64,000 nucleotides of DNA, taken from positions 21,517 through 85,516 of IMG/VR virus record IMGVR_UViG_3300033074_001483; one strand, given 5' to 3'. Both the position numbers and the translations under genes were made by a program. Numbering within the stretch: position 1 is the stretch's first letter; each line of letters starts with the position of its first letter. This document shows, piece by piece, positions 1-64,000 of the stretch. Source of the stretch: a virus. Taxonomy: Duplodnaviria > Caudoviricetes. The notes under the pieces were generated by a model that did not search any database, had not been told where the DNA came from, and was given only the letters and a program-made list of their open reading frames with translations.

Positions 1-452
1 GTGGAAACCACCAATAGGGAATTGTTAACAGAAGCGGATAAGTCGCTTACCACTGTATCAACAGAAAATGACCCAGTTACCATAATTTCGGTCCCATCTT
101 CAAACTTAATCATATCCCCGGCTTGAAGTGACCCGGAATAACCTTCATATATGGAGGAAGAAAAATCTTGGATTCCACCCGGCTTAACATCAAGATATAA
201 AAATCCATTGATTACAGACCCCGAAGAAGCACTGCTCGTGATGAAATTCATTCTGGTTCCAGTTCCCGCAATACCAAGTCTCATACACGTCATATAAGGA
301 TGGGCTGCAACAGCATCCATACCGTTATTAAGAATAAGGTTCTTTCTCCATTCCGGCTGACGCCAGATTTCTTTTCCAGTATTGGTATCTACAACGGCTA
401 CTTTGTAAAATCCTTGGAGCATTGCCCCGCATTGATGTGGTACGTAATTCAT
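1..452 (-). CDS. Virion structural protein, third tandem paralog (cut by window edge)
   Basis: Hand translation MNYVPHQCGAMLQGFYKVAVVDTNTGKEIWRQPEWRKNLILNNGMD matches the N-termini of the next two ORFs. Confidence 0.75.
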   Translation of the reverse strand, partial: MNYVPHQCGAMLQGFYKVAVVDTNTGKEIWRQPEWRKNLILNNGMDAVAAHPYMTCMRLGIAGTGTRMNFITSSASSGSVINGFLYLDVKPGGIQDFSSSIYEGYSGSLQAGDMIKFEDGTEIMVTGSFSVDTVVSDLSASVNNSLLVVS

Positions 453-456
453 ATGT

Positions 457-1764
457 TTAACTGCTTGTTAGTACTCGGTTCCAACTCCACAAATAACGGA
501 AAGTAAGTGCCTGAGTGTTGTATTTAGATTGAGTTTGCTCAAACATCACTGCAAACGTTTGTCCATTTGACGTGGAAGTTCCATATCCACCATTATTATT
601 TCCAAATCCAGTAGTCTTCAGAGTTGTAAAGTTGATCTGTGTCGGATTGAAAGTAGCATATTTAGTCCTCTGATAACTTCCAAGAACATACTCGTCCAAT
701 TCCGAACTTGCTGTTGCCGCTGTCCCAAAACTTGTTCTGGTTGGTGGAGACGATGGCATCTGAACAAGTGATTGAGAATTTGTGGATAACCAAAACCCGC
801 ATATTTGTCCAGAGGAAGGTACATCCAATGTTCCGTTGTTCGTAACAGATGTTCCGTTCGAATTATTTATGTAGGAATAAAACGGTCTTCCAGTAACCGT
901 TGTATGTTGCATCGCCTGTAAAGATTGAGTTATATTTGTGTTTTTGGCCGGTGAAACTGGCCAACCAGAAATAGAGGGATTGGTCATATAGCTTGCAGAT
1001 TCAGGAGAATAACACACATTCAAAGTGTAGTACAATCTTAACCTTTCACTTATTCCAACTGCCACTGGCGAGGTCAAAAGTATTCTTGAAAAAGTGCTTT
1101 TTTGAGGGGAATCGTCTGCATCCCACGCTACTCCTACTTCATTATAATTTCTTAAAATGCTTTCAGAGGCAAAGTCAAAAATCCTTTGGTGATGGATTTG
1201 ATTTACAGATGACGAGTAAGAATAACAAGACGTTGCATTTTCTATGAAATAGGACGCATTGGTTATTCCAGTTCTGGCACATCTTTTAACTTCTATTTGA
1301 AGTCCTGTTTGTGATGTTTTCCATATAGCAAACGATTGGCTGGCAACAGTTATAGTTGAACTTAATGATGCAGAAAAGTCACTGACTCCTGTTACTACAA
1401 CATCCGTTCCATCGTTAAAACGAATAAGATCACCTGCATCCAGAATTCCTCCAATCCATCCTCCATATGTTGTGGTATTCAAATCTTGAATTCCGCTTCC
1501 AACGGGTAATAAATAAAACCATCCACCAATCGCAGACCCCGAGGATTCTCCTCCTTGAAGATTGTTTACACGAGTTCCCCCTCCAGCAATTCCGAACTCC
1601 ATCACTTCAACTGGATACATCGAAGCAAGAGCGTCCATTCCCTGATTTAGAATCAGGTTCTTTTTCCACTCTGGTTGTTTCCAAATCTCTTTTCCAGTTG
1701 CATCTACTACCGCAACTTTATAGAAACCTTCGAGAGTTAATCTAATTTTTCCGTCATAGTTCAT
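457..1764 (-). CDS. Putative virion (tail/baseplate) protein, tandem paralog
   Basis: GFYKVAVVD..KNLILNQGMD..GIAGGGT motif; S/T/G-rich; start moved to the ATG overlapping the upstream stop (TAATG). Confidence 0.7.
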   Translation of the reverse strand: MNYDGKIRLTLEGFYKVAVVDATGKEIWKQPEWKKNLILNQGMDALASMYPVEVMEFGIAGGGTRVNNLQGGESSGSAIGGWFYLLPVGSGIQDLNTTTYGGWIGGILDAGDLIRFNDGTDVVVTGVSDFSASLSSTITVASQSFAIWKTSQTGLQIEVKRCARTGITNASYFIENATSCYSYSSSVNQIHHQRIFDFASESILRNYNEVGVAWDADDSPQKSTFSRILLTSPVAVGISERLRLYYTLNVCYSPESASYMTNPSISGWPVSPAKNTNITQSLQAMQHTTVTGRPFYSYINNSNGTSVTNNGTLDVPSSGQICGFWLSTNSQSLVQMPSSPPTRTSFGTAATASSELDEYVLGSYQRTKYATFNPTQINFTTLKTTGFGNNNGGYGTSTSNGQTFAVMFEQTQSKYNTQALTFRYLWSWNRVLTSS

Positions 1765-3023
1765 TATGCCAAGACTCTGCTCCACGTCCATCGGTAAGTG
1801 AATGAAAGCGTTTGTGTATTGTACTTCGATTGTGTTTGTTCAAACAACATTGCGTATGATTGTCCCGTCGAACGATAAGCATAGTATGTTGTTGGTGAGT
1901 GATAACCAAATCCAAATGAAGCCAGATCTTGGTAGTTCATTTGGCTAAGTCCAAACGTTCCATTCTTATACAATGTATATGAACCAGCAATATAAACATC
2001 TTGTGTAGATGTAGTTGTATCTGCGGTTCCAAAAGAATCTCTGTTGACGGGAGTATTTCCAAACGTCACGAGAGATTGTGAATTGGTTGATGCCCAAAAT
2101 GCACATTGGTTTCCAGTTGAAGCTGGTTCCAGCGGCGTGATAGTTGTTGCAGAAACACCATTCGTGTTAATTGATGATACCAAGATTTGTTGGATAGATT
2201 CCGTCATATTGGTATTCGTAGATGGTGCTACTGGCCATCCATTAACAATTGCATTTGAAACATATTGAGACGATGTTGGTAAGAACGTTACTTGTAATTG
2301 ATAAACCAGACGCAACCTTTGTCCTGTATCAATGGATACAGTTACGGGCAAAAGAATACGTGAGAACGTAGTTCCTACTCCCGATGTCGCCCTAGATACT
2401 CCGACTTCCGCATAAGTAGTAGGAGATACTTCTACTGCAAAGTCATAGGTTCTCAAATATGTTACCACATTTTCTGAAATACTGGATCCACAATTGCCAA
2501 CACCAGTTAGATAGGAGGAACCTACAATACCGCTGCCGCCACGCTTTGATTCATATTGCATCTCCGTTTGTGATGTTTTCCAGATGGTGAATGATTGGGA
2601 AGAAACAGTGTCGGTTGGAGTAACCGCACAAGTTGTTGACCCAACGCCTCCGACCTTTACTTCAGTTCCATCGTTAAATCGAATTATATCACCCGTGGCC
2701 AAACTTCCACTCCATCCACCCCAAATTTCGGTGTCAAAATTTTGGATTCCTCCCGGTTGAGGATCAAGGACCAATCCTCCAAGAATGACGGATGCGGATG
2801 ACGCACTACTGGTAATTGAATTTACACGACTCCCAGTGCCGGCAACTCCGTAACGCATTACTTCGGCTAAGTAAAAAGACGGGAGCATATCCATTCCCTG
2901 ATTAAGAATAAGATTCTTCTCCCACTCTGGTTGTCTCCAAATTTCATTTCCATCAGCACCTACAACGGCGACTTTGTAGAAGCCTTCAAGTCCCAGTTTG
3001 AATTCTTGTGTTATTTCTTTCAT
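1764..3023 (-). CDS. Putative virion (tail/baseplate) protein, tandem paralog
   Basis: Clear paralog of 457..1764 along its length; start moved to MKEITQEF. Confidence 0.7.
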   Translation of the reverse strand: MKEITQEFKLGLEGFYKVAVVGADGNEIWRQPEWEKNLILNQGMDMLPSFYLAEVMRYGVAGTGSRVNSITSSASSASVILGGLVLDPQPGGIQNFDTEIWGGWSGSLATGDIIRFNDGTEVKVGGVGSTTCAVTPTDTVSSQSFTIWKTSQTEMQYESKRGGSGIVGSSYLTGVGNCGSSISENVVTYLRTYDFAVEVSPTTYAEVGVSRATSGVGTTFSRILLPVTVSIDTGQRLRLVYQLQVTFLPTSSQYVSNAIVNGWPVAPSTNTNMTESIQQILVSSINTNGVSATTITPLEPASTGNQCAFWASTNSQSLVTFGNTPVNRDSFGTADTTTSTQDVYIAGSYTLYKNGTFGLSQMNYQDLASFGFGYHSPTTYYAYRSTGQSYAMLFEQTQSKYNTQTLSFTYRWTWSRVLA

Positions 3024-3036
3024 ATGTTTGTTTTGG

Positions 3037-4176
3037 TTATTCTGGAATAACTGTTCCGTTGGAACTTGTGGCGAATCCTGTTCCTCCATAAACAATACTC
3101 CTTGTTCCATTCAAAAATCCTATACTCATAGTTTGATATGCATTCTTAGCAGGTGCAACTATTGCTTCATTCTTTATGGATGCACTATAGAAATTGACAT
3201 CCCACGATGCACTTTCTGCATGTTCGATTTCGACAATTATATCAGAGAGCGACCCGCTATAGAATGTGATGTCCAACGATTGCGACTCCACACTTGCACT
3301 AATTGTCATAACCCGATCAAATATCGAACCACTTAGGAATATAATATCCAGTGATCCAGTATCATTACCATACATTTCTACCGCTTGATCAAACAAAGTT
3401 CCTTGATAGAACCTTGTAATGGCAGTAGTCATGATATCTTCCTCAGTTCTATAATCCAAAGAACCATATACATATCCAACTCCAATTCCAGCTTGAATTC
3501 CTCCAACGCTTATCACTTCGTTAATGTGGGTGTCGTCATAGACTTCACAACTATTGGTGACTTCACCATCTATAATTATGTTTCCAAGTGATCTTATCTC
3601 TTGAACTTTGGAAAACAAATTAGTGCCTGCCAAGAGGTTTTGATATCCATCATCATGAATTTCTACATTATCATCAAGTGAAGTATCATACAATTGAATG
3701 GTATTGGGTACAAGACGATCTCCCCAGAAACGTTGGGGAATGTTAAATAAACGAATGAATTCGGAAATTTGTCGGTCAGTTTTACCAAGCGGGAAATCAA
3801 TGTGGTCCATCCCGAAGATTTTGGTGGGGTCTCGGTAAAGATTATAAAAACTCCTCCACGTTTGATCCCAAACGAGGCGTTTATAGGTTCCGTCTTGATT
3901 CTGAGGAGCATCGGGGAAAAAGAATCCCGACCCGCTCACTCCTTCTTGATAAATAACCTCATTTCCATCCTGTTGCTCAAGAGCAATATTACAGACACGG
4001 TTTAGAATGGGGCTGGAGCCGCCATAGTCAACATAGTCCATCGCAACTGGTACTTCTGGACTATCAGGAGGTTCGATTAAGACTACATCATCATTCTGAA
4101 CATTGTACAGCTCCCACTGCTTACTCGCAGCGAAGGGAGTTGTCAGAAAGTTCTGGTGATTGATGTGCTTGATCAT
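3037..4176 (-). CDS. Hypothetical virion protein
   Basis: 379 aa ORF in structural operon. Confidence 0.55.
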   Translation of the reverse strand: MIKHINHQNFLTTPFAASKQWELYNVQNDDVVLIEPPDSPEVPVAMDYVDYGGSSPILNRVCNIALEQQDGNEVIYQEGVSGSGFFFPDAPQNQDGTYKRLVWDQTWRSFYNLYRDPTKIFGMDHIDFPLGKTDRQISEFIRLFNIPQRFWGDRLVPNTIQLYDTSLDDNVEIHDDGYQNLLAGTNLFSKVQEIRSLGNIIIDGEVTNSCEVYDDTHINEVISVGGIQAGIGVGYVYGSLDYRTEEDIMTTAITRFYQGTLFDQAVEMYGNDTGSLDIIFLSGSIFDRVMTISASVESQSLDITFYSGSLSDIIVEIEHAESASWDVNFYSASIKNEAIVAPAKNAYQTMSIGFLNGTRSIVYGGTGFATSSNGTVIPE

Positions 4177-4186
4177 TCATTCAATC

Positions 4187-5332
4187 TTAGAAGTCGAGAC
4201 GAACTTTGATCAGCAGTTCTTGGTCAAACGATTTAACAGCCGGTCTGCTCATTTTGGCAACTGCTACAAGTTCGTTGCTATCATTGTACAATCCAACCGT
4301 TGTGATATAAGTTTTTGGGTCGTTGATGAAATCAGTATTGAAAATCGTTCCCTTGGAATGACCAGCAATACCATCGGTTCCATCGTACACGTAAGTTGGA
4401 TTGTTGCTGTAGTTGAAGTCTCGGTTCATAACACGCACGAAATAATGTCGTGCGGGAACATATTCACTTTTACGGATCTTAATAGTAGTATCAGCACTTT
4501 GAAGCATTGCTGCTAGAGTTTTGTGATTGTAAGTGTAATCGGTCGAGATCGTAGTGCCAGGAGTATATGGCCACGTACTGTCAGTTCCCGGGCCTCCAGT
4601 ACCTATGCCAGCACCAGTATTTCCACTAAGACCAAGTTTTTCCGCAATTATGGCAGCGTTGAGAATTATGATACCATCATTTGGATAGAAAAGTCCAAAC
4701 CCTTCATAAGTCGGTTCGGCAGGAGGATTATTCAAAGTTCCACGAATGATTTGATAGACAGATGATTGTTGAGTCAAATACTGAGAATTATCAATGAACG
4801 TAATGGAATTTCCATCAGAACCGCTTAACGTAAATTCAATTAGCCCTTCATCAATTCGGTCTTTCATCTTGTACGCTGAAAAATTCATGACCCATATATC
4901 CGTTGCATCTGTTGTCGTACTCGCACTCTGCATTGTGAAAACACCATCCAAATCAGATGTTCCAAGAAGAATATTTTTGTACTGAGTGTAAACGGTTTTG
5001 GCAGGAGAAGCCATAATATTTGCCGTTTCATTTGGGAATGATCCGCTACCAATATCTCCTGCCACACTTCCATAAGCAATCGAGAAGTACGGATCGTTAT
5101 TCACATATGCCGTGTCGCCAGGATACATGTTAAGGTAATACATCGTGCGGCGAACATCATAAAAAGATGTCCCATACGATGGATTTCCTGCGGAACCTGT
5201 TAGTGAAAAGAAGTCATCACGCAATGTGCTTTGACTGATATTCGTAATACCACTTGGCCAAAATCCACTTGCCACACGGGTCGTACGTCCAGCTACAACG
5301 TCTTGATCGGGATTAAATGTTTTGAATATCAT
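4187..5332 (-). CDS. Jumbo-phage structural protein
   Basis: 381 aa; C-terminal YFVRV..FNYSNNPT..YITTVGLYND.NELVAVAK motif typical of large-phage virion genes. Confidence 0.6.
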   Translation of the reverse strand: MIFKTFNPDQDVVAGRTTRVASGFWPSGITNISQSTLRDDFFSLTGSAGNPSYGTSFYDVRRTMYYLNMYPGDTAYVNNDPYFSIAYGSVAGDIGSGSFPNETANIMASPAKTVYTQYKNILLGTSDLDGVFTMQSASTTTDATDIWVMNFSAYKMKDRIDEGLIEFTLSGSDGNSITFIDNSQYLTQQSSVYQIIRGTLNNPPAEPTYEGFGLFYPNDGIIILNAAIIAEKLGLSGNTGAGIGTGGPGTDSTWPYTPGTTISTDYTYNHKTLAAMLQSADTTIKIRKSEYVPARHYFVRVMNRDFNYSNNPTYVYDGTDGIAGHSKGTIFNTDFINDPKTYITTVGLYNDSNELVAVAKMSRPAVKSFDQELLIKVRLDF

Positions 5333-5338
5333 AATCTA

Positions 5339-5977
5339 TTAGGATGTTGGTGCGGTAACGGTGACTTCAATTGCAATGCTTCCGCCAGATTCATTTCCAA
5401 CAATCGTCAAGTTGGTCGTGGTTGTTCTACCAAGACTGCTGTTTGGGACAAAGCGAAAAGTGTTGCCCACAACGACTTGAGCACTAGTCGTGTTGACATC
5501 ACCTGCAAATGTTGGAATTGTATTTGAAACGGCGTTTACCGCATTGGTTTGTTGAACAATGAGAGTTCCTACATTTTTGTTTCCAAGAATGGCAGTGTAC
5601 CCGGCCTGAAGGTTATATGCTGGATTCGTGGAAGGGCTGATGATGATTTCACCAGTGTAGTCTCGTGTTACCAAAATCTTATCTTGAGCAATCGTGATGA
5701 CTGGAATCGCCGTCACACCTTGGTTCAAGGTTACAAGTTTGTACTTCATCACTTGCGTCTCATCCGTCAACGGTTCAAAGATAGGAGTATTCCTCAACGC
5801 AATATCATAGAATGCGCTGCCGTTGGGGTGGTTGGGCTGATAGAGCCGGTAGTCAATCTCATCATCCGCTAAAGCGAACGACGTGATATTCAAATTGCCG
5901 TTTTTTGCAAGAAGTTCACGACCCTTCTTGGTCAGAACGGCATCAACCGTCACAGTTTGATTGTCGAGATATGCCAT
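5339..5977 (-). CDS. Jumbo-phage structural protein
   Basis: 212 aa; MAYLDN..DAVLTKKGRELLA..FALADDEIDY motif. Confidence 0.6.
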   Translation of the reverse strand: MAYLDNQTVTVDAVLTKKGRELLAKNGNLNITSFALADDEIDYRLYQPNHPNGSAFYDIALRNTPIFEPLTDETQVMKYKLVTLNQGVTAIPVITIAQDKILVTRDYTGEIIISPSTNPAYNLQAGYTAILGNKNVGTLIVQQTNAVNAVSNTIPTFAGDVNTTSAQVVVGNTFRFVPNSSLGRTTTTNLTIVGNESGGSIAIEVTVTAPTS

Positions 5978-5983
5978 AAGTTA

Positions 5984-6757
5984 TTATACTCCAATACGTT
6001 GTAAAAGTTTCTGCATAGAAGATGGATTTATTCCATATTTGAATGCTAATTGTCTCTTGTTTATATTACCGGATAAATACATTTCTTTTATTGTTTCATA
6101 TTCTTCTTTTGGAACTTTATTTTTGTGGTATCTGCCTTCGGCAACTGCTTTCTTTACTCCATCTTTTATTCGATTTCGTTCTTTATCCGTGAACATCTTC
6201 GGAGATTCTAATTTACCTTCCGAAATATGCAAACAATGCTCTGAAGAATAAATCCTTCCAAGATTTGCCTGTTGTGCTTTTTGTATATTTTGACGTGAGG
6301 TTACTCTTCCCGCCATTTTCTTTATGGTTTCCACAGAATGGGTTCTTCCCGCTCGGTCAACAGACATCTTCATCTTCTGCTCATTAGTCCATCGTGGAAC
6401 TCCTTTTTGAGCCGCCGATATTTTTTCACGTACCCATTGTGGCCTAACCGAGCCGGAAGCTACAGGACATACTGCACTTTTTCGTATATTGTAACAGTTT
6501 GGTGTTCCAACATATAAATCCAATTCGGTTTGTTCTTTTACCAATAATTCTTCGAGAGAACATTCTTTATAAATTTCAAAAATGAATGAGTCGCCACCAT
6601 ACTTATTCCACGCATTTTGCAAATATGGATTATCGTGTCTGTTTTTCTTCAGATCCAACAAGTGCCTGCTCCATCGGCGAACAACATCATCGGAACTTCC
6701 GATGTAGAATTTCCCATTCTGTTTATTTGTTATTCGATATACACCGACAAAAGCCAT
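5984..6757 (-). CDS. GIY-YIG homing endonuclease with NUMOD3-like repeats
   Basis: GVYRITNKQNGKFYIGSS..RRW..H motif; HSVETIKKM repeats; C-terminal HTH. Confidence 0.9.
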   Translation of the reverse strand: MAFVGVYRITNKQNGKFYIGSSDDVVRRWSRHLLDLKKNRHDNPYLQNAWNKYGGDSFIFEIYKECSLEELLVKEQTELDLYVGTPNCYNIRKSAVCPVASGSVRPQWVREKISAAQKGVPRWTNEQKMKMSVDRAGRTHSVETIKKMAGRVTSRQNIQKAQQANLGRIYSSEHCLHISEGKLESPKMFTDKERNRIKDGVKKAVAEGRYHKNKVPKEEYETIKEMYLSGNINKRQLAFKYGINPSSMQKLLQRIGV

Positions 6758-6811
6758 ATTCTTTTATAAAAAGGTACTCATCTATAAGTATTATCCTGAG
6801 ACCTTTTTCTT

Positions 6812-7489
6812 TTACTTGTTTATGACGTTATCACTCTGAATCAGGTTCAAATTGCTCACTTGAGTCGCCTGAACAGGAGATGTTCCGTCTTCCAATCCAT
6901 CTTCCCCCACTGTAGAGAGATTTGTTTGTTGATTTCTCTTATACGATCCCGAGGTAATTTGGTTGTTTTCTTTACCATAAGTCACAAGACTGTACAGCGA
7001 AAACAAATGTCTTTTGTGAGTAAAGTGATTTCTGGGGTATCCACCAACAATTTCAAAATAAGTACCATCATCCCTAAAAATTGGGGGAGGACCATAAACA
7101 TCCCTCGATTCCAGACTTGAACTCAGAGTGTTATAGGTGTACGTATAATTATTGGTAACGGCGTTTGGGCTGTTTCTAAATGTACTCTCCGTATGTGACC
7201 ATAAGTCGGGAGGATATTGATACTGTGGGGCTGCTGGGGTACGATCTTCTATGCTTGCAGAATAAACAATAGAATCAAACCATTCCTTTGATACGACTAC
7301 ATAATCGTACAAATAAATTGAACAAGTTGAATACAATGCATCTTTTGGGTTATCTGTTCTGCTGTACGATCCACTACGAGCATAAATGGTATGCTTGGTC
7401 CATCTCTTTAACAAAAAGGACGAACTCCCATACAAAGGATGGGTTGTTTTAGTCATGTCAAAAAATATTTCGCCTTTTCGGTTATGCAT
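6812..7489 (-). CDS. Hypothetical virion protein
   Basis: 225 aa ORF directly downstream of the large structural ORF. Confidence 0.5.
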   Translation of the reverse strand: MHNRKGEIFFDMTKTTHPLYGSSSFLLKRWTKHTIYARSGSYSRTDNPKDALYSTCSIYLYDYVVVSKEWFDSIVYSASIEDRTPAAPQYQYPPDLWSHTESTFRNSPNAVTNNYTYTYNTLSSSLESRDVYGPPPIFRDDGTYFEIVGGYPRNHFTHKRHLFSLYSLVTYGKENNQITSGSYKRNQQTNLSTVGEDGLEDGTSPVQATQVSNLNLIQSDNVINK

Positions 7490-7499
7490 AGTCTCTAAA

Positions 7500-10400
7500 T
7501 TATGTTGGGCATCCCAATGTTAAACTCCACGCCGTTCCTCCAAGAGGAGCATAGATTTTAACCGTGGCATAACGACTACTTTCATTCTTAATGAATGACG
7601 TACTTCCCGCTCCCGGTCCTGTAATTGCTTCGGGTGGGTATCCGAGAGAAGTTAACGCATTGTTCAATTGAGATTGATAGCTAGTACTACCTCGGTATCC
7701 AGTGTTAATTACAACACCACCATTCCATTCAACGATAAATTTATCTGGAACATTTTGAGCATTAAATGTTAAATTGACAGTTCCGGTTCCGGTTCCCAAA
7801 TCAACAGTGAACGTAGATGGCATGGTTTGTCCTCCCGAGAACGATTGTGCTCCACCACACGGGATAGATGGAATCAATACATCAATTACATTGTTTGCAT
7901 AATCAACATCTTCACCACGGGAAGCAGTTAGTGCCACATAATATGTTCCACCAACAGCGTAAGTATGAGATGGATTTTCTTCCACACTTGTCCCTCCATC
8001 ACCAAAATCCCATTCGAATCCATTAGCATTTTGACTTAGATTCTGAAAGACTACCGTAAGTGGTTCAAAACCAGTAGATGGAATTGGAATAAAATTGGCC
8101 ACTGGCACAATAGGTGGGGGTTGTACCACTTCGGGGTCTCCAATAAGGTATCCACCGGCAAACGTACCCAGTTGATATACGTCAGCAAAATCACCTATGT
8201 AATTTCCTCCGTAATTAACTGGCAAATCTCTTGTTGAAAGGTTTATGTAGGACAAATCCAAATACATGGAACTACTTTCTTCCAAAGACATTGAAAGACG
8301 TAGAAGTTTTGTATTTGGGTCTTGAAAATAATGAGATGCAGTAATGTCAGCATAGAATACTGAACCAGTATTCATTTCACTCATTATCTCCTTATGAGTG
8401 TATTTTGGTCTTTCCAAAACAGTTGGCTCAATCAAAATTCCGACAATAGCATTTGAACGTGCTGGAACAACATTCTTGATTGCTTCAAAGATGGATCTAT
8501 TAAAGTACATCTTGTAGAGAATCATCAGTTCATTAAACAATGTATTACTTCCACTGTATTCATTCAAAGAAGTAGCATATTGCTTACGGAAATTTTTCAA
8601 TGTCTGGTAACTGGAAGAGTACTGATTTGTTGGATCTCCAATAGCATCCATGAAATCATAGTTTCCGAAATAACGGATGATATCTTTATTCCTGAAATCT
8701 TGGGGGTCTGCAAAAAATCCAATTTGATTGGAGTCTGGTGCTACACTTATTGGGTTTACCCAAGTGGAACGCTCTTTATCATCAAATCTTGTTTCAATGG
8801 ATTGAGAAACGTGGCGAACCTTTTCGTTTCGGAATTTGTTCGGTCCATATTTGGAAACACCCCAAGTGCTCGGATAATCTACAACTTTGAACTGGAATGG
8901 ATAGCAAGATTGAGAAATCCAACATCCCGACCCGCTATCATAAACAAGTTTTTGAGAACCGCTCCAAGGATACCATACTATAGAGTAATCCATAGTAGAT
9001 ACCTCAATTCCAAGGTATTTATCAATTTTTATAGATGAACTAACAGCATAAAATGGATTTGCATTTTTCCAAATGCCCCAAGGTTGGGAAGACGCTCCTA
9101 CGATTGGATCTGCAACGCCAATAGGATTTTGTCTCAAATCAAATGGGTAGTCCGTATGTTGACGGAACATCAAAAATTCATGGAACGGGCGGGATCCACT
9201 AAAAGCATACGAATTGATGTTATTGACGTAATCTTCGAAATTGGAATCTGTCAGTGGATCATACCATACCTGAAGTTTGTCAAATACTCCATGAAATCCT
9301 TGACCATTGTGGTAGGTAAACCATCCACCCCGTAGCAAATAATTCCCGACTCCAATTGAAGAAAATTTCTGGTTGGAGTCATAATCATATGATATCGCAC
9401 TTGAAGTTAAGCGCATTAGTGTCTGTCCACGCTCATTCTTTTGTACGTACAAATCAAAGACACACGGTACAGCATCAGGATTTTCATCAAATTCAAATCC
9501 ATCTGGTGAAAGGTTTCGGCGAATCATTACGCTATAAATGCTTCCATCGAACAGAGGAAATGTATCACTGTACAACTTCAGTTGTGGATTATCTTTAAGT
9601 CCTATTCTAAACCACATCTGTCCAACATTTGGACGTTCACGACGAACAAACCCAACTGCCCATGCCCCAGAACCAGATGGAGTATTTGCTGCTATACTTG
9701 ATGTAACCGCACCCATGATAGCAATTTCTTGGTTATAATTGTAAATGGATGCGTCATCTAGGCACAATTTGAATAAGAATGTCTTGGCATCTGTCGGGTA
9801 GTTGTTGTACATTGTATTGTACTGCGACGATGTATCAAACATGTATAAATACGTTCTTTCATACGTTGTATAAGATGCCCGAGCATCTGTATAAGAAATT
9901 CCACCATACTCACGCATGGTAAGAAGCGTGGACGGAATTCCATAACATGCCAGAATCAACTTAACTGCTTCTTCCGTACCTTTGGTCTTGTAAATCTGTG
10001 GAAGATTTATGAGAAGACGATTGCGGATAGCCTTGAAGCGTTCTTCCGCCGACATCTCATTCAATCCATCTATTTGTTCCGAAGTCAAATAGTTGTTTAA
10101 GAGGTTGGATTGTTCTAACGAGTCGTCTAATGTCCAACCAAAAGTTTCCAACATATAGTCAACGACATGTCGAGTGAACTCTTCCGTTGCTCCATGTCCA
10201 ATTCTTCGTTCGGATGGAATGTTGGCAACATATTCATAAATCTGGTCGAAGAAATGACCAATCATAGACAAGAAAATGATGTAATCATCATTATCGGTAT
10301 TGGTCAAAATGTGTTGTGGGCAATTGTTGACTAAACTATCCAAATTGTTCTTATCATAGGCACTTGCCGAAATATCCATGTCGGCAACATAGCTGGCACT

Positions 10401-12083
10401 GATAAATGCCCCACTAACATAAGTGTAAGCACCACTTCGATAGAGATACGATTCATATCCATCAAAGGAGTTTACAATTTCTGTCATCTTCCCCTGAAGA
10501 TTATTGTACTCTTCTGTATAGAAGGGGTAATAGCTACCACTCGCCAGATAGAATATTTCATTCTTATCATTCAAAGTTTGAAGCGACGAGGTATAAGATG
10601 CCAAACTTATAACCTTATTCTTGAAAATGTTAAGGCGAAGTTGTACCGATGAAAATACAACGAAATTGCTAAAGTTGGTATAGTCAACGCTGAGTTCGGT
10701 CAAGTTTCTGCTGACTGTCAAATCTCTATCCGTTTGATCATCTACCGCCAAATCTTCGGCAGTATAAATCATGTTGGTATTGGTCAAACTAACATTTGGA
10801 ATCGGAAGGGAAAAGTTTGGAGGACCAATTTGATGAATTATTCCATCTTGCGGACTCTTAACAATAGCATTGAGAACGTATGGTGTAAGCGATATGTTAG
10901 AAACCCAACACTTATCTTGAATTGAAATATTGGCCGGAAGCTCATCCTTCAACTTTACGATTAGCGTTAAAGGATCACTTGGATTGACCTTTTCATCCAA
11001 CATCCCATGTTGTAAAATCGGAAGGAGGAGATTGTTTCCAAAATCCAAAGCATTTCGTAAATACGAAAAGTATTTCTCTTTGTAAGTTGTTGCTAGAAGA
11101 TTTGATATTGGTTGATAGTAGTACTTCGTAAAGAAATCATAGACAAATGCCTTTGCCTCTACATAAGGTTGAAGAGGATGTGCTCCAATTGGTTTGAACT
11201 TACGTTCAATAGATGCCGAAACATATCCGTTGAACTGGCGGTCTAGCTCAGAAAAATCAACAATCTCGGACGAATTGGAGAGGAGATAATTGCTGAAGTA
11301 TGTTTGAATACCTTGAATTCGGACGATACTTCCAGTAATAGTATCAATGCTGCCCTGTGCTCTTGGAACAGTAGTATAGATAATCAAATCTTCGTAAAGG
11401 TTACGAAGGAAAGTAAGCATAGCACCATCCGTTGCCAAAAAGAAAATGCTCTTGACAACATTGATCTCTTTGGTGTAGAGAGGACTTATTTTATTGTAAA
11501 TCTGTTCGTATGGGCACTTTGCCGTTGATGTGAGGTAAAGAGGAGAAACATCTTGGACAATGACTTTCTTATTACAAAATGCATTGTAAGTTGGAGAATC
11601 CGTAGCTAACGGAATGAGCTTGACTTCTTTTCTCGATGGAGAGATATCTTTGATAATCAAAGGATCGGCAGAACTTCCTGCCATCTCTCGTGCAAAGTTG
11701 TAAGTGAAAAAGTAGCTTCCAGAATGAACATTGATAGACTCTGAAAGTTGTTCTGGAGGACTGGTCAGAATCTTTTCATTCTTGAAAAGAATGAAATCAG
11801 GTTTTAATTCAGCATAAGAATATGTTACAACCGAGTCAAGAGTATTCAGATAAGAAAGAGTCGTGATATTGTAACTCTTGGACTGATTTAGAACATTCCA
11901 TCCTACAAAATTGTTTTGTCTATCCCACGCCCCAAACTCAATGATATCGTTCGCAGAAAATCCATACCATAGATCGGAAGTAAATCCCTTTACAAACAGG
12001 GAGTGTTCCGTACGGTTCAAATACGAACCCGTATTCAAACTTGCAGTATTCTCTGCAACCATTTGGTATGATGTAAACTCCAT
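7500..12083 (-). CDS. Large virion/baseplate-associated protein with C-terminal PKD domain
   Basis: 1527 aa; PLTVVFQNLS..FEWDFGDG..ENPSHTY PKD signature. Confidence 0.7.
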   Translation of the reverse strand: MEFTSYQMVAENTASLNTGSYLNRTEHSLFVKGFTSDLWYGFSANDIIEFGAWDRQNNFVGWNVLNQSKSYNITTLSYLNTLDSVVTYSYAELKPDFILFKNEKILTSPPEQLSESINVHSGSYFFTYNFAREMAGSSADPLIIKDISPSRKEVKLIPLATDSPTYNAFCNKKVIVQDVSPLYLTSTAKCPYEQIYNKISPLYTKEINVVKSIFFLATDGAMLTFLRNLYEDLIIYTTVPRAQGSIDTITGSIVRIQGIQTYFSNYLLSNSSEIVDFSELDRQFNGYVSASIERKFKPIGAHPLQPYVEAKAFVYDFFTKYYYQPISNLLATTYKEKYFSYLRNALDFGNNLLLPILQHGMLDEKVNPSDPLTLIVKLKDELPANISIQDKCWVSNISLTPYVLNAIVKSPQDGIIHQIGPPNFSLPIPNVSLTNTNMIYTAEDLAVDDQTDRDLTVSRNLTELSVDYTNFSNFVVFSSVQLRLNIFKNKVISLASYTSSLQTLNDKNEIFYLASGSYYPFYTEEYNNLQGKMTEIVNSFDGYESYLYRSGAYTYVSGAFISASYVADMDISASAYDKNNLDSLVNNCPQHILTNTDNDDYIIFLSMIGHFFDQIYEYVANIPSERRIGHGATEEFTRHVVDYMLETFGWTLDDSLEQSNLLNNYLTSEQIDGLNEMSAEERFKAIRNRLLINLPQIYKTKGTEEAVKLILACYGIPSTLLTMREYGGISYTDARASYTTYERTYLYMFDTSSQYNTMYNNYPTDAKTFLFKLCLDDASIYNYNQEIAIMGAVTSSIAANTPSGSGAWAVGFVRRERPNVGQMWFRIGLKDNPQLKLYSDTFPLFDGSIYSVMIRRNLSPDGFEFDENPDAVPCVFDLYVQKNERGQTLMRLTSSAISYDYDSNQKFSSIGVGNYLLRGGWFTYHNGQGFHGVFDKLQVWYDPLTDSNFEDYVNNINSYAFSGSRPFHEFLMFRQHTDYPFDLRQNPIGVADPIVGASSQPWGIWKNANPFYAVSSSIKIDKYLGIEVSTMDYSIVWYPWSGSQKLVYDSGSGCWISQSCYPFQFKVVDYPSTWGVSKYGPNKFRNEKVRHVSQSIETRFDDKERSTWVNPISVAPDSNQIGFFADPQDFRNKDIIRYFGNYDFMDAIGDPTNQYSSSYQTLKNFRKQYATSLNEYSGSNTLFNELMILYKMYFNRSIFEAIKNVVPARSNAIVGILIEPTVLERPKYTHKEIMSEMNTGSVFYADITASHYFQDPNTKLLRLSMSLEESSSMYLDLSYINLSTRDLPVNYGGNYIGDFADVYQLGTFAGGYLIGDPEVVQPPPIVPVANFIPIPSTGFEPLTVVFQNLSQNANGFEWDFGDGGTSVEENPSHTYAVGGTYYVALTASRGEDVDYANNVIDVLIPSIPCGGAQSFSGGQTMPSTFTVDLGTGTGTVNLTFNAQNVPDKFIVEWNGGVVINTGYRGSTSYQSQLNNALTSLGYPPEAITGPGAGSTSFIKNESSRYATVKIYAPLGGTAWSLTLGCPT

Positions 12084-12084
12084 A

Positions 12085-12546
12085 TTACGTATTCTTGTTC
12101 TTCACGATTGGGGTGTATGGGAAATCTTCCGAAAAATCCGTCTCAACTCTACCTTGTCCAAGTGCTTTCCTGAGTTCCAAGATAACGGTCTTGGTTGCCA
12201 TTTGATCGGCGACAGACCCACTTACTTCATTCTGTGTAATCACTGAATCGAGTTGTGTTTTGAGCGTGACATTCTCTTGTTGCACAATATCCAATTGCTG
12301 CTGTAAATTGCTGACGCTTTCTTGTGTATCTTGAATTACTTGAGGAACAAACTCTTCAAAATTGACATTGTACATCGTCTCAATTTTGGAGTTATCGTAC
12401 ACCGGATTTTGCAATGGGAAGGCGACATAAACTTGATTGAAGTTTACCGAACAACTATCAAAAATCATATTACCTACACTATCAAATTTGTAAGTGTAGG
12501 TGCCATATTTTTGAAAGTTCCAGATGTCTTGTGAAAAGTCTGCCAT
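12085..12546 (-). CDS. Hypothetical protein with coiled coil
   Basis: 153 aa ORF in operon. Confidence 0.5.
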   Translation of the reverse strand: MADFSQDIWNFQKYGTYTYKFDSVGNMIFDSCSVNFNQVYVAFPLQNPVYDNSKIETMYNVNFEEFVPQVIQDTQESVSNLQQQLDIVQQENVTLKTQLDSVITQNEVSGSVADQMATKTVILELRKALGQGRVETDFSEDFPYTPIVKNKNT

Positions 12547-12547
12547 A

Positions 12548-15127
12548 TTACGGTGTCTGACTTGCGCTGATGTATGGAATACCCAACGGCCAAGTAAAGA
12601 ATGTTACGCTAGATGGATATTCTACTCCACCACGGACAATTTTGAATGTTTTACCAGTGTCAATGGTATAGATTTCATCCTCATCTTGAACTCGGATTAG
12701 AACTCGATAGTAACGCTCTTGTGGAAGTGCCGTTGTATCCACAAAGAAGTAATTGCCATGAGGGTAATTACAACTTATCTGAGTATAACTATCAAAATTG
12801 AGCACAATTTCCTCAGTTTGATCATCTTTAAGCGCATAGAAAGACGACGATGGAAGGTACTCTGGAATCATGTATTGTTCTTGCTGAGTTGCCTTTCCGA
12901 AGTATTTCAATGGAAACTTTTTACGTCCAAACACATTCATTCTTACAACATCTCCCACTCTATATTGGGGTTGGAGGTTCTGTAAGTTAATGCTAAACGG
13001 ATATGAAATGTCCATAGCAGTCATAACACTGGCAGACATTTCTACGCTGCTGGTGTATTGATAGCTTGACGTAAACACGCTTCCGCTCAGTTGGAGATTG
13101 ACTGCTGCTCCGAGAAGCGGACCATCAATTAACTGGCCGACAAAACTTGCACTATTTGCTCCCGCACTTGCTGTATCAGGAGAACCATTGGAACCACTGA
13201 TTGTATAGAGACCAATAGCATTTCCCCAAACGTAAGTTCCATTGATGTAGGCATACGCATATGGTTCAATTGCAGACGGCAATATAATATTGACTCTTGC
13301 GCCAAGCAAGGATGCCTCTGTCCAAGAACCAGTCAAATATGCATTTTCAAACTTATGGTCCACGTAGAATGCACCAAATGTGCTTCCACTCCACACTCCG
13401 TTCAAAAACGATCCGGATGCAAATGATGCACTGAAAGATTTTCCGCAAGGTCCATTGACAAGTGATTCAGAAACAGAAACCAATCCTGAGACATTTCCGA
13501 TAACCGGCAATCCGAGAATATTTCCGCCCAATCCTTGACCAACAACAAATCCATAGAACCAGTTACTTGCTGTATCGAAGTAGAATCCATTAAATGAACC
13601 CGAGAAATCAATTACAGAAGCAGTTACTTCTCCAACATAGGCATAAATACTACCAGTTGTCTCAATAGACCCACTCAGAATGCCAATGATACTTCCAGAA
13701 ATTCCAGTATCACTGACTTCAACATCTATTCCTTCTACCGACCCGCTGAAATATGATGATGTGAAAATGCCACTGCCCGACAGAGATCCTGACACATAAG
13801 ATGCTCGCCCATCCAAAGCTCCCGAAACATTTGCTTCTACTCGATAGATAACACTATCAAAACTAGGATTGCTTTCTGTAATGTAGTGAGAAGTAAGCGT
13901 TAATAACGCACTTCCTGAAAATATTCCGGCTACTCCACCAGCAATTGTTAATGATGAACCACTCTGAATAGACGCAGAAATTCCAGAACCAGTTGTGGCA
14001 ATAGTCACGCTTCCTGTTGAAATACTGCCGGTGACATAAACGGAGTCATTCCAACAAACATCCAGAACAGGTGAGTAAATTGTATTGGTATCTTTGCTGA
14101 AGAACTTCAGCACAAAACCAGAACCAGTAGAAACTAGTTCGTCGGAACTGATAAGAATAAATCCATTGTTCGGATGACTACCACTAATCCATCGCATTAC
14201 CATTGCCGTGACATCCATATCAATGTCGGCAGATTTGTATCCGAAATTTTGATGGCTGTACATGTCAGTGTACCATGTTCCACCACCATATCCGAATGAT
14301 TGAGTAGCAAGAGAAGGAGTGTTGATGAAGTCAATATCCCCACGAGTTCCGCTCACATAGGTATTATACCAAGGAGTTCCATCGTTGTTATCCCTATACA
14401 ACCAACTCACACCTTCATCTGACCCACCATCTGACCAATAACCATTACCCATGTTCCAACTTTGACTTACTGCCAAAGCAAAAATGGTATAGTTGATTGG
14501 AAGTTGGTATTCATTACATATCTTTATCTTGAGATAGAACTTGGGGTCTGTAATGACACCCTCGGCAATTGATTGCGAAATCACAGTCAAATCAAATCCA
14601 AGCATGGCTCTATCAACGTATTTGACTGTTCTCGTTGTCCAATTTCCTTCGTTGCGTGTATCTATACCCGACCCCGTTCCCGTCAAGCACCCACTGGAAC
14701 CGCTCAAAGTTCCTTCAAATAATCCTGTGGAATAGGTAGCCGAAATAGAACCAGTGATGTAACCATCAACCAAACTTCCCGAGACTACACTTGCACTTAA
14801 CTCTTGAGGAGTTCCATCAATTGAACCCGAAAAATATGAGGCACTGAAATCAAGATTGCTTCCTGAAATGCTTCCACTTGCGAAATCTACCGTTCCAGAA
14901 AAAGAACCCGTGAAGATAGCTGTAAAATAAGTAACCTGTTGGTTATTGAAGATGGCATTGGTATATGGATAATCCTTTGTGGCACTATACACTCTCTGAG
15001 GAATGTTTGTTGTACCTATTTGTAGGATTTCGTCAATACCAAAGTTCTTATCTTCATAACCTGAGCGGTTACTGATGTAGGTATCTTCTGCTGGATATAT
15101 GAAATGATGCACGGTTATCCCTTCCAA
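12548..15127 (-). CDS. Ser/Gly-rich virion protein
   Basis: 859 aa; many SGS/ASF beta-repeat-like motifs; structural operon. Confidence 0.55.
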   Translation of the reverse strand: MEGITVHHFIYPAEDTYISNRSGYEDKNFGIDEILQIGTTNIPQRVYSATKDYPYTNAIFNNQQVTYFTAIFTGSFSGTVDFASGSISGSNLDFSASYFSGSIDGTPQELSASVVSGSLVDGYITGSISATYSTGLFEGTLSGSSGCLTGTGSGIDTRNEGNWTTRTVKYVDRAMLGFDLTVISQSIAEGVITDPKFYLKIKICNEYQLPINYTIFALAVSQSWNMGNGYWSDGGSDEGVSWLYRDNNDGTPWYNTYVSGTRGDIDFINTPSLATQSFGYGGGTWYTDMYSHQNFGYKSADIDMDVTAMVMRWISGSHPNNGFILISSDELVSTGSGFVLKFFSKDTNTIYSPVLDVCWNDSVYVTGSISTGSVTIATTGSGISASIQSGSSLTIAGGVAGIFSGSALLTLTSHYITESNPSFDSVIYRVEANVSGALDGRASYVSGSLSGSGIFTSSYFSGSVEGIDVEVSDTGISGSIIGILSGSIETTGSIYAYVGEVTASVIDFSGSFNGFYFDTASNWFYGFVVGQGLGGNILGLPVIGNVSGLVSVSESLVNGPCGKSFSASFASGSFLNGVWSGSTFGAFYVDHKFENAYLTGSWTEASLLGARVNIILPSAIEPYAYAYINGTYVWGNAIGLYTISGSNGSPDTASAGANSASFVGQLIDGPLLGAAVNLQLSGSVFTSSYQYTSSVEMSASVMTAMDISYPFSINLQNLQPQYRVGDVVRMNVFGRKKFPLKYFGKATQQEQYMIPEYLPSSSFYALKDDQTEEIVLNFDSYTQISCNYPHGNYFFVDTTALPQERYYRVLIRVQDEDEIYTIDTGKTFKIVRGGVEYPSSVTFFTWPLGIPYISASQTP

Positions 15128-15750
15128 TCCAAATGATTGTGTTTTTTGAGATTATCCTCTTTTGATAGAGGTTGTAAATTGGTATAATGAAATGCTTTTT
15201 TCTGTTCGTCTTCATCAGCCAAATTGAACTTACTAATTGGATTTATATGGTCAATATGCCACACAAGTCCATGATTTTCCCACGTCCATTCTTGTCTAAA
15301 TTGACGTTCTAAATGAAGTTTTAGATCATTCAATGTACATCCAAACAATTCCGCCGATTTTTTGACTAATTTATTAGCGTTTTGAGTTTTCAATGCATTG
15401 CGTAATCTGCTACGATGCAATGATATAATTTTGTAAATAGGGTCCGTATGATATTTGTTTTTTGTATAGTGTTTATGATGATTTTTATATTCAATACTAC
15501 TGTATTTTTTCAAATATCTATCACGCACCAATTTCTTGTTTTCAGTTCTGTATTTTAGGCAGGTATCTAAAATGTGTTCCTTTTTCTCCAAATATCTATC
15601 GGCATTATAAGTAGCGATTTTATCCTTATTTTTGTCTTGCCATTTTTTACAAGCCATAAGAATTTGCTTTTTATTTTGTTGATAATAAAGACGTTTACGT
15701 TCTTTTTCACGCTCTTTATTAGCTTGATAATATGATTGATTCTTATTCAT
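15115..15750 (-). CDS. HNH homing endonuclease
   Basis: WHIDHINPIS..FHYTNLQPL..DNLKK motif; basic repeat N-terminus; start moved to MNKNQ. Confidence 0.8.
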   Translation of the reverse strand: MNKNQSYYQANKEREKERKRLYYQQNKKQILMACKKWQDKNKDKIATYNADRYLEKKEHILDTCLKYRTENKKLVRDRYLKKYSSIEYKNHHKHYTKNKYHTDPIYKIISLHRSRLRNALKTQNANKLVKKSAELFGCTLNDLKLHLERQFRQEWTWENHGLVWHIDHINPISKFNLADEDEQKKAFHYTNLQPLSKEDNLKKHNHLDWKG

Positions 15751-15751
15751 A

Positions 15752-17731
15752 TTATAATACCGATCCTCGTATGTCGGAATCTGGGTATTTGACCTCAAAA
15801 ATTGATGGATCAACAGATGGATAAATGATTCCATTTTTGGTTGCCGAAACAATGTCATACTCTACGGTAGAGTAATCACCATCTAGTGATGTCTTATTGT
15901 AAACCTTAATGTCCACCACTGCTTGAACCCCATCTCTTTTGGCAATCTCAAGACTCAACTGACTCAAGTTAATTGGTTGTGAGAAGTTCCATTGGTCAAT
16001 GTTGAAAAAGTCCTTGACTGTATTGATACAATCTAAGAGGACATCCTTCTTGTTAAATCCTTTGTACACCGTAATTGTAAAATCCACACCGATGTTAATA
16101 ATATAACCATCAATGATGTTTACAGCATCGGTCAACATCCTATACTGCTTCAAGTAAGTGATTAGATTTGTAATCAGTGCTTGATTTGGTCTCGTCAGTT
16201 TTTTATTGGCATCAAATGAAAGCAAATATAAGTTGATGGCAAATGGATTCGTGGTATCATATGTCAATCCTCGGAAATAGTTAGTACTGACATTATTGAC
16301 CAAGGATGCCATGTTATCTTGGTCAACGACTCCTACCAAAATCTTATTTACACCAACTGCCAGATTTGTATCTGTAATCACCTGTGCTTTAGCAATAGAA
16401 CCAAATTTGGGTGGTAATGAATAAATACGAGCAAGGAAATCGTTCTGGGTTACAGCACGATTTTGGGCGGCAAAGTTTGCCATTGCGTTGAGTTTGATTT
16501 CCTCGTCTGTTTCTGCCTCGCCTCCTCCCACGATTGGTGCAAGATTGGTTACTCTTAAAGAATTCTTGACCGTGGTGAGCATATCCACTTGTTCTGGCAA
16601 CAATCCTTCGGACGAGTTATCAAACTCTGCCTGAACAACATTTCGTATTTCATCTCCTTGACAATTGCTTGCCAACCCTCCCCCAACAAGATACTTAATG
16701 GTCAATGTTGTATTCTGCGGTGCAATACCATAATTTTCACTCTTGAGGAAATTACTTGGATCAATTGGAACATTGACATTTCGGATGTTCCCGAGTCCTT
16801 GCCCAATCAGGGCAGAATCGAACGTGACAAGTTCATCATCCATTCCATTGATGCCTGCTCCAAATTGTAAAGTGGTAATATTGTTTTCATCTACCCGTGT
16901 AATGAAGCGACGAGAAGTTTTGAGATACTTCAAAATATATGGAACAGAATCCTTGTACTGTTTCAGCGATCCTTCATATTCAGCATCGTTGGGAACAGAA
17001 GTTGGGACCAATTCTTGTGCCAAAAAATCTACTTCATACCATTTATTGTTATCCGAATCTACCACTTCAAGTACTGCCAGAACATTATTCTCCTCCAACT
17101 GTACTTCATAGAAAGATGTCGGGTCATTAACTGTTATTTCTTTTGTCAATATTTGACCAGCACTTACCGGACCTTCTTTTCCAAGAAGGAAAAATTCAGG
17201 AGTTCCGTCATCATTTCTTGAGTAAACTGTTTCCGTTCTTGGAGAATTGGAAGAACTAACTGAAAAATCAACCCCCGAAGTCAAAACGTAATAGGAATTG
17301 GCGTTGTTTGAAAACTGACTATTTTCTCTAACCAACAACATGTAATCGGGATCTGGATAGTAGTTTCCTGCTCCATCGTCGGCGGATGGACAAATTTGAT
17401 ACAACATGACATTACCAGAAGCTGCACGAGAAGTCTTTACTCTGTATCCAAGAAAATTAGCAAGACTAAGAATATTCCTACGTTCCGTTGCACTCAACAT
17501 CAAACCTTCTTTGAATGCATAATCGGTATAATAACTCAGAACATCACCTACATATGCCGCTTGTTCAATGAACATCATGCCGGGGGAAGCTGCCGAAAAA
17601 TCTTTGTAGGTATTTGGATAGTAGGTCTTGGCAAAGTTAATCAGGGCATCTCGCAACTGTGCAAAATCACGGTTTAGATAGCGAATATCCTTGCTATTTG
17701 GGGTGAATGACTTTTGTACTGTGCTTGGCAT
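15752..17731 (-). CDS. Baseplate wedge subunit (T4 gp6 / baseplate J-like)
   Basis: YLNRDFAQLRDALINFAKTYYP, GGGEAETDEEIK..AQNRAVTQNDF motifs. Confidence 0.85.
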   Translation of the reverse strand: MPSTVQKSFTPNSKDIRYLNRDFAQLRDALINFAKTYYPNTYKDFSAASPGMMFIEQAAYVGDVLSYYTDYAFKEGLMLSATERRNILSLANFLGYRVKTSRAASGNVMLYQICPSADDGAGNYYPDPDYMLLVRENSQFSNNANSYYVLTSGVDFSVSSSNSPRTETVYSRNDDGTPEFFLLGKEGPVSAGQILTKEITVNDPTSFYEVQLEENNVLAVLEVVDSDNNKWYEVDFLAQELVPTSVPNDAEYEGSLKQYKDSVPYILKYLKTSRRFITRVDENNITTLQFGAGINGMDDELVTFDSALIGQGLGNIRNVNVPIDPSNFLKSENYGIAPQNTTLTIKYLVGGGLASNCQGDEIRNVVQAEFDNSSEGLLPEQVDMLTTVKNSLRVTNLAPIVGGGEAETDEEIKLNAMANFAAQNRAVTQNDFLARIYSLPPKFGSIAKAQVITDTNLAVGVNKILVGVVDQDNMASLVNNVSTNYFRGLTYDTTNPFAINLYLLSFDANKKLTRPNQALITNLITYLKQYRMLTDAVNIIDGYIINIGVDFTITVYKGFNKKDVLLDCINTVKDFFNIDQWNFSQPINLSQLSLEIAKRDGVQAVVDIKVYNKTSLDGDYSTVEYDIVSATKNGIIYPSVDPSIFEVKYPDSDIRGSVL

Positions 17732-17733
17732 AA

Positions 17734-18153
17734 TTATACTTTGCTCTTGTTAAGGACAATTTCAACAACATCCTCTTGATTGATAGCATCAACAGTAAAT
17801 TTTACTGCGATGTACAGTTTATAAATATCTCGTAGGTCTGTACTTTCGTCGTTTTCAAAGTATTTCACTTCAACAGAATTTACTGTGACCCCGGGAATCC
17901 ACTGGGCGATGTCTTCTTTTATCGTATTTTCTACCTTGGCTGGTATAAAATCATCATTCGGCTCAAAGGTAATATTCCACAAACGACTCCCGAATGTTGG
18001 GTTCATTCGACGTTCTCCCGGTGCTGTCCGAATGAGATTGATGATATTCATTCGGTACGCAGTAAAGGTATCAGTAGATTGGTCAAAATATCCTACTGGT
18101 CCGCTGGTGATTGGAAGGTTAATCCCAATCGGAGTATTTTTGACTACTGCCAT
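17734..18153 (-). CDS. Baseplate wedge subunit (T4 gp25 / GPW-like)
   Basis: NIINLIRTAPGERRMNPTFGSRLWNITFEP motif. Confidence 0.9.
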   Translation of the reverse strand: MAVVKNTPIGINLPITSGPVGYFDQSTDTFTAYRMNIINLIRTAPGERRMNPTFGSRLWNITFEPNDDFIPAKVENTIKEDIAQWIPGVTVNSVEVKYFENDESTDLRDIYKLYIAVKFTVDAINQEDVVEIVLNKSKV

Positions 18154-18830
18154 TAGTGTCTTGGTCCTTTAGATTGTTGGAGAATTTTTCTCATACGATC
18201 AAAATTCGTCAACGCCGCTCCAACTGCTCCCGGCACTATTCCCGCCCGAGCTACGTCCAAGGCCGATACTTCGCCCATCGCTTCCATAGGGATATGTGTA
18301 CTTTCTTGACCTTCGACAAGTTGAGGAGGACGTGCTAACGGTACTCCGGGGCTTACTCCCGGCATACTTGGCATACGAGCAAATGATGGCATTTCAGATT
18401 CATCCATCATTTCTCCAACCCCAGTCATTGCCGTTGGACCTGTTGGCATACTTGCCATTGCTGCCACAACTCCCGGTCCACCACCCATTGCCATTCTTTC
18501 TTGGCCACTAAATGGACGGGTTTGATTCAAAATTGAATTGAGAACTGGGTCTTTAGTAAATTGTTTAGGTTGTTTTGGACCCGACGGTTGATTTTTCATT
18601 ACTGGAGTACCCGCAAACATTTCTCGTAATGATTGTTTTAGCGTAGTTTCTTCGGTTTCCATTTCCTCTTGAACAGGTTGAGATTCTGGTTGCCTTGCTT
18701 CGGCAACGACAGTTCTACCCATCATGTTTTGGAATGTTTCGGCAATAATCCCGGGAAGTTGCTTTCGCACTTCCTTTGCTACAAGGATTTCGATTATCTG
18801 TGTGAGTTGTGTAAGTTCGGACTTTTTCAT
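18153..18830 (-). CDS. Hypothetical protein (Met/Pro-rich)
   Basis: Start moved to MKKSEL, 3 nt after a TATTTATA motif. Confidence 0.55.
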   Translation of the reverse strand: MKKSELTQLTQIIEILVAKEVRKQLPGIIAETFQNMMGRTVVAEARQPESQPVQEEMETEETTLKQSLREMFAGTPVMKNQPSGPKQPKQFTKDPVLNSILNQTRPFSGQERMAMGGGPGVVAAMASMPTGPTAMTGVGEMMDESEMPSFARMPSMPGVSPGVPLARPPQLVEGQESTHIPMEAMGEVSALDVARAGIVPGAVGAALTNFDRMRKILQQSKGPRH

Positions 18831-18844
18831 AGGTATAAATATCC

Positions 18845-20443
18845 TTACGCTGGCCGATAGTTCGCACCTTTCCATCCTCCCGGTACTCCATTTCCAGACC
18901 CCACGCTTATTTTTATAGGCGCAGAACCTTCGGGAATTGAAGCACCATCTTGCCCCGGGGCTAATCCACCACCCGTGGTGAATACTCTTCGGCTCATTAG
19001 TGTGTGTAGTTTGTCTCGTAATGCAATCAACTGTTGTACTTGCACTGGCAATTGAGTCTGAGACGGGGACTCTTTACCAGCATCCGTGTGCGAATGCTTA
19101 TACCAATGGGTATGTGCAAGTAACCAATTGCAAAGTTCATAAAGCCAATTGACTGCCGTTTGACCAAGAAGAACAGGCTCGCTTGTTTGGTCATATTCTC
19201 CCAAATAAATGGCGGGGGAGTTAATGACAGTCTTCGTGTGCGTTGTCATGACAATCTGTTGGTGGGCATCCACTGTATATTCGTTGTCGGTTACAACAGC
19301 ATAACGTTTCTTAGAGTAATGGAATGTTTCGCCATAACGTGCCGAAAGAACTAGACGGTCTGTATTGATTACGATCTGATCACCATTGAGTTTTGGATAT
19401 TTGAATGAACTTTGTCCTTTGAATTTGGACACTTCTTCACCCTTTTCATCTCCAAACATTCTCTTATAGCACGTCGTTACCCATTGACTTATGGTCTGAC
19501 CGCACGAAATGAAAATTGTTGACCCATCGTGATTGATATTCTCATCCAAAAATCCCCCAACATTTTTTTCCATTTTTGTCCCGACAACAGTTGCGGGGTT
19601 CGGACTGTGTTGTAAAGAAAGAGGTTGTCCTTCTTTTAATAATGGACGCTGGCGATTGCGAATGATAATCATTGGATTACCACCATCTTTGTAATCCTTG
19701 TATTTGGGATCTCCTACATCGTTTCCTCTATTGGTGTCATATGCCGTGAAATGAATTCCCTGTCCATGACGACTTTCCAGTAACAAGTCTCCTTCAAACC
19801 GACGAATAGTACGAATTTTCGGGTTAGCCCAGAAATACTTTCCAGCGTATCCATGATATCCACTGTCCTTTTGAAGCATTTCTTTGGAAGGAGCTTTGAT
19901 GAGAGACTCTTTTCTACCAGTATAAGGGTCAGTTGAAAACAACTCGGTATTTGATTTTCCCGCAACCGATGTATTGGCAGTAAAATCCAGATTGTTGTTT
20001 GGCCAGTTATGATAATTAAGTTTTCGGGTGTAATACAACTTCCCGTTTTGTGTCAATAGGATTACTGTTTCATTGATGAGGGGGTACTCGGAAATGTTGG
20101 CATCCAGAGGATATGCCCATTGAAGTTGATCCTTGTCCGTCAGTTTTTCCGATACTAGTGGTCTTACCAGTGCCCGTCCGATCCAAGTGTAATCTAAATC
20201 GTCTTTGAGAGGTTGGGCATCGTTCAAATCAACAGGCCATCGGTCAATATCAATCTTTTTATGAAGCTTATCTCCTTTAGTAAAAATAGGATGCCTTTCA
20301 TCCATGACAACATCCAACACAACACCCGGTTCCATCTCATAAAATTCGCCCATCCCACCGCCCTGCCCGGGAGTGTGTGTCGTTGCTAGACCAAAGCTAT
20401 CTAGCGTACGAGAGTTTTTTGATAGATTTTTCCAGTAAGACAT
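18845..20443 (-). CDS. Putative baseplate hub/spike protein
   Basis: 532 aa next to gp25/gp6-like genes; FEGDLLLESRHGQGIHF, GDQIVINTDRLVL motifs. Confidence 0.5.
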   Translation of the reverse strand: MSYWKNLSKNSRTLDSFGLATTHTPGQGGGMGEFYEMEPGVVLDVVMDERHPIFTKGDKLHKKIDIDRWPVDLNDAQPLKDDLDYTWIGRALVRPLVSEKLTDKDQLQWAYPLDANISEYPLINETVILLTQNGKLYYTRKLNYHNWPNNNLDFTANTSVAGKSNTELFSTDPYTGRKESLIKAPSKEMLQKDSGYHGYAGKYFWANPKIRTIRRFEGDLLLESRHGQGIHFTAYDTNRGNDVGDPKYKDYKDGGNPMIIIRNRQRPLLKEGQPLSLQHSPNPATVVGTKMEKNVGGFLDENINHDGSTIFISCGQTISQWVTTCYKRMFGDEKGEEVSKFKGQSSFKYPKLNGDQIVINTDRLVLSARYGETFHYSKKRYAVVTDNEYTVDAHQQIVMTTHTKTVINSPAIYLGEYDQTSEPVLLGQTAVNWLYELCNWLLAHTHWYKHSHTDAGKESPSQTQLPVQVQQLIALRDKLHTLMSRRVFTTGGGLAPGQDGASIPEGSAPIKISVGSGNGVPGGWKGANYRPA

Positions 20444-20444
20444 A

Positions 20445-20834
20445 TTATTTTGTTGGAGGGGTTGGAACCACTACAGAATCGAGTTCTTTCTTGATTTCTG
20501 TAAGTTTTGCTGTAGTAGCACTTTGAAGAAGTTGCTCTTTCTCTTCGTCACTCAATCCGGTGGTATCTCCACCAGTTGCTTCGATCTGAGTAGATTGCAG
20601 ACGTTGAACTACCGAGGCGAGTTTCACAAGTTGCTCATCATTTTTGATACCTACATCGAGTAGTTCTTTGATGCGTGGAAGAAAGACTTGGGCATCATTG
20701 GCGTTCTTAATGAGGGAACGCACTTCTGAAAACAGGGTATCAAGTTGGTCCTTTTTACTAGTGCTTCTATCTAATATATCTTTACACAAATCCCTAAATG
20801 ATTTCCCGTCAGCAACCTCGAAGTCAAGATTCAT
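20445..20834 (-). CDS. Hypothetical protein
   Basis: 129 aa helical ORF. Confidence 0.5.
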   Translation of the reverse strand: MNLDFEVADGKSFRDLCKDILDRSTSKKDQLDTLFSEVRSLIKNANDAQVFLPRIKELLDVGIKNDEQLVKLASVVQRLQSTQIEATGGDTTGLSDEEKEQLLQSATTAKLTEIKKELDSVVVPTPPTK

Positions 20835-21570
20835 AAATGTTTTCTTTCAGTATTTCTGGAATACGTTCAAATTCAAAATAAGGTATTCGAACAAGTTTAA
20901 TTCCTCTTTGTTTGGCATATTCGTTTTTTATTCCATCCCTCCATTTTGTTTCTTGTAAATCTTTTATAGTTTTATGATTTTTTCCAAGATACATTGGTCG
21001 GAAATGTTGTTCTCCATCATATTCTATAAGTATCTTCTTACCTAAAATATAAAAATCAAACTTGAAAGGATAATTGGTTTTTGGATTTCGACAGTCAGAA
21101 AAGGTTTGTTGTTCTTTGAATAAAACATTGTTAGTTTCTAACCATTGTCGGATAGCTATTTCACCACGAGAAGAATTACATTTTGGGCATCCGTGTTTTA
21201 AGTTTATATGCCACGCAGGAGCTTGCCGAAATATGCCATGTTTTTTACATATTATATCCACCTTTTTCTTTGCATTGACATATTTGACCAGCGAATAGTC
21301 ATATACATCTCCGTGAATTTTGCGTGCGTCTGTGGTAAACTTTTCAAAAGATTTTATACGATTGCATCCATTCCTCAAATATCTACACTTTGGGCATCCT
21401 TGCCCTCTCATATGAGAATATGCAATTTGAGAAAATTGTCCATGTAAAGGACAGATGATTATTACCTTATCCGAACAACAAATGTAGTTCACTAAAGAAT
21501 AATCATATCTTTCGCCATGAAAAAATTTCGATCTTCTAAGAAAAGTTTCTATTGACAATCTATGATTCAC
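20824..21570 (-). CDS. Putative homing endonuclease (zinc-ribbon repeats plus PD-(D/E)XK/Vsr-like domain)
   Basis: Two YDYSLV..ICP.HG.F repeats; FDFYI..LIEYDGEQHF. Confidence 0.8.
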   Translation of the reverse strand: MNHRLSIETFLRRSKFFHGERYDYSLVNYICCSDKVIIICPLHGQFSQIAYSHMRGQGCPKCRYLRNGCNRIKSFEKFTTDARKIHGDVYDYSLVKYVNAKKKVDIICKKHGIFRQAPAWHINLKHGCPKCNSSRGEIAIRQWLETNNVLFKEQQTFSDCRNPKTNYPFKFDFYILGKKILIEYDGEQHFRPMYLGKNHKTIKDLQETKWRDGIKNEYAKQRGIKLVRIPYFEFERIPEILKENIYES

Positions 21571-21648
21571 ATAAATAAATATGGGTCAATACCTGAAAAT
21601 CAAAGTTATTTATTCAGAACCAGCATTTATTTTAACTTTACGCTTAGC

Positions 21649-22542
21649 TCAGCTATAGCGTTCAGTTACCACATCCCCATTCTCAATGTAAGAACGCTGA
21701 ATGTTATCGTGATATTGCTTCATCTTGTTAATAACCTTGGTTATCTGCTGTGTTTTACACGATGCCATTTCACGGATGTAAAGGTACAATGCTTTTTTGT
21801 TGAAGGCGTCAATTCTCTCCGAATTTCGGAACAGATTGACCACGGCATTGGCAATGTTTAAGTCTCGTTGTTTAGTGAAGATTTTGTCAACATTCTTTTC
21901 CCAAAAGTCAACAATCAATCTGATAAAGTCGGACATCTCCTGTTGGGCATAGTACTTATCATGTGCTTGAAGTTGGACTGTATGCTCGTCTCTTTCCTCA
22001 CTTATCTCTACATTTTGATTGAACTTCTTGTAGTTTGTATTATTGAGAAGAATGAGATAGTGCTTGGCAATGATGGAAAAGTAAGCGAATGCTTTAGTCT
22101 TCTTGTTGGGGTCGGTCTTACTCTTGCGTGATGGGTCAAACTTGTGCATGTTGGCAACAAGGTGAGTTAGACATTCCTTCTGAACATCTTGGGGACCAGT
22201 TTCAAAATAGGAAAACTTGAAAGTATTGAAAACATTCTCTACCAATTTTTGGAATGGATGAAGAATCTGTTCACGAAAAATTTTCTCACGAACATCTTGG
22301 TTTGTTTCTTTGTTGTACAAAATAATAGCATCCTCAGTTTCCTGAGTAAAATACATTCGTGAAACGTTTTTGGTCCGTCGTCTTCGCCGACGTTTAGGAG
22401 CTTGAACGGGGGGAGAAGAAACCAAAATTACAGGAGATTTAACGACGATTCGCTTTATGCGTCTTGTCTTTATTGCCCTGGTGATTTTCTTTTTTGGTGT
22501 GCGCCGTGCCTTAACATGTATAACCTTTTTCTTTTTATGCAT
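21649..22542 (-). CDS. Late sigma factor, T4 gp55-like, with very basic N-terminal extension
   Basis: KFDPS..KAFAYFSIIAK motif resembles the gp55 family. Confidence 0.65.
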   Translation of the reverse strand: MHKKKKVIHVKARRTPKKKITRAIKTRRIKRIVVKSPVILVSSPPVQAPKRRRRRRTKNVSRMYFTQETEDAIILYNKETNQDVREKIFREQILHPFQKLVENVFNTFKFSYFETGPQDVQKECLTHLVANMHKFDPSRKSKTDPNKKTKAFAYFSIIAKHYLILLNNTNYKKFNQNVEISEERDEHTVQLQAHDKYYAQQEMSDFIRLIVDFWEKNVDKIFTKQRDLNIANAVVNLFRNSERIDAFNKKALYLYIREMASCKTQQITKVINKMKQYHDNIQRSYIENGDVVTERYS

Positions 22543-22548
22543 ACGGAG

Positions 22549-22839
22549 TTATTGTGTCCTCTCATTCAACTTCTCTATGAGGTCCAATAACTCCTTGAAG
22601 ATTCGTCCCACTTGATCATCCGATTCGAAATTCCCCTTATCATTTAATGATGTAGCAAACGTACCTTCTTTGTCTATCGCTCGCATCTCTTCGAGAGTAT
22701 TTACCAAATCCATTTTGAATTCCAGTATCCAGTTCTCGTAAGTTTTGATTTTGAAAAGGAGTCTTCTGATAAGAATGAAAGCAGCGAAACAAAATCCTAA
22801 CGAGATAATCAGGCCGAAAGTCAATAGAAAAGTAATCAT
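22549..22839 (-). CDS. Hypothetical membrane-anchored protein
   Basis: N-terminal hydrophobic helix. Confidence 0.5.
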   Translation of the reverse strand: MITFLLTFGLIISLGFCFAAFILIRRLLFKIKTYENWILEFKMDLVNTLEEMRAIDKEGTFATSLNDKGNFESDDQVGRIFKELLDLIEKLNERTQ

Positions 22840-22842
22840 GGT

Positions 22843-22980
22843 TTAATCTTCTTCACTGGGAGCGTCAGAATCAAGAAATTCCTTTAAGGTTTCGTTTGCT
22901 TCTTCGACGATATCCCAATCTTTATTTGCAATTGCATCTGTCAGTTGCTCTATGATGTATTTTATGTCGGATTGATCCAT
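22843..22980 (-). CDS. Small acidic hypothetical protein
   Basis: MDQSDIKYIIEQL; start moved to internal ATG. Confidence 0.4.
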   Translation of the reverse strand: MDQSDIKYIIEQLTDAIANKDWDIVEEANETLKEFLDSDAPSEED

Positions 22981-23108
22981 AGAATGTTTTGCCTTTTCCA
23001 AGGTTAACCGACCCATACATATAGACAAATTTTCAAAAAAGGTAAAAATCTACCTTCATTGACGTAATAATATACTAACCAATTCGATCTGTCAACTTAT
23101 TTTAAGTG

Positions 23109-24110
23109 TTACATCCAAGGCTGACGATTGTTGATTGGATGATGTCCTTCCTCATGTGGATGCTCATGAGTAGTTCCATCTTCGTGGGTATGTTTCTCAG
23201 TTTCTATTTTGGGTTTTTCAGCAGGAGTTTCAATTATTTCTTCTGGAAGGGAGGATTTTATAAACGGCATTGGAGGTTCCGGTTGAGGATTGCTAGTTGC
23301 TTCTTCCTCCCTGTTCTTATACGTTGCCACGTTATAGGCCAGAATTAAAGCAACGGCTAGTGGGTCAAATACGAAGATAAGAGTGATGATAAACCACTTG
23401 GCAACTTTGTCAAGACTTGTTCCGAATTGATCTGCTACAAACTTGAAGGTCTGAATGTCTTTCTTTTCCGCCGAAGAAAACTTCATCTCATTTACTTGTT
23501 GGTCAATCTTAGCAATTTCATCCACGGTAGTCTGAATTTTATCGTTTTCAGAGCGAATATCACTATCCGCAGACTTGATAAGTTCGGCGGTCTGGTCTTG
23601 AATCTGCTTCAACTGAATAGGATTGCGGGTCAAGAAAGCATTGGTGAGTGCTTCGTTCATACGGCTTTCTTGCATAAGACGCATATCATTGAGGGTCTTG
23701 ATACGAGTCTTGGACTGTGAAATCTTGTCTTGAAGATAGGTCTTTTGCTCCTCCACCATCACAATCTTGTCCTGTGCTGCCTTAAACTCAAGGGAAGACT
23801 TCTGATATGCTGCTGAAAGGTATCCAAAAATACCCAAGGAAGTCACGAGCATTAAAACAAGTGTTGCGATGCTAAGGTACGTCTTTAGAAATCCCTTGGT
23901 CTTCTTCCAGTAGCGGTAAAGGTAGGTTACGGCAACCAATTTACCAACCTCTAATGCAGATGCCATGATTGCTGTAAGGACAAATGCCCCTGCGAATAAA
24001 GTAGCAATACCATATACAGAGAAAAATGCTGCCACGAGTGCGATAACGATGGCAGTAATGCCAAGCAATCTATCGAATCGGATGAATCGGTCAATTATAC
24101 GATCTTTCAT
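23109..24110 (-). CDS. Membrane protein with long coiled coil
   Basis: Three N-terminal TM helices, coiled coil, C-terminal FDPLAVAL TM segment. Confidence 0.65.
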   Translation of the reverse strand: MKDRIIDRFIRFDRLLGITAIVIALVAAFFSVYGIATLFAGAFVLTAIMASALEVGKLVAVTYLYRYWKKTKGFLKTYLSIATLVLMLVTSLGIFGYLSAAYQKSSLEFKAAQDKIVMVEEQKTYLQDKISQSKTRIKTLNDMRLMQESRMNEALTNAFLTRNPIQLKQIQDQTAELIKSADSDIRSENDKIQTTVDEIAKIDQQVNEMKFSSAEKKDIQTFKFVADQFGTSLDKVAKWFIITLIFVFDPLAVALILAYNVATYKNREEEATSNPQPEPPMPFIKSSLPEEIIETPAEKPKIETEKHTHEDGTTHEHPHEEGHHPINNRQPWM

Positions 24111-24139
24111 ACGTGGTTATAAATATCCCCTGTACATGC

Positions 24140-24162
24140 AAAAACCCCCGATTTCTCAGGGG
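24140..24162 (-). terminator. Intrinsic terminator after Hsp20
   Basis: CCCC-TGAGAAATC-GGGG hairpin followed by a T-tract on the minus strand. Confidence 0.55.
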
Positions 24163-24183
24163 TGTGCATAACTACATACGTAC

Positions 24184-24657
24184 TTATTGAACCGCAATCT
24201 GTCTTACTTCGACGGGTTTGGGGTCTGGTTCTCTTTTTGGAAGAGTGACTTCAAGAACACCATTTTCAAACTTGGAAGCAATCTTATCGGTGTCAATGTT
24301 TTTTCCGAGGGCAAACGAGCGACAGAAGGCAGAATGCTTCAATTCACGATGAACGTAAGACTTACCTTTCTTTTCATCTACATCCTTCTTTTCGCCTTTG
24401 ATACGAAGGATACCACCCTCAAGTTCTACTTTGACTTGCTCTTTTTTCAAGCCGGGAACCTCGGCCTCAATAACCATCTGAGTTTCTTCGTCACGAACGT
24501 CAACTTTTGGATAAGTTCCCTTTTCAAAAAAGTCCTTCCCAAAAACGTCAAACGAATCATTGAAGAAGTCGTCAAATAGAGTTGAGAATGGGGTTAAGAA
24601 CTCGTCCTTGTTGAAGACCGCAGGACTAAACGGAGATGTAATTCTTGCGAGTTGCAT
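24184..24657 (-). CDS. Small heat-shock protein (Hsp20)
   Basis: YPKVDV..IEAEVPGL.KE..KFENGVLEVTLPK alpha-crystallin motif. Confidence 0.95.
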   Translation of the reverse strand: MQLARITSPFSPAVFNKDEFLTPFSTLFDDFFNDSFDVFGKDFFEKGTYPKVDVRDEETQMVIEAEVPGLKKEQVKVELEGGILRIKGEKKDVDEKKGKSYVHRELKHSAFCRSFALGKNIDTDKIASKFENGVLEVTLPKREPDPKPVEVRQIAVQ

Positions 24658-24786
24658 AGCTTTTTTCCTTTCTTTAACTACAAGTTGTCAGTTAAAATAT
24701 CTGCCCTCACAAGAGGCACAGATATGAATGCTAAACAGCATTCTATGGATACATATAATACATCCAACAAAAATTGTCAAGAATTT

Positions 24787-26163
24787 TTAGTACACCACAA
24801 TCTGAAACCACACATTTTCTGGATATCCAGACCAGTCACCTGTACCTCTTACGGAGGCAGTAAACTTGGTTGTCGTTCGACGTGCCCAAGGATAAGTCAT
24901 GACAGTAAACACTTCGTTACCTTGTTCTCCACCCGCACCAAATGCAAAATACGTTGTATCAGACATTGCGGTTGTTAACGTAACGATAAAGTTTCCAACA
25001 TTCGTTGATCCATTGTAACTTTGTGTATATGGATAAGGAAATGATCTCACAAAGCTTGTGTTTATATCTGTAATTGTGTTAAACCCAACCGCTGGGTTGA
25101 TATCTCGTCCTGCCCATGATACATCAGAGATATTATGTCCGGCAACAATCATTGGTTTATTAAGAGCGTTTCCAGTGATTTGATCTGCGGGAGTATTTGT
25201 GCTATAGTTCGAGGCTGTTGGCACAATAACATATGCCCACGCCTTTGCCGATCCGGGCATAAGTGCTCCATCAACATAGCTTGCAGTTTTTGCTTTGTCA
25301 GACCAACTGGACGTTCCAAGAAAACCTACCCGTTCTTCCCCAACAAGACTTGCTGTGAAATCAGTTGCTTCAACTTTTCTGACATAAAGTTCTCCATTAG
25401 TTGAAAGAAACATGAGACTTGAACTATCCGAAGTTGAATAATCCCAAGTGGACCAGAAAAATCCCGGCTTATTAACGTATTGCAAATCAATATTGGGACC
25501 CAGAGGATATGGATCATCGTTATTATCAAGATGATCAAACCGAATATGTCCTTTATCCTGAACTTCTTCAATGAAATAGAGCCTTCCCCAGTCATTTTTC
25601 AAAGGATCAGGCCCGCCACTATTGGATCCTCCTTGGAAGAAAATACAGTTTGTGTGATTATCATAAGCCAGACTTTGTTTCATAGGAATGATAAGTCTTG
25701 ATCCGGATGCCACCCTTATAGCAATGCTTGCGGTAAGAGTGCTTACATGACCACTTCCAGTAAGATAACTAGCCGTAAGGGATGAAGTAGCATAAAGTGA
25801 CTGGGTAGAAAATAAACTTTGTGTAGCAAATCGTGACTGGGTAGCAAATGCACTTTGAGATGCATATAAACTACTGGTTGCGAACAAAGATTGAGTTGCA
25901 AACTCTGCTTGAGTTGCATTTTCTATTGTTATTGCACTAATATTAACATAGCTGGCAGTTTCGGCAAAGCTTGCGGTTTCTGCATAGGACGCAGAAATAG
26001 ATGCAGTCGCATGTCCAACGGGAACACTTGCGGAAATAAACGCTCCAAGTGCGTCTAAGCTTGTGCGATACGTAGTCAATGAGCTACTATCAACAAGAGG
26101 AATGAAATCTTCTGCTATTACAGCAGAAAAGTCATTGAGTTCACTGATTTTGATGCTGGCCAT
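24787..26163 (-). CDS. Tail fibre-like protein
   Basis: IKISEL N-terminus; AS(Y/F)A / ATQS repeats. Confidence 0.6.
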   Translation of the reverse strand: MASIKISELNDFSAVIAEDFIPLVDSSSLTTYRTSLDALGAFISASVPVGHATASISASYAETASFAETASYVNISAITIENATQAEFATQSLFATSSLYASQSAFATQSRFATQSLFSTQSLYATSSLTASYLTGSGHVSTLTASIAIRVASGSRLIIPMKQSLAYDNHTNCIFFQGGSNSGGPDPLKNDWGRLYFIEEVQDKGHIRFDHLDNNDDPYPLGPNIDLQYVNKPGFFWSTWDYSTSDSSSLMFLSTNGELYVRKVEATDFTASLVGEERVGFLGTSSWSDKAKTASYVDGALMPGSAKAWAYVIVPTASNYSTNTPADQITGNALNKPMIVAGHNISDVSWAGRDINPAVGFNTITDINTSFVRSFPYPYTQSYNGSTNVGNFIVTLTTAMSDTTYFAFGAGGEQGNEVFTVMTYPWARRTTTKFTASVRGTGDWSGYPENVWFQIVVY

Positions 26164-26164
26164 A

Positions 26165-27256
26165 TTAGAATTCGATTACTGTTAAGCTAGATGTTCCAAA
26201 CTTGGTTCCGTTGAAAGACCGATTGATATAATAGTCCCCATCGTCATTGTATGCCCGAGCTATGTAGTAAACCGTTTCTCCTTGCAATGCTGTTGGGGTA
26301 TCAAGATAACTTGTACAAATTGTATCAACACTGTCTAAACTTGATGAAGATATACCAATTGTATTGATCAGAGCAACATCCCCACCTATGGACGCACTTC
26401 TCCACAAGGATATACCTGTCACTCCTCCAACGGCTACGGACAGATTTACCAAATATGTTGGAGCATCATTTGTAACAGACATGGTAACAACCAAATCAAT
26501 AATGTTATCGGGAGAAGTTTCAGTAATACTATTTCCTGTTTGTTTTTCGACCGAAATGGCAGATTGTTTATCTTGAATACCATTGTTTGCTGTTCCCGCT
26601 GTTCCTGCCACAGTAGCATAAGTTGCCGTATTTGCTGTTCCAGTAACAAGACTGAATGAAGCAGTTATGGCATTGGATGCTGTAACAGCACTGGATGCTG
26701 TGTACATAAACGAAGCGGTATAAGCATATGCCGACGCTGTAGCATAAGAAGCTGAAAATGCAAAAAATGATTGTGTTGCATAACTGCTACTTATTGCATA
26801 AGATGCAGTTCCATTTCCCACCAATGGCGAGTAAATCAAATAGGAAGCACTACGAGCATAATCAGCAAAAGCAGATGAATAAATCAACTGAACAGAAGAT
26901 GTGAGAGCATAGGAAGCAGTTATAACATACGATCCACTTAATGACCAAGATGCTGAAAGTGCTGTAAGAGCATGTGATGCTGTAATAGCACTCAATGCAA
27001 GAGCGGCAATAGCGGCATAAGAGGAAGACGCTTGTGGGGGTGCCCAAGATGCTGAGACTGCTTTTTCCGCCCAACTTGATGTCCCAAAAAGTGAACCAGA
27101 AAGGTTGCCGCCTGAAAGCAGATAGCTGCTAAGTTCTGTGAGCGTTAACTTTTTGGATTCAGGATTCGGCGCAACATCTGCTAAGAGCAGGAGGTCGGAA
27201 GGACTCAACTCCGCAGCTGTGATTTGAACCAGTTCTGATACTCGCTTATTTGCCAT
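26165..27256 (-). CDS. Tail fibre-like protein
   Basis: KRVSELVQIT N-terminus; many ASYA/ASWA repeats. Confidence 0.6.
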   Translation of the reverse strand: MANKRVSELVQITAAELSPSDLLLLADVAPNPESKKLTLTELSSYLLSGGNLSGSLFGTSSWAEKAVSASWAPPQASSSYAAIAALALSAITASHALTALSASWSLSGSYVITASYALTSSVQLIYSSAFADYARSASYLIYSPLVGNGTASYAISSSYATQSFFAFSASYATASAYAYTASFMYTASSAVTASNAITASFSLVTGTANTATYATVAGTAGTANNGIQDKQSAISVEKQTGNSITETSPDNIIDLVVTMSVTNDAPTYLVNLSVAVGGVTGISLWRSASIGGDVALINTIGISSSSLDSVDTICTSYLDTPTALQGETVYYIARAYNDDGDYYINRSFNGTKFGTSSLTVIEF

Positions 27257-27286
27257 ATACGATAAATAGCGACCACAGAGCTTTTT

Positions 27287-28075
27287 TTACTTGGCATTTG
27301 ACGTATTGAGCGGGGTCGTCTCTTTTCGTATCTTACGAATAATGAACTGAACTAGACCACTTCGGACAATATCATCTTCAGTAAAGCGGAACACATGAAT
27401 ACCATTCGCACGGCTTTCTTCGTCGTCCAAATGTCCAAGCATTTTTATAAAACCACTCTTGCCATTGATGTCGCTTTGCTCTGGATCACCCAATATAAAT
27501 ACTTTTGAAAACTCCCCGGTGCGTGTAATAAGCGTGAAAAGTTCCTTGAAGGTCATGTTCTGAGCTTCATCGGCTATAATAACTTTCGCATTCCAGTTCA
27601 ATCCACGGAGGAATCCTACGGGAATGCCGGTGACACGTTCTTCTTTCAAAAGAATATCAATATCACCCTTTGGAAGCATTTCCGACATCTTATCCAGTAG
27701 AGGTTGAATATAAGGTGCCAGTTTTTCATCCGCTTCACCGGGAAGAAATCCAAGTTTGGCGTCAGCACTCTCAACAGCACTGCGAATGTACACAAGATCA
27801 CTGACTCGCTTTTCGTTAATCATGGTGAGAGCATGAAATACAGCAAGAAAAGTCTTGCTGGTTCCAGCAGGACCAGAAACAAACATGATTTTAGTTGTCT
27901 TGGATGCTGCAAGAGTTAGAAACTCTTTTTGTTTTTCGGTCAAGTCTCTTTGATACAATTTCAAGAGACCTTTCAGTTTAGATCGTTGTGGAATAATATG
28001 GCTTTTGTCTGTTCTTACTGACTCATTCGTTATCGGATTGATCTGGTCTTGGGCGATTCGGTTTTTCTTTTTCAT
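27287..28075 (-). CDS. phoH: PhoH-family ATPase
   Basis: GPAGTSKT, LGFLPG, RG, DEAQN, GDPEQSD, DIVRSGLV motifs. Confidence 0.95.
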   Translation of the reverse strand: MKKKNRIAQDQINPITNESVRTDKSHIIPQRSKLKGLLKLYQRDLTEKQKEFLTLAASKTTKIMFVSGPAGTSKTFLAVFHALTMINEKRVSDLVYIRSAVESADAKLGFLPGEADEKLAPYIQPLLDKMSEMLPKGDIDILLKEERVTGIPVGFLRGLNWNAKVIIADEAQNMTFKELFTLITRTGEFSKVFILGDPEQSDINGKSGFIKMLGHLDDEESRANGIHVFRFTEDDIVRSGLVQFIIRKIRKETTPLNTSNAK

Positions 28076-28400
28076 CAGTTTTTTCTTTAAGCAGTTTGCG
28101 TAACGCTTCTACTCTCGGGCACAACTCAAATATTTGATTTTCCGTATAGTATTTGCCAATGTGCTCCAAATTGATACCAAATTCTCGTTCATTGAGGGTA
28201 ATAACAAACGGAGAATTGCTGAACTGAAAGACTTCCACAATAGGAAGTTTGTTTTCGATAGCGAACTTGATTGAAGATACAACATGTTCCATCATGTCAA
28301 CTTTGAATTTGTTGACGAAGACTCTCATCTCGTCATTAGGTGACGGGAGAACATATAACTCATTTTCTTTCATATTGGTCCGCTTACTTCTTTTGACCAT
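28023..28400 (-). CDS. Hypothetical protein
   Basis: Start moved to MVKRSK after a TATTTAT motif. Confidence 0.5.
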   Translation of the reverse strand: MVKRSKRTNMKENELYVLPSPNDEMRVFVNKFKVDMMEHVVSSIKFAIENKLPIVEVFQFSNSPFVITLNEREFGINLEHIGKYYTENQIFELCPRVEALRKLLKEKTDEKEKPNRPRPDQSDNE

Positions 28401-28498
28401 ACCAATAAATATGACGAAGCGTGATGAAGCACATAAACAAAGATCGGAAATGTACACAAAAAAGCACTATGACGTGCTTTTCTATGATACTTATTTGT

Positions 28499-28942
28499 AT
28501 GAATACTGAAATATGGAAAGATGTTTGTGGATATGAAGGGTTGTATCAAATCTCATCATTTGGAAACGTGAGACGAACAACGGAGAAGTATAAACGTATG
28601 AGGACTATGAAGTTTATGAAGTCTAAGCGAGGTTATCTAAGGATTATGTTGTGGAAAGATGGCATTCGAAAACCGTATGCAGTTCATCGTTTGGTAGCAA
28701 TTGCATTTATTTCTAATGATTGCCCAGAAAAGATTTTTGTTCATCATAAAAATCATAAACGAGATGATAATAGAGTGGAAAATTTAGAGTGGGTCACTGC
28801 TAAAATGAATTCAGATTACAATCCATCTGTTAGTGATGTAATCAATCATACTCTAAAAGAAGTATTTTATATTATGAAAATAAAAAAACCGAGCAGTATC
28901 ACCTGCTCGGTCATTATGGACTCTCTTTACAGAGATATGTAG
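28499..28942 (+). CDS. NUMOD4-HNH homing endonuclease
   Basis: EIWKDV.GYEGLYQISSFGNVR; VHRLVAIAF..VHHKNHKRDDNRVENLEWVT. Confidence 0.92.
   Translation: MNTEIWKDVCGYEGLYQISSFGNVRRTTEKYKRMRTMKFMKSKRGYLRIMLWKDGIRKPYAVHRLVAIAFISNDCPEKIFVHHKNHKRDDNRVENLEWVTAKMNSDYNPSVSDVINHTLKEVFYIMKIKKPSSITCSVIMDSLYRDM
28882..28911 (-). terminator. Intrinsic terminator
   Basis: ACCGAGCAG/CTGCTCGGT hairpin with T7 on the minus strand. Confidence 0.65.
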
Positions 28943-28972
28943 CAACATTTCATCCCCAATTGCTACACAAAC

Positions 28973-29230
28973 TTACCATACTCGATGTTTCTTCGGGTCG
29001 AAGACTTCCACTTTCACGGGTGCTCCATGAGAATGGTATCTCTCCACCTTTGACCAAAATTCCAACTCGCTGACACAAGCTGGATCATTAACATCGGAGT
29101 ACTCCTTATCGGAGACCCGATAACCAGCACGAAGTACAACGTACGTTACTGGTCTCGCCTCTGCTGTTTTTCCGTCTGTCACCTGTTGAGGTTCAGGTGC
29201 GGCCTTCTCAGTTTTCTTTCGTTTTCCCAT
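28973..29230 (-). CDS. Hypothetical protein
   Basis: Start moved to MGKRK. Confidence 0.45.
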   Translation of the reverse strand: MGKRKKTEKAAPEPQQVTDGKTAEARPVTYVVLRAGYRVSDKEYSDVNDPACVSELEFWSKVERYHSHGAPVKVEVFDPKKHRVW

Positions 29231-29501
29231 TTTGTAGGTACTTGTTGATGAACTCGGCAACCTGTTTTGCATGTTCTGGAGTTACGATGATATTGTCTGC
29301 CCACGGGTTGCCCGTACGTAGGATATTCCAACACCATCGGATTCGTTCACGCCAACAGAGAGGTCGGGAAGGGGCGTGCTCCCAAATAGAAAACCAGAAT
29401 TCGTCAGGACAATCTTTATTTGGCCAAAAAGTGACTTCAATGGCTTCGCCATGACATTCACACTTAACCATTAAGGACTGTTCTTTTAGTTCTTCAGGCA
29501 T
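29208..29501 (-). CDS. Hypothetical protein
   Basis: 97 aa ORF. Confidence 0.5.
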   Translation of the reverse strand: MPEELKEQSLMVKCECHGEAIEVTFWPNKDCPDEFWFSIWEHAPSRPLCWRERIRWCWNILRTGNPWADNIIVTPEHAKQVAEFINKYLQNGKTKEN

Positions 29502-29546
29502 TGTGCGAGAACTTTACCACGGATGTAACCTGTTGTCAAGTCCAAT

Positions 29547-29900
29547 TTACTGAGTCGGAGATGCAAAATTGGTCACGACTGATGGAGAACTCGCAGGGAG
29601 TTGAACAATGGCAGATTGATTAGTGCCGGTGCCAACTACATTGACGGCAAATGCTCGAAACTTGTAAATGAATCCGGGCTGGAGATTTCTTACTACAGCA
29701 GAGTTAGTTGTGGACGGAACATACGTGATGTAAGTCCAATTCGTCACGGCAGGAATCTTTTGGTATTCAATTCGGTATCCAGTAACCAGCTCGTGTGCTG
29801 GGTTTGGTGTCCAAGTGAAAGTTGCATTGTAAGATACAACTTGTGCAATGGCGACTGCCAAAGTTCCAACGAGTAGAATGGATGCGAGTAGTTTCTTCAT
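29547..29900 (-). CDS. Secreted fibronectin type III domain protein
   Basis: Signal peptide; FTWTP..VTGYRIEY..VRNLQPG..YKFRAFAVN. Confidence 0.85.
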   Translation of the reverse strand: MKKLLASILLVGTLAVAIAQVVSYNATFTWTPNPAHELVTGYRIEYQKIPAVTNWTYITYVPSTTNSAVVRNLQPGFIYKFRAFAVNVVGTGTNQSAIVQLPASSPSVVTNFASPTQ

Positions 29901-29916
29901 ACCTATAAATAGTTGT

Positions 29917-30264
29917 TTATTGTATCACCAGCCTAAAATCTTTTACCATACTTGGGAGACTTTGAGCATCTGATGGAGTTATTACAGCTATCTCATTGCC
30001 GAGGTCGCCTTCTAATCCATTATATGCTTTCGCTCTTGAGGAAAGATAAAGTAAAGTATTTGGAGGTAGATTGGAAATTGTTGCACTTGTCATATACCCG
30101 ACATTGATTGAGTTAGTATAGTTTTGACTGGATGGACCATAGTACAAAACAAAACCCGCCGTATCATTAGTACTTCCTTGATAAGAAATGTTGACTTTCA
30201 AATCCGAAGCAAGTACAGCGCATACGGCGGCAATGCAACAAACAATGGCGAGTAGTTTTTTCAT
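29917..30264 (-). CDS. Secreted fibronectin type III domain protein
   Basis: Signal peptide; AGFVLYYG.SS.NYTNSINVG..ATISNL..AYNGLEGD. Confidence 0.8.
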   Translation of the reverse strand: MKKLLAIVCCIAAVCAVLASDLKVNISYQGSTNDTAGFVLYYGPSSQNYTNSINVGYMTSATISNLPPNTLLYLSSRAKAYNGLEGDLGNEIAVITPSDAQSLPSMVKDFRLVIQ

Positions 30265-30269
30265 GAAAT

Positions 30270-30357
30270 TGGCGGATGGTAAGAGAATCGAACTCTTGCT
30301 CGGTTTACCGAGGCCACAGTTTTCGAAACTGGCCCATTACCTCTCTGGCAACCATCC
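30270..30357 (-). tRNA. tRNA-Ser(CGA)
   Basis: Loop TT-CGA-AA, long variable arm, CCA. Confidence 0.9.
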
Positions 30358-30408
30358 AAATTTTGACGGATAAGTGTGTTTTTGAAAATTTGTTTCATAT
30401 TTATTTGT

Positions 30409-31122
30409 ATGAAACTTCTTATACCAATAAATACACTTGATAAATATAAAAGTCGTGATCAAATACCATTAGAATGTGAAATCTGTAAGATTACCTTTTA
30501 TAGAAACAAAAATGATATTCAATGGGCATTGAAATGTAAAACCAAAAATTGTTTGAAGGTCTGTGGGAAAAAATGTCAACAGATAATCAATGATAAACGT
30601 CTCACTCTTGAATGTTATCAGTGTGGAACTTCTATCAAACGACAAAGACAATCAATCGCCAAATCAAAATTCCAATTCTGTTCAAGCAAATGTTCCGCAA
30701 CATATTGGAATTCTCACAAAACTTGGGGAAGTAATCGTTCCAAACTTGAAATGTGGATTGAACAACAACTCACTACTACATACCCCAACCTTCCCATTGA
30801 ATATAACAAAACCGATGCCATCAATGCTGAGTTAGATATTTACATTCCATCTTTAAAACTTGCGTTCGAGCTCAATGGCATATTCCATTATGAACCCATC
30901 TTCGGGATAGACAAACTAAAATCATTCCAAACAAATGATGCTCGAAAATTCCAATCTTGTATGGAAAATGGAATAGGACTTTGTGTTATTGATACATCTT
31001 CAATAAAGTACTTCAAAGAAGAACGAGGAAAGAAATTCCTTTCGATAATCACCCAAATCATAGACAAGAAAGTGGCGGAAGGCACAGAGCACGATTCTGA
31101 TGCACATTTAAGGCACGTATAG
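30409..31122 (+). CDS. Zinc-finger plus PD-(D/E)XK/Vsr-like endonuclease (putative homing endonuclease)
   Basis: CxxC motifs; ELDIYIP..AFELNGIFHY; antisense between two Ser tRNAs. Confidence 0.75.
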   Translation: MKLLIPINTLDKYKSRDQIPLECEICKITFYRNKNDIQWALKCKTKNCLKVCGKKCQQIINDKRLTLECYQCGTSIKRQRQSIAKSKFQFCSSKCSATYWNSHKTWGSNRSKLEMWIEQQLTTTYPNLPIEYNKTDAINAELDIYIPSLKLAFELNGIFHYEPIFGIDKLKSFQTNDARKFQSCMENGIGLCVIDTSSIKYFKEERGKKFLSIITQIIDKKVAEGTEHDSDAHLRHV

Positions 31123-31161
31123 ATTTCCAATCTATCCCCACACCTAGCAGGTTTACCTTCC
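31073..31161 (-). tRNA. tRNA-Ser(GGA)
   Basis: ATAGA-TTGGAAA-TCTAT; long variable arm; atypical T-loop ATCGTGC; CCA. Confidence 0.85.
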
Positions 31162-31413
31162 AGTTCTTGGCATAGTCTTATGGAAGTTTAATACCTAGAC
31201 CATTTCGCCGTCATCGCTATCCCTCTTTAGGCTGGGAGACCTGTCATGGTCTTCGGGTGAACTTAACACCTTACTTATTGTCCATGATTTCCCCGTGTGT
31301 CCACACTACGGGAGTTCATTTTTCGGTATTCCTGCTATGTCAAAGAACTATAAATCTTCGAGCATAAATATAGCAGAAGTTTTCCAAGGATGCAAGAAAA
31401 AAGTTTAAGAAAA

Positions 31414-31737
31414 TTACTGTTTGAGTTCCCAGTGTAAAATATCGTGGCAATTACCACATAGAACTTTACACTTGGCAATTTCCAAAAGAATTCTCTCCTT
31501 ACACCAGTTGTGTCGCCTGACAGCTGTGCTGACATCCAAATCTTTTTTGGAAGGATCGAGATGATGAAATTTGATTACTGCGGGATGCTTGAAACCACAT
31601 CCCTCACACTTCAATGTAGATTTGTAATCATCAAACCATTCAATGATTTCACGTTTGCGAGCATCAACACGTTTTCTATGGTGAACTTTATTCTGTTCAT
31701 ACCACGACTTGTTTTGTTGTTTAGTGGCCATAGACAT
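31414..31737 (-). CDS. HNH homing endonuclease
   Basis: CEGCG..FHHLDPS.K..EIAKCKVLCGNCH. Confidence 0.85.
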   Translation of the reverse strand: MSMATKQQNKSWYEQNKVHHRKRVDARKREIIEWFDDYKSTLKCEGCGFKHPAVIKFHHLDPSKKDLDVSTAVRRHNWCKERILLEIAKCKVLCGNCHDILHWELKQ

Positions 31738-31772
31738 AAATATGTCTGAACCACAGAAAGAAGTTCAGAAAA

Positions 31773-31846
31773 TGGCTGGGACGGAAGGAGTTGAACCCTC
31801 ACTGAACGGGTCAGAACCGTGTGTGCTACCATTACACCACGTCCCA
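31773..31846 (-). tRNA. tRNA-Gln(CTG)
   Basis: Loop TT-CTG-AC; U1:A72; CCA. Confidence 0.9.
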
Positions 31847-31903
31847 GTAAAGCGGGGAAACCATATTTCAGATCGCCCCATCGCCTTGCGGCGAGAAGTA
31901 AAT

Positions 31904-31977
31904 TGGTGGAGCCACGGGGAATCGCACCCCGATCTCAAGTATGCCATACTCGTGTCCTACTGTTGAACGATGGCCCC
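31904..31977 (-). tRNA. tRNA-Ala(GGC)
   Basis: Loop AT-GGC-AT; G3:U70; CCA. Confidence 0.9.
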
Positions 31978-32231
31978 GACACCAAGGGGAAGTGCCCCTC
32001 GGGTGGATTCGCTACACCATAAGGTGCAGGAGTTCCGACGTTTTTTACAAGATTGTCTCAAACTTGTTCTCGGCAGAGGTCGCTAACTACAAAACTATGA
32101 CCGCCTTGCCTTCTTGGAATTCTCCTAGAGCAGTGGACGGAATGACATTTTGTAATTCCCTCAGTCACCGAAAAGTAGCACGGCGTCTGGTGCGATTGTT
32201 GATGAAACATTTCGTACGCCGTTTGTTAAAT

Positions 32232-32306
32232 TGGTGGAGCTACGGGGAGTCGAACCCCGATCTGCGGCTTGCAAAGCCACCGTATTACCGTTATACAGAT
32301 AGCCCC
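32232..32306 (-). tRNA. tRNA-Ala(TGC)
   Basis: Loop TT-TGC-AA; G3:U70; CCA. Confidence 0.95.
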
Positions 32307-32310
32307 ATAC

Positions 32311-32396
32311 TAGATGCCAGTTTTATACTCACTACGAGTCCCTTTCGGAGTTATGGTGAGCCCGGAGGCTCAATTATTGGTTGCAGTGTGCATCTA
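32311..32396 (-). ncRNA. RCAGCWA-helix family RNA (variant ACTGCAA)
   Basis: TAGATGC/GCATCTA closing helix, ACTGCAA, GAAA hairpin, A-rich linker. Confidence 0.6.
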
Positions 32397-32518
32397 TTTC
32401 TAAACACTTAATGTCCGTTTGGGTGTCACCCCACGCTCTTAGCCCGACAATTAGGCGGCTCGGTAGTCCGAAAGTTATGTTGACAACATAACACACTCTT
32501 TAGCACAAGTGAATTGGA

Positions 32519-32629
32519 AATTGTTCTTGGGTTACAGGACTTATTGGCCAATGCCTACTCGCTCTCCATCATTCTAACCGGAGATCATCCCGGCAGAGTA
32601 TCAGCATCACGAGCTTGCTGAGAACAATT
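32519..32629 (-). ncRNA. Possible RCAGCWA-helix family RNA (divergent)
   Basis: 9-bp AATTGTTCT/AGAACAATT closing helix followed by CAGCAA. Confidence 0.45.
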
Positions 32630-32633
32630 AAAT

Positions 32634-32723
32634 TGGTAGCGGAAGTAGGAGTTACACCTACCATAGTTAGCAGTGCTAACGCACGTTATGAGCGTGCTTG
32701 GCGTCTTCCGGCCTGTCCCCGCA
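32634..32723 (-). tRNA. tRNA(CAT) with long variable arm
   Basis: GCACG-CTCATAA-CGTGC; variable hairpin GTTAGC/GCTAAC; T-loop TGTAACT; 1:72 mismatch; CCA. Confidence 0.8.
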
Positions 32724-33170
32724 ATAAATCTCAAAGAACTTTTGTCTGTACGACTGGCATTGAATACCTGTCCGTATCCGATGGCATTTTGCACATCTCA
32801 CCGAACACTTTTCAATCTCCAATCTAATCTTATCCCACGAAAATCCTCTCACAAGCATTGCATACACGGCGTCTTCTTTTTGTGAAGGGTCTTCGTGATC
32901 AAAGTCTAATACTCGTATGTCTGTTTCCCCACAATCTACGCACGGATGTATCATCAAATACTCACACACTTTTTGCTGTGAGTCTGCCAGTCTGCGTTTC
33001 GTTCCTTTGTTTGAACGAGTGATATACTCCCGTCTATTCTGTTTGTAATGCTGTTTTACGTACTTCCCATGACACTCTTTACATTCAGAACAACGAAGAT
33101 TTTTCGCTTTATTTCGGAATGAGAAACACTCATCCTCTTTTGGCTTTTTACAAGTACAACATTCTCTCAT
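32676..33170 (-). CDS. HNH homing endonuclease
   Basis: PCVDCGE.DIRVLDFDH..EIEKC.VRCAKCH; 3' end runs into tRNA(CAT). Confidence 0.88.
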   Translation of the reverse strand: MRECCTCKKPKEDECFSFRNKAKNLRCSECKECHGKYVKQHYKQNRREYITRSNKGTKRRLADSQQKVCEYLMIHPCVDCGETDIRVLDFDHEDPSQKEDAVYAMLVRGFSWDKIRLEIEKCSVRCAKCHRIRTGIQCQSYRQKFFEIYCGDRPEDAKHAHNVR

Positions 33171-33223
33171 ACTCATAAATATCATCGTGGAGTCAAAAAC
33201 ATCAAAGTATTTTGACTACAAAG

Positions 33224-33295
33224 TGGTTGCGGTCGCTGGAATCGAACCAGTCCCTCACCTTATGAGAGTGAGATGCACCATTACAACTCCCCGCA
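33224..33295 (-). tRNA. tRNA(CAT) (Met or Ile2)
   Basis: TCACT-CTCATAA-GGTGA; two acceptor mismatches; CCA. Confidence 0.75.
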
Positions 33296-33322
33296 ATTCA
33301 AAGAACAATCTTACGTTCTGCC

Positions 33323-33354
33323 TATAAATATAGCAGGACTTTTGAAAATGTCAA
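33323..33354 (-). promoter_or_regulatory. Sigma70-like promoter overlapping a TATTTATA motif, followed by boxA-like GTTCTTTGA
   Basis: TTGACA-16-TATATT. Confidence 0.55.
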
Positions 33355-33365
33355 GCCTCCACGAA

Positions 33366-33581
33366 TTATTTTATTCGGTCCTGAATATCCTTGGAAGTCA
33401 AAGATTTCAATGCTTCCCGGTCCTCTTTTTTGAGGCGATTTACCAAATACCCCGGCTTTTTCGGACCAGTACCCAATGCGGCATGAAGAAGCAAACTATC
33501 AAAAACTTCTTGTGCTCGGCGTCGTTGTCGTCTAGTCAGTGATGACATATTTTCGGTATTCCTCGGGAGAAATTTTTTCAA
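33366..33581 (-). CDS. Small hypothetical protein
   Basis: 71 aa ORF downstream of coaD. Confidence 0.4.
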   Translation of the reverse strand: MKKFLPRNTENMSSLTRRQRRRAQEVFDSLLLHAALGTGPKKPGYLVNRLKKEDREALKSLTSKDIQDRIK

Positions 33582-33987
33582 TTGCTCTCAATGCGCTGGA
33601 ACTGATATGTCTCAAATTTGGATTGCAATAAAATGCAACAATCTTGACATAGGGTTCCATACTTCTCAGAAATGCAACGAAATTTTGTTCGTATTCCAAA
33701 TCTGCACCGCTGCGGAGTCCACGAACAAGTGTTACATCGTAATCCAAATTCCTTTCAAGACCCCGAATGTAATCGGAAAGTAATCCCCCGAATTCATCAC
33801 TATCCACATCCATATCTTTCAAGAAATTAACAGGAAGAGGGTGAGTAGAAAGTGGTTTTTCTGGATTAACACCACGAGCAACAATCACTTTGTCAAAAAC
33901 TTTAGTTGCCTGTTTGACAACATCTAAATGCCCAACGTGAAAGGGGTTGAACGAACCGGCGTAAACTCCAACTTTTAGTTTGCTCAT
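33532..33987 (-). CDS. coaD: Phosphopantetheine adenylyltransferase
   Basis: YAGSFNPFHVGH, RGLR..ADLEYE, ISSSALR motifs. Confidence 0.9.
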   Translation of the reverse strand: MSKLKVGVYAGSFNPFHVGHLDVVKQATKVFDKVIVARGVNPEKPLSTHPLPVNFLKDMDVDSDEFGGLLSDYIRGLERNLDYDVTLVRGLRSGADLEYEQNFVAFLRSMEPYVKIVAFYCNPNLRHISSSALRAIEKISPEEYRKYVITD

Positions 33988-34583
33988 ACTTTTACGATTA
34001 GTGCTTTATAACTCGGCAAACCCTTGACTCCCATCAATGGTACAATCTTCTCGGGTTTATCTTTGAAAAATTCATCTGTGGCAACTTTTGGTCCGGGCCA
34101 CAAATCCGTTCCGTAATCATCTATCAATACCACTGCACCTTTTTCCAGATGATTGTATATCAATCTTAATGCCGACTCAGTACTTGTTTTCAAATCACCA
34201 TCAAGATGTGCGAATGAAATCTTTAACGGAATGTCGGATTCGGTCAACTGTTCAAACCATCCTTTATGGATAATTGGGATAGGAACATTATACGATCTGA
34301 ATGTCAATAGAAAAGACTCTACCGAACTTGACATTTCTCCACCATGACCTTCAGCCCTTGGCAATCCCATAAAGCTATCATAAACATGAACGGGACGATT
34401 TGTGAGAGCATTTATCATTCTGGCAGTGTAACCCTCATGACATCCAAACTCAACTACATCACCTTCCAAATGCTCGGTTTCCATGACATAATGGCAAATG
34501 TGTACTATCCGTGAAAAGTCCTGCATTCCAATACAGGACTTCAACATTGTGGCAAGTTTTTGTGATAATGTTTCATCAAACAT
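33984..34583 (-). CDS. TylF/MycF-family O-methyltransferase
   Basis: GDVVEFG..G, YDSFMGLP, FAHLDGD, IDDY motifs. Confidence 0.88.
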   Translation of the reverse strand: MFDETLSQKLATMLKSCIGMQDFSRIVHICHYVMETEHLEGDVVEFGCHEGYTARMINALTNRPVHVYDSFMGLPRAEGHGGEMSSSVESFLLTFRSYNVPIPIIHKGWFEQLTESDIPLKISFAHLDGDLKTSTESALRLIYNHLEKGAVVLIDDYGTDLWPGPKVATDEFFKDKPEKIVPLMGVKGLPSYKALIVKV

Positions 34584-34584
34584 A

Positions 34585-34971
34585 TTACCACCATAGATGT
34601 CGGAACCACTCGGCAAATAATTCTATTCCCGCTTCATAGCGTTTCCAGTTTTTGTCTTGTTCTTCGGCAGTAAGTTTTGAATACTTTTCGTTTTCATGAT
34701 TAAGAGACCAATCAAATGCAAAAATCATTTCGTCCAAGTAATCATCCCATTGTTTAGAAGTCAACTGGCCGGGGAATCCCATATTGACTTCTTTGAAGCG
34801 AATAAGTCGTGGAAGAATAAACTCCGCAATCACCGAATCCAGACCCCAAGTTTCAGCATCCGAAAACCCTTGGGTTTTCAATTGTCTAAAATGCTTTTTG
34901 TATCGTTTGTCGGTTTTCTCAAGGTATAATGGTTCTTTGAGAGACCAACGACTTGTTAGTTTTTTGCTCAT
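34585..34971 (-). CDS. Hypothetical protein
   Basis: 128 aa, translationally coupled in the operon. Confidence 0.55.
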   Translation of the reverse strand: MSKKLTSRWSLKEPLYLEKTDKRYKKHFRQLKTQGFSDAETWGLDSVIAEFILPRLIRFKEVNMGFPGQLTSKQWDDYLDEMIFAFDWSLNHENEKYSKLTAEEQDKNWKRYEAGIELFAEWFRHLWW

Positions 34972-35423
34972 AGTGATGCATATAGACGACGAAATGCTGC
35001 TTCTTCATCCCACGTTCCTCCTGTCAGAACCTCGATACATCTTCCATGTGGGAGTTCAAAATCTGGAACATGATACTTTTCTCTTCCTCGGATTTCTCCT
35101 GTGAAAACATGAATTTCAACAACATCATTTCGTGAACCTTTGAATTCTTCTCGAACATCACGATACGGATTAACTGTTGACACAATGACATCAATTCCTT
35201 GATCTGCTATATGTGCTACAAACCGTTGGAGAGCACGAGTCTGTTCAATACGATATTCTTTGGTGAAATTTTCAGGTTTGTCGTAAGGAACAGCAAAGAT
35301 TTTTCGGAGGTTATCACCATCAAGATGGAGAACTGCTGAACCTTTGGCACGCAATTCAGAAGCGAGTCGTTTTGCCAATGTAGTCTTGCCACAACCGGGT
35401 TGTCCTATAAACCAGTAAATCAT
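34968..35423 (-). CDS. Adenylylsulfate kinase (CysC)-like P-loop kinase
   Basis: WFIGQPGCGKTT, LDGDNLR, VIVSTVNPY..R motifs. Confidence 0.8.
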   Translation of the reverse strand: MIYWFIGQPGCGKTTLAKRLASELRAKGSAVLHLDGDNLRKIFAVPYDKPENFTKEYRIEQTRALQRFVAHIADQGIDVIVSTVNPYRDVREEFKGSRNDVVEIHVFTGEIRGREKYHVPDFELPHGRCIEVLTGGTWDEEAAFRRLYASL

Positions 35424-35465
35424 GCCGTTATTATAGCATGGATACTATTGAAGTCAAGTGGAAAG

Positions 35466-35539
35466 TGGTGGAGCTAAAGGGAATTGAACCCTTATCTTCG
35501 CAGTGCGAGTGCGATGTCCTGCCGTTGAACGACAGCCCC
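35466..35539 (-). tRNA. tRNA-Ala(CGC)
   Basis: TCGCA-CTCGCAC-TGCGA; G3:U70; CCA. Confidence 0.92.
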
Positions 35540-35544
35540 ATTCG

Positions 35545-36225
35545 GGCAACTTGTCAGTCACCCACGATGTTACTCGTTATCCAAACCTATTTCTACGAGC
35601 TGCACGTAGATGCCAGTCTTGACCCTACCTCGGAACCTCGGTCAATCCTATAGCACGTTACTACAACAAAAGCCGCCGTTCCGCAGCGACGTGTCAGTTT
35701 AGAAATTCGGTGCTCATGGTCTGCTTATAGTACTCTGGAGGTCTCGCAGAAGCCCTGACCCAGACACGAGCAAAATATCGTTTGCAGATCGTATCGTCGA
35801 ACGATACGCTGTGCAAACGGAAAAATGGTGAGATGGGCAGTGCAAACTGCTTTCTACAGGGGGGACGGCACCACGTCTGTCCCTTATGGAGTACTCCTTT
35901 CGGGACGCCCATCTCATTCTGTTTTTGTCGCAGCCGTAGCCGCAATTCTGTTCTATCTCTACATTTTTCTCAAGGTCAACCATACGGTTGCCAAGTCCCT
36001 CACGGGATGCCTCAACCCGGGCTTTACAATGGGAAGCACTACCCTTTGCCCTGTTTGAGTTGCTGTTACTTTGTGGTGTTAACGAATGGTTTGCCCACGG
36101 TCAAGAGGGCGTCGGTAAAGACCCATTCTCCCAAACAGCTGCTTTACAGTTGCGAACTTCCTCTGGTTGCTCCTGTTCAGGCGGAACCAGCGTAGAGTCG
36201 CTTACGACAAAATTCTCAAAGAACT
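35545..36225 (-). ncRNA. Large structured ncRNA candidate (GOLLD/ROOL size class)
   Basis: ~680 nt without a credible ORF, many long hairpins, own promoter and boxA-like motif, adjacent to a tRNA. Confidence 0.6.
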
Positions 36226-36231
36226 GGTGGT

Positions 36232-36259
36232 ACGATACCACACTTCGTCAAAATGTCAA
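36232..36259 (-). promoter_or_regulatory. Sigma70-like promoter for the large RNA
   Basis: TTGACA-16-TATCGT with extended -10 TG; GTTCTTTGA at 36216-36224. Confidence 0.6.
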
Positions 36260-36264
36260 CCTTT

Positions 36265-36576
36265 TTATGGGATGACTGCACCTTGCCCCGGTGCTGGAGG
36301 GGGAGTAACCACTGGTGGAGTTACAACTGGAGGCGTAACCACTGGTGGTTGAGTATTGACTCCTGTTTTATTCTCCAAAAATCGTCTTGCTGTATAAGTT
36401 CCACAGAGGACCAGAGTTACATAAACATATGGTTCTGGTACATCGGCAAGTTTGTCCGTTTTGAAAGTGACGTATCCGATAAGTGTCATAAAGAACACCA
36501 TCCATATGAGAAACATCAGTCCTGTGCGGGACATTCTTCCTCGGTGGTCCAAGAGTAGTTCGATTGGTTTTGCCAT
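36265..36576 (-). CDS. Small membrane protein (holin-like topology) with PPVVT repeats
   Basis: Two TM helices; (PPVVT)3 tail. Confidence 0.55.
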   Translation of the reverse strand: MAKPIELLLDHRGRMSRTGLMFLIWMVFFMTLIGYVTFKTDKLADVPEPYVYVTLVLCGTYTARRFLENKTGVNTQPPVVTPPVVTPPVVTPPPAPGQGAVIP

Positions 36577-36689
36577 ATGTGATAAAAGTTGGTGCTGCCT
36601 ATCAGATTCGAACTGATACATTCTACCTTCTCAGGGTAGCGACTCCTTCCAGTTGGTCTAAGGCAGCGTTTGACTATCTATAAATAGTT

Positions 36690-37046
36690 TTAGAACCCCT
36701 GTTCCGACTCACGAAATTTCTTGATGTCTTCTAGCAATCCTTCTCGGTCATCACGGTATTTCTGAATCATGTAGGCAAATCCCTCACGGTCTTCTTCCTC
36801 CACCATTTCTGTAACGAATCTGGCAATGTCTTCGTCGGAGGGTTGCCAGTCAAACTCTTCACAAACAGCGGCGATTTTGGTTCCCATCGGGGTCATGTTG
36901 AATGCACATTCTACAAGACCAAGCTTTTGAATTTGGTCAAGGTAATGGATAATCATCATTACCGAAATGGTTTGGGTTGGTTCTTCAAACACACCCTCTA
37001 ACTTGAGGCGTTCGAGAATTGCCTTTACTGTTTCGTCAATTGTCAT
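36690..37046 (-). CDS. Hypothetical acidic protein
   Basis: 118 aa ORF with own promoter. Confidence 0.55.
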   Translation of the reverse strand: MTIDETVKAILERLKLEGVFEEPTQTISVMMIIHYLDQIQKLGLVECAFNMTPMGTKIAAVCEEFDWQPSDEDIARFVTEMVEEEDREGFAYMIQKYRDDREGLLEDIKKFRESEQGF

Positions 37047-37100
37047 AGGAAATTTTACCTTTCGGGAAGACTATAACATACATCTTCCCGAAAGTCAAGG

Positions 37101-37472
37101 TTAAAACCAGAGCCAATCGGCGTCCTTCTTGAAGGTGGGCATTACAGCATCGTAGTCGCCTTGGCGGATTTTCGCCAAGACACGACGCTCTTGTGCCTTG
37201 CGTTGTTTCCACAGAGTTTTACGGAAGTGTTTGGGAGCGTGATTCCAGTGTTTGTGAGTCCCATTTTCGATGGCACGGGCTTGACGCTCAATGCTTTCGA
37301 AATGACTTTTGATTTGTTCCAAAGTATCCCACAATCGCACCCAGTAGTCACGGGGAGCAACGTCAATGCGATACGGACAGAGAGTCTCGTAGGGATGATT
37401 TTGGTTACGGATACGATTCCAGTGTTTGACACGGAAGCGTCGGTTGCGAATGTACTTGTTTTCAGTTCTCAT
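37101..37472 (-). CDS. Hypothetical basic protein
   Basis: 123 aa ORF. Confidence 0.5.
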   Translation of the reverse strand: MRTENKYIRNRRFRVKHWNRIRNQNHPYETLCPYRIDVAPRDYWVRLWDTLEQIKSHFESIERQARAIENGTHKHWNHAPKHFRKTLWKQRKAQERRVLAKIRQGDYDAVMPTFKKDADWLWF

Positions 37473-37551
37473 TGGTTATGCGAACCTACACCTTTATGAT
37501 GTAAGTCACATACCAAAGAACATGAGTTGAGTTGTCATATACATAAGAAAT

Positions 37552-37629
37552 TGGTCGGAGTGATAGGATTTGAACCTACGACCTTCTGCTCCCAAAGCAG
37601 ACGCACTAGCCAAGCTGTGCTACACTCCG
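37552..37629 (-). tRNA. tRNA-Pro(TGG)
   Basis: TCTGC-TTTGGGA-GCAGA; CCA. Confidence 0.95.
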
Positions 37630-37642
37630 TTGTCTATAAATA

Positions 37643-37990
37643 TCAGTACGGTCTTGGTTTAGTTTTACCATCAACAATTGTTAAAGTTCCTTTTATTTTT
37701 GGCAATTCTTCAACTAATCCACCTACCGAGACGAGCGATTCGTTTTCGATTTTCGCTTTCTCTTGCAAATTCTTCTCGTCACGAGCAATGGTTTCGTCGG
37801 CGAGTTTCTTGTATTCGTCGGGGAGAGACTCTCCAACAGCTTTAAGAACGTCTCTAGCGAACTCTGCGTCCTTCTGGAGCCTTTCTTTAACAAACTCTTG
37901 GGCGAGTTCGACCTTTTTGCGTTGCACTTCTTGTGCGATCCAAACGTTCTTGGCATTCAGTTTTCTCTTTGCTGATCTTAATCCACCCAT
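37643..37990 (-). CDS. Hypothetical coiled-coil protein
   Basis: Start moved to MGGLRS to avoid overlap with the upstream gene. Confidence 0.45.
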   Translation of the reverse strand: MGGLRSAKRKLNAKNVWIAQEVQRKKVELAQEFVKERLQKDAEFARDVLKAVGESLPDEYKKLADETIARDEKNLQEKAKIENESLVSVGGLVEELPKIKGTLTIVDGKTKPRPY

Positions 37991-38006
37991 AACTAATTCT
38001 TTCTCA

Positions 38007-38339
38007 TTACTTGTTTTTATTTTGCCCCTGTCCTTGCCCTTGCCCCTGACTTCCCGAGTTTTGGTTTCCACCACCCTGATTGCCGCCTTGATTCCCCTGA
38101 TTTTCTTTGTCTTTCTTTTCCTTAATCTTTTTTCCATAGAAAAGACGACGAATCTTTTTCCATTCTTTTTCGTCATCGGTCAACGGCTTCCCGTGCTTGA
38201 CATCTGCTTCGATAAAAGAAGCAAGACTAGAAGATTCTGTAGTCATTACTTCTTCAGGGTCCAATGGACCAATGAAAGTAATATCGAGAAATGCGTACTG
38301 CCTTGTCTCAATGAATTCTTGTGCTTGATCTTCTGTCAT
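38007..38339 (-). CDS. Hypothetical protein with Q/G/N low-complexity tail
   Basis: Start moved to MTEDQ. Confidence 0.5.
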   Translation of the reverse strand: MTEDQAQEFIETRQYAFLDITFIGPLDPEEVMTTESSSLASFIEADVKHGKPLTDDEKEWKKIRRLFYGKKIKEKKDKENQGNQGGNQGGGNQNSGSQGQGQGQGQNKNK

Positions 38340-38343
38340 AAAT

Positions 38344-38417
38344 TGGTGGGCCATGATGGTTACGCTCCATCGTCTCATCAGTGTCAGTGATGAATTCTAC
38401 TATTAAACTAACAGCCC
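38344..38417 (-). tRNA. tRNA-Val(GAC)
   Basis: CATCA-CTGACAC-TGATG; T-loop AGCGTAA; CCA. Confidence 0.9.
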
Positions 38418-38489
38418 GTATTCCGTGATTAAAGCGGGTTCACGGAAAAAGAAACCATATCGCACGCCATAAGGCTGCGAGGAGCGACA

Positions 38490-38861
38490 TTAAGGAATGT
38501 CTCCGACCTTTAGCCACGTTGGGATAAACCCAATGTCATCAAGGACTCTTTTCTTGGTCTGGTTTATCACCGACTTGTAAACCCAATCGGGATACCCTTG
38601 ACAATACTCACGAATCTCTTGAGGAAAGAACAAAGGACACTGCAATTGCCGATCCCACATTCCTTCTGACCAAAGTTTGATTTGAAGATTGACCGACTCT
38701 TTCCCTTCTTGGGCACGCTTCACTAAGTCCCATTCCCGTGTCGGCACCATCAATCCATTTTCCAAACAGAGAAAGCTATACATTCCACTTTCACCATTTG
38801 GTTCATTCGGAGGTAAAAATCCCGGATGACATTCAAAGAGCTTTGGGAAATTGATGTACAA
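38490..38861 (-). CDS. Hypothetical protein
   Basis: 123 aa ORF. Confidence 0.5.
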   Translation of the reverse strand: MYINFPKLFECHPGFLPPNEPNGESGMYSFLCLENGLMVPTREWDLVKRAQEGKESVNLQIKLWSEGMWDRQLQCPLFFPQEIREYCQGYPDWVYKSVINQTKKRVLDDIGFIPTWLKVGDIP

Positions 38862-38973
38862 CTCCCAATTTTCAACAAATTCTTTTCTCTTAACCGCCCG
38901 ATACTTCGGGAGATTAACAGGCTTTAGATTCCCTTGTCCTTCATTGCGTTTGGCATTGTCATAGCATCCTCCG

Positions 38974-39159
38974 TCATTTGTTTTGTTGATGTCGCAGTAT
39001 GCGAAACACCGTACTAAGAATAATTACTATCGGCCACACCAAAACATTCAGTAACCAGAACGATATTCTCTCTTGCCAATTACCAAGGGGTGCCATTTCC
39101 ATGTACAGCAAAAAACCCCATACTAACCCGACCAGTAAATAAAGGACGATGTATAGCAT
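38974..39159 (-). CDS. Small membrane protein
   Basis: Two hydrophobic helices. Confidence 0.5.
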   Translation of the reverse strand: MLYIVLYLLVGLVWGFLLYMEMAPLGNWQERISFWLLNVLVWPIVIILSTVFRILRHQQNK

Positions 39160-39173
39160 GGGAGAACTCTACA

Positions 39174-39338
39174 CTATTTTGAAGTATCTGTCAAGTGCCA
39201 TTTCTTGCACGCCTTACATCGGTAAGGGCGAAGACAAGCCCCGAAACCGCCAAGCGACTCTTGAAGGATGCGATGAATCTCCCGCATTACTTCTTCTTTG
39301 GAAGCGTACTCACGCTTTCCTTGGCAGTGGAACTTCAT
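39174..39338 (-). CDS. Small zinc-ribbon protein
   Basis: Hand translation MKFHCQGKREY..RPYRCKACKKWHLT. Confidence 0.55.
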   Translation of the reverse strand: MKFHCQGKREYASKEEVMREIHRILQESLGGFGACLRPYRCKACKKWHLTDTSK

Positions 39339-39343
39339 GAATG

Positions 39344-39417
39344 TGGTAGGCGATATTGGAGTTGAACCAATGCCTGTTCTGTGTGAGAGAACTATTCTAC
39401 CGTTATAATAATCGCCT
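39344..39417 (-). tRNA. tRNA-Val(CAC)
   Basis: GTTCT-CTCACAC-AGAAC; CCA. Confidence 0.92.
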
Positions 39418-39421
39418 ATTG

Positions 39422-39718
39422 TTAGATTTTGACAAACTTACCGATGTTTCTTTCAATTGACTTCTTGGATTTGGGATCAAATCCCATTTCCCAACAATTG
39501 TCTTCGGCATCGGAATGACACCATAGAGATGGACTTCCCATTTCACCACCCGTATCAAAAATGACAACTTTCACTTTACTGCCATCCTTGAGTTCCATCT
39601 CGTCTTTACATTCTCCCCAACAAATCATAAAGACATCAGCAAGTTTATGAATCTTGCGCTTCTTTACGAACTTCAATCCGAGGGACTTCCAGTTTGTAAC
39701 TAATTCTTGGTTTGTCAT
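39422..39718 (-). CDS. Hypothetical protein
   Basis: Start moved to MTNQ. Confidence 0.45.
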   Translation of the reverse strand: MTNQELVTNWKSLGLKFVKKRKIHKLADVFMICWGECKDEMELKDGSKVKVVIFDTGGEMGSPSLWCHSDAEDNCWEMGFDPKSKKSIERNIGKFVKI

Positions 39719-39722
39719 AAAT

Positions 39723-39813
39723 TGGCGGTAGGCTGAGGTCACGCTCCCCACACCCGTCTAAGGGGTGCAATCACGTTAGCACCGTGTTCTGGGCCTCGCC
39801 CAGTTAACCTACC
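39723..39813 (-). tRNA. tRNA-Ser(GCT)
   Basis: Loop GT-GCT-AA; long variable arm; T-loop AGCGTGA; CCA. Confidence 0.85.
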
Positions 39814-40178
39814 AAAAACTGCGGTATTGTCGAAACACTTATTTGATTTCTTCCATCGAGAATGTTTGATGGAATGAGATACTTTTTCTCATCCCCATCT
39901 ACAATGAATACCAAATCACAATCTTCTTTGGATAAATGTTTGATGTCCAACTTTTTTCCTCGTGTGTTACTTACGGTTCTCAACTCAACATTATAAGTGT
40001 TGTGTTTGTTTTTCTTAAAGCACGTTTTTACTTGAACTCTAAGACACTTACCGTCCTTTTCCACAATCAAATCATAAGGTTGACTATCAGATAGTGGAAC
40101 TGCAACTGTATATTCCATTTTGAGGAAATACGCAATCGCATATCCAGTTCCAACATCACCTTGTTTTCGACTATTCAC
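39804..40178 (-). CDS. PD-(D/E)XK homing endonuclease, I-Ssp6803I-like
   Basis: QGDVG..PLSDSQPYDLIV..RVQVKT motif; stop codon inside tRNA-Ser(GCT). Confidence 0.85.
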   Translation of the reverse strand: MNSRKQGDVGTGYAIAYFLKMEYTVAVPLSDSQPYDLIVEKDGKCLRVQVKTCFKKNKHNTYNVELRTVSNTRGKKLDIKHLSKEDCDLVFIVDGDEKKYLIPSNILDGRNQISVSTIPQFLVG

Positions 40179-40304
40179 TTAAATCGGTCCAGTATTTTCA
40201 TATTGAAAACCTGTGTAAAAAGTCACGGATCAAGTTCGCCACAATTTCCTGCCTGTGGACTTAACCACTCAGCTCATGGTCGGTGTTGACCGAGTACCTC
40301 AGAT

Positions 40305-40574
40305 TCAACGAATGTATTTTGCTTTCTTTATTCGCTCAACACATTCAAATCCATATTCGTCTTGCCACTTTGCCGAAGCCGCCCACATCGTTCTTACTTC
40401 TTCCAAAGTTGGTGGAGGCATTGCTCTCAACTTCGCCATTCGATCTTTCAACCATTGTGGTGCCCCAATAACCCATTCACCAAGTACCTTTGTCCATCGG
40501 TCTCGATGCTCACACTGGCAAAACCCCGGAATCAACCCGTGACATGTACCACATGTTTTCATGACATGCAACAA
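40305..40574 (-). CDS. Hypothetical protein
   Basis: 89 aa ORF with N-terminal CxxC. Confidence 0.45.
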   Translation of the reverse strand: MLHVMKTCGTCHGLIPGFCQCEHRDRWTKVLGEWVIGAPQWLKDRMAKLRAMPPPTLEEVRTMWAASAKWQDEYGFECVERIKKAKYIR

Positions 40575-40730
40575 ATAATTGCTGCCATCATCATTGCATC
40601 GTCAGAATCACGTCGGCGACGATCATCATCATCTTCATCTCGTTTGCGCTTACGCTCACATTCATCACATTCATTGCGATAGTTGAGATTTTTCACTTCT
40701 CGGTTGCATTTGTAGCACTTTTCATAAATC

Positions 40731-40809
40731 TGGTGCGCTTGACAGGACTCGAACCTGTGATGATAAGTTGCGTGTAAAGCAACCGCCGTCGCCGCTGGGC
40801 CACAAGCGC
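40731..40809 (-). tRNA. tRNA-Val(TAC)
   Basis: GTTGC-TTTACAC-GCAAC; CCA. Confidence 0.93.
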
Positions 40810-40898
40810 ATTGTCGGGTATAAATATGCCACAAACTTCCAAAAAAGTCAAGCTGTTTCAGGGTTTAGACCACTACTTATAGTAGAGATGGTCTAAAT

Positions 40899-41318
40899 AT
40901 GAAACAGCAAAGCAATTGTTTATCTTGTAATTCCCTTATTGAGTATGATGACGGAAATGAGTACGGTCATTTTTGCAACAACCGCTGTCAACAAGAGTAT
41001 CGGTATTTACACAATACGAAACCACGAATAGAAATGGGTAAGGTGTCCGAACGACATACCCTTAAAAGGTATCTAATTCGAGAGCGTGGAGAAAAATGTG
41101 TTATCTGTAACAATCTTCCTGTGTGGAATGGAATGCCCCTCTCATTGATTGTAGATCATATAGACGGAAATTCCGACAACCATTCCCCAATCAATCTTCG
41201 TTTAGTATGTCCTAACTGTAATTCTCAACTTCCAACTACAAAAAATAGGACAATGAAATCTGCGAAGCGAAACGTGTACCTGCGTAAGTATAAACAAACA
41301 CACGAGGTTAGAAACTAA
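40899..41318 (+). CDS. HNH homing endonuclease
   Basis: CVICN..LIVDHIDGNSDNH..NLRLVCPNCNSQ. Confidence 0.9.
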   Translation: MKQQSNCLSCNSLIEYDDGNEYGHFCNNRCQQEYRYLHNTKPRIEMGKVSERHTLKRYLIRERGEKCVICNNLPVWNGMPLSLIVDHIDGNSDNHSPINLRLVCPNCNSQLPTTKNRTMKSAKRNVYLRKYKQTHEVRN

Positions 41319-41321
41319 AAT

Positions 41322-41409
41322 TGGCGGTAGGCTGAGGTCACGCTCCCCACACCCTTTCAGGTGCGATCCGATTTCAAGTCGGTCCTGAGTCTCACTCAGT
41401 TAACCTACC
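41322..41409 (-). tRNA. tRNA-Ser(TGA)
   Basis: Loop CT-TGA-AA; long variable arm; acceptor and T arms nearly identical to tRNA-Ser(GCT); CCA. Confidence 0.88.
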
Positions 41410-41562
41410 GTTTATTTGGGTCAATACAGTAAACGTCAAACATTCTTCCGTTAGGAAGACGAAAACGTATCACTCGTTCTTTCGACTTCTCTTGTCTCCT
41501 AAACAGTGATTTGATCCATTTCATCATATCTGTCTATAAATATACCACGTTCCCGATAAAAG

Positions 41563-41991
41563 TCAAGGAGAAGTTCTCAACTCTTTTGGAGGAACTGGTT
41601 TATCGTTCTTGTTGGTAATTGTGAACCCACATTTCGCTTCTTTAATGTAGGCGGTTTCCGTTCCGTCGGGATAAATGAATGTATAGGCAGTGAAAATCTG
41701 GTTACTCAATACTAATCCATAAATCGGTATGCTGACGTAATTTGATACAGTTGATGGAACACAATTGTATTGGTCATACCCTGTGTATGGAGTAGAAGTA
41801 AAATTAGTCACCGCAACCGTTACACTATTGGTATATGTATTGGTTCTACTACCATAGTAAACACGAATGTATGCCGGAGGTTGCCCATCTTTGAGCGGAG
41901 CATTGTCAGGGTTCCATCTGAAAATAACCATTGCTGGATATGCTATGTAAATGGAGAGACATAGCACAAGCATCATGAATATCTTTTTCAT
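41563..41991 (-). CDS. Secreted FN3-like protein
   Basis: Signal peptide; FRWNP..YIRVYYG..YTNSVTV. Confidence 0.65.
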   Translation of the reverse strand: MKKIFMMLVLCLSIYIAYPAMVIFRWNPDNAPLKDGQPPAYIRVYYGSRTNTYTNSVTVAVTNFTSTPYTGYDQYNCVPSTVSNYVSIPIYGLVLSNQIFTAYTFIYPDGTETAYIKEAKCGFTITNKNDKPVPPKELRTSP

Positions 41992-42158
41992 TCATCTTTT
42001 TTGATTACTTCGTCCCGATAGTACCCGCACGGACACCACAGACGAATTGTGTTTTCTTTGTCAACTACCAAGTGTTCATCCCTTTTAGGGATTCGCCTAC
42101 GTAATGGACCATGACATTTTGGGCAATGGTCATTGTTGAGAAAATACTGTTGCTCCAT
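41988..42158 (-). CDS. Small zinc-ribbon protein
   Basis: CPKC..CPCG. Confidence 0.5.
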   Translation of the reverse strand: MEQQYFLNNDHCPKCHGPLRRRIPKRDEHLVVDKENTIRLWCPCGYYRDEVIKKDE

Positions 42159-42169
42159 ACCTATAAGTA

Positions 42170-42571
42170 TCAAGCAATTGCACTGTCTTTAGCGATAGTG
42201 CAATGAAAACATTTAGAATATCCCGGTGGGGGAATGGTAATGCGACTCTTTATAGAAAGACCAATCTCTTTACGAATGTCTTCCATCGTCACACACCACA
42301 GATTGAACCACCAAAATCCACCTTCGTATAGAATTGTGGGGTCATAAACAAAGGGAACTATTTCACCCTCATGCTTTCCCCAATTCTCAAGATTTGTTGG
42401 ATTATCTTCGGGACGAACTACAGTAACGTGTGCTTTCCACCGAGGGCGAACGACCCGAAGCGATTTCGGGATTAGAGAATAGTAATAGTCAGCGAGTTGT
42501 TGATTTACGCTGACGTTGCACCAATGCCCTTCGGCAGTGTCATAGTGAACTATTCCGTTGGATGAATACAT
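42170..42571 (-). CDS. 2H phosphoesterase-family protein
   Basis: Two HxT motifs (AHVTV, FHCTI) about 70 aa apart; start moved to the ATG after tRNA-Gln. Confidence 0.7.
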   Translation of the reverse strand: MYSSNGIVHYDTAEGHWCNVSVNQQLADYYYSLIPKSLRVVRPRWKAHVTVVRPEDNPTNLENWGKHEGEIVPFVYDPTILYEGGFWWFNLWCVTMEDIRKEIGLSIKSRITIPPPGYSKCFHCTIAKDSAIA

Positions 42572-42574
42572 GGA

Positions 42575-42648
42575 TGGTTCCCCGTCCACGATTTGAACGT
42601 GGACTAACAGATCCAAAGTCTGCTGTGCTACCGTTACACCAACGGGGA
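42575..42648 (-). tRNA. tRNA-Gln(TTG)
   Basis: GCAGA-CTTTGGA-TCTGT; CCA. Confidence 0.9.
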
Positions 42649-42654
42649 GTGATG

Positions 42655-42921
42655 TTACCCGTTATACGGAGAATCCTCTACCTGCATTTCTCTCACAACT
42701 GCCGCATGGCGATTGAACTTGAAAGATGCCTTATCTTGAACTACCTTTTGAATGTAAGTCAAAAAGCATCCTTCGCAGCAAAAGAAATAGGTTGTAGTAT
42801 CCGTCCGAGTGTTGTAACACTTGTCGCAGTGATGCGACTTGTTCAGTTCTACATGGACGCTAACGGAATCCAGACCGATGCTGGTTCCGTTGCAGTTGTC
42901 ACAATGTACTAATTGCATCAT
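42655..42921 (-). CDS. Small Cys-rich protein
   Basis: CDNC, CDKC, CCEGC motifs. Confidence 0.5.
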   Translation of the reverse strand: MMQLVHCDNCNGTSIGLDSVSVHVELNKSHHCDKCYNTRTDTTTYFFCCEGCFLTYIQKVVQDKASFKFNRHAAVVREMQVEDSPYNG

Positions 42922-42927
42922 AAAGTT

Positions 42928-43009
42928 TGGTGGGCGAGGCGGGAGTCGAACCCGCATTTGCATTCCAATTATGCACGTACTCTTTAGGAAAGAGTGCCAT
43001 TACACGCCC
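42928..43009 (-). tRNA. Atypical tRNA-Arg(CCT): no D-arm, D-like arm in the variable position
   Basis: ACTCT-TTCCTAA-AGAGT follows the acceptor via a 7-nt linker; canonical T arm; CCA. Confidence 0.75.
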
Positions 43010-43016
43010 ACTTGTT

Positions 43017-43583
43017 TTAGTAACGATTGCGGCGAGGGTAACTCGGTTCCGCATCAGTCACTACTTCTTTCTCCTTTTTCGTTTCCTTCACCGTGAACTT
43101 ACCCACTGCACGATTAGAAATGTTCTGATAGACGTTGGCAAGAGCCTCGTAAATCATGTTGAAGAAATCACCCGTCAGAGTCCAGAACAAATCCCAAGGC
43201 CAGAAAGCGATCCATCCAGTAATGAGTGCTTTGTGTTCAGAAGCAGAAACCTCACGTTTCAACTCATGGAGTTGAGATTCGGTTAGAGAATCCCCATACT
43301 TTTCACGGTAATATGCTGCTTTTTTGTTGACACGTCTGAACCACTGGAATGTTGACCAGATAGCACCGGCAACGGCGAATCCGCCTACAATTAGAGCCAA
43401 AACAGCCCACGGAACGGCGACGAGAGCTTTCCAGTAAATGATTGCCAAGAGAATGGCGATGATAGAAGGTGTTGGATAATGCTCGTTTTCAACGCAAGCG
43501 ATAATGATAACGCTGGCAACGGCAACGATTAACCAGAACCAAAAGGTTCCGACAGCAAGTGCGGCGAGTAATGTTTCAATCAT
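43017..43583 (-). CDS. Membrane protein
   Basis: Several TM helices. Confidence 0.6.
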   Translation of the reverse strand: MIETLLAALAVGTFWFWLIVAVASVIIIACVENEHYPTPSIIAILLAIIYWKALVAVPWAVLALIVGGFAVAGAIWSTFQWFRRVNKKAAYYREKYGDSLTESQLHELKREVSASEHKALITGWIAFWPWDLFWTLTGDFFNMIYEALANVYQNISNRAVGKFTVKETKKEKEVVTDAEPSYPRRNRY

Positions 43584-43627
43584 AGGACGCCATTATAGCA
43601 TACCTACGAATGAAGTCAAGTAGAAAA

Positions 43628-43709
43628 TGGCAGCCACGGAGGGAGTTGAACCCTCATTTTCATTCCAATTATGCACATCCTGCTTAGAAGGCAGAGCCAT
43701 TACGTGGCC
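43628..43709 (-). tRNA. Atypical tRNA-Arg(TCT): no D-arm, D-like arm in the variable position
   Basis: TCTGC-CTTCTAA-GCAGG; same architecture as 42928..43009. Confidence 0.75.
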
Positions 43710-44071
43710 ATTTTTGTTACAGGAAGATAGGAAGTAATCATCCATCCCTTCTTCCATTTGACAGTACCATTGGGTTCGCCAAAAATACCATCGTAAATCT
43801 TATCTCCATCTACCACAACCCAATGCCAACCACTTTTCCGTTTGGGGTCGCTTAGATGACCAATGCCAAGTGGAGGGCGGGGTATTTTCTGACATCTATC
43901 GGGGCAATCAAATCCCAATGCTCGCAAACCACGAGCAAGGTCTTTGGTAGTGGTGCTGCCTTTCTTTCCAATTGCAGTCTCGGCAACAGAAAGAGAAACA
44001 TCGGCGATGACTGCTACAGCAATGACACCGCAGTTTTTCTTGTTAGGTAACTGTCTGATCCATTTTCTCAT
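43700..44071 (-). CDS. Papain-like (C39-like) peptidase domain protein
   Basis: NCGVIAVA..HWVVVDG..IYDG motif; last codons overlap the tRNA-Arg(TCT) 5' end. Confidence 0.6.
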   Translation of the reverse strand: MRKWIRQLPNKKNCGVIAVAVIADVSLSVAETAIGKKGSTTTKDLARGLRALGFDCPDRCQKIPRPPLGIGHLSDPKRKSGWHWVVVDGDKIYDGIFGEPNGTVKWKKGWMITSYLPVTKMAT

Positions 44072-44571
44072 TTTCGATTCCTTTCACTATTTCTTCCAGA
44101 AAAAGTTGGAGTTTGAGAATTGCAGTTGGGACAAATAAAGCGTAGATTACTTAGCCGGTGATCAGAATGTTTTCCATTGATATGATCTAAAACAAAAGTC
44201 AGTGGCATCCCATTCCATTCTGACGTTTGCTTACAAATGGAACACGCTGCACACGAAATTAGACCCCACTTCAAGATCAATCTTCGCAACGTAGAGTTGT
44301 CTTTGATTACACCATTATTGATAGCATCAACGATGTTTTCTTGTGTATATTTTCTTACGAAGCGGCGACCTTTGTTGCTATTAAGTCCAGTCTTAATGTG
44401 GGCAATATCAATACCATCTTCACGAATGCGTTTTTTGAGGGTATTGTAATTTCCGGCTTCAGCTTCAAGTCCAAAACTTCGGATGATTTGGGCGAGGGAC
44501 GAATGTTGGCGGCAAAGTGCATAAAAGTCATCTTTCGATAACTTCCATATTGGCGATGTTCTATTTCTCAT
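44068..44571 (-). CDS. HNH homing endonuclease
   Basis: CSIC..FVLDHINGKHSDHRLSNLRFICPNCNSQT. Confidence 0.9.
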   Translation of the reverse strand: MRNRTSPIWKLSKDDFYALCRQHSSLAQIIRSFGLEAEAGNYNTLKKRIREDGIDIAHIKTGLNSNKGRRFVRKYTQENIVDAINNGVIKDNSTLRRLILKWGLISCAACSICKQTSEWNGMPLTFVLDHINGKHSDHRLSNLRFICPNCNSQTPTFSGRNSERNRK

Positions 44572-44628
44572 ACCAATAAATAGCAATAAGGATAGGATTA
44601 TTCACAAGAAAATAATGTCCTATCAAAA

Positions 44629-44707
44629 TGGTATCGGTAGGGGGATTTGAACCCACCAAGTCTTCTGCGTGAAAGGCAGATGTGTTAGCCAATTACACCA
44701 TACCGAC
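44629..44707 (-). tRNA. tRNA-Glu(TTC)
   Basis: TCTGC-CTTTCAC-GCAGA; CCA. Confidence 0.92.
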
Positions 44708-44712
44708 ATAGT

Positions 44713-44763
44713 TGCCTGCCTACAGGCTTAACGGTCTTGTTGTAGCCTACTACAATAGCGGTC
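44713..44763 (-). repeat. GTAGGC double-hairpin element, copy 1
   Basis: Near-identical to 53456..53506 with compensatory stem changes. Confidence 0.75.
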
Positions 44764-44775
44764 TTAAAGCAAGAA

Positions 44776-44943
44776 CTATTTCTGCAACACACGAAGAACG
44801 AGTTTCGCTTTCTTCAACTTTTGTTCAGTCTTCTCGTACTCTTCTTGTGAGACATTCTTCTTGAAATTCGCACTGCGAAGACGATTCTCAAGGAACTTGA
44901 TGTAGTCCTCTTCGTGCTTAATGCGCTTTTCATTTGTTGTCAT
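44776..44943 (-). CDS. Small coiled-coil protein
   Basis: Hand translation MTTNEKRIKHEEDYIKFLENRL (55 aa). Confidence 0.5.
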   Translation of the reverse strand: MTTNEKRIKHEEDYIKFLENRLRSANFKKNVSQEEYEKTEQKLKKAKLVLRVLQK

Positions 44944-44947
44944 AAAT

Positions 44948-45032
44948 TGGTGCTACTGGTCCGATTCGAACGGGCAAAGGATACTTGGTCCTAAGCCAAG
45001 CGGTTGTGCCAGCTTCCCTTATCCACAGTAGC
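44948..45032 (-). tRNA. tRNA-Leu(TAG), enlarged D-loop, short variable region
   Basis: CTTGG-CTTAGGA-CCAAG; CCA. Confidence 0.85.
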
Positions 45033-45192
45033 AAAAGTATATGTAGTGAATCGTCTTTTTATTGTCTCGGCTCATTAGGCCGGTGTGGACAGACGGCGTT
45101 ATGGTTTTGAGTGGGAACGCCGTTACTCTGCTCACTCCACGATTACCGTAGCCACGCACGCATAGTGCCTTGTTAGGCCACTACATACAAAT

Positions 45193-45267
45193 TGGTCAGG
45201 ATGGAGAGATTTGAACTCTCGGTCTCTTGCTCCCGAAGCAAGCGTGTTGCCGCTACACTACACCCTG
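45193..45267 (-). tRNA. tRNA-Pro(CGG)
   Basis: CTTGC-TTCGGGA-GCAAG; CCA. Confidence 0.93.
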
Positions 45268-45477
45268 AAAAATGTCATGGGTTGAGGGCAATCTCTCGCC
45301 GACAGTCATGACTATCATCAACCTACGTGAGTCTTAAGCCTCGTAGGACAGCTACTGCGTATCACCCTATCGTCAAATGCCGATCAAGCACATATTTTCA
45401 GGTGAAGTTTTACGACACTCAACCCATAACGTACATATCGTAGCACATCATGAGAAGAATGTCAAGTAGGAAGAAAT

Positions 45478-45553
45478 TGGTGGCCCCGTGGGGACTTGAA
45501 CCCCAAACCTTGTGATTAAGAGTCACCTGCTCTACCAATTGAGCTACAAGGCC
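45478..45553 (-). tRNA. tRNA-Lys(CTT)
   Basis: Loop CT-CTT-AA; CCA. Confidence 0.95.
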
Positions 45554-45757
45554 AGAAATACCGCACTACTCTGGATGGGGAGAGCGTGTGCGGAGCAATT
45601 TCCCCTTGCCGGGGTTAATATGTTACCCATCTGTTAACCGATACGGAGTGGAGCCTGTCGGTGTCCAATTCTTCAATCCACCATTAGCAACATGATTCAC
45701 ATGCTTTGTTGTCGGCCCCTCAGTGTATAGACAACTCTCACCCGAGGGGAATCTGTT

Positions 45758-46012
45758 TCACTTGGCATCTGGTAAAGATGACTCAAGGTTAAACTCGTAC
45801 TGCCCGTTCGCCTCTTTCGGAGCGAACGGTCTCAACATTGCCGACAACTCTTTCGGGAAGTCGAAATAGAAACAGAGAGAGTCACTCCCAACATAAACAT
45901 TGGGTCCGAGTTGCCGTTTGACTGCTTTATCAAACGCTCGCATGTTCTCAAAATCTGCTTCTGTAAATGTCAATTGCAGTTTCATAAAAAGAGTCGCTTT
46001 TCTAACCTCCAT
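45758..46012 (-). CDS. Hypothetical protein
   Basis: 84 aa ORF. Confidence 0.45.
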   Translation of the reverse strand: MEVRKATLFMKLQLTFTEADFENMRAFDKAVKRQLGPNVYVGSDSLCFYFDFPKELSAMLRPFAPKEANGQYEFNLESSLPDAK

Positions 46013-46147
46013 GAGCCAGATATTCCTCTATGAGCGGCGGTCCCAAGGGGGTCGGGACTTGTGCCTCTGGTTCAGCGTCCGATTAGGAGGCTTTGTATGT
46101 CCGTAGAGTATCACATCTACGGAATTTGTCAAGAAGAAATAGAATAA

Positions 46148-46386
46148 GGGGAGGATTTCACGGGCGTTCCATTGTCTCCAGCGTGCTGCCATTGACACTA
46201 CCGCCCCATAAGCGGGGCAGGTGGGACTCGAACCCACACTTCACGGATTACTGTCTATCTCCATCAGAGGATTATCACTTGGAAACACGTCTGTTTCAAC
46301 CTTGTTCCACCCACACATGGCCTTGCGGAGTTTGAATCCGGTTCTTCGGCGTAGAGGCCGACATTTTACCACATAAACTATCGGGC
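46148..46386 (-). pseudogene. Three degenerate tRNA-like sequences (46148-46207, 46212-46316, 46318-46386)
   Basis: Recognisable D or T arms but broken acceptor or anticodon arms; the last has a 6-nt loop CTCTAC. Confidence 0.55.
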
Positions 46387-46419
46387 GGGGTGTCTATCTC
46401 TGACTTTACCTATTCAAAT

Positions 46420-46497
46420 TGGCGGGATGCACGAGATTCGAACTCGCAAGTCTTCTCCGTGACAGGGAGATATGTTAGCCAATTACACCAGCACCCC
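46420..46497 (-). tRNA. tRNA-Asp(GTC)
   Basis: TCTCC-CTGTCAC-GGAGA; G73; CCA. Confidence 0.95.
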
Positions 46498-46502
46498 AAA
46501 AT

Positions 46503-46580
46503 TGGTCAGGATAGGCAGATTTGAACTGCCGGTCTCAAGTCCCCCAGACTTGCGTGTTGGCCAGACTACACTATACCCTG
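46503..46580 (-). tRNA. tRNA-Pro(GGG)
   Basis: CAAGT/ACTTG stem with CT-GGG loop; C1:G72; CCA. Confidence 0.85.
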
Positions 46581-46608
46581 ATATTTACACGGGTGTCAAT
46601 TCCGTGTA

Positions 46609-47049
46609 TTATGAAATTCTGTTTTTGTACCAATGATTATTCTTAGCAAACTCTCGTTTGATATGGCAGTGGGCACATAAAAGATCACATTTCGCAATCT
46701 CTTTCAATATGCGTTTCCAACCGAATATCGTTAGCATTGTTGAAACATCATAATCCTTTTCGTTGGGATCACGATGATGAAATTGAAACAAGCGGATGTC
46801 GGTCTCGGGACAATCTTTACAAGTCTTACCTTGTAAAAACTGAATCATATTTTCCCGATTTCTATCACGCTGAATGCGTTTATTTTTGTAAGCTCTTTTT
46901 AACGCATCTTTTCTATGTTTTTTGTAATGTTTTCTGCTGTAAGAATCGTGGCATTCTTTACATTTGCTTTGCAAGATTCCCATTGCTTTGTTACGGAATG
47001 AGAAATGCGACTCGTCTTTTGGATTATGACATGCACTACATATTTTCAT
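46609..47049 (-). CDS. HNH homing endonuclease
   Basis: CKDCPE.DIRLFQFHH..EIAKCDLLCAHCH; paralog of 31414, 32676 and 49019. Confidence 0.88.
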   Translation of the reverse strand: MKICSACHNPKDESHFSFRNKAMGILQSKCKECHDSYSRKHYKKHRKDALKRAYKNKRIQRDRNRENMIQFLQGKTCKDCPETDIRLFQFHHRDPNEKDYDVSTMLTIFGWKRILKEIAKCDLLCAHCHIKREFAKNNHWYKNRIS

Positions 47050-47103
47050 GGTAATACATATCGTCGGAGGACTTGAAACTACGGAAAAGTTTCAAGTCAA
47101 AGA

Positions 47104-47181
47104 TGGTCTGTGGGGTGAGATTTGAACTCACATTTTTCTTGGCTCCAGACCAAGTACCATCCCAAGTTAGGCGACCCACAG
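47104..47181 (-). tRNA. tRNA-Pro(TGG), atypical C33/A37
   Basis: CTTGG-TCTGGAG-CCAAG; C1:G72, A73; CCA. Confidence 0.8.
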
Positions 47182-47193
47182 AGTTTGTTGTTT

Positions 47194-47364
47194 TTACTTA
47201 CTATACACTACCGAACGTGCTTTACGTGCGAGCAGTGCCTTTTCCTCGTTGGAAAGTCTCCGACCAGATTTCTTGATCTTCTCAACTTCCTTCAGGAAGT
47301 CCTCAGTTGCTTGCTGGTTTCCAAGTCCTAGATGATACTGGACCAGCTTTTCGTTTTCATTCAT
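47194..47364 (-). CDS. Small hypothetical protein
   Basis: Hand translation MNENEKLVQYHLGLGNQQATEDFL (56 aa). Confidence 0.5.
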   Translation of the reverse strand: MNENEKLVQYHLGLGNQQATEDFLKEVEKIKKSGRRLSNEEKALLARKARSVVYSK

Positions 47365-47367
47365 ATT

Positions 47368-47502
47368 TGGAGCCGTGCGATGGACTTGGCACCATCAGTT
47401 CATCTGGCATTATTCATCGCAGGGCAATCACCCCGCTAACTTCTCCGTTCAGGGAGACTCTTTGCTTTTCAAGAGACGTGTTCTACATTGAACTAGCACG
47501 GC
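47368..47502 (-). ncRNA. Oversized tRNA-like RNA (135 nt)
   Basis: 7-bp acceptor GCCGTGC/GCACGGC + TCCA, D arm, T-like arm, ~60-nt multi-hairpin insert. Confidence 0.75.
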
Positions 47503-47603
47503 ATAAAGTCTGCTTTATCGGACATTATCCCACATAACGTCAGACAAATAAGGCTTCATATATGATACGTTATGCCTTATTACGTATCATACATGTTACA
47601 TTG

Positions 47604-47713
47604 TGGTCGCACCGATAGGATTTGCACCTAACTTTTCCAAACTCCTTGTAAGGCGTTGGTTACTTGCAGATACCTCCGGGGTACGCCTCGGCCCTACTGC
47701 CAACTACAGTGCG
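47604..47713 (-). ncRNA. Oversized tRNA-like RNA (110 nt)
   Basis: 7-bp acceptor + ACCA, T arm TGCAAAT loop, 7-bp GAGGCGT/ACGCCTT stem with large loop instead of an anticodon. Confidence 0.7.
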
Positions 47714-47818
47714 ATAAATGACTTTTGATAACATATTTATACACATATGCCATCTGACCATCTGTGGTTTCATCTAATGGAAAGCGTCTCCTTCCCTTCT
47801 GAGGAATAACTTATTGTT

Positions 47819-48736
47819 ATGAAATCCGTGATGGACGGAAAAAATCTTGCGGATGCTGCCAAAGACCTCTCTATTTCTACCAAAGAGGCGAAAGAACTTC
47901 TCAAATCTGGAATGCAACGTGCCAACCTTCAAAATCTCTACGAACTAATCATATTTGGACTGAGAAGTGGTATTATCAAAGATGACCCCATTGACATTAA
48001 AGATGTAGAAAAACAATTTGAAACTCCCGGGTTTTACGAGGCTAACCCAACTTGGTTGCACATTATGAATCAACTTGTCACTGGCAAAACTCTTCAAGAC
48101 ATTGAGCGTGAAGGTGGTGGTGCAAAAACAAGCATTCAGAACGCAATCAAAAAACTTTCAGGAAAGTTTGGACTTGGGGATTCGATGGCAAAACTCATTC
48201 GTTTTTCTTTGGCAGCTTTGAATCCCATCACTCCAAACCCCCGTGTTCGTGGATTCAAACCATTTGTTTCATGGGCACAAAAACAAGGAGTTGGTTCTCA
48301 ATTTCCATTGATAAAAAGTAAGTTTCGTTCTGCCGATGTTGACCCAGAGATTCCCGTTTACAATGCATCCAAAAAATACAATGTTGGTGACACGGGTGAT
48401 AAACCCAAACTTCCAAAACCAGCAATGTCTTTTGCTGATAGGAAAAAACTTCCACCACCAATTGTAAGAAATACTTCCATTCAAACCGCATTGTGGTTAT
48501 TGGGTATAGATAAAAAAGTCATTACTCCTACCGCACTTCAAGGATCGTTTTGGAACAGACCCTCTTCTTTCTTATGGAAGCTTCTGGAACTTGCCAAGAG
48601 ACGATATGAACTTGAAATGTTGCATAATCATCCTGACAGAGGCGGCGACTCACGACGAGCGGCACAAATTAGTGCTGCTTGGGAATTAGTGAGACACTTG
48701 TTCGCCAAGCACGGATACGAACTTCACAAGCGGTAA
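47819..48736 (+). CDS. Tandem LuxR-type HTH protein with C-terminal J-domain-like HPD motif
   Basis: GKNLADAAKDLSIST.. and GKTLQDI.. HTHs; RYELEMLHNHPDRGGD..ISAAWE. Confidence 0.65.
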   Translation: MKSVMDGKNLADAAKDLSISTKEAKELLKSGMQRANLQNLYELIIFGLRSGIIKDDPIDIKDVEKQFETPGFYEANPTWLHIMNQLVTGKTLQDIEREGGGAKTSIQNAIKKLSGKFGLGDSMAKLIRFSLAALNPITPNPRVRGFKPFVSWAQKQGVGSQFPLIKSKFRSADVDPEIPVYNASKKYNVGDTGDKPKLPKPAMSFADRKKLPPPIVRNTSIQTALWLLGIDKKVITPTALQGSFWNRPSSFLWKLLELAKRRYELEMLHNHPDRGGDSRRAAQISAAWELVRHLFAKHGYELHKR

Positions 48737-48738
48737 AT

Positions 48739-48822
48739 TGGTGCTACTGATAGGAGTCGAACCTACATGGTGTTACCCGCTTGCCCCTCAAGCAAGTGTG
48801 TCTGCCATTCCACCACAGTAGC
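48739..48822 (-). tRNA. tRNA-Leu(GAG)
   Basis: CTTGC-TTGAGGG-GCAAG; normal type II; CCA. Confidence 0.93.
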
Positions 48823-48828
48823 ATAAAT

Positions 48829-48933
48829 TGGCGAGATGCCGAACCCTTTCGGGCTTGCCGGGGTTTGAACCCAGCTCACTGTTCATTTTCAATATGAATG
48901 TTTTTCCTTTTGGGATTTGCTGCAAGCATCTCG
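48829..48933 (-). ncRNA. RCAGCWA-helix family RNA with anticodon-like and T arms, CCA end
   Basis: CGAGATGC/GCATCTCG + CCA; GCAGCAA; TTCAT/ATGAA arm; T arm TTCAAAC loop; GAAA hairpin. Confidence 0.75.
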
Positions 48934-48939
48934 TAAATT

Positions 48940-49028
48940 TGGTGCAGCCGACAGGATTCGAACCTGCGTGGGAAATGGTTATCCATCAGCTTAAAAGGCT
49001 GTTGCCTCGGCCACTTGGCTACGACTGC
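48940..49028 (-). tRNA. tRNA(TTT) (Lys anticodon) on a type II-like scaffold
   Basis: Loop CT-TTT-AA; Leu/Tyr-type D arm; ~18-nt variable region; A73; CCA. Confidence 0.85.
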
Positions 49029-49435
49029 ATTTGACGTTTTTTCCACTCCAACTTTCTATGACAATTGGAGCAAATAACATCGCATTTTTCAATTTCAGCA
49101 AGAAGTTTCTCTTTTGGCCATCCAGCATAAACAGCCTTGCTGATTTCCATCTCTTTTGTAGATGGGTCTCGATGATGAAAATCCAATGTAGCAATATGAA
49201 TTTCTGGGCATAGCAAACATTTGGATTTTGCTTTGATGTCATTGACTAAATCCAGAAGCTCCGCTTTTTTGCTCTTGATATATGCCTTGTGTTTTTGTTT
49301 ATTTGAGGCATAGTATTTCTTGGATGATTTGCGATTACACTCTCGGCACACGCCCTGCAATCCATCTTTTTTGGATGCTTTGCGATTAAACTCGGAGAGC
49401 GGTTTTTTCTTTTTACAAGTATTACATCGTTTCAT
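49019..49435 (-). CDS. HNH homing endonuclease
   Basis: CLLCPE..LDFHH..EIEKCDVICSNCH; TAG stop inside the tRNA. Confidence 0.88.
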   Translation of the reverse strand: MKRCNTCKKKKPLSEFNRKASKKDGLQGVCRECNRKSSKKYYASNKQKHKAYIKSKKAELLDLVNDIKAKSKCLLCPEIHIATLDFHHRDPSTKEMEISKAVYAGWPKEKLLAEIEKCDVICSNCHRKLEWKKRQMQS

Positions 49436-49487
49436 ATACTCATAAATAGTGATTTTAACTCTCAAAAGAGTTAAAATCCAAAAGAAC

Positions 49488-49622
49488 TAGATACGGTTTT
49501 TTTCTTCCCTTGCGGGACCGACGTTCTACATTAAACTACAGCCCCGATATGTGGCGGGGCCGACTGGGTTTGTCCAGTACTTGCGGTTTGACATAAGAAT
49601 GTTTTCTTGCTGTCCGTATCTA
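49488..49622 (-). ncRNA. Circularly permuted tRNA-like RNA (Asp-like) in an RCAGCWA helix, 135 nt
   Basis: 3' half + GCCA, 6-nt linker, then 5' half; 9-bp closing helix. Confidence 0.8.
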
Positions 49623-49630
49623 AATTGAAT

Positions 49631-49860
49631 GGGAAAGATAGTGTGCTATTACGCCAAAGACCTCAGACCGTCGCTTTCTCTTTCTCTTTGATTAGAATGA
49701 TTTGCTGCTTCTGCCTGTACCTCTGACGAGATACGAATGCGATACTTGCGATTAGGTGTGCCTCTATCCCTATGTTTCCACGGGGCGAAAAAAGACAAAC
49801 ATTTGCACTCAGTCACTCATTATAGGATTGCTGCCTCTAAGCCAACCTCCTAACTTTCCT
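49631..49860 (-). ncRNA. 23S rRNA L11-binding (H43-H44) domain mimic with internal insertion
   Basis: GGAGGTTGGCTTAGAGGCAGCAATCCT..GAGTG and GCGTAATAGCACACT, closed by GGAAAG/CTTTCC. Confidence 0.75.
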
Positions 49861-49865
49861 CAAAT

Positions 49866-49942
49866 TGGTAGCCCCACTCGGCATCGAACCGAGTTTCTCT
49901 GCTTGAAAAACAGAAGTCCTTACCAGACTAGACGATGGGGCC
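49866..49942 (-). tRNA. tRNA-Glu(TTC), copy 2
   Basis: TCTGT-TTTTCAA-GCAGA; CCA. Confidence 0.9.
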
Positions 49943-49950
49943 ATAAAAGC

Positions 49951-50085
49951 AAGATGCGTTTTTTTGTAGGCTTTCGCCGACTCCTGCTCTACTCACTGAG
50001 CTACCCAGCCATATGGTGGCTGAGGGTGGATTTGCACACACCGACACGGAGTTCCTCATACATTTTGTTTAGCTGTACGCATCTT
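49951..50085 (-). ncRNA. Circularly permuted tRNA-like RNA (Phe-derived) in an RCAGCWA helix, 135 nt
   Basis: 3' half + ACCA, 3-nt linker TAT, then 5' half; 9-bp closing helix. Confidence 0.82.
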
Positions 50086-50089
50086 AAAG

Positions 50090-50164
50090 TGGCCCGGACA
50101 ATCGGTAACGCTCCGATCTCTTCAGTTTTTCAGACTGACGCTAATCTATCTCAGCTATGTCCGG
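50090..50164 (-). tRNA. tRNA-Phe(GAA)
   Basis: TCAGT-CTGAAAA-ACTGA; T-loop AGCGTTA; G73; CCA. Confidence 0.85.
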
Positions 50165-50229
50165 AAATATCAATAGGCATCATCACGGGTACTCTTGAAT
50201 AGGTATTTGATAACCATTGATATAGAAAT

Positions 50230-50305
50230 TGGTCCCGCCCCCCGGTATCGAGCCGGGTTGTCTCGCTCTTCAGGCGAGTGCATTGACCTCAATTGCTTGA
50301 GCGGG
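50230..50305 (-). tRNA. tRNA-Phe(GAA), copy 2
   Basis: CTCGC-CTGAAGA-GCGAG; CCA. Confidence 0.85.
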
Positions 50306-50416
50306 GAAAACGAATAGCTGCTACTACCGCACCGCAATTGTCAGCACGGATTTGCCTTATTTAACCGATCCTATCGGCACTAGACGTGCTGTACAACCTA
50401 GTACAACACGACAAAT

Positions 50417-50491
50417 TGGTACACCCATCAGGACTCGAACCCGAAACTCTACGTTCGAAGCGTAGAATGATTTCCATTTCACCATGAGTGC
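50417..50491 (-). tRNA. tRNA-Arg(TCG)
   Basis: CTACG-CTTCGAA-CGTAG; CCA. Confidence 0.92.
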
Positions 50492-50759
50492 ATTGAAGAC
50501 GCTTATTTTAGAGCGGCTAACGTCGTCCCGCCCCAACATGCGTCACGATTTACAACAAAAATGTTGTATTTCGTGAAACCGATGATCATCGTTGTTTATC
50601 GGTGTTGAAAAGACACCCGCAGAACGGGTGTCCAACTTTTTCCACCATTGGTGGATAAGATATTGCTCGCAGGGCACCCAAGATACGAGTGTCTTCTTTA
50701 CTCCGTCTGTGCTGACTGGAAGTACTACTCCACTTGGCCTGTAGCAAATTGTTTAAGAA

Positions 50760-50835
50760 TGGCTCCTCCCGCAGGACTTGAACCTGCAACCTACTGGTTA
50801 ACAGCCAGTCGCTACTACCATTGAGCTAGAGAGGA
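50760..50835 (-). tRNA. tRNA-Asn(GTT)
   Basis: ACTGG-CTGTTAA-CCAGT; CCA. Confidence 0.95.
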
Positions 50836-50843
50836 ATGTAAAT

Positions 50844-50939
50844 TGGCTCTCGGGGATGGACTCGAACCACCATACGGGCTATCACGCCCGATTGCACGGC
50901 ATTAACAGTGCCGCCACTTACCAATTAGTGTACCCGAGA
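50844..50939 (-). tRNA. tRNA-Asn(GTT) with long variable arm
   Basis: CGGCA-CTGTTAA-TGCCG; variable hairpin CGGGC/GCCCG; G73; CCA. Confidence 0.85.
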
Positions 50940-50940
50940 A

Positions 50941-51103
50941 TGGCTCCAACAACGAGACTCGAACTCGCACATCCAGCTCAAATTGCCGGAATGCTTCCTA
51001 CTAGAAATGCGGAGTGTTTTCATGCTTACTTCATCATCCTTATTACGTAATTCGGGATGCCTTCATCCATTACTTCTCCGACTAGCGATTACATCATGCT
51101 GGA
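50941..51103 (-). ncRNA. Oversized tRNA-like RNA (163 nt)
   Basis: 7-bp acceptor TCCAGCA/TGTTGGA + GCCA; canonical T arm; ~115-nt core with CTAG and CGGAG/CTCCG helices. Confidence 0.75.
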
Positions 51104-51111
51104 ATTGAAAG

Positions 51112-51201
51112 TGGTGCCAGAATTTGGATTTGAACCAATACATACCTGTGGTTTATTGCGGCAAACATCTTGATGAAAAGCTAGATGTCTTTTCATTCTG
51201 G
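51112..51201 (-). ncRNA. tRNA-like RNA (90 nt) without canonical D or anticodon arms
   Basis: GCCAGAA/TTCTGGC + ACCA; TTCAAAT T-loop; 8-bp AGACATCT/AGATGTTT arm. Confidence 0.65.
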
Positions 51202-51207
51202 CGTAAA

Positions 51208-51285
51208 GTGGTGGGGTAGGGAGAATCGAACTCCCAACCGCTTGTGTGTAGGACAAGCACTCTTCCGTGTTGAGATTACCACCCC
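51208..51285 (-). tRNA. tRNA-Val(TAC), copy 2 (C33)
   Basis: CTTGT-CCTACAC-ACAAG; CCA. Confidence 0.8.
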
Positions 51286-51348
51286 GAAGAACTTGGCTGA
51301 TTTTCTTGACTCATTTAAGGTGTCCCTAAACACCACCGAGTTCAAAAA

Positions 51349-51433
51349 TGGTGGGCGGGATACCTCGTCATTATTTAGACAAAATCACAAGTAGAATCCT
51401 CAGATTCAGTTGTATGTCTATCAGACGCCGCCC
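51349..51433 (-). ncRNA. CCA-terminated irregular hairpin RNA
   Basis: GGGCGG/CCGCCC + ACCA; nested TAGACA/TGTCTA and GAATC/GATTC stems. Confidence 0.45.
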
Positions 51434-51439
51434 ATAAAT

Positions 51440-51523
51440 TGGTGGGAGCGCAAGGAATCGAACCTTGTACCTATGCGGGTTAGACGGGTTACAGCCGCCC
51501 GAGGCCCATGCCACTTCACTCCC
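51440..51523 (-). tRNA. tRNA-Tyr(GTA)
   Basis: GGCGG-CTGTAAC-CCGTC; variable arm; CCA. Confidence 0.85.
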
Positions 51524-51884
51524 AAACATCCATATACACACCACCATTTGTATCATCAATGATTTCGGTAGCGTGATATTTTTTTGCAAGCTCCATCAGA
51601 GAATCTGACTGAACTTTAGAAGGTCTTTTTCCTTTGCGAGTATTGAAGTGAACTCCATTAACTCCAAGATAACCGAAAATTGAAACTCTTATCCAACCCA
51701 AATCGTACATCGCACCATAAACATCTTCGGGTGCTTTGCCGAATTGAGTCATTGAAAGATATTGTGCTGCCCAAGGCGCATGACCTTCACGAGGAACACG
51801 GGTGATTTTTCCATCGGGGTCCATCCAAATGAAAATCTCTTGAATGTGCTCTGCTTCACGCAATAATAATTTGAGCTTTATCAT
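51516..51884 (-). CDS. Hypothetical protein
   Basis: 122 aa; stop overlaps the tRNA-Tyr 5' end. Confidence 0.55.
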   Translation of the reverse strand: MIKLKLLLREAEHIQEIFIWMDPDGKITRVPREGHAPWAAQYLSMTQFGKAPEDVYGAMYDLGWIRVSIFGYLGVNGVHFNTRKGKRPSKVQSDSLMELAKKYHATEIIDDTNGGVYMDVWE

Positions 51885-52204
51885 CGGTCCTTGCGTTCAA
51901 TGTCATCCATTCCCATGATGACTGGTTTCACACCTTCAAGTAATTTGGCAACCATTTGAAGTTGAACCAGTGCTCCACGAGTATTGGGTAACGGACCATG
52001 AAGACGTGGAGAATAAAGAGAAGGAAAATCCATCATCTCATTGATGACATCTTCAAGAGCAGAAATCATTTTGAACCAAGGTTCACCAGTCATTGTTCTG
52101 GTAGAAATACCATCATGAAGATGCTCAAGATTTACTCTTCCCTCTGCGAGAAGAGCTTTTTGTACTTCTTCCTTGATTAGTGCCTTGAGTTGTTCTGGAT
52201 TCAT
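51881..52204 (-). CDS. Hypothetical protein
   Basis: 107 aa; TATTTATA 3 nt before the ATG. Confidence 0.55.
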   Translation of the reverse strand: MNPEQLKALIKEEVQKALLAEGRVNLEHLHDGISTRTMTGEPWFKMISALEDVINEMMDFPSLYSPRLHGPLPNTRGALVQLQMVAKLLEGVKPVIMGMDDIERKDR

Positions 52205-52234
52205 ATCTATAAATATGACTCAGATTGCCAAAAG

Positions 52235-52309
52235 TGGCTGGGGCAGAAGGAGTCGAACCCTCACTAGCTGGGTAACAACCAGTCGTGCTACCATTGACAC
52301 TACACCCCA
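52235..52309 (-). tRNA. tRNA-Asn(GTT), copy 3
   Basis: Loop TT-GTT-AC; U1:A72, G73; CCA. Confidence 0.88.
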
Positions 52310-52566
52310 ATAAATCACTTATTACTACCAACTTCCTTCTCAAGTTCGCTGGCACGAGATTCCAATGCCAAACGTTGAGCGGCGACGAGTTCGCCAGTAG
52401 CGAGTTTCTTACGACATCTCTTCAAACGATTGCGCTTTCTTCCGATAATGTGTGCTGCATTCATATACTTTTTCCTTTTGAAATTGGTGCGTTCTCTCCC
52501 GCCGCCAAGCTTCCATCCCCGCTGTACTGGCGGTTAGGGATTGCAGGGTGCTTTACCTGTTGAATC

Positions 52567-52651
52567 TGGTGCCCAAGGACGGATTCGAACCGACAAAAGA
52601 TAGGACGTTTTAAGTGTCCCGGTTGTACCAGCTTCCCTTATCCACTTGGGC
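52567..52651 (-). tRNA. tRNA-Leu(TAA), enlarged D-loop, short variable region
   Basis: Loop CT-TAA-AA; CCA. Confidence 0.83.
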
Positions 52652-52656
52652 GAAAT

Positions 52657-52743
52657 TGGTGCGCCGTGATGGAGTCGAACCACCCGAGCCTTAAAGACAA
52701 CAGATTTACAGTCTGTCCCGCTACCCCTACGGTATAACGACGC
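52657..52743 (-). tRNA. tRNA-Tyr(GTA), copy 2
   Basis: ACAGA-CTGTAAA-TCTGT; variable arm; CCA. Confidence 0.93.
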
Positions 52744-52847
52744 ATGATGATAAATAGTGTATGGGGATGGGGATTCTCCAACATTTTCGTGGTGGTCCCG
52801 AGCTAACGGGGTCACGATATTCTGTAGTTTGAATTACCCATACAAAT

Positions 52848-52920
52848 TGGTCCTCCAGAGGAGACTTGAACTCCTATACTGCGCTCATCAGGCACAGGGA
52901 CTACATTATCTTACCGGAGG
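52848..52920 (-). tRNA. tRNA-Ile(GAT) with G37
   Basis: TGTGC-CTGATGA-GCGCA; CCA. Confidence 0.8.
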
Positions 52921-52924
52921 AAAT

Positions 52925-52999
52925 TGGTAGCCCATGTCGGTGCTGCCCCGACGTTTTTAGATTGAGAATCTAATGTCCTAGCTGTTAGACGAATGGGCC
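52925..52999 (-). tRNA. tRNA-Glu(CTC)
   Basis: TTAGA-TTCTCAA-TCTAA; T-loop GGCAGCA; CCA. Confidence 0.88.
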
Positions 53000-53079
53000 A
53001 AAACGGCGTACTCAGGGGTTTCACGAGCGTTCCACAAGTTACGTACGATACCTTGTGTCTATCCCTTTCTGCTACAAAA

Positions 53080-53154
53080 TGGTGCTGCACCCGAGAGTCG
53101 CACTCGGAATTCAACCTTCGCAGGGTCGTGTGATATCTATTTCACCAGCGCAGC
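53080..53154 (-). tRNA. tRNA-Arg(GCG)
   Basis: CGACC-CTGCGAA-GGTTG; CCA. Confidence 0.88.
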
Positions 53155-53161
53155 GTGGTTT

Positions 53162-53224
53162 TGGTGTAAGAAATTGGTTTGAAGCTGTTCACATCTTGAC
53201 AAGATGCTATTATTTTCTTACCCA
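53162..53224 (-). ncRNA. Armless mini-tRNA-like RNA of the RCAGCWA family (Asp anticodon loop, ACCA end)
   Basis: GTAAGAAA/TTTCTTAC + ACCA; GCATC-TTGTCAA-GATGT then GA-ACAGC. Confidence 0.6.
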
Positions 53225-53228
53225 AAAT

Positions 53229-53313
53229 TGGTACACTCGGAGAGACTTGAACTCTCATATAGCTTTCGCTCTTGGTTCGTAGCCAAGTGCCAATCCAGTT
53301 TGACGACGAGTGC
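53229..53313 (-). tRNA. tRNA-Arg(ACG) with extra variable hairpin
   Basis: CTTGG-CTACGAA-CCAAG; AGC-GAAA-GCT; CCA. Confidence 0.85.
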
Positions 53314-53374
53314 ATAAATTTGCGAGGTTCTTCCCCTCGCCGTTCCCAATCTTTCGATCAGACTAGGAACAAAT

Positions 53375-53450
53375 TGGCTCCCTCTGCACGAATCGAACAT
53401 GCGCTTCCGAGTTCAAAGCTCGGGTTGCTACCATTACAAACCAAGAGGGA
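53375..53450 (-). tRNA. tRNA-Gln(TTG), copy 2
   Basis: CCGAG-CTTTGAA-CTCGG; CCA. Confidence 0.88.
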
Positions 53451-53455
53451 ATGAG

Positions 53456-53506
53456 TGCCTGCCTACAGGCTTAGCGGTCTTATTGGTCGCCTACGACCAT
53501 AACGGT
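53456..53506 (-). repeat. GTAGGC double-hairpin element, copy 2
   Basis: Matches 44713..44763. Confidence 0.75.
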
Positions 53507-53513
53507 TTTAGAT

Positions 53514-53587
53514 TGGTCGTAGTACGTGGTACTGCCCCACGGTCTAGCGATTATCAGTCGCTTGCTCTACTTTTGAGCTATACTACG
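53514..53587 (-). tRNA. tRNA-Ile(GAT)
   Basis: AGCGA-CTGATAA-TCGCT; T-loop GGCAGTA; CCA. Confidence 0.9.
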
Positions 53588-53980
53588 TTTGCTTTGGAGA
53601 TATAAAGCTCCTTCTCGCATTCTTTTTCTACCTTCGTGAGAAGCATTTTTTACTCCCCACGTTTCTGTTTGAGTATGACAGTTGGGACAAATCATTCTCA
53701 AATTTTCACGGCGGTTATCTTTTTTGTTTCCGTTGATGTGGTCTATTTGAAGACGTAGTGGTTTTTTGTTCCACTCCATTCCTTGTCCACATTCTCCACA
53801 AACCTGTGGAAAGTTTTCATATATCCACCGCCTCATTTGTTTATTCATTGTAGAACCAAGAACAAGACGTTGACTTATGGTATAATCACCACGGCATTTG
53901 TTAGAACAAAATTTTCCACGAGTTTGACTTGGGCGGAATTCAAACTGTTTCTTACAGAATTGGCAGATTGCTTCTTGCAT
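53567..53980 (-). CDS. HNH homing endonuclease
   Basis: CGECG..LQIDHINGNKKDNRRENLRMICPNCHTQT; stop inside tRNA-Ile. Confidence 0.9.
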   Translation of the reverse strand: MQEAICQFCKKQFEFRPSQTRGKFCSNKCRGDYTISQRLVLGSTMNKQMRRWIYENFPQVCGECGQGMEWNKKPLRLQIDHINGNKKDNRRENLRMICPNCHTQTETWGVKNASHEGRKRMREGALYLQSKRSIAQK

Positions 53981-54031
53981 ACCAATACATATTAGACTCC
54001 TACCTCAAACACATAGAAGTCTAACGTAAAG

Positions 54032-54106
54032 TGGCCCTCCATACGAGACTCGCACTCGTTACTTGATCGTGACAGGATCATATGATACCTCATTCAACAA
54101 TGGAGG
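54032..54106 (-). tRNA. tRNA-Asp(GTC), copy 2
   Basis: TGATC-CTGTCAC-GATCA; G73; CCA. Confidence 0.88.
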
Positions 54107-54109
54107 AAA

Positions 54110-54183
54110 TGGCGGCCCAACGGGGTTACGCTCCCCGGACTTCCGATAGACAGTCGGTTAGGTTACTATTACTTTACTGGGCC
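54110..54183 (-). tRNA. tRNA-Asp(GTC), copy 3 (U37)
   Basis: Loop CT-GTC-TA; G73; CCA. Confidence 0.8.
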
Positions 54184-54187
54184 ATAC

Positions 54188-54246
54188 GAGATACATTTTC
54201 TTTGTTTGCTTAACAGGCAAGTAGAATTGGTTGCTGTGAGTATCTC
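54188..54246 (-). ncRNA. RCAGCWA mini-RNA with Asn anticodon stem-loop
   Basis: GAGATAC/GTATCTC; ACAGCAA; TTGC-CTGTTAA-GCAA. Confidence 0.72.
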
Positions 54247-54316
54247 AAAAATCGCCGTGTCCCACAAGATAGTGAGATGATCGCTCACGAATTGCGAGCA
54301 CGGACTAAAAAGGACT

Positions 54317-54370
54317 AGGTGCTGTTTTTTCATTTTACAGATGAATGATTTTTGCTTGCTGCAAGCACCT
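54317..54370 (-). ncRNA. RCAGCWA mini-RNA with Tyr anticodon stem-loop
   Basis: AGGTGCT/AGCACCT; GCAGCAA; TTCAT-CTGTAAA-ATGAA. Confidence 0.72.
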
Positions 54371-54375
54371 AAAAG

Positions 54376-54453
54376 TGGTCTCCCAGAGAGGATTTGAACC
54401 TCCATTATTCATGCTCCCAAAGCATGTGCCATACCAAGTTAGGCGACTGAGAG
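54376..54453 (-). tRNA. tRNA-Pro(TGG), copy 3
   Basis: CATGC-TTTGGGA-GCATG; CCA. Confidence 0.92.
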
Positions 54454-54458
54454 GAAAT

Positions 54459-54537
54459 TGGTGCGCCGGGTGGGTACTGCCCCCACACGAATCGTCTGGT
54501 TAAGAGCCAGCTGCCCGTCTTTGATAGCTTCCGACGC
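54459..54537 (-). tRNA. tRNA-Lys(CTT), copy 2
   Basis: Loop CT-CTT-AA; T-loop GGCAGTA; CCA. Confidence 0.85.
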
Positions 54538-54546
54538 ATTTGAAAT

Positions 54547-54621
54547 TGGGGTGATAGACGGGAGTTGAACCCGCTCCTTGAGTTCCACAAACTCAGGTAC
54601 TGCCGTTATACGACTACCACC
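54547..54621 (-). tRNA. tRNA-His(GTG)
   Basis: Loop TT-GTG-GA; G-1, C73; CCA. Confidence 0.92.
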
Positions 54622-54680
54622 ATAAGAGAGGCTCGTTCGGGCAAGCCTCGGGCAAAGGATACTATCCTCTGCGGGGAAAT

Positions 54681-54755
54681 TGGGGTGGATAACGGGTTAC
54701 GCTCCCGCTCTAACAGCTTCACAGGCTGTGATGCTACTATTACAACATATCCACC
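54681..54755 (-). tRNA. tRNA-His(GTG), copy 2
   Basis: ACAGC-CTGTGAA-GCTGT; G-1, C73; CCA. Confidence 0.9.
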
Positions 54756-54763
54756 ATACAAAT

Positions 54764-54840
54764 TGGCAGGCGCAGCAGGATTCGAACCTGCACCAGCGGT
54801 TTTGGAGACCGTCATGCTAGCCGTTAAACACCATACGCCT
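54764..54840 (-). tRNA. tRNA-Trp(CCA)
   Basis: Loop CT-CCA-AA; G73; CCA. Confidence 0.93.
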
Positions 54841-54848
54841 ATTGAAAT

Positions 54849-54924
54849 TGGTGCTGCCAAAGGGACTTGAACCCTTAACCCTCGGATTAAAAGTCCGATG
54901 CTCTACCAATTGAGCTACGACAGC
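54849..54924 (-). tRNA. tRNA-Lys(TTT)
   Basis: TCGGA-CTTTTAA-TCCGA; canonical; CCA. Confidence 0.95.
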
Positions 54925-55262
54925 ATTGAAAAATGATATTTATGATGACATCTCCTACACAAAACTTTCAAATCGGAGAGTTGTACATCATAGAGATTGT
55001 GATATTGAAGATGATGTGGTTCTATTCGCTTATGACTTCCGCATTCTTCGCAAAGTGGATGGAGAAGAAGTTTGATAGCACGAAGTATTTTCCAGTGTGT
55101 AGAATGAAGATATTGTTGTCTGTAAAAATCTCTATCTCCATAGTAATAACGATACTTATTTCGTTTCTTACCACACGATTGAATTCTTCGTCTGCGAGAT
55201 TTTGGTCTCGTAGGAATGAAGTATTTTCGTGCTCTAACAAGAGTACTTGATGCTGTGAACAT
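54915..55262 (-). CDS. HNH endonuclease
   Basis: CEECG..EPHHLQY..DLKVLCRRCHHKYH; TAG stop inside tRNA-Lys. Confidence 0.85.
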   Translation of the reverse strand: MFTASSTLVRARKYFIPTRPKSRRRRIQSCGKKRNKYRYYYGDRDFYRQQYLHSTHWKILRAIKLLLHPLCEECGSHKRIEPHHLQYHNLYDVQLSDLKVLCRRCHHKYHFSMLS

Positions 55263-55269
55263 AGGCAGA

Positions 55270-55298
55270 ATAATACACCTTCCACATTCTCTTGTCAA
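55270..55298 (-). promoter_or_regulatory. Sigma70-like promoter
   Basis: TTGACA-17-TATTAT. Confidence 0.7.
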
Positions 55299-55463
55299 TT
55301 ACATTATCGCCAATACGTCCTCCGAACTCATCGCTCGGCTAGCCGCATGACCAATCACCTTTTTTTAGGGAGAAAAGCAGACACTCGTACCTAAAACCAT
55401 TGCAAGTCTTAGGAGAAGTGCCGATGGAGTTTGCTTAAACCCAATTCAACAAATCTTTTCAAC

Positions 55464-55491
55464 AAAAAAACCGAACCCACTTTGGTTCGGC
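55464..55491 (-). terminator. Intrinsic terminator / putative attenuator
   Basis: CCGAACC-AAAGTG-GGTTCGG followed by T7. Confidence 0.8.
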
Positions 55492-55518
55492 TCTCTTTGA
55501 CGTATGTATGTAAGTACT

Positions 55519-55653
55519 TTACGTCGAGAGCCTTCCTTCTGGGCGATCATTAAGATAAACACTCTTTGCTACGAAACTAATCGAAGCAGAGGGGTTCGTC
55601 ACCCGAAGGACCGGGTTTCTAAACCATTGTTTATGTAATGACTGCATGTTCAT
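55519..55653 (-). CDS. Putative leader peptide (44 aa)
   Basis: MNMQSLHKQWFRNPVLRVTNPSASISFVAKSVYLNDRPEGRLST between a promoter and a terminator. Confidence 0.55.
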   Translation of the reverse strand: MNMQSLHKQWFRNPVLRVTNPSASISFVAKSVYLNDRPEGRLST

Positions 55654-55724
55654 ACTACCAATAAATACTTTGTCGTTTTTGTTTTCGCTCGGTTTTCTTA
55701 ACCGATTTTCATCTTACGTGGCAT

Positions 55725-55753
55725 ACTCTACCACACTTGAAGGAAGTTGTCAA
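55725..55753 (-). promoter_or_regulatory. Sigma70-like promoter
   Basis: TTGACA-17-TAGAGT with extended -10 TG. Confidence 0.65.
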
Positions 55754-55772
55754 CAACTTTCTTCAGAAATTT

Positions 55773-55848
55773 TGGAGGCCCGTGTCGGTACTGCCCCGAC
55801 CTTATTCCGCTTTGCAGGCGGCTGCATTCCCTTGTCTGCCACCGGGCC
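55773..55848 (-). tRNA. tRNA-Cys(GCA)
   Basis: Loop CT-GCA-AA; U73; CCA. Confidence 0.9.
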
Positions 55849-55852
55849 ATAA

Positions 55853-55921
55853 TGCTCGTGCTGGATTAGATCCAGCGTCTTCGCTTTATCAGTGCGGTGT
55901 TCTGCCACTGAACTAACGAGC
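55853..55921 (-). tRNA. Degenerate tRNA-Ile(GAT), no encoded CCA
   Basis: Loop CT-GAT-AA; mismatched anticodon stem. Confidence 0.55.
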
Positions 55922-56003
55922 ATGATTGGACTGCAACTTCCCACGAGCGTCAGAGCCTTTTCAGGCTGCGAGTTGCATCGCTCTGATATTTGTCCAATCA
56001 AAT

Positions 56004-56077
56004 TGGAGCCAGATGTCGGTACTGCCCCGACGCATTTAGTTTACGAAACTAACAGGCTGCTTTTACATCAATCTGGC
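56004..56077 (-). tRNA. tRNA-Thr(CGT)
   Basis: TTAGT-TTCGTAA-ACTAA; CCA. Confidence 0.85.
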
Positions 56078-56078
56078 A

Positions 56079-56152
56079 TGGAGCCGAGTGTCGGTACTGC
56101 CCCGACTTTTGAAGTTTACAAAACTACTGTAATACTTTTATACTAACCCGGC
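56079..56152 (-). tRNA. tRNA-Thr(TGT)
   Basis: Loop TT-TGT-AA; CCA. Confidence 0.85.
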
Positions 56153-56174
56153 ATTCAAAGAACAATCTACAAAT

Positions 56175-56259
56175 TGGTGCCACTGGTCCGATTCGAACGG
56201 GCAAAGGATAACAGGTTTTGAATCTGTCGGTTGTGCCAGCTTCCCTAATCCACAGTGGC
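56175..56259 (-). tRNA. tRNA-Leu(CAA), enlarged D-loop, short variable region
   Basis: Loop TT-CAA-AA; near-identical body to Leu(TAG); CCA. Confidence 0.83.
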
Positions 56260-56272
56260 GTCTCAAAGAACA

Positions 56273-56533
56273 TTACTGCTTCGGCAAGTGATTCCTTAAC
56301 AAATCACCGCTTTCGCTCAAGTGAGATGCAATCGTGCATCCAACTCGGTGCGGACAAGCCGTCGTGCAATACATCTCACGAATTAGCCATCCATAATCCT
56401 TGATAAATGATTCAAGAGCTGTATTCTTGTCATCTATCTGCCGCAAATACTTATGTTCGTCTAAATGCCTCTTGACGACCTCAAGTTGGGTCTTCATGAA
56501 CTCTCTCAAATGTGAACACGAGACCTCTTGCAT
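56273..56533 (-). CDS. Hypothetical protein
   Basis: 86 aa ORF. Confidence 0.5.
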   Translation of the reverse strand: MQEVSCSHLREFMKTQLEVVKRHLDEHKYLRQIDDKNTALESFIKDYGWLIREMYCTTACPHRVGCTIASHLSESGDLLRNHLPKQ

Positions 56534-56542
56534 TTTTCAAAT

Positions 56543-56635
56543 TGGTCGGCGTGCTCGGTACTGCCCCGAGAACTCACACTCATCTAGTGTTTAAGCAGTT
56601 TATAAGGCTGCTGGCTTTCTTTAAGCTACACGCCG
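56543..56635 (-). tRNA. tRNA-Ile(TAT) with long variable arm
   Basis: GCAG(C)-CTTATAA-(A)CTGC; variable hairpin ACACT/AGTGT; A73; CCA. Confidence 0.78.
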
Positions 56636-56636
56636 A

Positions 56637-56915
56637 TTAACGCATCAAAGAATTGAAAATCGGTGGATTATTGGTATCCAATTTAGATCCCAATGAAGGT
56701 GTGTACCACCTTTTTGTATCCAACGGTTCAATCTTTTCCCATAGTTCCACTGTTACTGTGCCGTCTGCATTCGCCATTTCTGGTGAAACAAAACGATACT
56801 TTTGTCCACGAACATCAGTGACCACTGTGGGATCAATGTAAGGTTGCTTTTCAACTACCGGACGACATCCGAGGACGAACACCGATAGCAAAATCACTAA
56901 CCATACATTTCTCAT
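56637..56915 (-). CDS. Putative lipoprotein
   Basis: Signal peptide with lipobox VLGC. Confidence 0.6.
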   Translation of the reverse strand: MRNVWLVILLSVFVLGCRPVVEKQPYIDPTVVTDVRGQKYRFVSPEMANADGTVTVELWEKIEPLDTKRWYTPSLGSKLDTNNPPIFNSLMR

Positions 56916-56921
56916 ACAAAT

Positions 56922-56995
56922 TGGAGCCCAAGGACGGTTACGCTCCGTCGTCTCAGCTTTACCAAAGCCGTGTACTGCTATTGTACTACATGGGC
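56922..56995 (-). tRNA. tRNA-Thr(GGT)
   Basis: CGGCT-TTGGTAA-AGCTG; CCA. Confidence 0.88.
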
Positions 56996-56996
56996 G

Positions 56997-57071
56997 TGGA
57001 GCACTATGTCGGTAACGCCCCGACTACTGATGGTTGGAAGCCACCTGTGTATCTATAAACACCTATAGTGC
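56997..57071 (-). tRNA. tRNA-Gly(TCC)
   Basis: GGTGG-CTTCCAA-CCATC; U73; CCA. Confidence 0.87.
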
Positions 57072-57073
57072 GT

Positions 57074-57147
57074 TGGAGCATCGTGCGGGAATCGAACCCG
57101 CTTGGCCAGCTTGGAAGGCTGGAGCACGGCCAATATGCCAACGATGC
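57074..57147 (-). tRNA. tRNA-Gly(TCC), copy 2
   Basis: CCAGC-CTTCCAA-GCTGG; U73; CCA. Confidence 0.92.
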
Positions 57148-57246
57148 ACTTACAAAGATCAAATCCGTTAGACAGACTCGGAACCTCACATCATACGGAG
57201 GGTTTATCCGAATGGCTCTTTTTGGCACTTCACATCTGTCAAAAAT

Positions 57247-57320
57247 TGGAGCGGATGAAGGGAATCGAACCCTCACTTCGGCCTTGGCAAGGCTGTAGGC
57301 TACCACTACATCACATCCGC
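57247..57320 (-). tRNA. tRNA-Gly(GCC)
   Basis: Loop TT-GCC-AA; U73; CCA. Confidence 0.92.
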
Positions 57321-57339
57321 ATCAAAGAACAATCAAAAT

Positions 57340-57413
57340 TGGTAGCTGATACTGGTTCTGCCCCAGTGTCTTGACCTTATGAGGATCTTGTTCTACTATT
57401 GAACTAATCAGCC
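57340..57413 (-). tRNA. tRNA(CAT), probably elongator Met
   Basis: Loop CT-CAT-AA; T-loop GGCAGAA; CCA. Confidence 0.85.
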
Positions 57414-57424
57414 ATTACACCGCT

Positions 57425-57453
57425 ACTCTACCTGATAAATAGATGCTTGTCAA
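57425..57453 (-). promoter_or_regulatory. Sigma70-like promoter heading the tRNA region
   Basis: TTGACA-17-TAGAGT; TATTTAT in the spacer. Confidence 0.65.
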
Positions 57454-57567
57454 ACAAAATCGCATTTTTCTGCGACTTTTTTTAACCGCCATTTGCTCGG
57501 GTTGAAGGCGTTCTCAACGTTACGGGAAGAAGTATATCACACTTCTTGGATTTGTCAAGCCCCTATT

Positions 57568-58056
57568 TTAATCGTCTGGGGAATCGCCTCCCAGAGGGTC
57601 TCCGTGTTGTTTGTGGTATCGAATCTCTTCCGCATTGTTGTCAACATAATCGGCATATTCTTGTTCCATATGTCCTTCAACAAGTCTGTCAATTCGTTGA
57701 GCAGCAAGTTTAGCTTTACGCTCGTCCAAAATGTCTTTTTCAGTGAATGCTACATCAGCATCCAGCTTATAAACAACATCTTTGTTGCTTCCACCTTCAA
57801 TGAAAATTTCTGCATAGATGGTGTACTCGGGGAAAAACGTAATGTTATCATCCGATGCCAGCTTCAAATCAATATGAGTTTCAACATCATCTTGCCATTC
57901 TTCATCATCCATTGATCCCATGACGGAAACTTGCTTTACCAATGGAACATGACCCTCACTTTTGAGAGTAATCTCCCAGTCTTTACCAGCAGACCATTTT
58001 TGTTTCTGCAATTCCCGCACAATCCGCAGGAGAATGGCTTGGATTCGTTCGTTCAT
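57568..58056 (-). CDS. Hypothetical acidic protein
   Basis: 162 aa; TATTTATA upstream. Confidence 0.55.
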   Translation of the reverse strand: MNERIQAILLRIVRELQKQKWSAGKDWEITLKSEGHVPLVKQVSVMGSMDDEEWQDDVETHIDLKLASDDNITFFPEYTIYAEIFIEGGSNKDVVYKLDADVAFTEKDILDERKAKLAAQRIDRLVEGHMEQEYADYVDNNAEEIRYHKQHGDPLGGDSPDD

Positions 58057-58077
58057 ACAGGTATAAATATAACCGTA

Positions 58078-58395
58078 TTAGGGTAAAGTGATATGTTTGA
58101 TAAACTCCTTTACCTCATCCTTGAAAGGATATGGCAGGGGAGGTTCCACGGGGGCGGTTGAATAAACTCCCCAAGCACACCACCAACCACATTCTGGACA
58201 AGAATTGCTTCCTCCACCATCCTTGGTCTTGACCGTAATCATGTTTGGGTGGGGACATTTCGCCTGATAGTCAAACTCTTGCTGAACTATCTTCATTACT
58301 TCTTCATTGAAGATGTCATCAATGCACTTTTTCAAATCTTCTTGCTGCTTGCGAAGAAGATTCTTCTTCTCGGTCATTCGTTCAGTAAAGGTCAT
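58078..58395 (-). CDS. Hypothetical protein with zinc ribbon
   Basis: CPHP..CPECG. Confidence 0.55.
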   Translation of the reverse strand: MTFTERMTEKKNLLRKQQEDLKKCIDDIFNEEVMKIVQQEFDYQAKCPHPNMITVKTKDGGGSNSCPECGWWCAWGVYSTAPVEPPLPYPFKDEVKEFIKHITLP

Positions 58396-58399
58396 GCGC

Positions 58400-59536
58400 T
58401 TATTCCTTTTTGAATTCTTTCTCAGGGGCGTTGTACGCTTCCTTCAAATACTGTGTTGGGTCTTGAAGGTAATGAATACTTTTCTCATATCCGTCAGATG
58501 GTTTGTAATATCCATGAGGATACATTTCAATGTGGAGCATACTTGGCTTCCAACCCTGAAGTTCTGGATGCTGTGGTCTATCTGGCGGAATTACCCGCAG
58601 TACTTCACCAATGCGAGTATCGCCCCGACGAACTTTGTCACCAACACGTACGCACGGCTTGATTTCGCCATAGCACACCACACCCGTTGCTCCTTCAACA
58701 AGAACACAGTCGGTATCCAACCACCAAGGACTGTTATCTTTTGGACCCGTGAATGGTTCAACCGCTACAACTATACCATTTTCAACTGGCACAACGGGTG
58801 TACCAACATCACAATACAAATCCACGCCTGTATGCGTAGAGTTCTTTCGCTTGGCATTGAATGCTCCCGGGTGAGTGCAAACGGGAATGCCTTCACAAAG
58901 TTGTTTCTCCCACGGATATTGGCCGGGGATGGGGAAAGACCATCGCAACGCCTCTTGGGTCGCTTCTACAATATCCTCAATGTTTGCCATAGCACCCATT
59001 CCATAGGTATTACAGGCAAGCATCTTTGCTTGGGGAGGAACAATTTTGTATCCCCAACTACGAAGCGTCTTGATATGCTGCTCTGTAATGGGATGATTCC
59101 ACATGTGAGTATTCATTGCGGGTGCAATGATAACAGGACGATTTTGATCCCACGCCCGAGCAACAGACGTAAGAAGATTATCGCACAATCCATTTGCCAG
59201 CTTCGCAAGTGTATTGGCAGAACATGGAGCAATCACCAAAACACTATACTTATCCCGAAGCTCAATATGGAGAACGGGGTCATCTTTTCTCCATTTGGAT
59301 TCCATGTGGTCATCATGGTTGAAAAACTTGCCTTTGCTCGGCGTATCCGAATGAAACCAGTGCCACTCGTGCCATTCACGCAAGACTTTGATTCCATTGA
59401 ACTCGTCTGAGACAAAATGCTCCGCTCTCGGTGTGAGAACAGTCGTTACATCTCCAACTTTCTGAAGCTCATTGACCAGTTTCACGTACAAAACTGATGC
59501 AACGCTTCCAGTTAGTCCAAGCAATACTTTTCTCAT
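58400..59536 (-). CDS. coaC: Phosphopantothenoylcysteine decarboxylase fused to an M23 peptidase-like domain
   Basis: GLTGSVA, HIEL, APCSANTLAKLANGLCDNL, PAMNTHMW, LAC..G.GAM; C-terminal HTGVDL..LHIE. Confidence 0.88.
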   Translation of the reverse strand: MRKVLLGLTGSVASVLYVKLVNELQKVGDVTTVLTPRAEHFVSDEFNGIKVLREWHEWHWFHSDTPSKGKFFNHDDHMESKWRKDDPVLHIELRDKYSVLVIAPCSANTLAKLANGLCDNLLTSVARAWDQNRPVIIAPAMNTHMWNHPITEQHIKTLRSWGYKIVPPQAKMLACNTYGMGAMANIEDIVEATQEALRWSFPIPGQYPWEKQLCEGIPVCTHPGAFNAKRKNSTHTGVDLYCDVGTPVVPVENGIVVAVEPFTGPKDNSPWWLDTDCVLVEGATGVVCYGEIKPCVRVGDKVRRGDTRIGEVLRVIPPDRPQHPELQGWKPSMLHIEMYPHGYYKPSDGYEKSIHYLQDPTQYLKEAYNAPEKEFKKE

Positions 59537-59880
59537 AATCCTCTTTCTCTTACTTCCAACTCGCCCAAATTACCAACAGCGTGTGCCAATTCGTGATAGT
59601 AAACTTGTCTCACAGATTCCATCGCTCCTTTCATATCTTGATTGCAGTGTTCATAAATCTGCCCTGCAAAAATAGCAATGGTGTTTGTCCATTTGTTATA
59701 ACACCCCAAAACCGTAGCATTCTTCCACACATCAAGCGGAAACTGATACTTATCCACTATAGTAAGAATCTGGTCTGCTTTCTTCCCCACTTCTGGTGGA
59801 AGATCATTTTGTGCCTGTACAATAGTTGTATCTACTGCATCACAAATCTCATTCCACTGTTCGTCGGTGAATTCAATCAT
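59533..59880 (-). CDS. Small zincin-like metalloprotein
   Basis: YYHELAHAVG HExxH motif. Confidence 0.7.
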   Translation of the reverse strand: MIEFTDEQWNEICDAVDTTIVQAQNDLPPEVGKKADQILTIVDKYQFPLDVWKNATVLGCYNKWTNTIAIFAGQIYEHCNQDMKGAMESVRQVYYHELAHAVGNLGELEVRERGL

Positions 59881-60620
59881 AATTTGACAGTGTGTTCGGC
59901 AACCATTCGTGCCAAGAAATTTGGGTCGCTTGGGTTGGTCTTGTAAGTGACGGGTTCTTTATTTGGGAATACCAAATGTACCTGATGTTTATTTTCCTTG
60001 ATGTCCTGCAAATCATTGGCAACAATCATATCACATTTGTTATCGGCGATACTCTTCTTAGCAGCATCAATGAGTTGATAATCTTTACTACCAACGAGAA
60101 GTTTGAACCCCACCAATTTGGTTGTAGGCAACCACTCTTTGATAAAGTAAATCAACTTTGGCAATTGCTCCAACTCAATCTTGAGAGCATCATTGGAGCG
60201 AATCTTTCCTTTGACGGGGTTCTTGACGCCATAATCGCTAACCGCAGCAGCGAGAACTACAACATCTGGACGATAGATTTTGAGAATGCGCTCAAGGCGT
60301 TCCTTGTAATCATCGAAGGTGCGATATTCCATCTGTTTGTAGCGATTGAGCATCGGAACTTTTTCCTTCATCATCTCAATCGCCAGAAGATGTTTCATCG
60401 TCCAGCCTTCCGTATCACCCACACCATAACCTTCGGCAAGGTCAATCTCAAATTTGAATGGAGTACGTCCTCCTTTGGCAGTAAAGAAAAAGACTTCATG
60501 CCCCAACTTGAGCAACTCCAAGGCAATCTTGCTGCCGAAAGTGCCACGAGACATATTCGTAATGTCCCGCACCATATCAATGGGTATTTTAGTGCCGCCC
60601 GACGTAACGAGGATATTCAT
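59877..60620 (-). CDS. coaB: Phosphopantothenate--cysteine ligase
   Basis: LVTSGGTKIPID.VR.ITN.S.G.FG, LAAAVSDY, LVGFKL, IVANDL motifs. Confidence 0.9.
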   Translation of the reverse strand: MNILVTSGGTKIPIDMVRDITNMSRGTFGSKIALELLKLGHEVFFFTAKGGRTPFKFEIDLAEGYGVGDTEGWTMKHLLAIEMMKEKVPMLNRYKQMEYRTFDDYKERLERILKIYRPDVVVLAAAVSDYGVKNPVKGKIRSNDALKIELEQLPKLIYFIKEWLPTTKLVGFKLLVGSKDYQLIDAAKKSIADNKCDMIVANDLQDIKENKHQVHLVFPNKEPVTYKTNPSDPNFLARMVAEHTVKL

Positions 60621-60912
60621 AACCTATTTCCTTCTCCCACGCAATGCGTAGGCATTTGACAACTTGAAGTGGAGTCATGCCCATTCGGTATGCTTTCCGA
60701 AAAGCACGCACCATTCCATTCAAAAATGCTTGTTCTCTTATTTTACTCATATGCTTCCAGCAACGGGTGTCTATTCAAGTAGAATATCAATCCTATTGGT
60801 TGGAATAACGGTTTTACCGATAGAAATTCTTTTCCATCGGGAGACATTTCAACTTCAACTTTGTTGCCGTTATCACATTCGAGCAACAGTTTGACAGATT
60901 GAATCGTTACTC

Positions 60913-61308
60913 TCATACAACGATAGGACCGGACAACCAAAAGTCCGCATAGCTTTCCACATAGTTGTTTGTGCCATCAACCACCAACAACACAATCAAA
61001 TCGGTGGTATCAATATGACAGGAGTGGGTGTACTGACCAACTTGTAGTCCGTATAATCCTCTACCACGACCAAGACCCCCAATCTTCCAGAACTTCATAC
61101 CCGGCTTGATTTCGTATCCAAAACCTTCATAAAGAGCGATCAGTTCTTCCCGAGTCATCACATTGGCATCAGCAATCTTTTTCTGACGTTCTTCGATGAT
61201 GGCATCCAACTTCTCTTCAAATGCCTCAAGTTCATCTTCGTCAAGACTGAGGATTTTGACTACCAACTCGTCGCCGAGTGCTTCTGCTGCTTTTGCTATG
61301 TTCTTCAT
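60913..61308 (-). CDS. Hypothetical protein
   Basis: 131 aa ORF. Confidence 0.5.
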   Translation of the reverse strand: MKNIAKAAEALGDELVVKILSLDEDELEAFEEKLDAIIEERQKKIADANVMTREELIALYEGFGYEIKPGMKFWKIGGLGRGRGLYGLQVGQYTHSCHIDTTDLIVLLVVDGTNNYVESYADFWLSGPIVV

Positions 61309-61309
61309 G

Positions 61310-61606
61310 TCAATGATAGGGGTTCTTGTCCCGAAACTTACCGGGGCTGGATTTGAATAAAGTGGTTGCTGGTTGTTTACGACGCCACTTCAAGAACTTC
61401 TGAAAACCTTCATTGGCAAGGATGCTCTCCACCGAATTGAAGACATCCCGAAGTTCATTGTGTGACCACGTTTTGTGAATGTAGGACTCACACGTTTCAC
61501 AAGTGGGAACAATGGTCGTTCCGCCCTTTGACTTGGGCACAACATGATGACCACGGGTATGCGTGGTGAATCCACAGAAGGCGCACTTGTTAATTTCTGC
61601 TGCCAT
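61310..61606 (-). CDS. Small HNH-like protein
   Basis: [24 protein letters not shown]. Confidence 0.75.
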
Positions 61607-61865
61607 AACACACTTTATGAACGTCTTGTCGGGTGATTGCTTTCTTACCATCTTTGCTCAATTGCTTGATGGCGTATTCTTTCTTCATCGCTTCCGATTT
61701 GCTGTTGAAAGAATCAAACCACAGAAGTTTTACGGGCAATCTGCCTCGGGTGTACTTTGCACCTTTACCTTTGTTATGAACGGCAAGGCGTTTTTGAACA
61801 TCCGTAGTCCATCCAGTGTAGTATGTGCCGTCAGCACAGAACAGAATGTAAACGTAGTACTTCAT
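61590..61865 (-). CDS. GIY-YIG nuclease (UPF0213/YhbQ-like)
   Basis: [37 protein letters not shown]. Confidence 0.9.
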
Positions 61866-61898
61866 CAACAAGAAGGATAGCATAGAGCTATCCATTTG

Positions 61899-62207
61899 TC
61901 AACGACGTTTTTTCTTGCGTCTGTATCCCAATCGCCATAGAAGATTGGCGATAGTTGTGCCTGCTTTCAGGATGAATGCTTCTGGTTTTCTTGGAAGGAG
62001 TTCGTGAAGTGCCTCATGAATAAGCGTGTCCATGTAATCTTTGGGACACTGCCGAGGATCTATTTCTATAACGTAAGTGCGTGTTCCCGGCCAACATCTG
62101 CCAACACACTTATCTTCTTCAAGCAAACGTTTATTGTTGACCACCCACAATTTAAGTGGTCGTTTGGCTTTTGTCTTACCGACAACAGGGTATCGCTTAC
62201 GTTTCAC
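61899..62207 (-). CDS. HExxH metalloprotein-like
   Basis: TLIHEALHELL. Confidence 0.6.
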   Translation of the reverse strand: MKRKRYPVVGKTKAKRPLKLWVVNNKRLLEEDKCVGRCWPGTRTYVIEIDPRQCPKDYMDTLIHEALHELLPRKPEAFILKAGTTIANLLWRLGYRRKKKRR

Positions 62208-62345
62208 CTGCGCTTTTACTGACGATTGTTTTGGTCAGTTCAAACGCTTGTTCGGTGGTGAATCCAACTCGAAGGAATGCATCGAACAAGCTTTTCACTG
62301 CCTTTGCATAAACTTCTTCGGATACTTCTACTTTCTTTGGTTTTC

Positions 62346-62918
62346 TCATGGAATAGAAATGGTCGGAGCATTTTGGAGTGCTCGGTAAACTGATACATAA
62401 CTGGTTACATTCTGTCCCAGAAAGATTTCTGGAGATTTGAACACCAACATATCCTTTCCTATAGTATTGGTTGCCGTATAAACTACCGTTGGCAACGAAA
62501 GTGATGCGACACCGTTTGATGGAGAACTAGCCAACGTAAACAGTGGAACGTTGGTTGAAATGGTATCGAAAACAGTGATAGACGTTGACTTACCGAATCC
62601 GTTGACAAGAATGTTTTGTCCACGAATCTTATTGGATGGGTCGCTTTCCAATCCTGTGTTATCTTTTGCGGTTACGTACAATTCATAAACTACGTTTGGT
62701 ACGGCAGCAATGACACCATTAGTGTTGAGTCTTCCACTGATGTTGGTGGAAGAAAAATTGGTTACGGCAATGTTTCTATAATAAAGAGCGTATTGTGTAA
62801 CATTTGCGTCCGGCGAGGCATCCCAACGAACTCTGAGTTGATTAGGATTATTCGTGGACTGAGCGAACATCGTAACAGCCGTTACGAGCGAAAGGAGAAT
62901 TAAGGAGAGTTTCTTCAT
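62346..62918 (-). CDS. Secreted fibronectin type III domain protein
   Basis: Signal peptide; VRWDASPD..QYALYY..YELYVTAKD..LESDPSN. Confidence 0.85.
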   Translation of the reverse strand: MKKLSLILLSLVTAVTMFAQSTNNPNQLRVRWDASPDANVTQYALYYRNIAVTNFSSTNISGRLNTNGVIAAVPNVVYELYVTAKDNTGLESDPSNKIRGQNILVNGFGKSTSITVFDTISTNVPLFTLASSPSNGVASLSLPTVVYTATNTIGKDMLVFKSPEIFLGQNVTSYVSVYRALQNAPTISIP

Positions 62919-62931
62919 AACAATAAATATC

Positions 62932-62974
62932 AAAAAAACGGGTGGGAAACCTTTTTATAAGACTCCCACCCGTT
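62932..62974 (-). terminator. Intrinsic terminator after the outer-membrane protein gene
   Basis: AACGGGTGGGA/TCCCACCCGTT hairpin with T7. Confidence 0.8.
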
Positions 62975-63022
62975 GGGGGCGTTTTGCCCTTCCACCATTT
63001 GCGGCACAAGTCCGCAAATCAC

Positions 63023-63619
63023 TTAGAATACAAGGCGAAGTCCACCTTGGACAGACACCGCACCATTACCCCAATTTTGGAATTCATGGTTACGATATTG
63101 ACCTTCGGCGAAGATGCCCCACTTCTTATTCAGACGAACTTCTGTACCCACCTTGGCAATGTATGCCCAATCTTGAGCATCATTCCAGTTATAGACGCCG
63201 CCAAGACCGACATAAGGAGCGACATTCTTGAGGATTGCCTTGTCTTCGGACAACGGCAAGCGGAACAACAGACCTGCCTGAACTTCGTCAACACTTACAC
63301 CCTTTGTTTGATAAAACGGAACATTGGCTTCAACACCAACGTTTCGGAATGGAAACCAAAACGCACCTGCGGTCAGGTTAAACGTATATGGTTCGCCAAA
63401 CAGCGTTTCACCATTGATGGTATTTGCTGCACCAACATCATATCCTGTGGACAGACTCAGACCAACTTCACCTGCGTTAAACAGAGAAGTAGATTGAGCA
63501 GCTACCGATTCCACAGCAACACCACTCGTTCCGCTCACTACCTTATCAGCAGCGAAAGCAGAGGTTGCCAGTGCCAAGGCGCAAAAAACGCCAACGATCA
63601 TTTTTGTGAATTTCTTCAT
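63023..63619 (-). CDS. Outer-membrane beta-barrel protein (8-strand type)
   Basis: Signal peptide, amphipathic strands, PYVGLGG, C-terminal GGLRLVF. Confidence 0.85.
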   Translation of the reverse strand: MKKFTKMIVGVFCALALATSAFAADKVVSGTSGVAVESVAAQSTSLFNAGEVGLSLSTGYDVGAANTINGETLFGEPYTFNLTAGAFWFPFRNVGVEANVPFYQTKGVSVDEVQAGLLFRLPLSEDKAILKNVAPYVGLGGVYNWNDAQDWAYIAKVGTEVRLNKKWGIFAEGQYRNHEFQNWGNGAVSVQGGLRLVF

Positions 63620-63733
63620 ATTTTTTTCCTTTGGTTGTTTTCATAGCCTTGCCACATGACAAGACTAGCTTAACTTGGATAAGTATATCCTCTTCCAAGT
63701 AAATGTCAAGATGTTTTTTGGATTTTTTATAAT

Positions 63734-64000
63734 TTAGCGTCTCCGCTCTATACGACGGATATATGCTCGATTGTAAGCGGATTGTCTATCGAGTAGAAGT
63801 TGTTCCCAACGAAGACGTTCCACCCATTCTTGGGGCAAAACAACAAGTTTGTTGGTATTAACTTCTGACACTACATTAGTCGCTGGCACAGAGTTGGTTG
63901 TGGTCACGAAGTAGTTGTTAATGACCACTTGCGAATTCGAAATGTGGATGATATTCGTCTGTGCCCAAGTAGAGCATAGGCAGAATATCGCTCCAAGGAG
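63734..64000 (-). CDS. Secreted protein (5' end beyond window)
   Basis: Frame open to the window edge with signal-peptide-like LLGAIFCLCSTWAQ. Confidence 0.55.
   Translation of the reverse strand, partial: LLGAIFCLCSTWAQTNIIHISNSQVVINNYFVTTTNSVPATNVVSEVNTNKLVVLPQEWVERLRWEQLLLDRQSAYNRAYIRRIERRR

What the first reader, a model, noticed from the sequence alone, without database searches (positions are those of the whole stretch)
53162..54370. Mini-RNAs displaying GUN anticodon stem-loops (Tyr, Asn, Asp): candidate anticodon-nuclease decoys
Seen: 54317-54370 carries TTCAT-CTGTAAA-ATGAA (Tyr loop), 54188-54246 carries TTGC-CTGTTAA-GCAA (Asn loop), and 53162-53224 carries GCATC-TTGTCAA-GATGT (Asp loop) on an 8-bp acceptor-like stem ending ACCA, i.e. 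an armless mini-tRNA. All have YU-GUN-AA 7-nt loops. Known: GUN tRNAs are the queuosine/TGT set and the targets of colicin E5-type tRNases; several anti-phage effectors cleave tRNA anticodon loops. The genome also multiplies these isoacceptors (3 Asp, 3 Asn, 2 Tyr, 2 His). Inference: cheap decoy substrates that soak up a GUN-specific defence nuclease or modification enzyme.
Basis: partly seen in the sequence, partly recalled or inferred. Interest (0 to 1): 0.82.

Follow-up and report, generated by a model that had tools for sequence, protein, structure and literature searches.

The report
Phage Y-RNA-like RNAs displaying tRNA parts
The three small RNAs are real, but they are not free GUN-anticodon decoys: all three carry the conserved "handle" of a widespread, apparently undescribed phage RNA family that travels with a Ro60-shaped protein, and they display tRNA parts (an Asn and a Tyr anticodon loop, and an acceptor stem ending in CCA), probably as bait for proteins that recognise tRNA.

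Summary

**c2 (54187-54247) and c3 (54315-54372)** share one conserved handle: a terminal helix NAGRURC/GYAYCUNG, then RCAGCAA, with an A-rich 3' linker. Their only cargo is an anticodon-like hairpin (Asn CUGUUAA, Tyr CUGUAAA). A covariance model built only from other phages hits them at E 3e-13 and 3e-10.

**Partner protein.** The family sits in tRNA arrays and co-occurs with a ~500-aa DUF2828+vWA protein that I modelled; its best structural matches are Ro60. It is present in 16 of 17 complete genomes, and 79 of 80 protein loci carry handle RNAs. This 24%-complete contig lacks it.

**Loops.** Across the family the loops are strongly anticodon-like but not GUN-specific. Lys UUU and Asn GUU dominate, followed by Ser GCU. 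The nearest relative carries different cargo at the c2 site.

**c1 (53162-53221)** is 96% conserved in that relative. Its "Asp loop" is the handle helix closed on itself (GCAUCUUG-U-CAAGAUGU-GA-ACAGC). Its real cargo is an 8-bp acceptor stem plus ACCA.

A bait or decoy function is plausible but untested. This scan has noted the handle family before on other DNA.

The parts
54187..54247 (-). c2: minimal handle RNA (61 nt). In 5'->3' order: TGAGATAC (54247-54240), TC, ACAGCAA (54237-54231), linker, TTGC-CTGTTAA-GCAA hairpin with an Asn-type loop (54220-54206), A-rich linker, GTATCTCG (54194-54187).
   Evidence: covariance model R1, built without window sequences, scores 61.9 bits, E 3.2e-13.
54315..54372 (-). 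c3: minimal handle RNA (58 nt). In 5'->3' order: TTAGGTGC (54372-54365), TT, GCAGCAA (54362-54356), linker, TTCAT-CTGTAAA-ATGAA hairpin with a Tyr-type loop (54345-54329), AAAACA, GCACCTAG (54322-54315). The helix variant AGGU/ACCU is a compensated double change.
   Evidence: model R1 scores 50.5 bits, E 2.6e-10.
53162..53221 (-). c1: circularly permuted handle RNA (60 nt). In 5'->3' order: acceptor-like 5' strand GTAAGAAA (53221-53214), ATAATA, handle 3'-type strand GCATCTTG (53207-53200), T, handle 5'-type strand CAAGATGT (53198-53191), GA, ACAGCTT (53188-53182), CAAACCAA, acceptor-like 3' strand TTTCTTAC (53173-53166), ACCA (53165-53162).
   Evidence: Ortholog at L034:2927-2986 is 57/60 identical. 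Same build in L063, L068 and L077. Permuted-handle signature: 21 hits against 4 in shuffles.
48832..48933 (-). Larger paralogous handle RNA (CGAGATGC-TT-GCAGCAA ... GCATCTCG) carrying a TTCAT-ATTGAAA-ATGAA hairpin and a T-arm-like hairpin. It shares its 5' half with c3.
49488..49622 (-). 135-nt handle RNA (TAGATACGG-ACAGCAA ... CCGTATCTA). Context only.
49951..50085 (-). 135-nt handle RNA (AAGATGCGT-ACAGCTA ... ACGCATCTT). Context only.
32310..32397 (-). Handle RNA with an ACTGCAA motif and other cargo. Context only.
   Evidence: 24.5 bits.

Best explanation
All three elements are small RNAs of one phage family. The family is defined by a conserved handle: a helix with an AGAU/AUCU core, 0-3 nt, then ACAGC(A/U)A on the 5' strand, and an A-rich linker before the 3' strand. 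The handle is fused to a variable tRNA-derived part.

- In c2 and c3 the handle closes the RNA ends, and the cargo is a bare anticodon stem-loop look-alike (Asn GUU, Tyr GUA).
- In c1 the order is rotated. The handle helix is closed by a 1-3-nt loop, which creates the apparent UUGUCAA loop. The free ends form an 8-bp acceptor-stem look-alike ending in ACCA.

By analogy with Y RNAs and Ro60, the handle is most likely the binding site of a Ro60-shaped DUF2828+vWA protein. I expect that protein to be encoded on the missing three quarters of this genome. The displayed tRNA part would then bait a protein that recognises that part of a tRNA. The likeliest targets are host tRNA-cleaving defence enzymes, which would be captured or diverted. 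Other possibilities are tRNA-modifying, charging or processing enzymes.

Shown here: family membership, conservation, covariation, co-occurrence with the protein, and the protein's Ro60-like fold. Inferred: protein-RNA binding, the bait role, and the target.
For: **Handle within the window.** c2, c3 and three or four larger RNAs of the same array share it.

**Family beyond the window.**
- An IMG/VR scan for the handle found 79 loci. 84 matches are complementary, mostly in contigs of 50-365 kb.
- 61 of 62 lie on the strand of the nearest tRNA, at a median distance of 31 nt.
- An alignment of 25 sequences shows invariant AG.U.C...CAGCAA...G.A.CU.G. All three hairpin pairs counted vary by compensatory changes.
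- Model R1, built from 20 foreign sequences, hits c2 at E 3e-13 and c3 at E 3e-10. Both hits are on the minus strand only.

**Loops.** Of 76 unique minimal RNAs, 27 have U33 plus R37 (shuffles 3.6) and 18 have YU-NNN-AA (shuffles 0.5, maximum 3).

**Partner protein.**
- DUF2828 (PF11443) is present in 31 of 50 records and in 16 of 17 records that are at least 90% complete. TROVE (PF05731) is in 0 of 50.
- The protein also carries DUF7788/vWA with a DxSGS motif.
- The AlphaFold2 model has pLDDT 87.8. Its top 13 PDB matches are all Ro60/TROVE, including phage phiLo Ro60.
- Reverse test: 79 of 80 protein loci carry RNAs with a 7-bp helix plus ACNGCAA on the gene strand. The count is 229 on that strand, against 29 on the opposite strand and 22 in shuffles. 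140 of the 229 lie within the 1 kb just upstream of the gene.

**c1.**
- 70/73 identical in the syntenic relative L034, against 79-94% for tRNAs and 45% for a spacer. P <= 0.006 against the flanking tRNA rates.
- Its hairpin reads GCATCTTG-T-CAAGATGT-GA-ACAGC, which equals the handle consensus GCATCTnG / TnAGATGC-nn-ACAGCAA.
- The same rotated build, with a different acceptor-like helix plus NCCA, occurs in L063, L068 and L077. L081, L082 and L010 have it with whole tRNA bodies.

**Literature.**
- phiLo Ro60 binds Yrl RNAs encoded just upstream of its gene. They have a 5'-3' stem plus a single-stranded CGAA motif (PMC12135203).
- YrlA RNAs mimic tRNA (PMC4201824).
- PARIS AriB cleaves tRNA-Lys(UUU), Thr(UGU) and Asn(GUU) (PMC12409363).
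- Retron-Eco7 degrades tRNA-Tyr and PrrC cleaves tRNA-Lys (PMC11555353).
Against: - No Ro60-like gene lies on this contig or on the relative's contig. Both are only 24-30% complete.
- No expression data and no binding data exist.
- The handle motif ACAGCAA differs from the known Ro60 motifs GNCGAAN0-1G / CGAA, and Rfam YrlA does not match.
- c1 deviates from the motif (ACAGCUU) and is not found by model R1. It has only one close ortholog.
- A local HMM test of rotated c1 was weak: 2.7 bits, with 4 of 1000 shuffles as good.
- Cargo identity is not conserved between the two related phages.
- In bacterial and archaeal MAG contigs the loops are spread over many anticodons. No single target is therefore implied.
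- RtcB is present in only 1 of 51 records, so there is no general link to that RNA-repair ligase.
- Loop censuses count related phages and are not phylogenetically corrected.
Confidence: 0.62

Rival explanations
1. These are free-standing mini-RNAs that act as cheap decoys specifically for a GUN-directed enzyme, either a colicin E5-type tRNase or the queuosine enzyme TGT.
For: c2 and c3 carry exact copies of the phage's own tRNA-Asn and tRNA-Tyr loops, CUGUUAA and CUGUAAA. From general knowledge, U33-G34-U35 in a 7-nt loop is the element that TGT and colicin E5 recognise. Asn is among the commonest family loops.
Against: - Lys UUU is as common as Asn, and Ser GCU, Gly, Thr, Phe, Gln and others occur. 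His appears once and Asp once, on a 3-bp stem.
- In near-identical gut phages the same stem carries CTGTTAA, CTGCTAA or CTTTTAA.
- The c1 GUC loop is the closed end of the handle. Its relatives have UUGAUUUA or UUGAAAA there, and the loop differs from the phage's tRNA-Asp loops at positions 32 and 38.
- The conserved handle and the protein association are left unexplained.
Confidence: 0.08
2. These are RNA-processing or stability punctuation elements (t-element-like). The terminal helices only guide RNase P, RNase Z or RNase E cuts in the polycistronic tRNA transcript, and the internal hairpins have no role of their own.
For: - They sit between tRNA genes on the tRNA strand, often within a few nt of a tRNA.
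- c1 has an acceptor-like helix plus ACCA, which is a plausible RNase P / CCA-end substrate.
- The array uses a CCA|AUUU punctuation, with 38 minus-strand copies.
Against: - The handle sequence (AGAU, ACAGCAA, terminal G) is invariant across unrelated phages. A mere helix would not need that.
- Members also sit directly upstream of the Ro60-like gene in loci with no tRNA at all, for example L078.
- The loops are selected to look like anticodon loops.
Confidence: 0.12
3. They are decaying pseudo-tRNAs or working armless tRNAs left by duplication and homing-endonuclease traffic in the array.
For: - They occupy tRNA-sized slots.
- HNH genes lie nearby at 53567-53980 and 54915-55298.
- ARAGORN in mitochondrial mode calls armless tRNAs at c2 and c3, and at a lowered threshold forces cloverleaves.
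Against: - The ARAGORN -mt calls are on the wrong (plus) strand. The forced cloverleaves have mismatched stems.
- Rfam tRNA gives no match at E <= 10.
- c2 and c3 have no CCA.
- Family conservation and covariation rule out neutral decay.
Confidence: 0.03

Closest known systems
Y RNAs with Ro60/Rsr: bacterial and phage YrlA (Rfam RF02553; PMC4201824) and Thermus phage phiLo Ro60 with Yrl1/Yrl2 (PMC12135203)
   Same: - Small RNAs closed by a 5'-3' stem, with a conserved single-stranded motif next to the 5' strand and a variable module that imitates tRNA.
- RNA genes lie just upstream of, and co-oriented with, a ring-shaped HEAT-repeat+vWA protein.
   Different: - The protein is DUF2828/DUF7788 and is not detected by Pfam TROVE.
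- The motif is ACAGCAA, not GNCGAAN0-1G / CGAA.
- The Rfam YrlA model does not match.
- Cargo can be as little as one anticodon hairpin or an acceptor stem with CCA, instead of a T/D-arm tRNA-like domain.
- Many copies are scattered through tRNA arrays.
- A rotated form with free CCA ends exists.
Phage tRNAs that rescue infection from tRNA-cleaving defence systems (T5 tRNA-Lys/Thr/Asn against PARIS AriB, PMC12409363; T5 tRNA-Tyr against retron-Eco7 and tRNA-Lys against PrrC, PMC11555353)
   Same: They are encoded in phage tRNA regions. The anticodon identities involved (Lys UUU, Asn GUU, Tyr GUA, Thr) overlap the commonest loops of the handle RNAs.
   Different: Those are full, decoding tRNAs that replace cleaved host tRNAs. 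c2 and c3 cannot decode, because they have no acceptor end, D arm or T arm. They could act only as bait, competitor or tether.
Phage T4 stable RNAs C and D (rnaC, rnaD), encoded in the T4 tRNA cluster (recalled from general knowledge, not tested here)
   Same: Non-decoding small RNAs that sit among phage tRNA genes, have paired ends, and have no known function.
   Different: No handle motif or Ro60-like partner is known for them. No sequence comparison was made here.
Plant mitochondrial t-elements / tRNA punctuation
   Same: tRNA-derived stem structures between genes that could be cut by tRNA-processing enzymes. c1 has an acceptor-like stem plus ACCA.
   Different: t-elements have no conserved handle sequence, no anticodon-like display, and no dedicated protein partner.

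Membership tests
ACAGCAA-handle RNAs of phages (undescribed; defined here from IMG/VR) | Helix with an AGAU/AUCU core closing the RNA, with a U.G or mismatch at the very end and a 3'-terminal G | tested here: met
   - c2: TGAGATAC / GTATCTCG.
- c3: TTAGGTGC / GCACCTAG, where A5->G is compensated by U->C.
- c1: the same helix, GCATCTTG / CAAGATGT, but closed by a loop.
ACAGCAA-handle RNAs of phages (undescribed; defined here from IMG/VR) | RCAGCAA motif 0-3 nt after the 5' strand | tested here: met
   - c2: TC-ACAGCAA.
- c3: TT-GCAGCAA.
- c1: GA-ACAGCTT, so only ACAGC is kept, as in L063 and L068.
ACAGCAA-handle RNAs of phages (undescribed; defined here from IMG/VR) | Significant score to a covariance model built from other phages' members | tested here: met
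   c2 scores 61.9 bits (E 3.2e-13) and c3 50.5 bits (E 2.6e-10). c1 is not found, as expected for a rotated order.
ACAGCAA-handle RNAs of phages (undescribed; defined here from IMG/VR) | A Ro60-like DUF2828+vWA gene in the same genome | tested here: inconclusive
   Not found on this 85.5-kb contig, which is 24% complete. Present in 16 of 17 complete carrier genomes.
Y RNA / YrlA (Rfam RF02553) | Match to the Rfam model; GNCGAAN0-1G motif; T- and D-arm-like tRNA domain | tested here: not met
   No RF02553 match at E <= 10 across 53000-54500. The motif is ACAGCAA. c2 and c3 have a single hairpin.
Y RNA / YrlA (Rfam RF02553) | Partner protein with the Ro60 fold | tested here: met
   This holds for the family, not for this contig. 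The model of L081:1000-2481 has pLDDT 87.8, and its top 13 PDB matches are Ro60 (TM 0.49-0.58). Pfam TROVE itself is not matched.
tRNA (Rfam RF00005), including armless mitochondrial-type tRNAs | Cloverleaf or reduced cloverleaf on the transcribed strand, with an acceptor stem plus a 3' NCCA or processable end | tested here: not met
   - No RF00005 match at E <= 10 for c1-c3, and no standard ARAGORN call.
- The -mt calls for c2 and c3 are on the plus strand.
- Only c1 has NCCA.
Substrate mimics or decoys of GUN-specific enzymes (colicin E5-type tRNases, TGT) | Homologs keep U33-G34-U35-N36 loops | tested here: not met
   Family loops are Lys UUU, Asn GUU, Ser GCU, Tyr, Gly, Thr, Phe, Gln and others. 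The syntenic homolog of c2 has a 9-nt AUCAUUCAA loop.
Substrate mimics or decoys of GUN-specific enzymes (colicin E5-type tRNases, TGT) | Cleavage, modification or competition in an enzyme assay | not testable with these tools
   Needs bench work.

The most novel reading that the evidence does not exclude
Large phages run a modular bait platform. A Ro60-shaped protein is loaded with interchangeable small RNAs. Each RNA shows one piece of a tRNA: the anticodon loop of Lys, Asn, Ser, Tyr and others, an acceptor stem with CCA, or a whole tRNA body. The platform captures or misdirects the host's tRNA-cleaving defence enzymes (PARIS AriB, PrrC, retron PtuAB, CCA-tail nucleases). The displayed anticodon switches by point mutation as the arms race moves.
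Probability: 0.3. Interest if true: 0.9.

Novelty: new variant of a known kind. Interest (0 to 1): 0.72.

Why it matters
Ro60/Y-RNA particles are conserved from bacteria to humans, yet what the variable part of a Y RNA is for remains largely open.

Here a very large natural series of phage RNAs keeps one handle and swaps the displayed tRNA part, down to a bare anticodon loop or a bare acceptor end. There are hundreds of loci in IMG/VR, and at least 503 stretches there encode relatives of the protein. That makes the question directly testable: find which proteins bind which displayed part.

If the parts are baits for tRNA-targeting immunity, this would be a new and widespread class of RNA-based anti-defence in large phages. 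It would also explain many "odd tRNA-like genes" in phage tRNA arrays that annotation pipelines miss or miscall.

Tried and rejected
**Searches for close relatives that found nothing**
- An exact 22-mer of c1 in IMG/VR.
- Two metagenome scans, one anchored on a tRNA-Arg 20-mer and one on a two-part c1 pattern.
- A c1 21-mer in IMG/VR found only L034.
- The search for related loci with the two proteins flanking the array.
- blastn of the region, and of c2+c3, against cultured phages gave only generic tRNA or chance hits.

**Family and partner checks**
- Self-blast gave no paralogs for c1 or c2, and only a weak one for c3 at 48882-48931.
- Pfam TROVE was found in 0 of 50 carrier records, so the canonical Ro60 family is rejected as partner.
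- RtcB was found in 1 of 51, so a general link to that ligase is rejected.
- Neighbours of the Ro60-like gene in L078 gave no RNA-repair domain.
- A profile search of the Ro60-like protein against PDB sequences found only a weak vWA match.
- nhmmer of rotated c1 against the handle profile was weak.
- MAFFT could not put the five c1-type RNAs in register, so no pair counts were made for them.
- Promoter and terminator scans were at chance level.

**Readings considered and dropped**
- c1 as a decayed tRNA-Asp with a T-loop remnant. The UUCAAAC is CUCAAAC in the ortholog, and the element is conserved like a gene.
- c1 as a DNA palindrome or operator. This does not explain conservation of all 73 nt, or the same build in other phages.
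Full report
**Setting.** The window is the 3' 64 kb of an 85.5-kb IMG/VR virus contig that CheckV rates 24% complete, so it is a fragment of a roughly 350-kb phage. From about 30.3 to 57.4 kb the minus strand carries an array of about 60 tRNA genes. Many are non-canonical and are seen only by Rfam or by ARAGORN's relaxed mode. Most end in CCA followed by AUUU; the array holds 38 minus-strand copies of CCAATTT. Two HNH endonuclease genes lie inside the array. The three candidates lie in tRNA-sized gaps on the tRNA strand.

**Observation.** None of the three is a tRNA by Rfam, even at E <= 10, or by standard ARAGORN. ARAGORN's mitochondrial mode calls c2 and c3 as armless tRNAs, but on the wrong strand. 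That is an artefact of hairpin symmetry. Folding energies are modestly better than shuffles, with z from -2.0 to -2.9.

**c2 and c3 belong to a conserved family.**
I then checked that c2 and c3 share a precise architecture with larger RNAs of the same array at 48832-48933, 49488-49622, 49951-50085 and 32310-32397. The architecture is a terminal helix NAGRURC/GYAYCUN, 0-2 nt, RCAGCWA, cargo, an A-rich linker, then the complementary strand.
- *IMG/VR scan.* A scan that fixed only the handle and left the cargo free (AGATRC-NN-RCAGCWA-N20-50-AAAA-N0-6-GYATCT) returned 79 loci. 84 matches are complementary, mostly in contigs of 50-365 kb.
- *Genomic context.* These loci are tRNA arrays, with 637 tRNAs in 776 kb. 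61 of 62 RNAs lie on the strand of the nearest tRNA, at a median distance of 31 nt.
- *Alignment and covariation.* In an alignment of 23 foreign members with c2 and c3, the handle positions are invariant. The cargo hairpin covaries: all three pairs counted change on both sides, and 87% of cells are paired against 23-48% when the partners are slid. Helix pair 7/65 was constrained by my search filter. Pair 2/70 and the hairpin pairs were not.
- *Model test.* A covariance model built from 20 foreign sequences finds c2 (61.9 bits, E 3e-13) and c3 (50.5 bits, E 3e-10) in the window, on the minus strand only.

**The partner protein.**
- *Co-occurrence.* Canonical TROVE (PF05731) is absent from all 50 carrier records tested. 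DUF2828 (PF11443) is present in 31 of 50, and in 16 of the 17 that are at least 90% complete. It is present in none of 14 control genomes.
- *Fold.* The roughly 500-aa protein also carries DUF7788/vWA with an invariant DxSGSM motif. An AlphaFold2 model has pLDDT 87.8 and pTM 0.87. It matches Ro60 structures over its whole length: the top 13 PDB hits are all Ro60/TROVE, with TM up to 0.58, and include Thermus phage phiLo Ro60.
- *Reverse test.* Starting from the protein, at least 503 IMG/VR stretches encode relatives. In the best 80 loci, 79 have RNAs with a 7-bp helix plus ACNGCAA on the gene strand. The count is 229 on that strand, 29 on the other strand and 22 in shuffles, and 140 lie within the 1 kb just upstream of the gene. 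The helix letters differ by lineage, but ACAGCAA stays constant.
- *Parallel in the literature.* This layout mirrors phiLo, where two Y-RNA-like genes sit upstream of the Ro60 gene and have a 5'-3' stem with a single-stranded CGAA motif (PMC12135203).
- *This contig.* Neither this contig nor its relative's contig holds the gene. Both are fragments.

**What is displayed.**
- *Enrichment.* Among 76 unique minimal RNAs of the handle-anchored set, 49 have a stem of at least 4 bp with a 7-nt loop (shuffles 21). 27 have U33 and R37 (shuffles 3.6). 18 have YU-NNN-AA (shuffles 0.5, maximum 3). Anticodon-loop likeness is therefore selected.
- *Loop identities.* In the handle-anchored set, Asn CUGUUAA appears on five different stems (six RNAs, c2 included) and Lys CUUUUAA on six different stems. 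Tyr, Gly GCC and Ser GCU appear twice each, and Thr, Gln, Pro, Leu and others also occur. In the protein-anchored set there are Lys 6, Asn 4, Ser GCU 3 and UGA 2. Among the bacterial and archaeal MAG-contig matches that passed my filters (57 of 124), 18 different anticodon-like loops occur once each.
- *Switching.* In near-identical gut phages the same stem CAUAA/UUAUG carries CUGUUAA, CUGCUAA or CUUUUAA.
- *Nearest relative.* In L034/G022 the RNA at the c2 position, just 5' of the same non-canonical tRNA-Asp, keeps the handle but carries UUCC[AUCAUUCAA]GGAA. The c3 position holds a tRNA-like gene. A second minimal RNA shows a Phe-like CUGAAAU loop.
- *Conclusion.* The display is real, but it is modular and fast-changing, and it is not GUN-specific. 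c2 and c3 copy the loops of this phage's own tRNA-Asn and tRNA-Tyr, but with short AU-rich stems.

**c1 is the same family, rotated.**
- *Conservation.* A search of the fetched arrays for CCA-ended minis found an ortholog at L034:2927-2986. It lies between the same two tRNA-Arg genes. It is 70/73 identical, while the flanking tRNAs are 84% and 79% identical, other tRNAs 81-94%, and a spacer 45%. This gives P = 0.006 to 5e-5 against the flanking rates. Two of the three changes keep hairpin pairs through wobble.
- *More distant examples.* A model built from the two sequences picked up weak hits in other phages. Reading them showed the point.
- *The hairpin is the handle.* The c1 hairpin is GCAUCUUG-U-CAAGAUGU, followed by GA-ACAGCUU. 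That is the handle's 3' strand, a one-base connector, the handle's 5' strand, the 2-nt spacer and the motif. In L034 the 5' strand is the canonical CAAGAUGC. An A-rich linker precedes the 3' strand, as in the ordinary form.
- *Origin of the apparent loop.* The apparent UUGUCAA loop is therefore the closed end of the handle helix. The G is the family's invariant terminal G. The fold program indeed gives a 7-bp stem with a 3-nt loop.
- *The real cargo.* The free ends form GUAAGAAA/UUUCUUAC plus ACCA, an acceptor-stem look-alike.
- *Same build elsewhere.* L063, L068 and L077 have the same build with a different acceptor-like helix (GGGAAAAUA/UAUUUUCCC plus NCCA) and another loop (UUGAUUUA). L081, L082 and L010 have the handle hairpin in the place of the anticodon arm of a whole tRNA body. 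The signature occurs 21 times in the held sequence, against 4 in shuffles.

**How it most likely works.** Shown: membership, conservation, covariation, selection for anticodon-like loops, co-occurrence and adjacency with a Ro60-fold protein. Inferred by analogy with Ro60/Y RNA: the handle binds that protein, and the variable part brings in, or occupies, a protein that recognises that piece of tRNA. The commonest baits match known targets of anti-phage tRNases:
- PARIS AriB cleaves tRNA-Lys(UUU), Thr(UGU) and Asn(GUU) next to U36-A-A-U (PMC12409363). Several family hairpins read UAAUC at that place; c2 reads UAAGC.
- PrrC cleaves tRNA-Lys, and retron-Eco7 PtuAB degrades tRNA-Tyr (PMC11555353).

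Other partners fit the same data: t6A or i6A modification enzymes, class IIb synthetases, RNase P or the CCA-adding enzyme for c1, or RNA turnover as with Rsr-PNPase.

**Comparison with the known.** The system works like Ro60/Y RNA, but it fails the membership tests of YrlA. There is no Rfam match, the motif is different, there is no T/D domain, and the protein is outside Pfam TROVE. I found no paper on DUF2828 in phages and none on such RNAs. A jumbo-phage survey mentions only canonical TROVE proteins with a tRNA-like partner (PMC7824862). This scan has noted the ACAGCAA handle and its Ro60-shaped partner before on other DNA. I re-derived each point used here.

**Limits.**
- There are no expression or binding data.
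- The partner gene is not on this fragment.
- c1 has one close ortholog and deviates in the motif.
- Loop counts are not corrected for relatedness.
- E-values from the short-calibrated models are rough.

Noticed in passing
window 54107-54187 (-): A non-canonical tRNA-Asp(GUC) with loop CUGUCUA (U37) and T-loop AGCGUAA. Standard ARAGORN and Rfam's default filters miss it; with permissive filters it scores 35.7 bits. It is conserved at 81% in L034 (2307-2387).
   Followed up: partly
window 54248-54315 (-): A 68-nt structured element between c3 and c2 (-21 kcal/mol; a CCGUG/CACGG stem enclosing hairpins). It has no handle and no family match. L034 holds other sequence at this place.
   Followed up: no
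window 42720-42774 (-): A 55-nt mini RNA closed by AAGGAUGC/GCAUCUUU, which is handle-like, but without ACAGCAA. It carries UUUUGA-CUUACAU-UCAAAA, a Val UAC-like loop. ARAGORN -mt calls it an armless tRNA-Val.
   Followed up: no
window 30000-57500 (-); also L063, L068, L077: tRNA genes end in an encoded CCA followed directly by AUUU. CCAATTT occurs 38 times on the minus strand within the array, 55 times in the window on both strands, against 21 expected. The same punctuation is seen in unrelated carrier phages. It may be a processing signal.
   Followed up: no
L100-L142 and L157 (IMG/VR sample 3300045988 and others), about 100-150 nt upstream of the Ro60-like gene: Near-identical gut phages carry the same handle RNA and hairpin stem (CAUAA/UUAUG or UAUGA/UCAUA), with the loop switched between CUGUUAA (Asn), CUGCUAA (Ser GCU) and CUUUUAA (Lys).
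   Followed up: partly
L081:732-756, L082 (-) 508-531, L010:10937-10962: tRNA-shaped genes with D and T arms in which the anticodon arm is replaced by the handle hairpin (GUAUCUUG-AAAA-AGAUAU-UA-ACAGCAA). This is the full-size version of c1.
   Followed up: partly
G014 (IMGVR_UViG_3300033121_000719) 109.5-113.5 kb: This is the only one of 51 records with RtcB, and the gene lies about 2 kb from the Ro60-like gene.
   Followed up: no
window 53567-53980 (-) and 54915-55298 (-): Two HNH homing-endonuclease genes lie inside the tRNA array. One is directly downstream of the tRNA-Asp pair next to c2.
   Followed up: partly
L174-L291 (genome contigs): About 57 well-formed minimal handle RNAs occur in MAG contigs assigned to Oscillospiraceae, Lachnospiraceae, Erysipelotrichaceae, Bacteroidota, Campylobacterota and even Methanobacterium. 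They are probably binned phage contigs or prophages. The hosts would be very diverse.
   Followed up: partly
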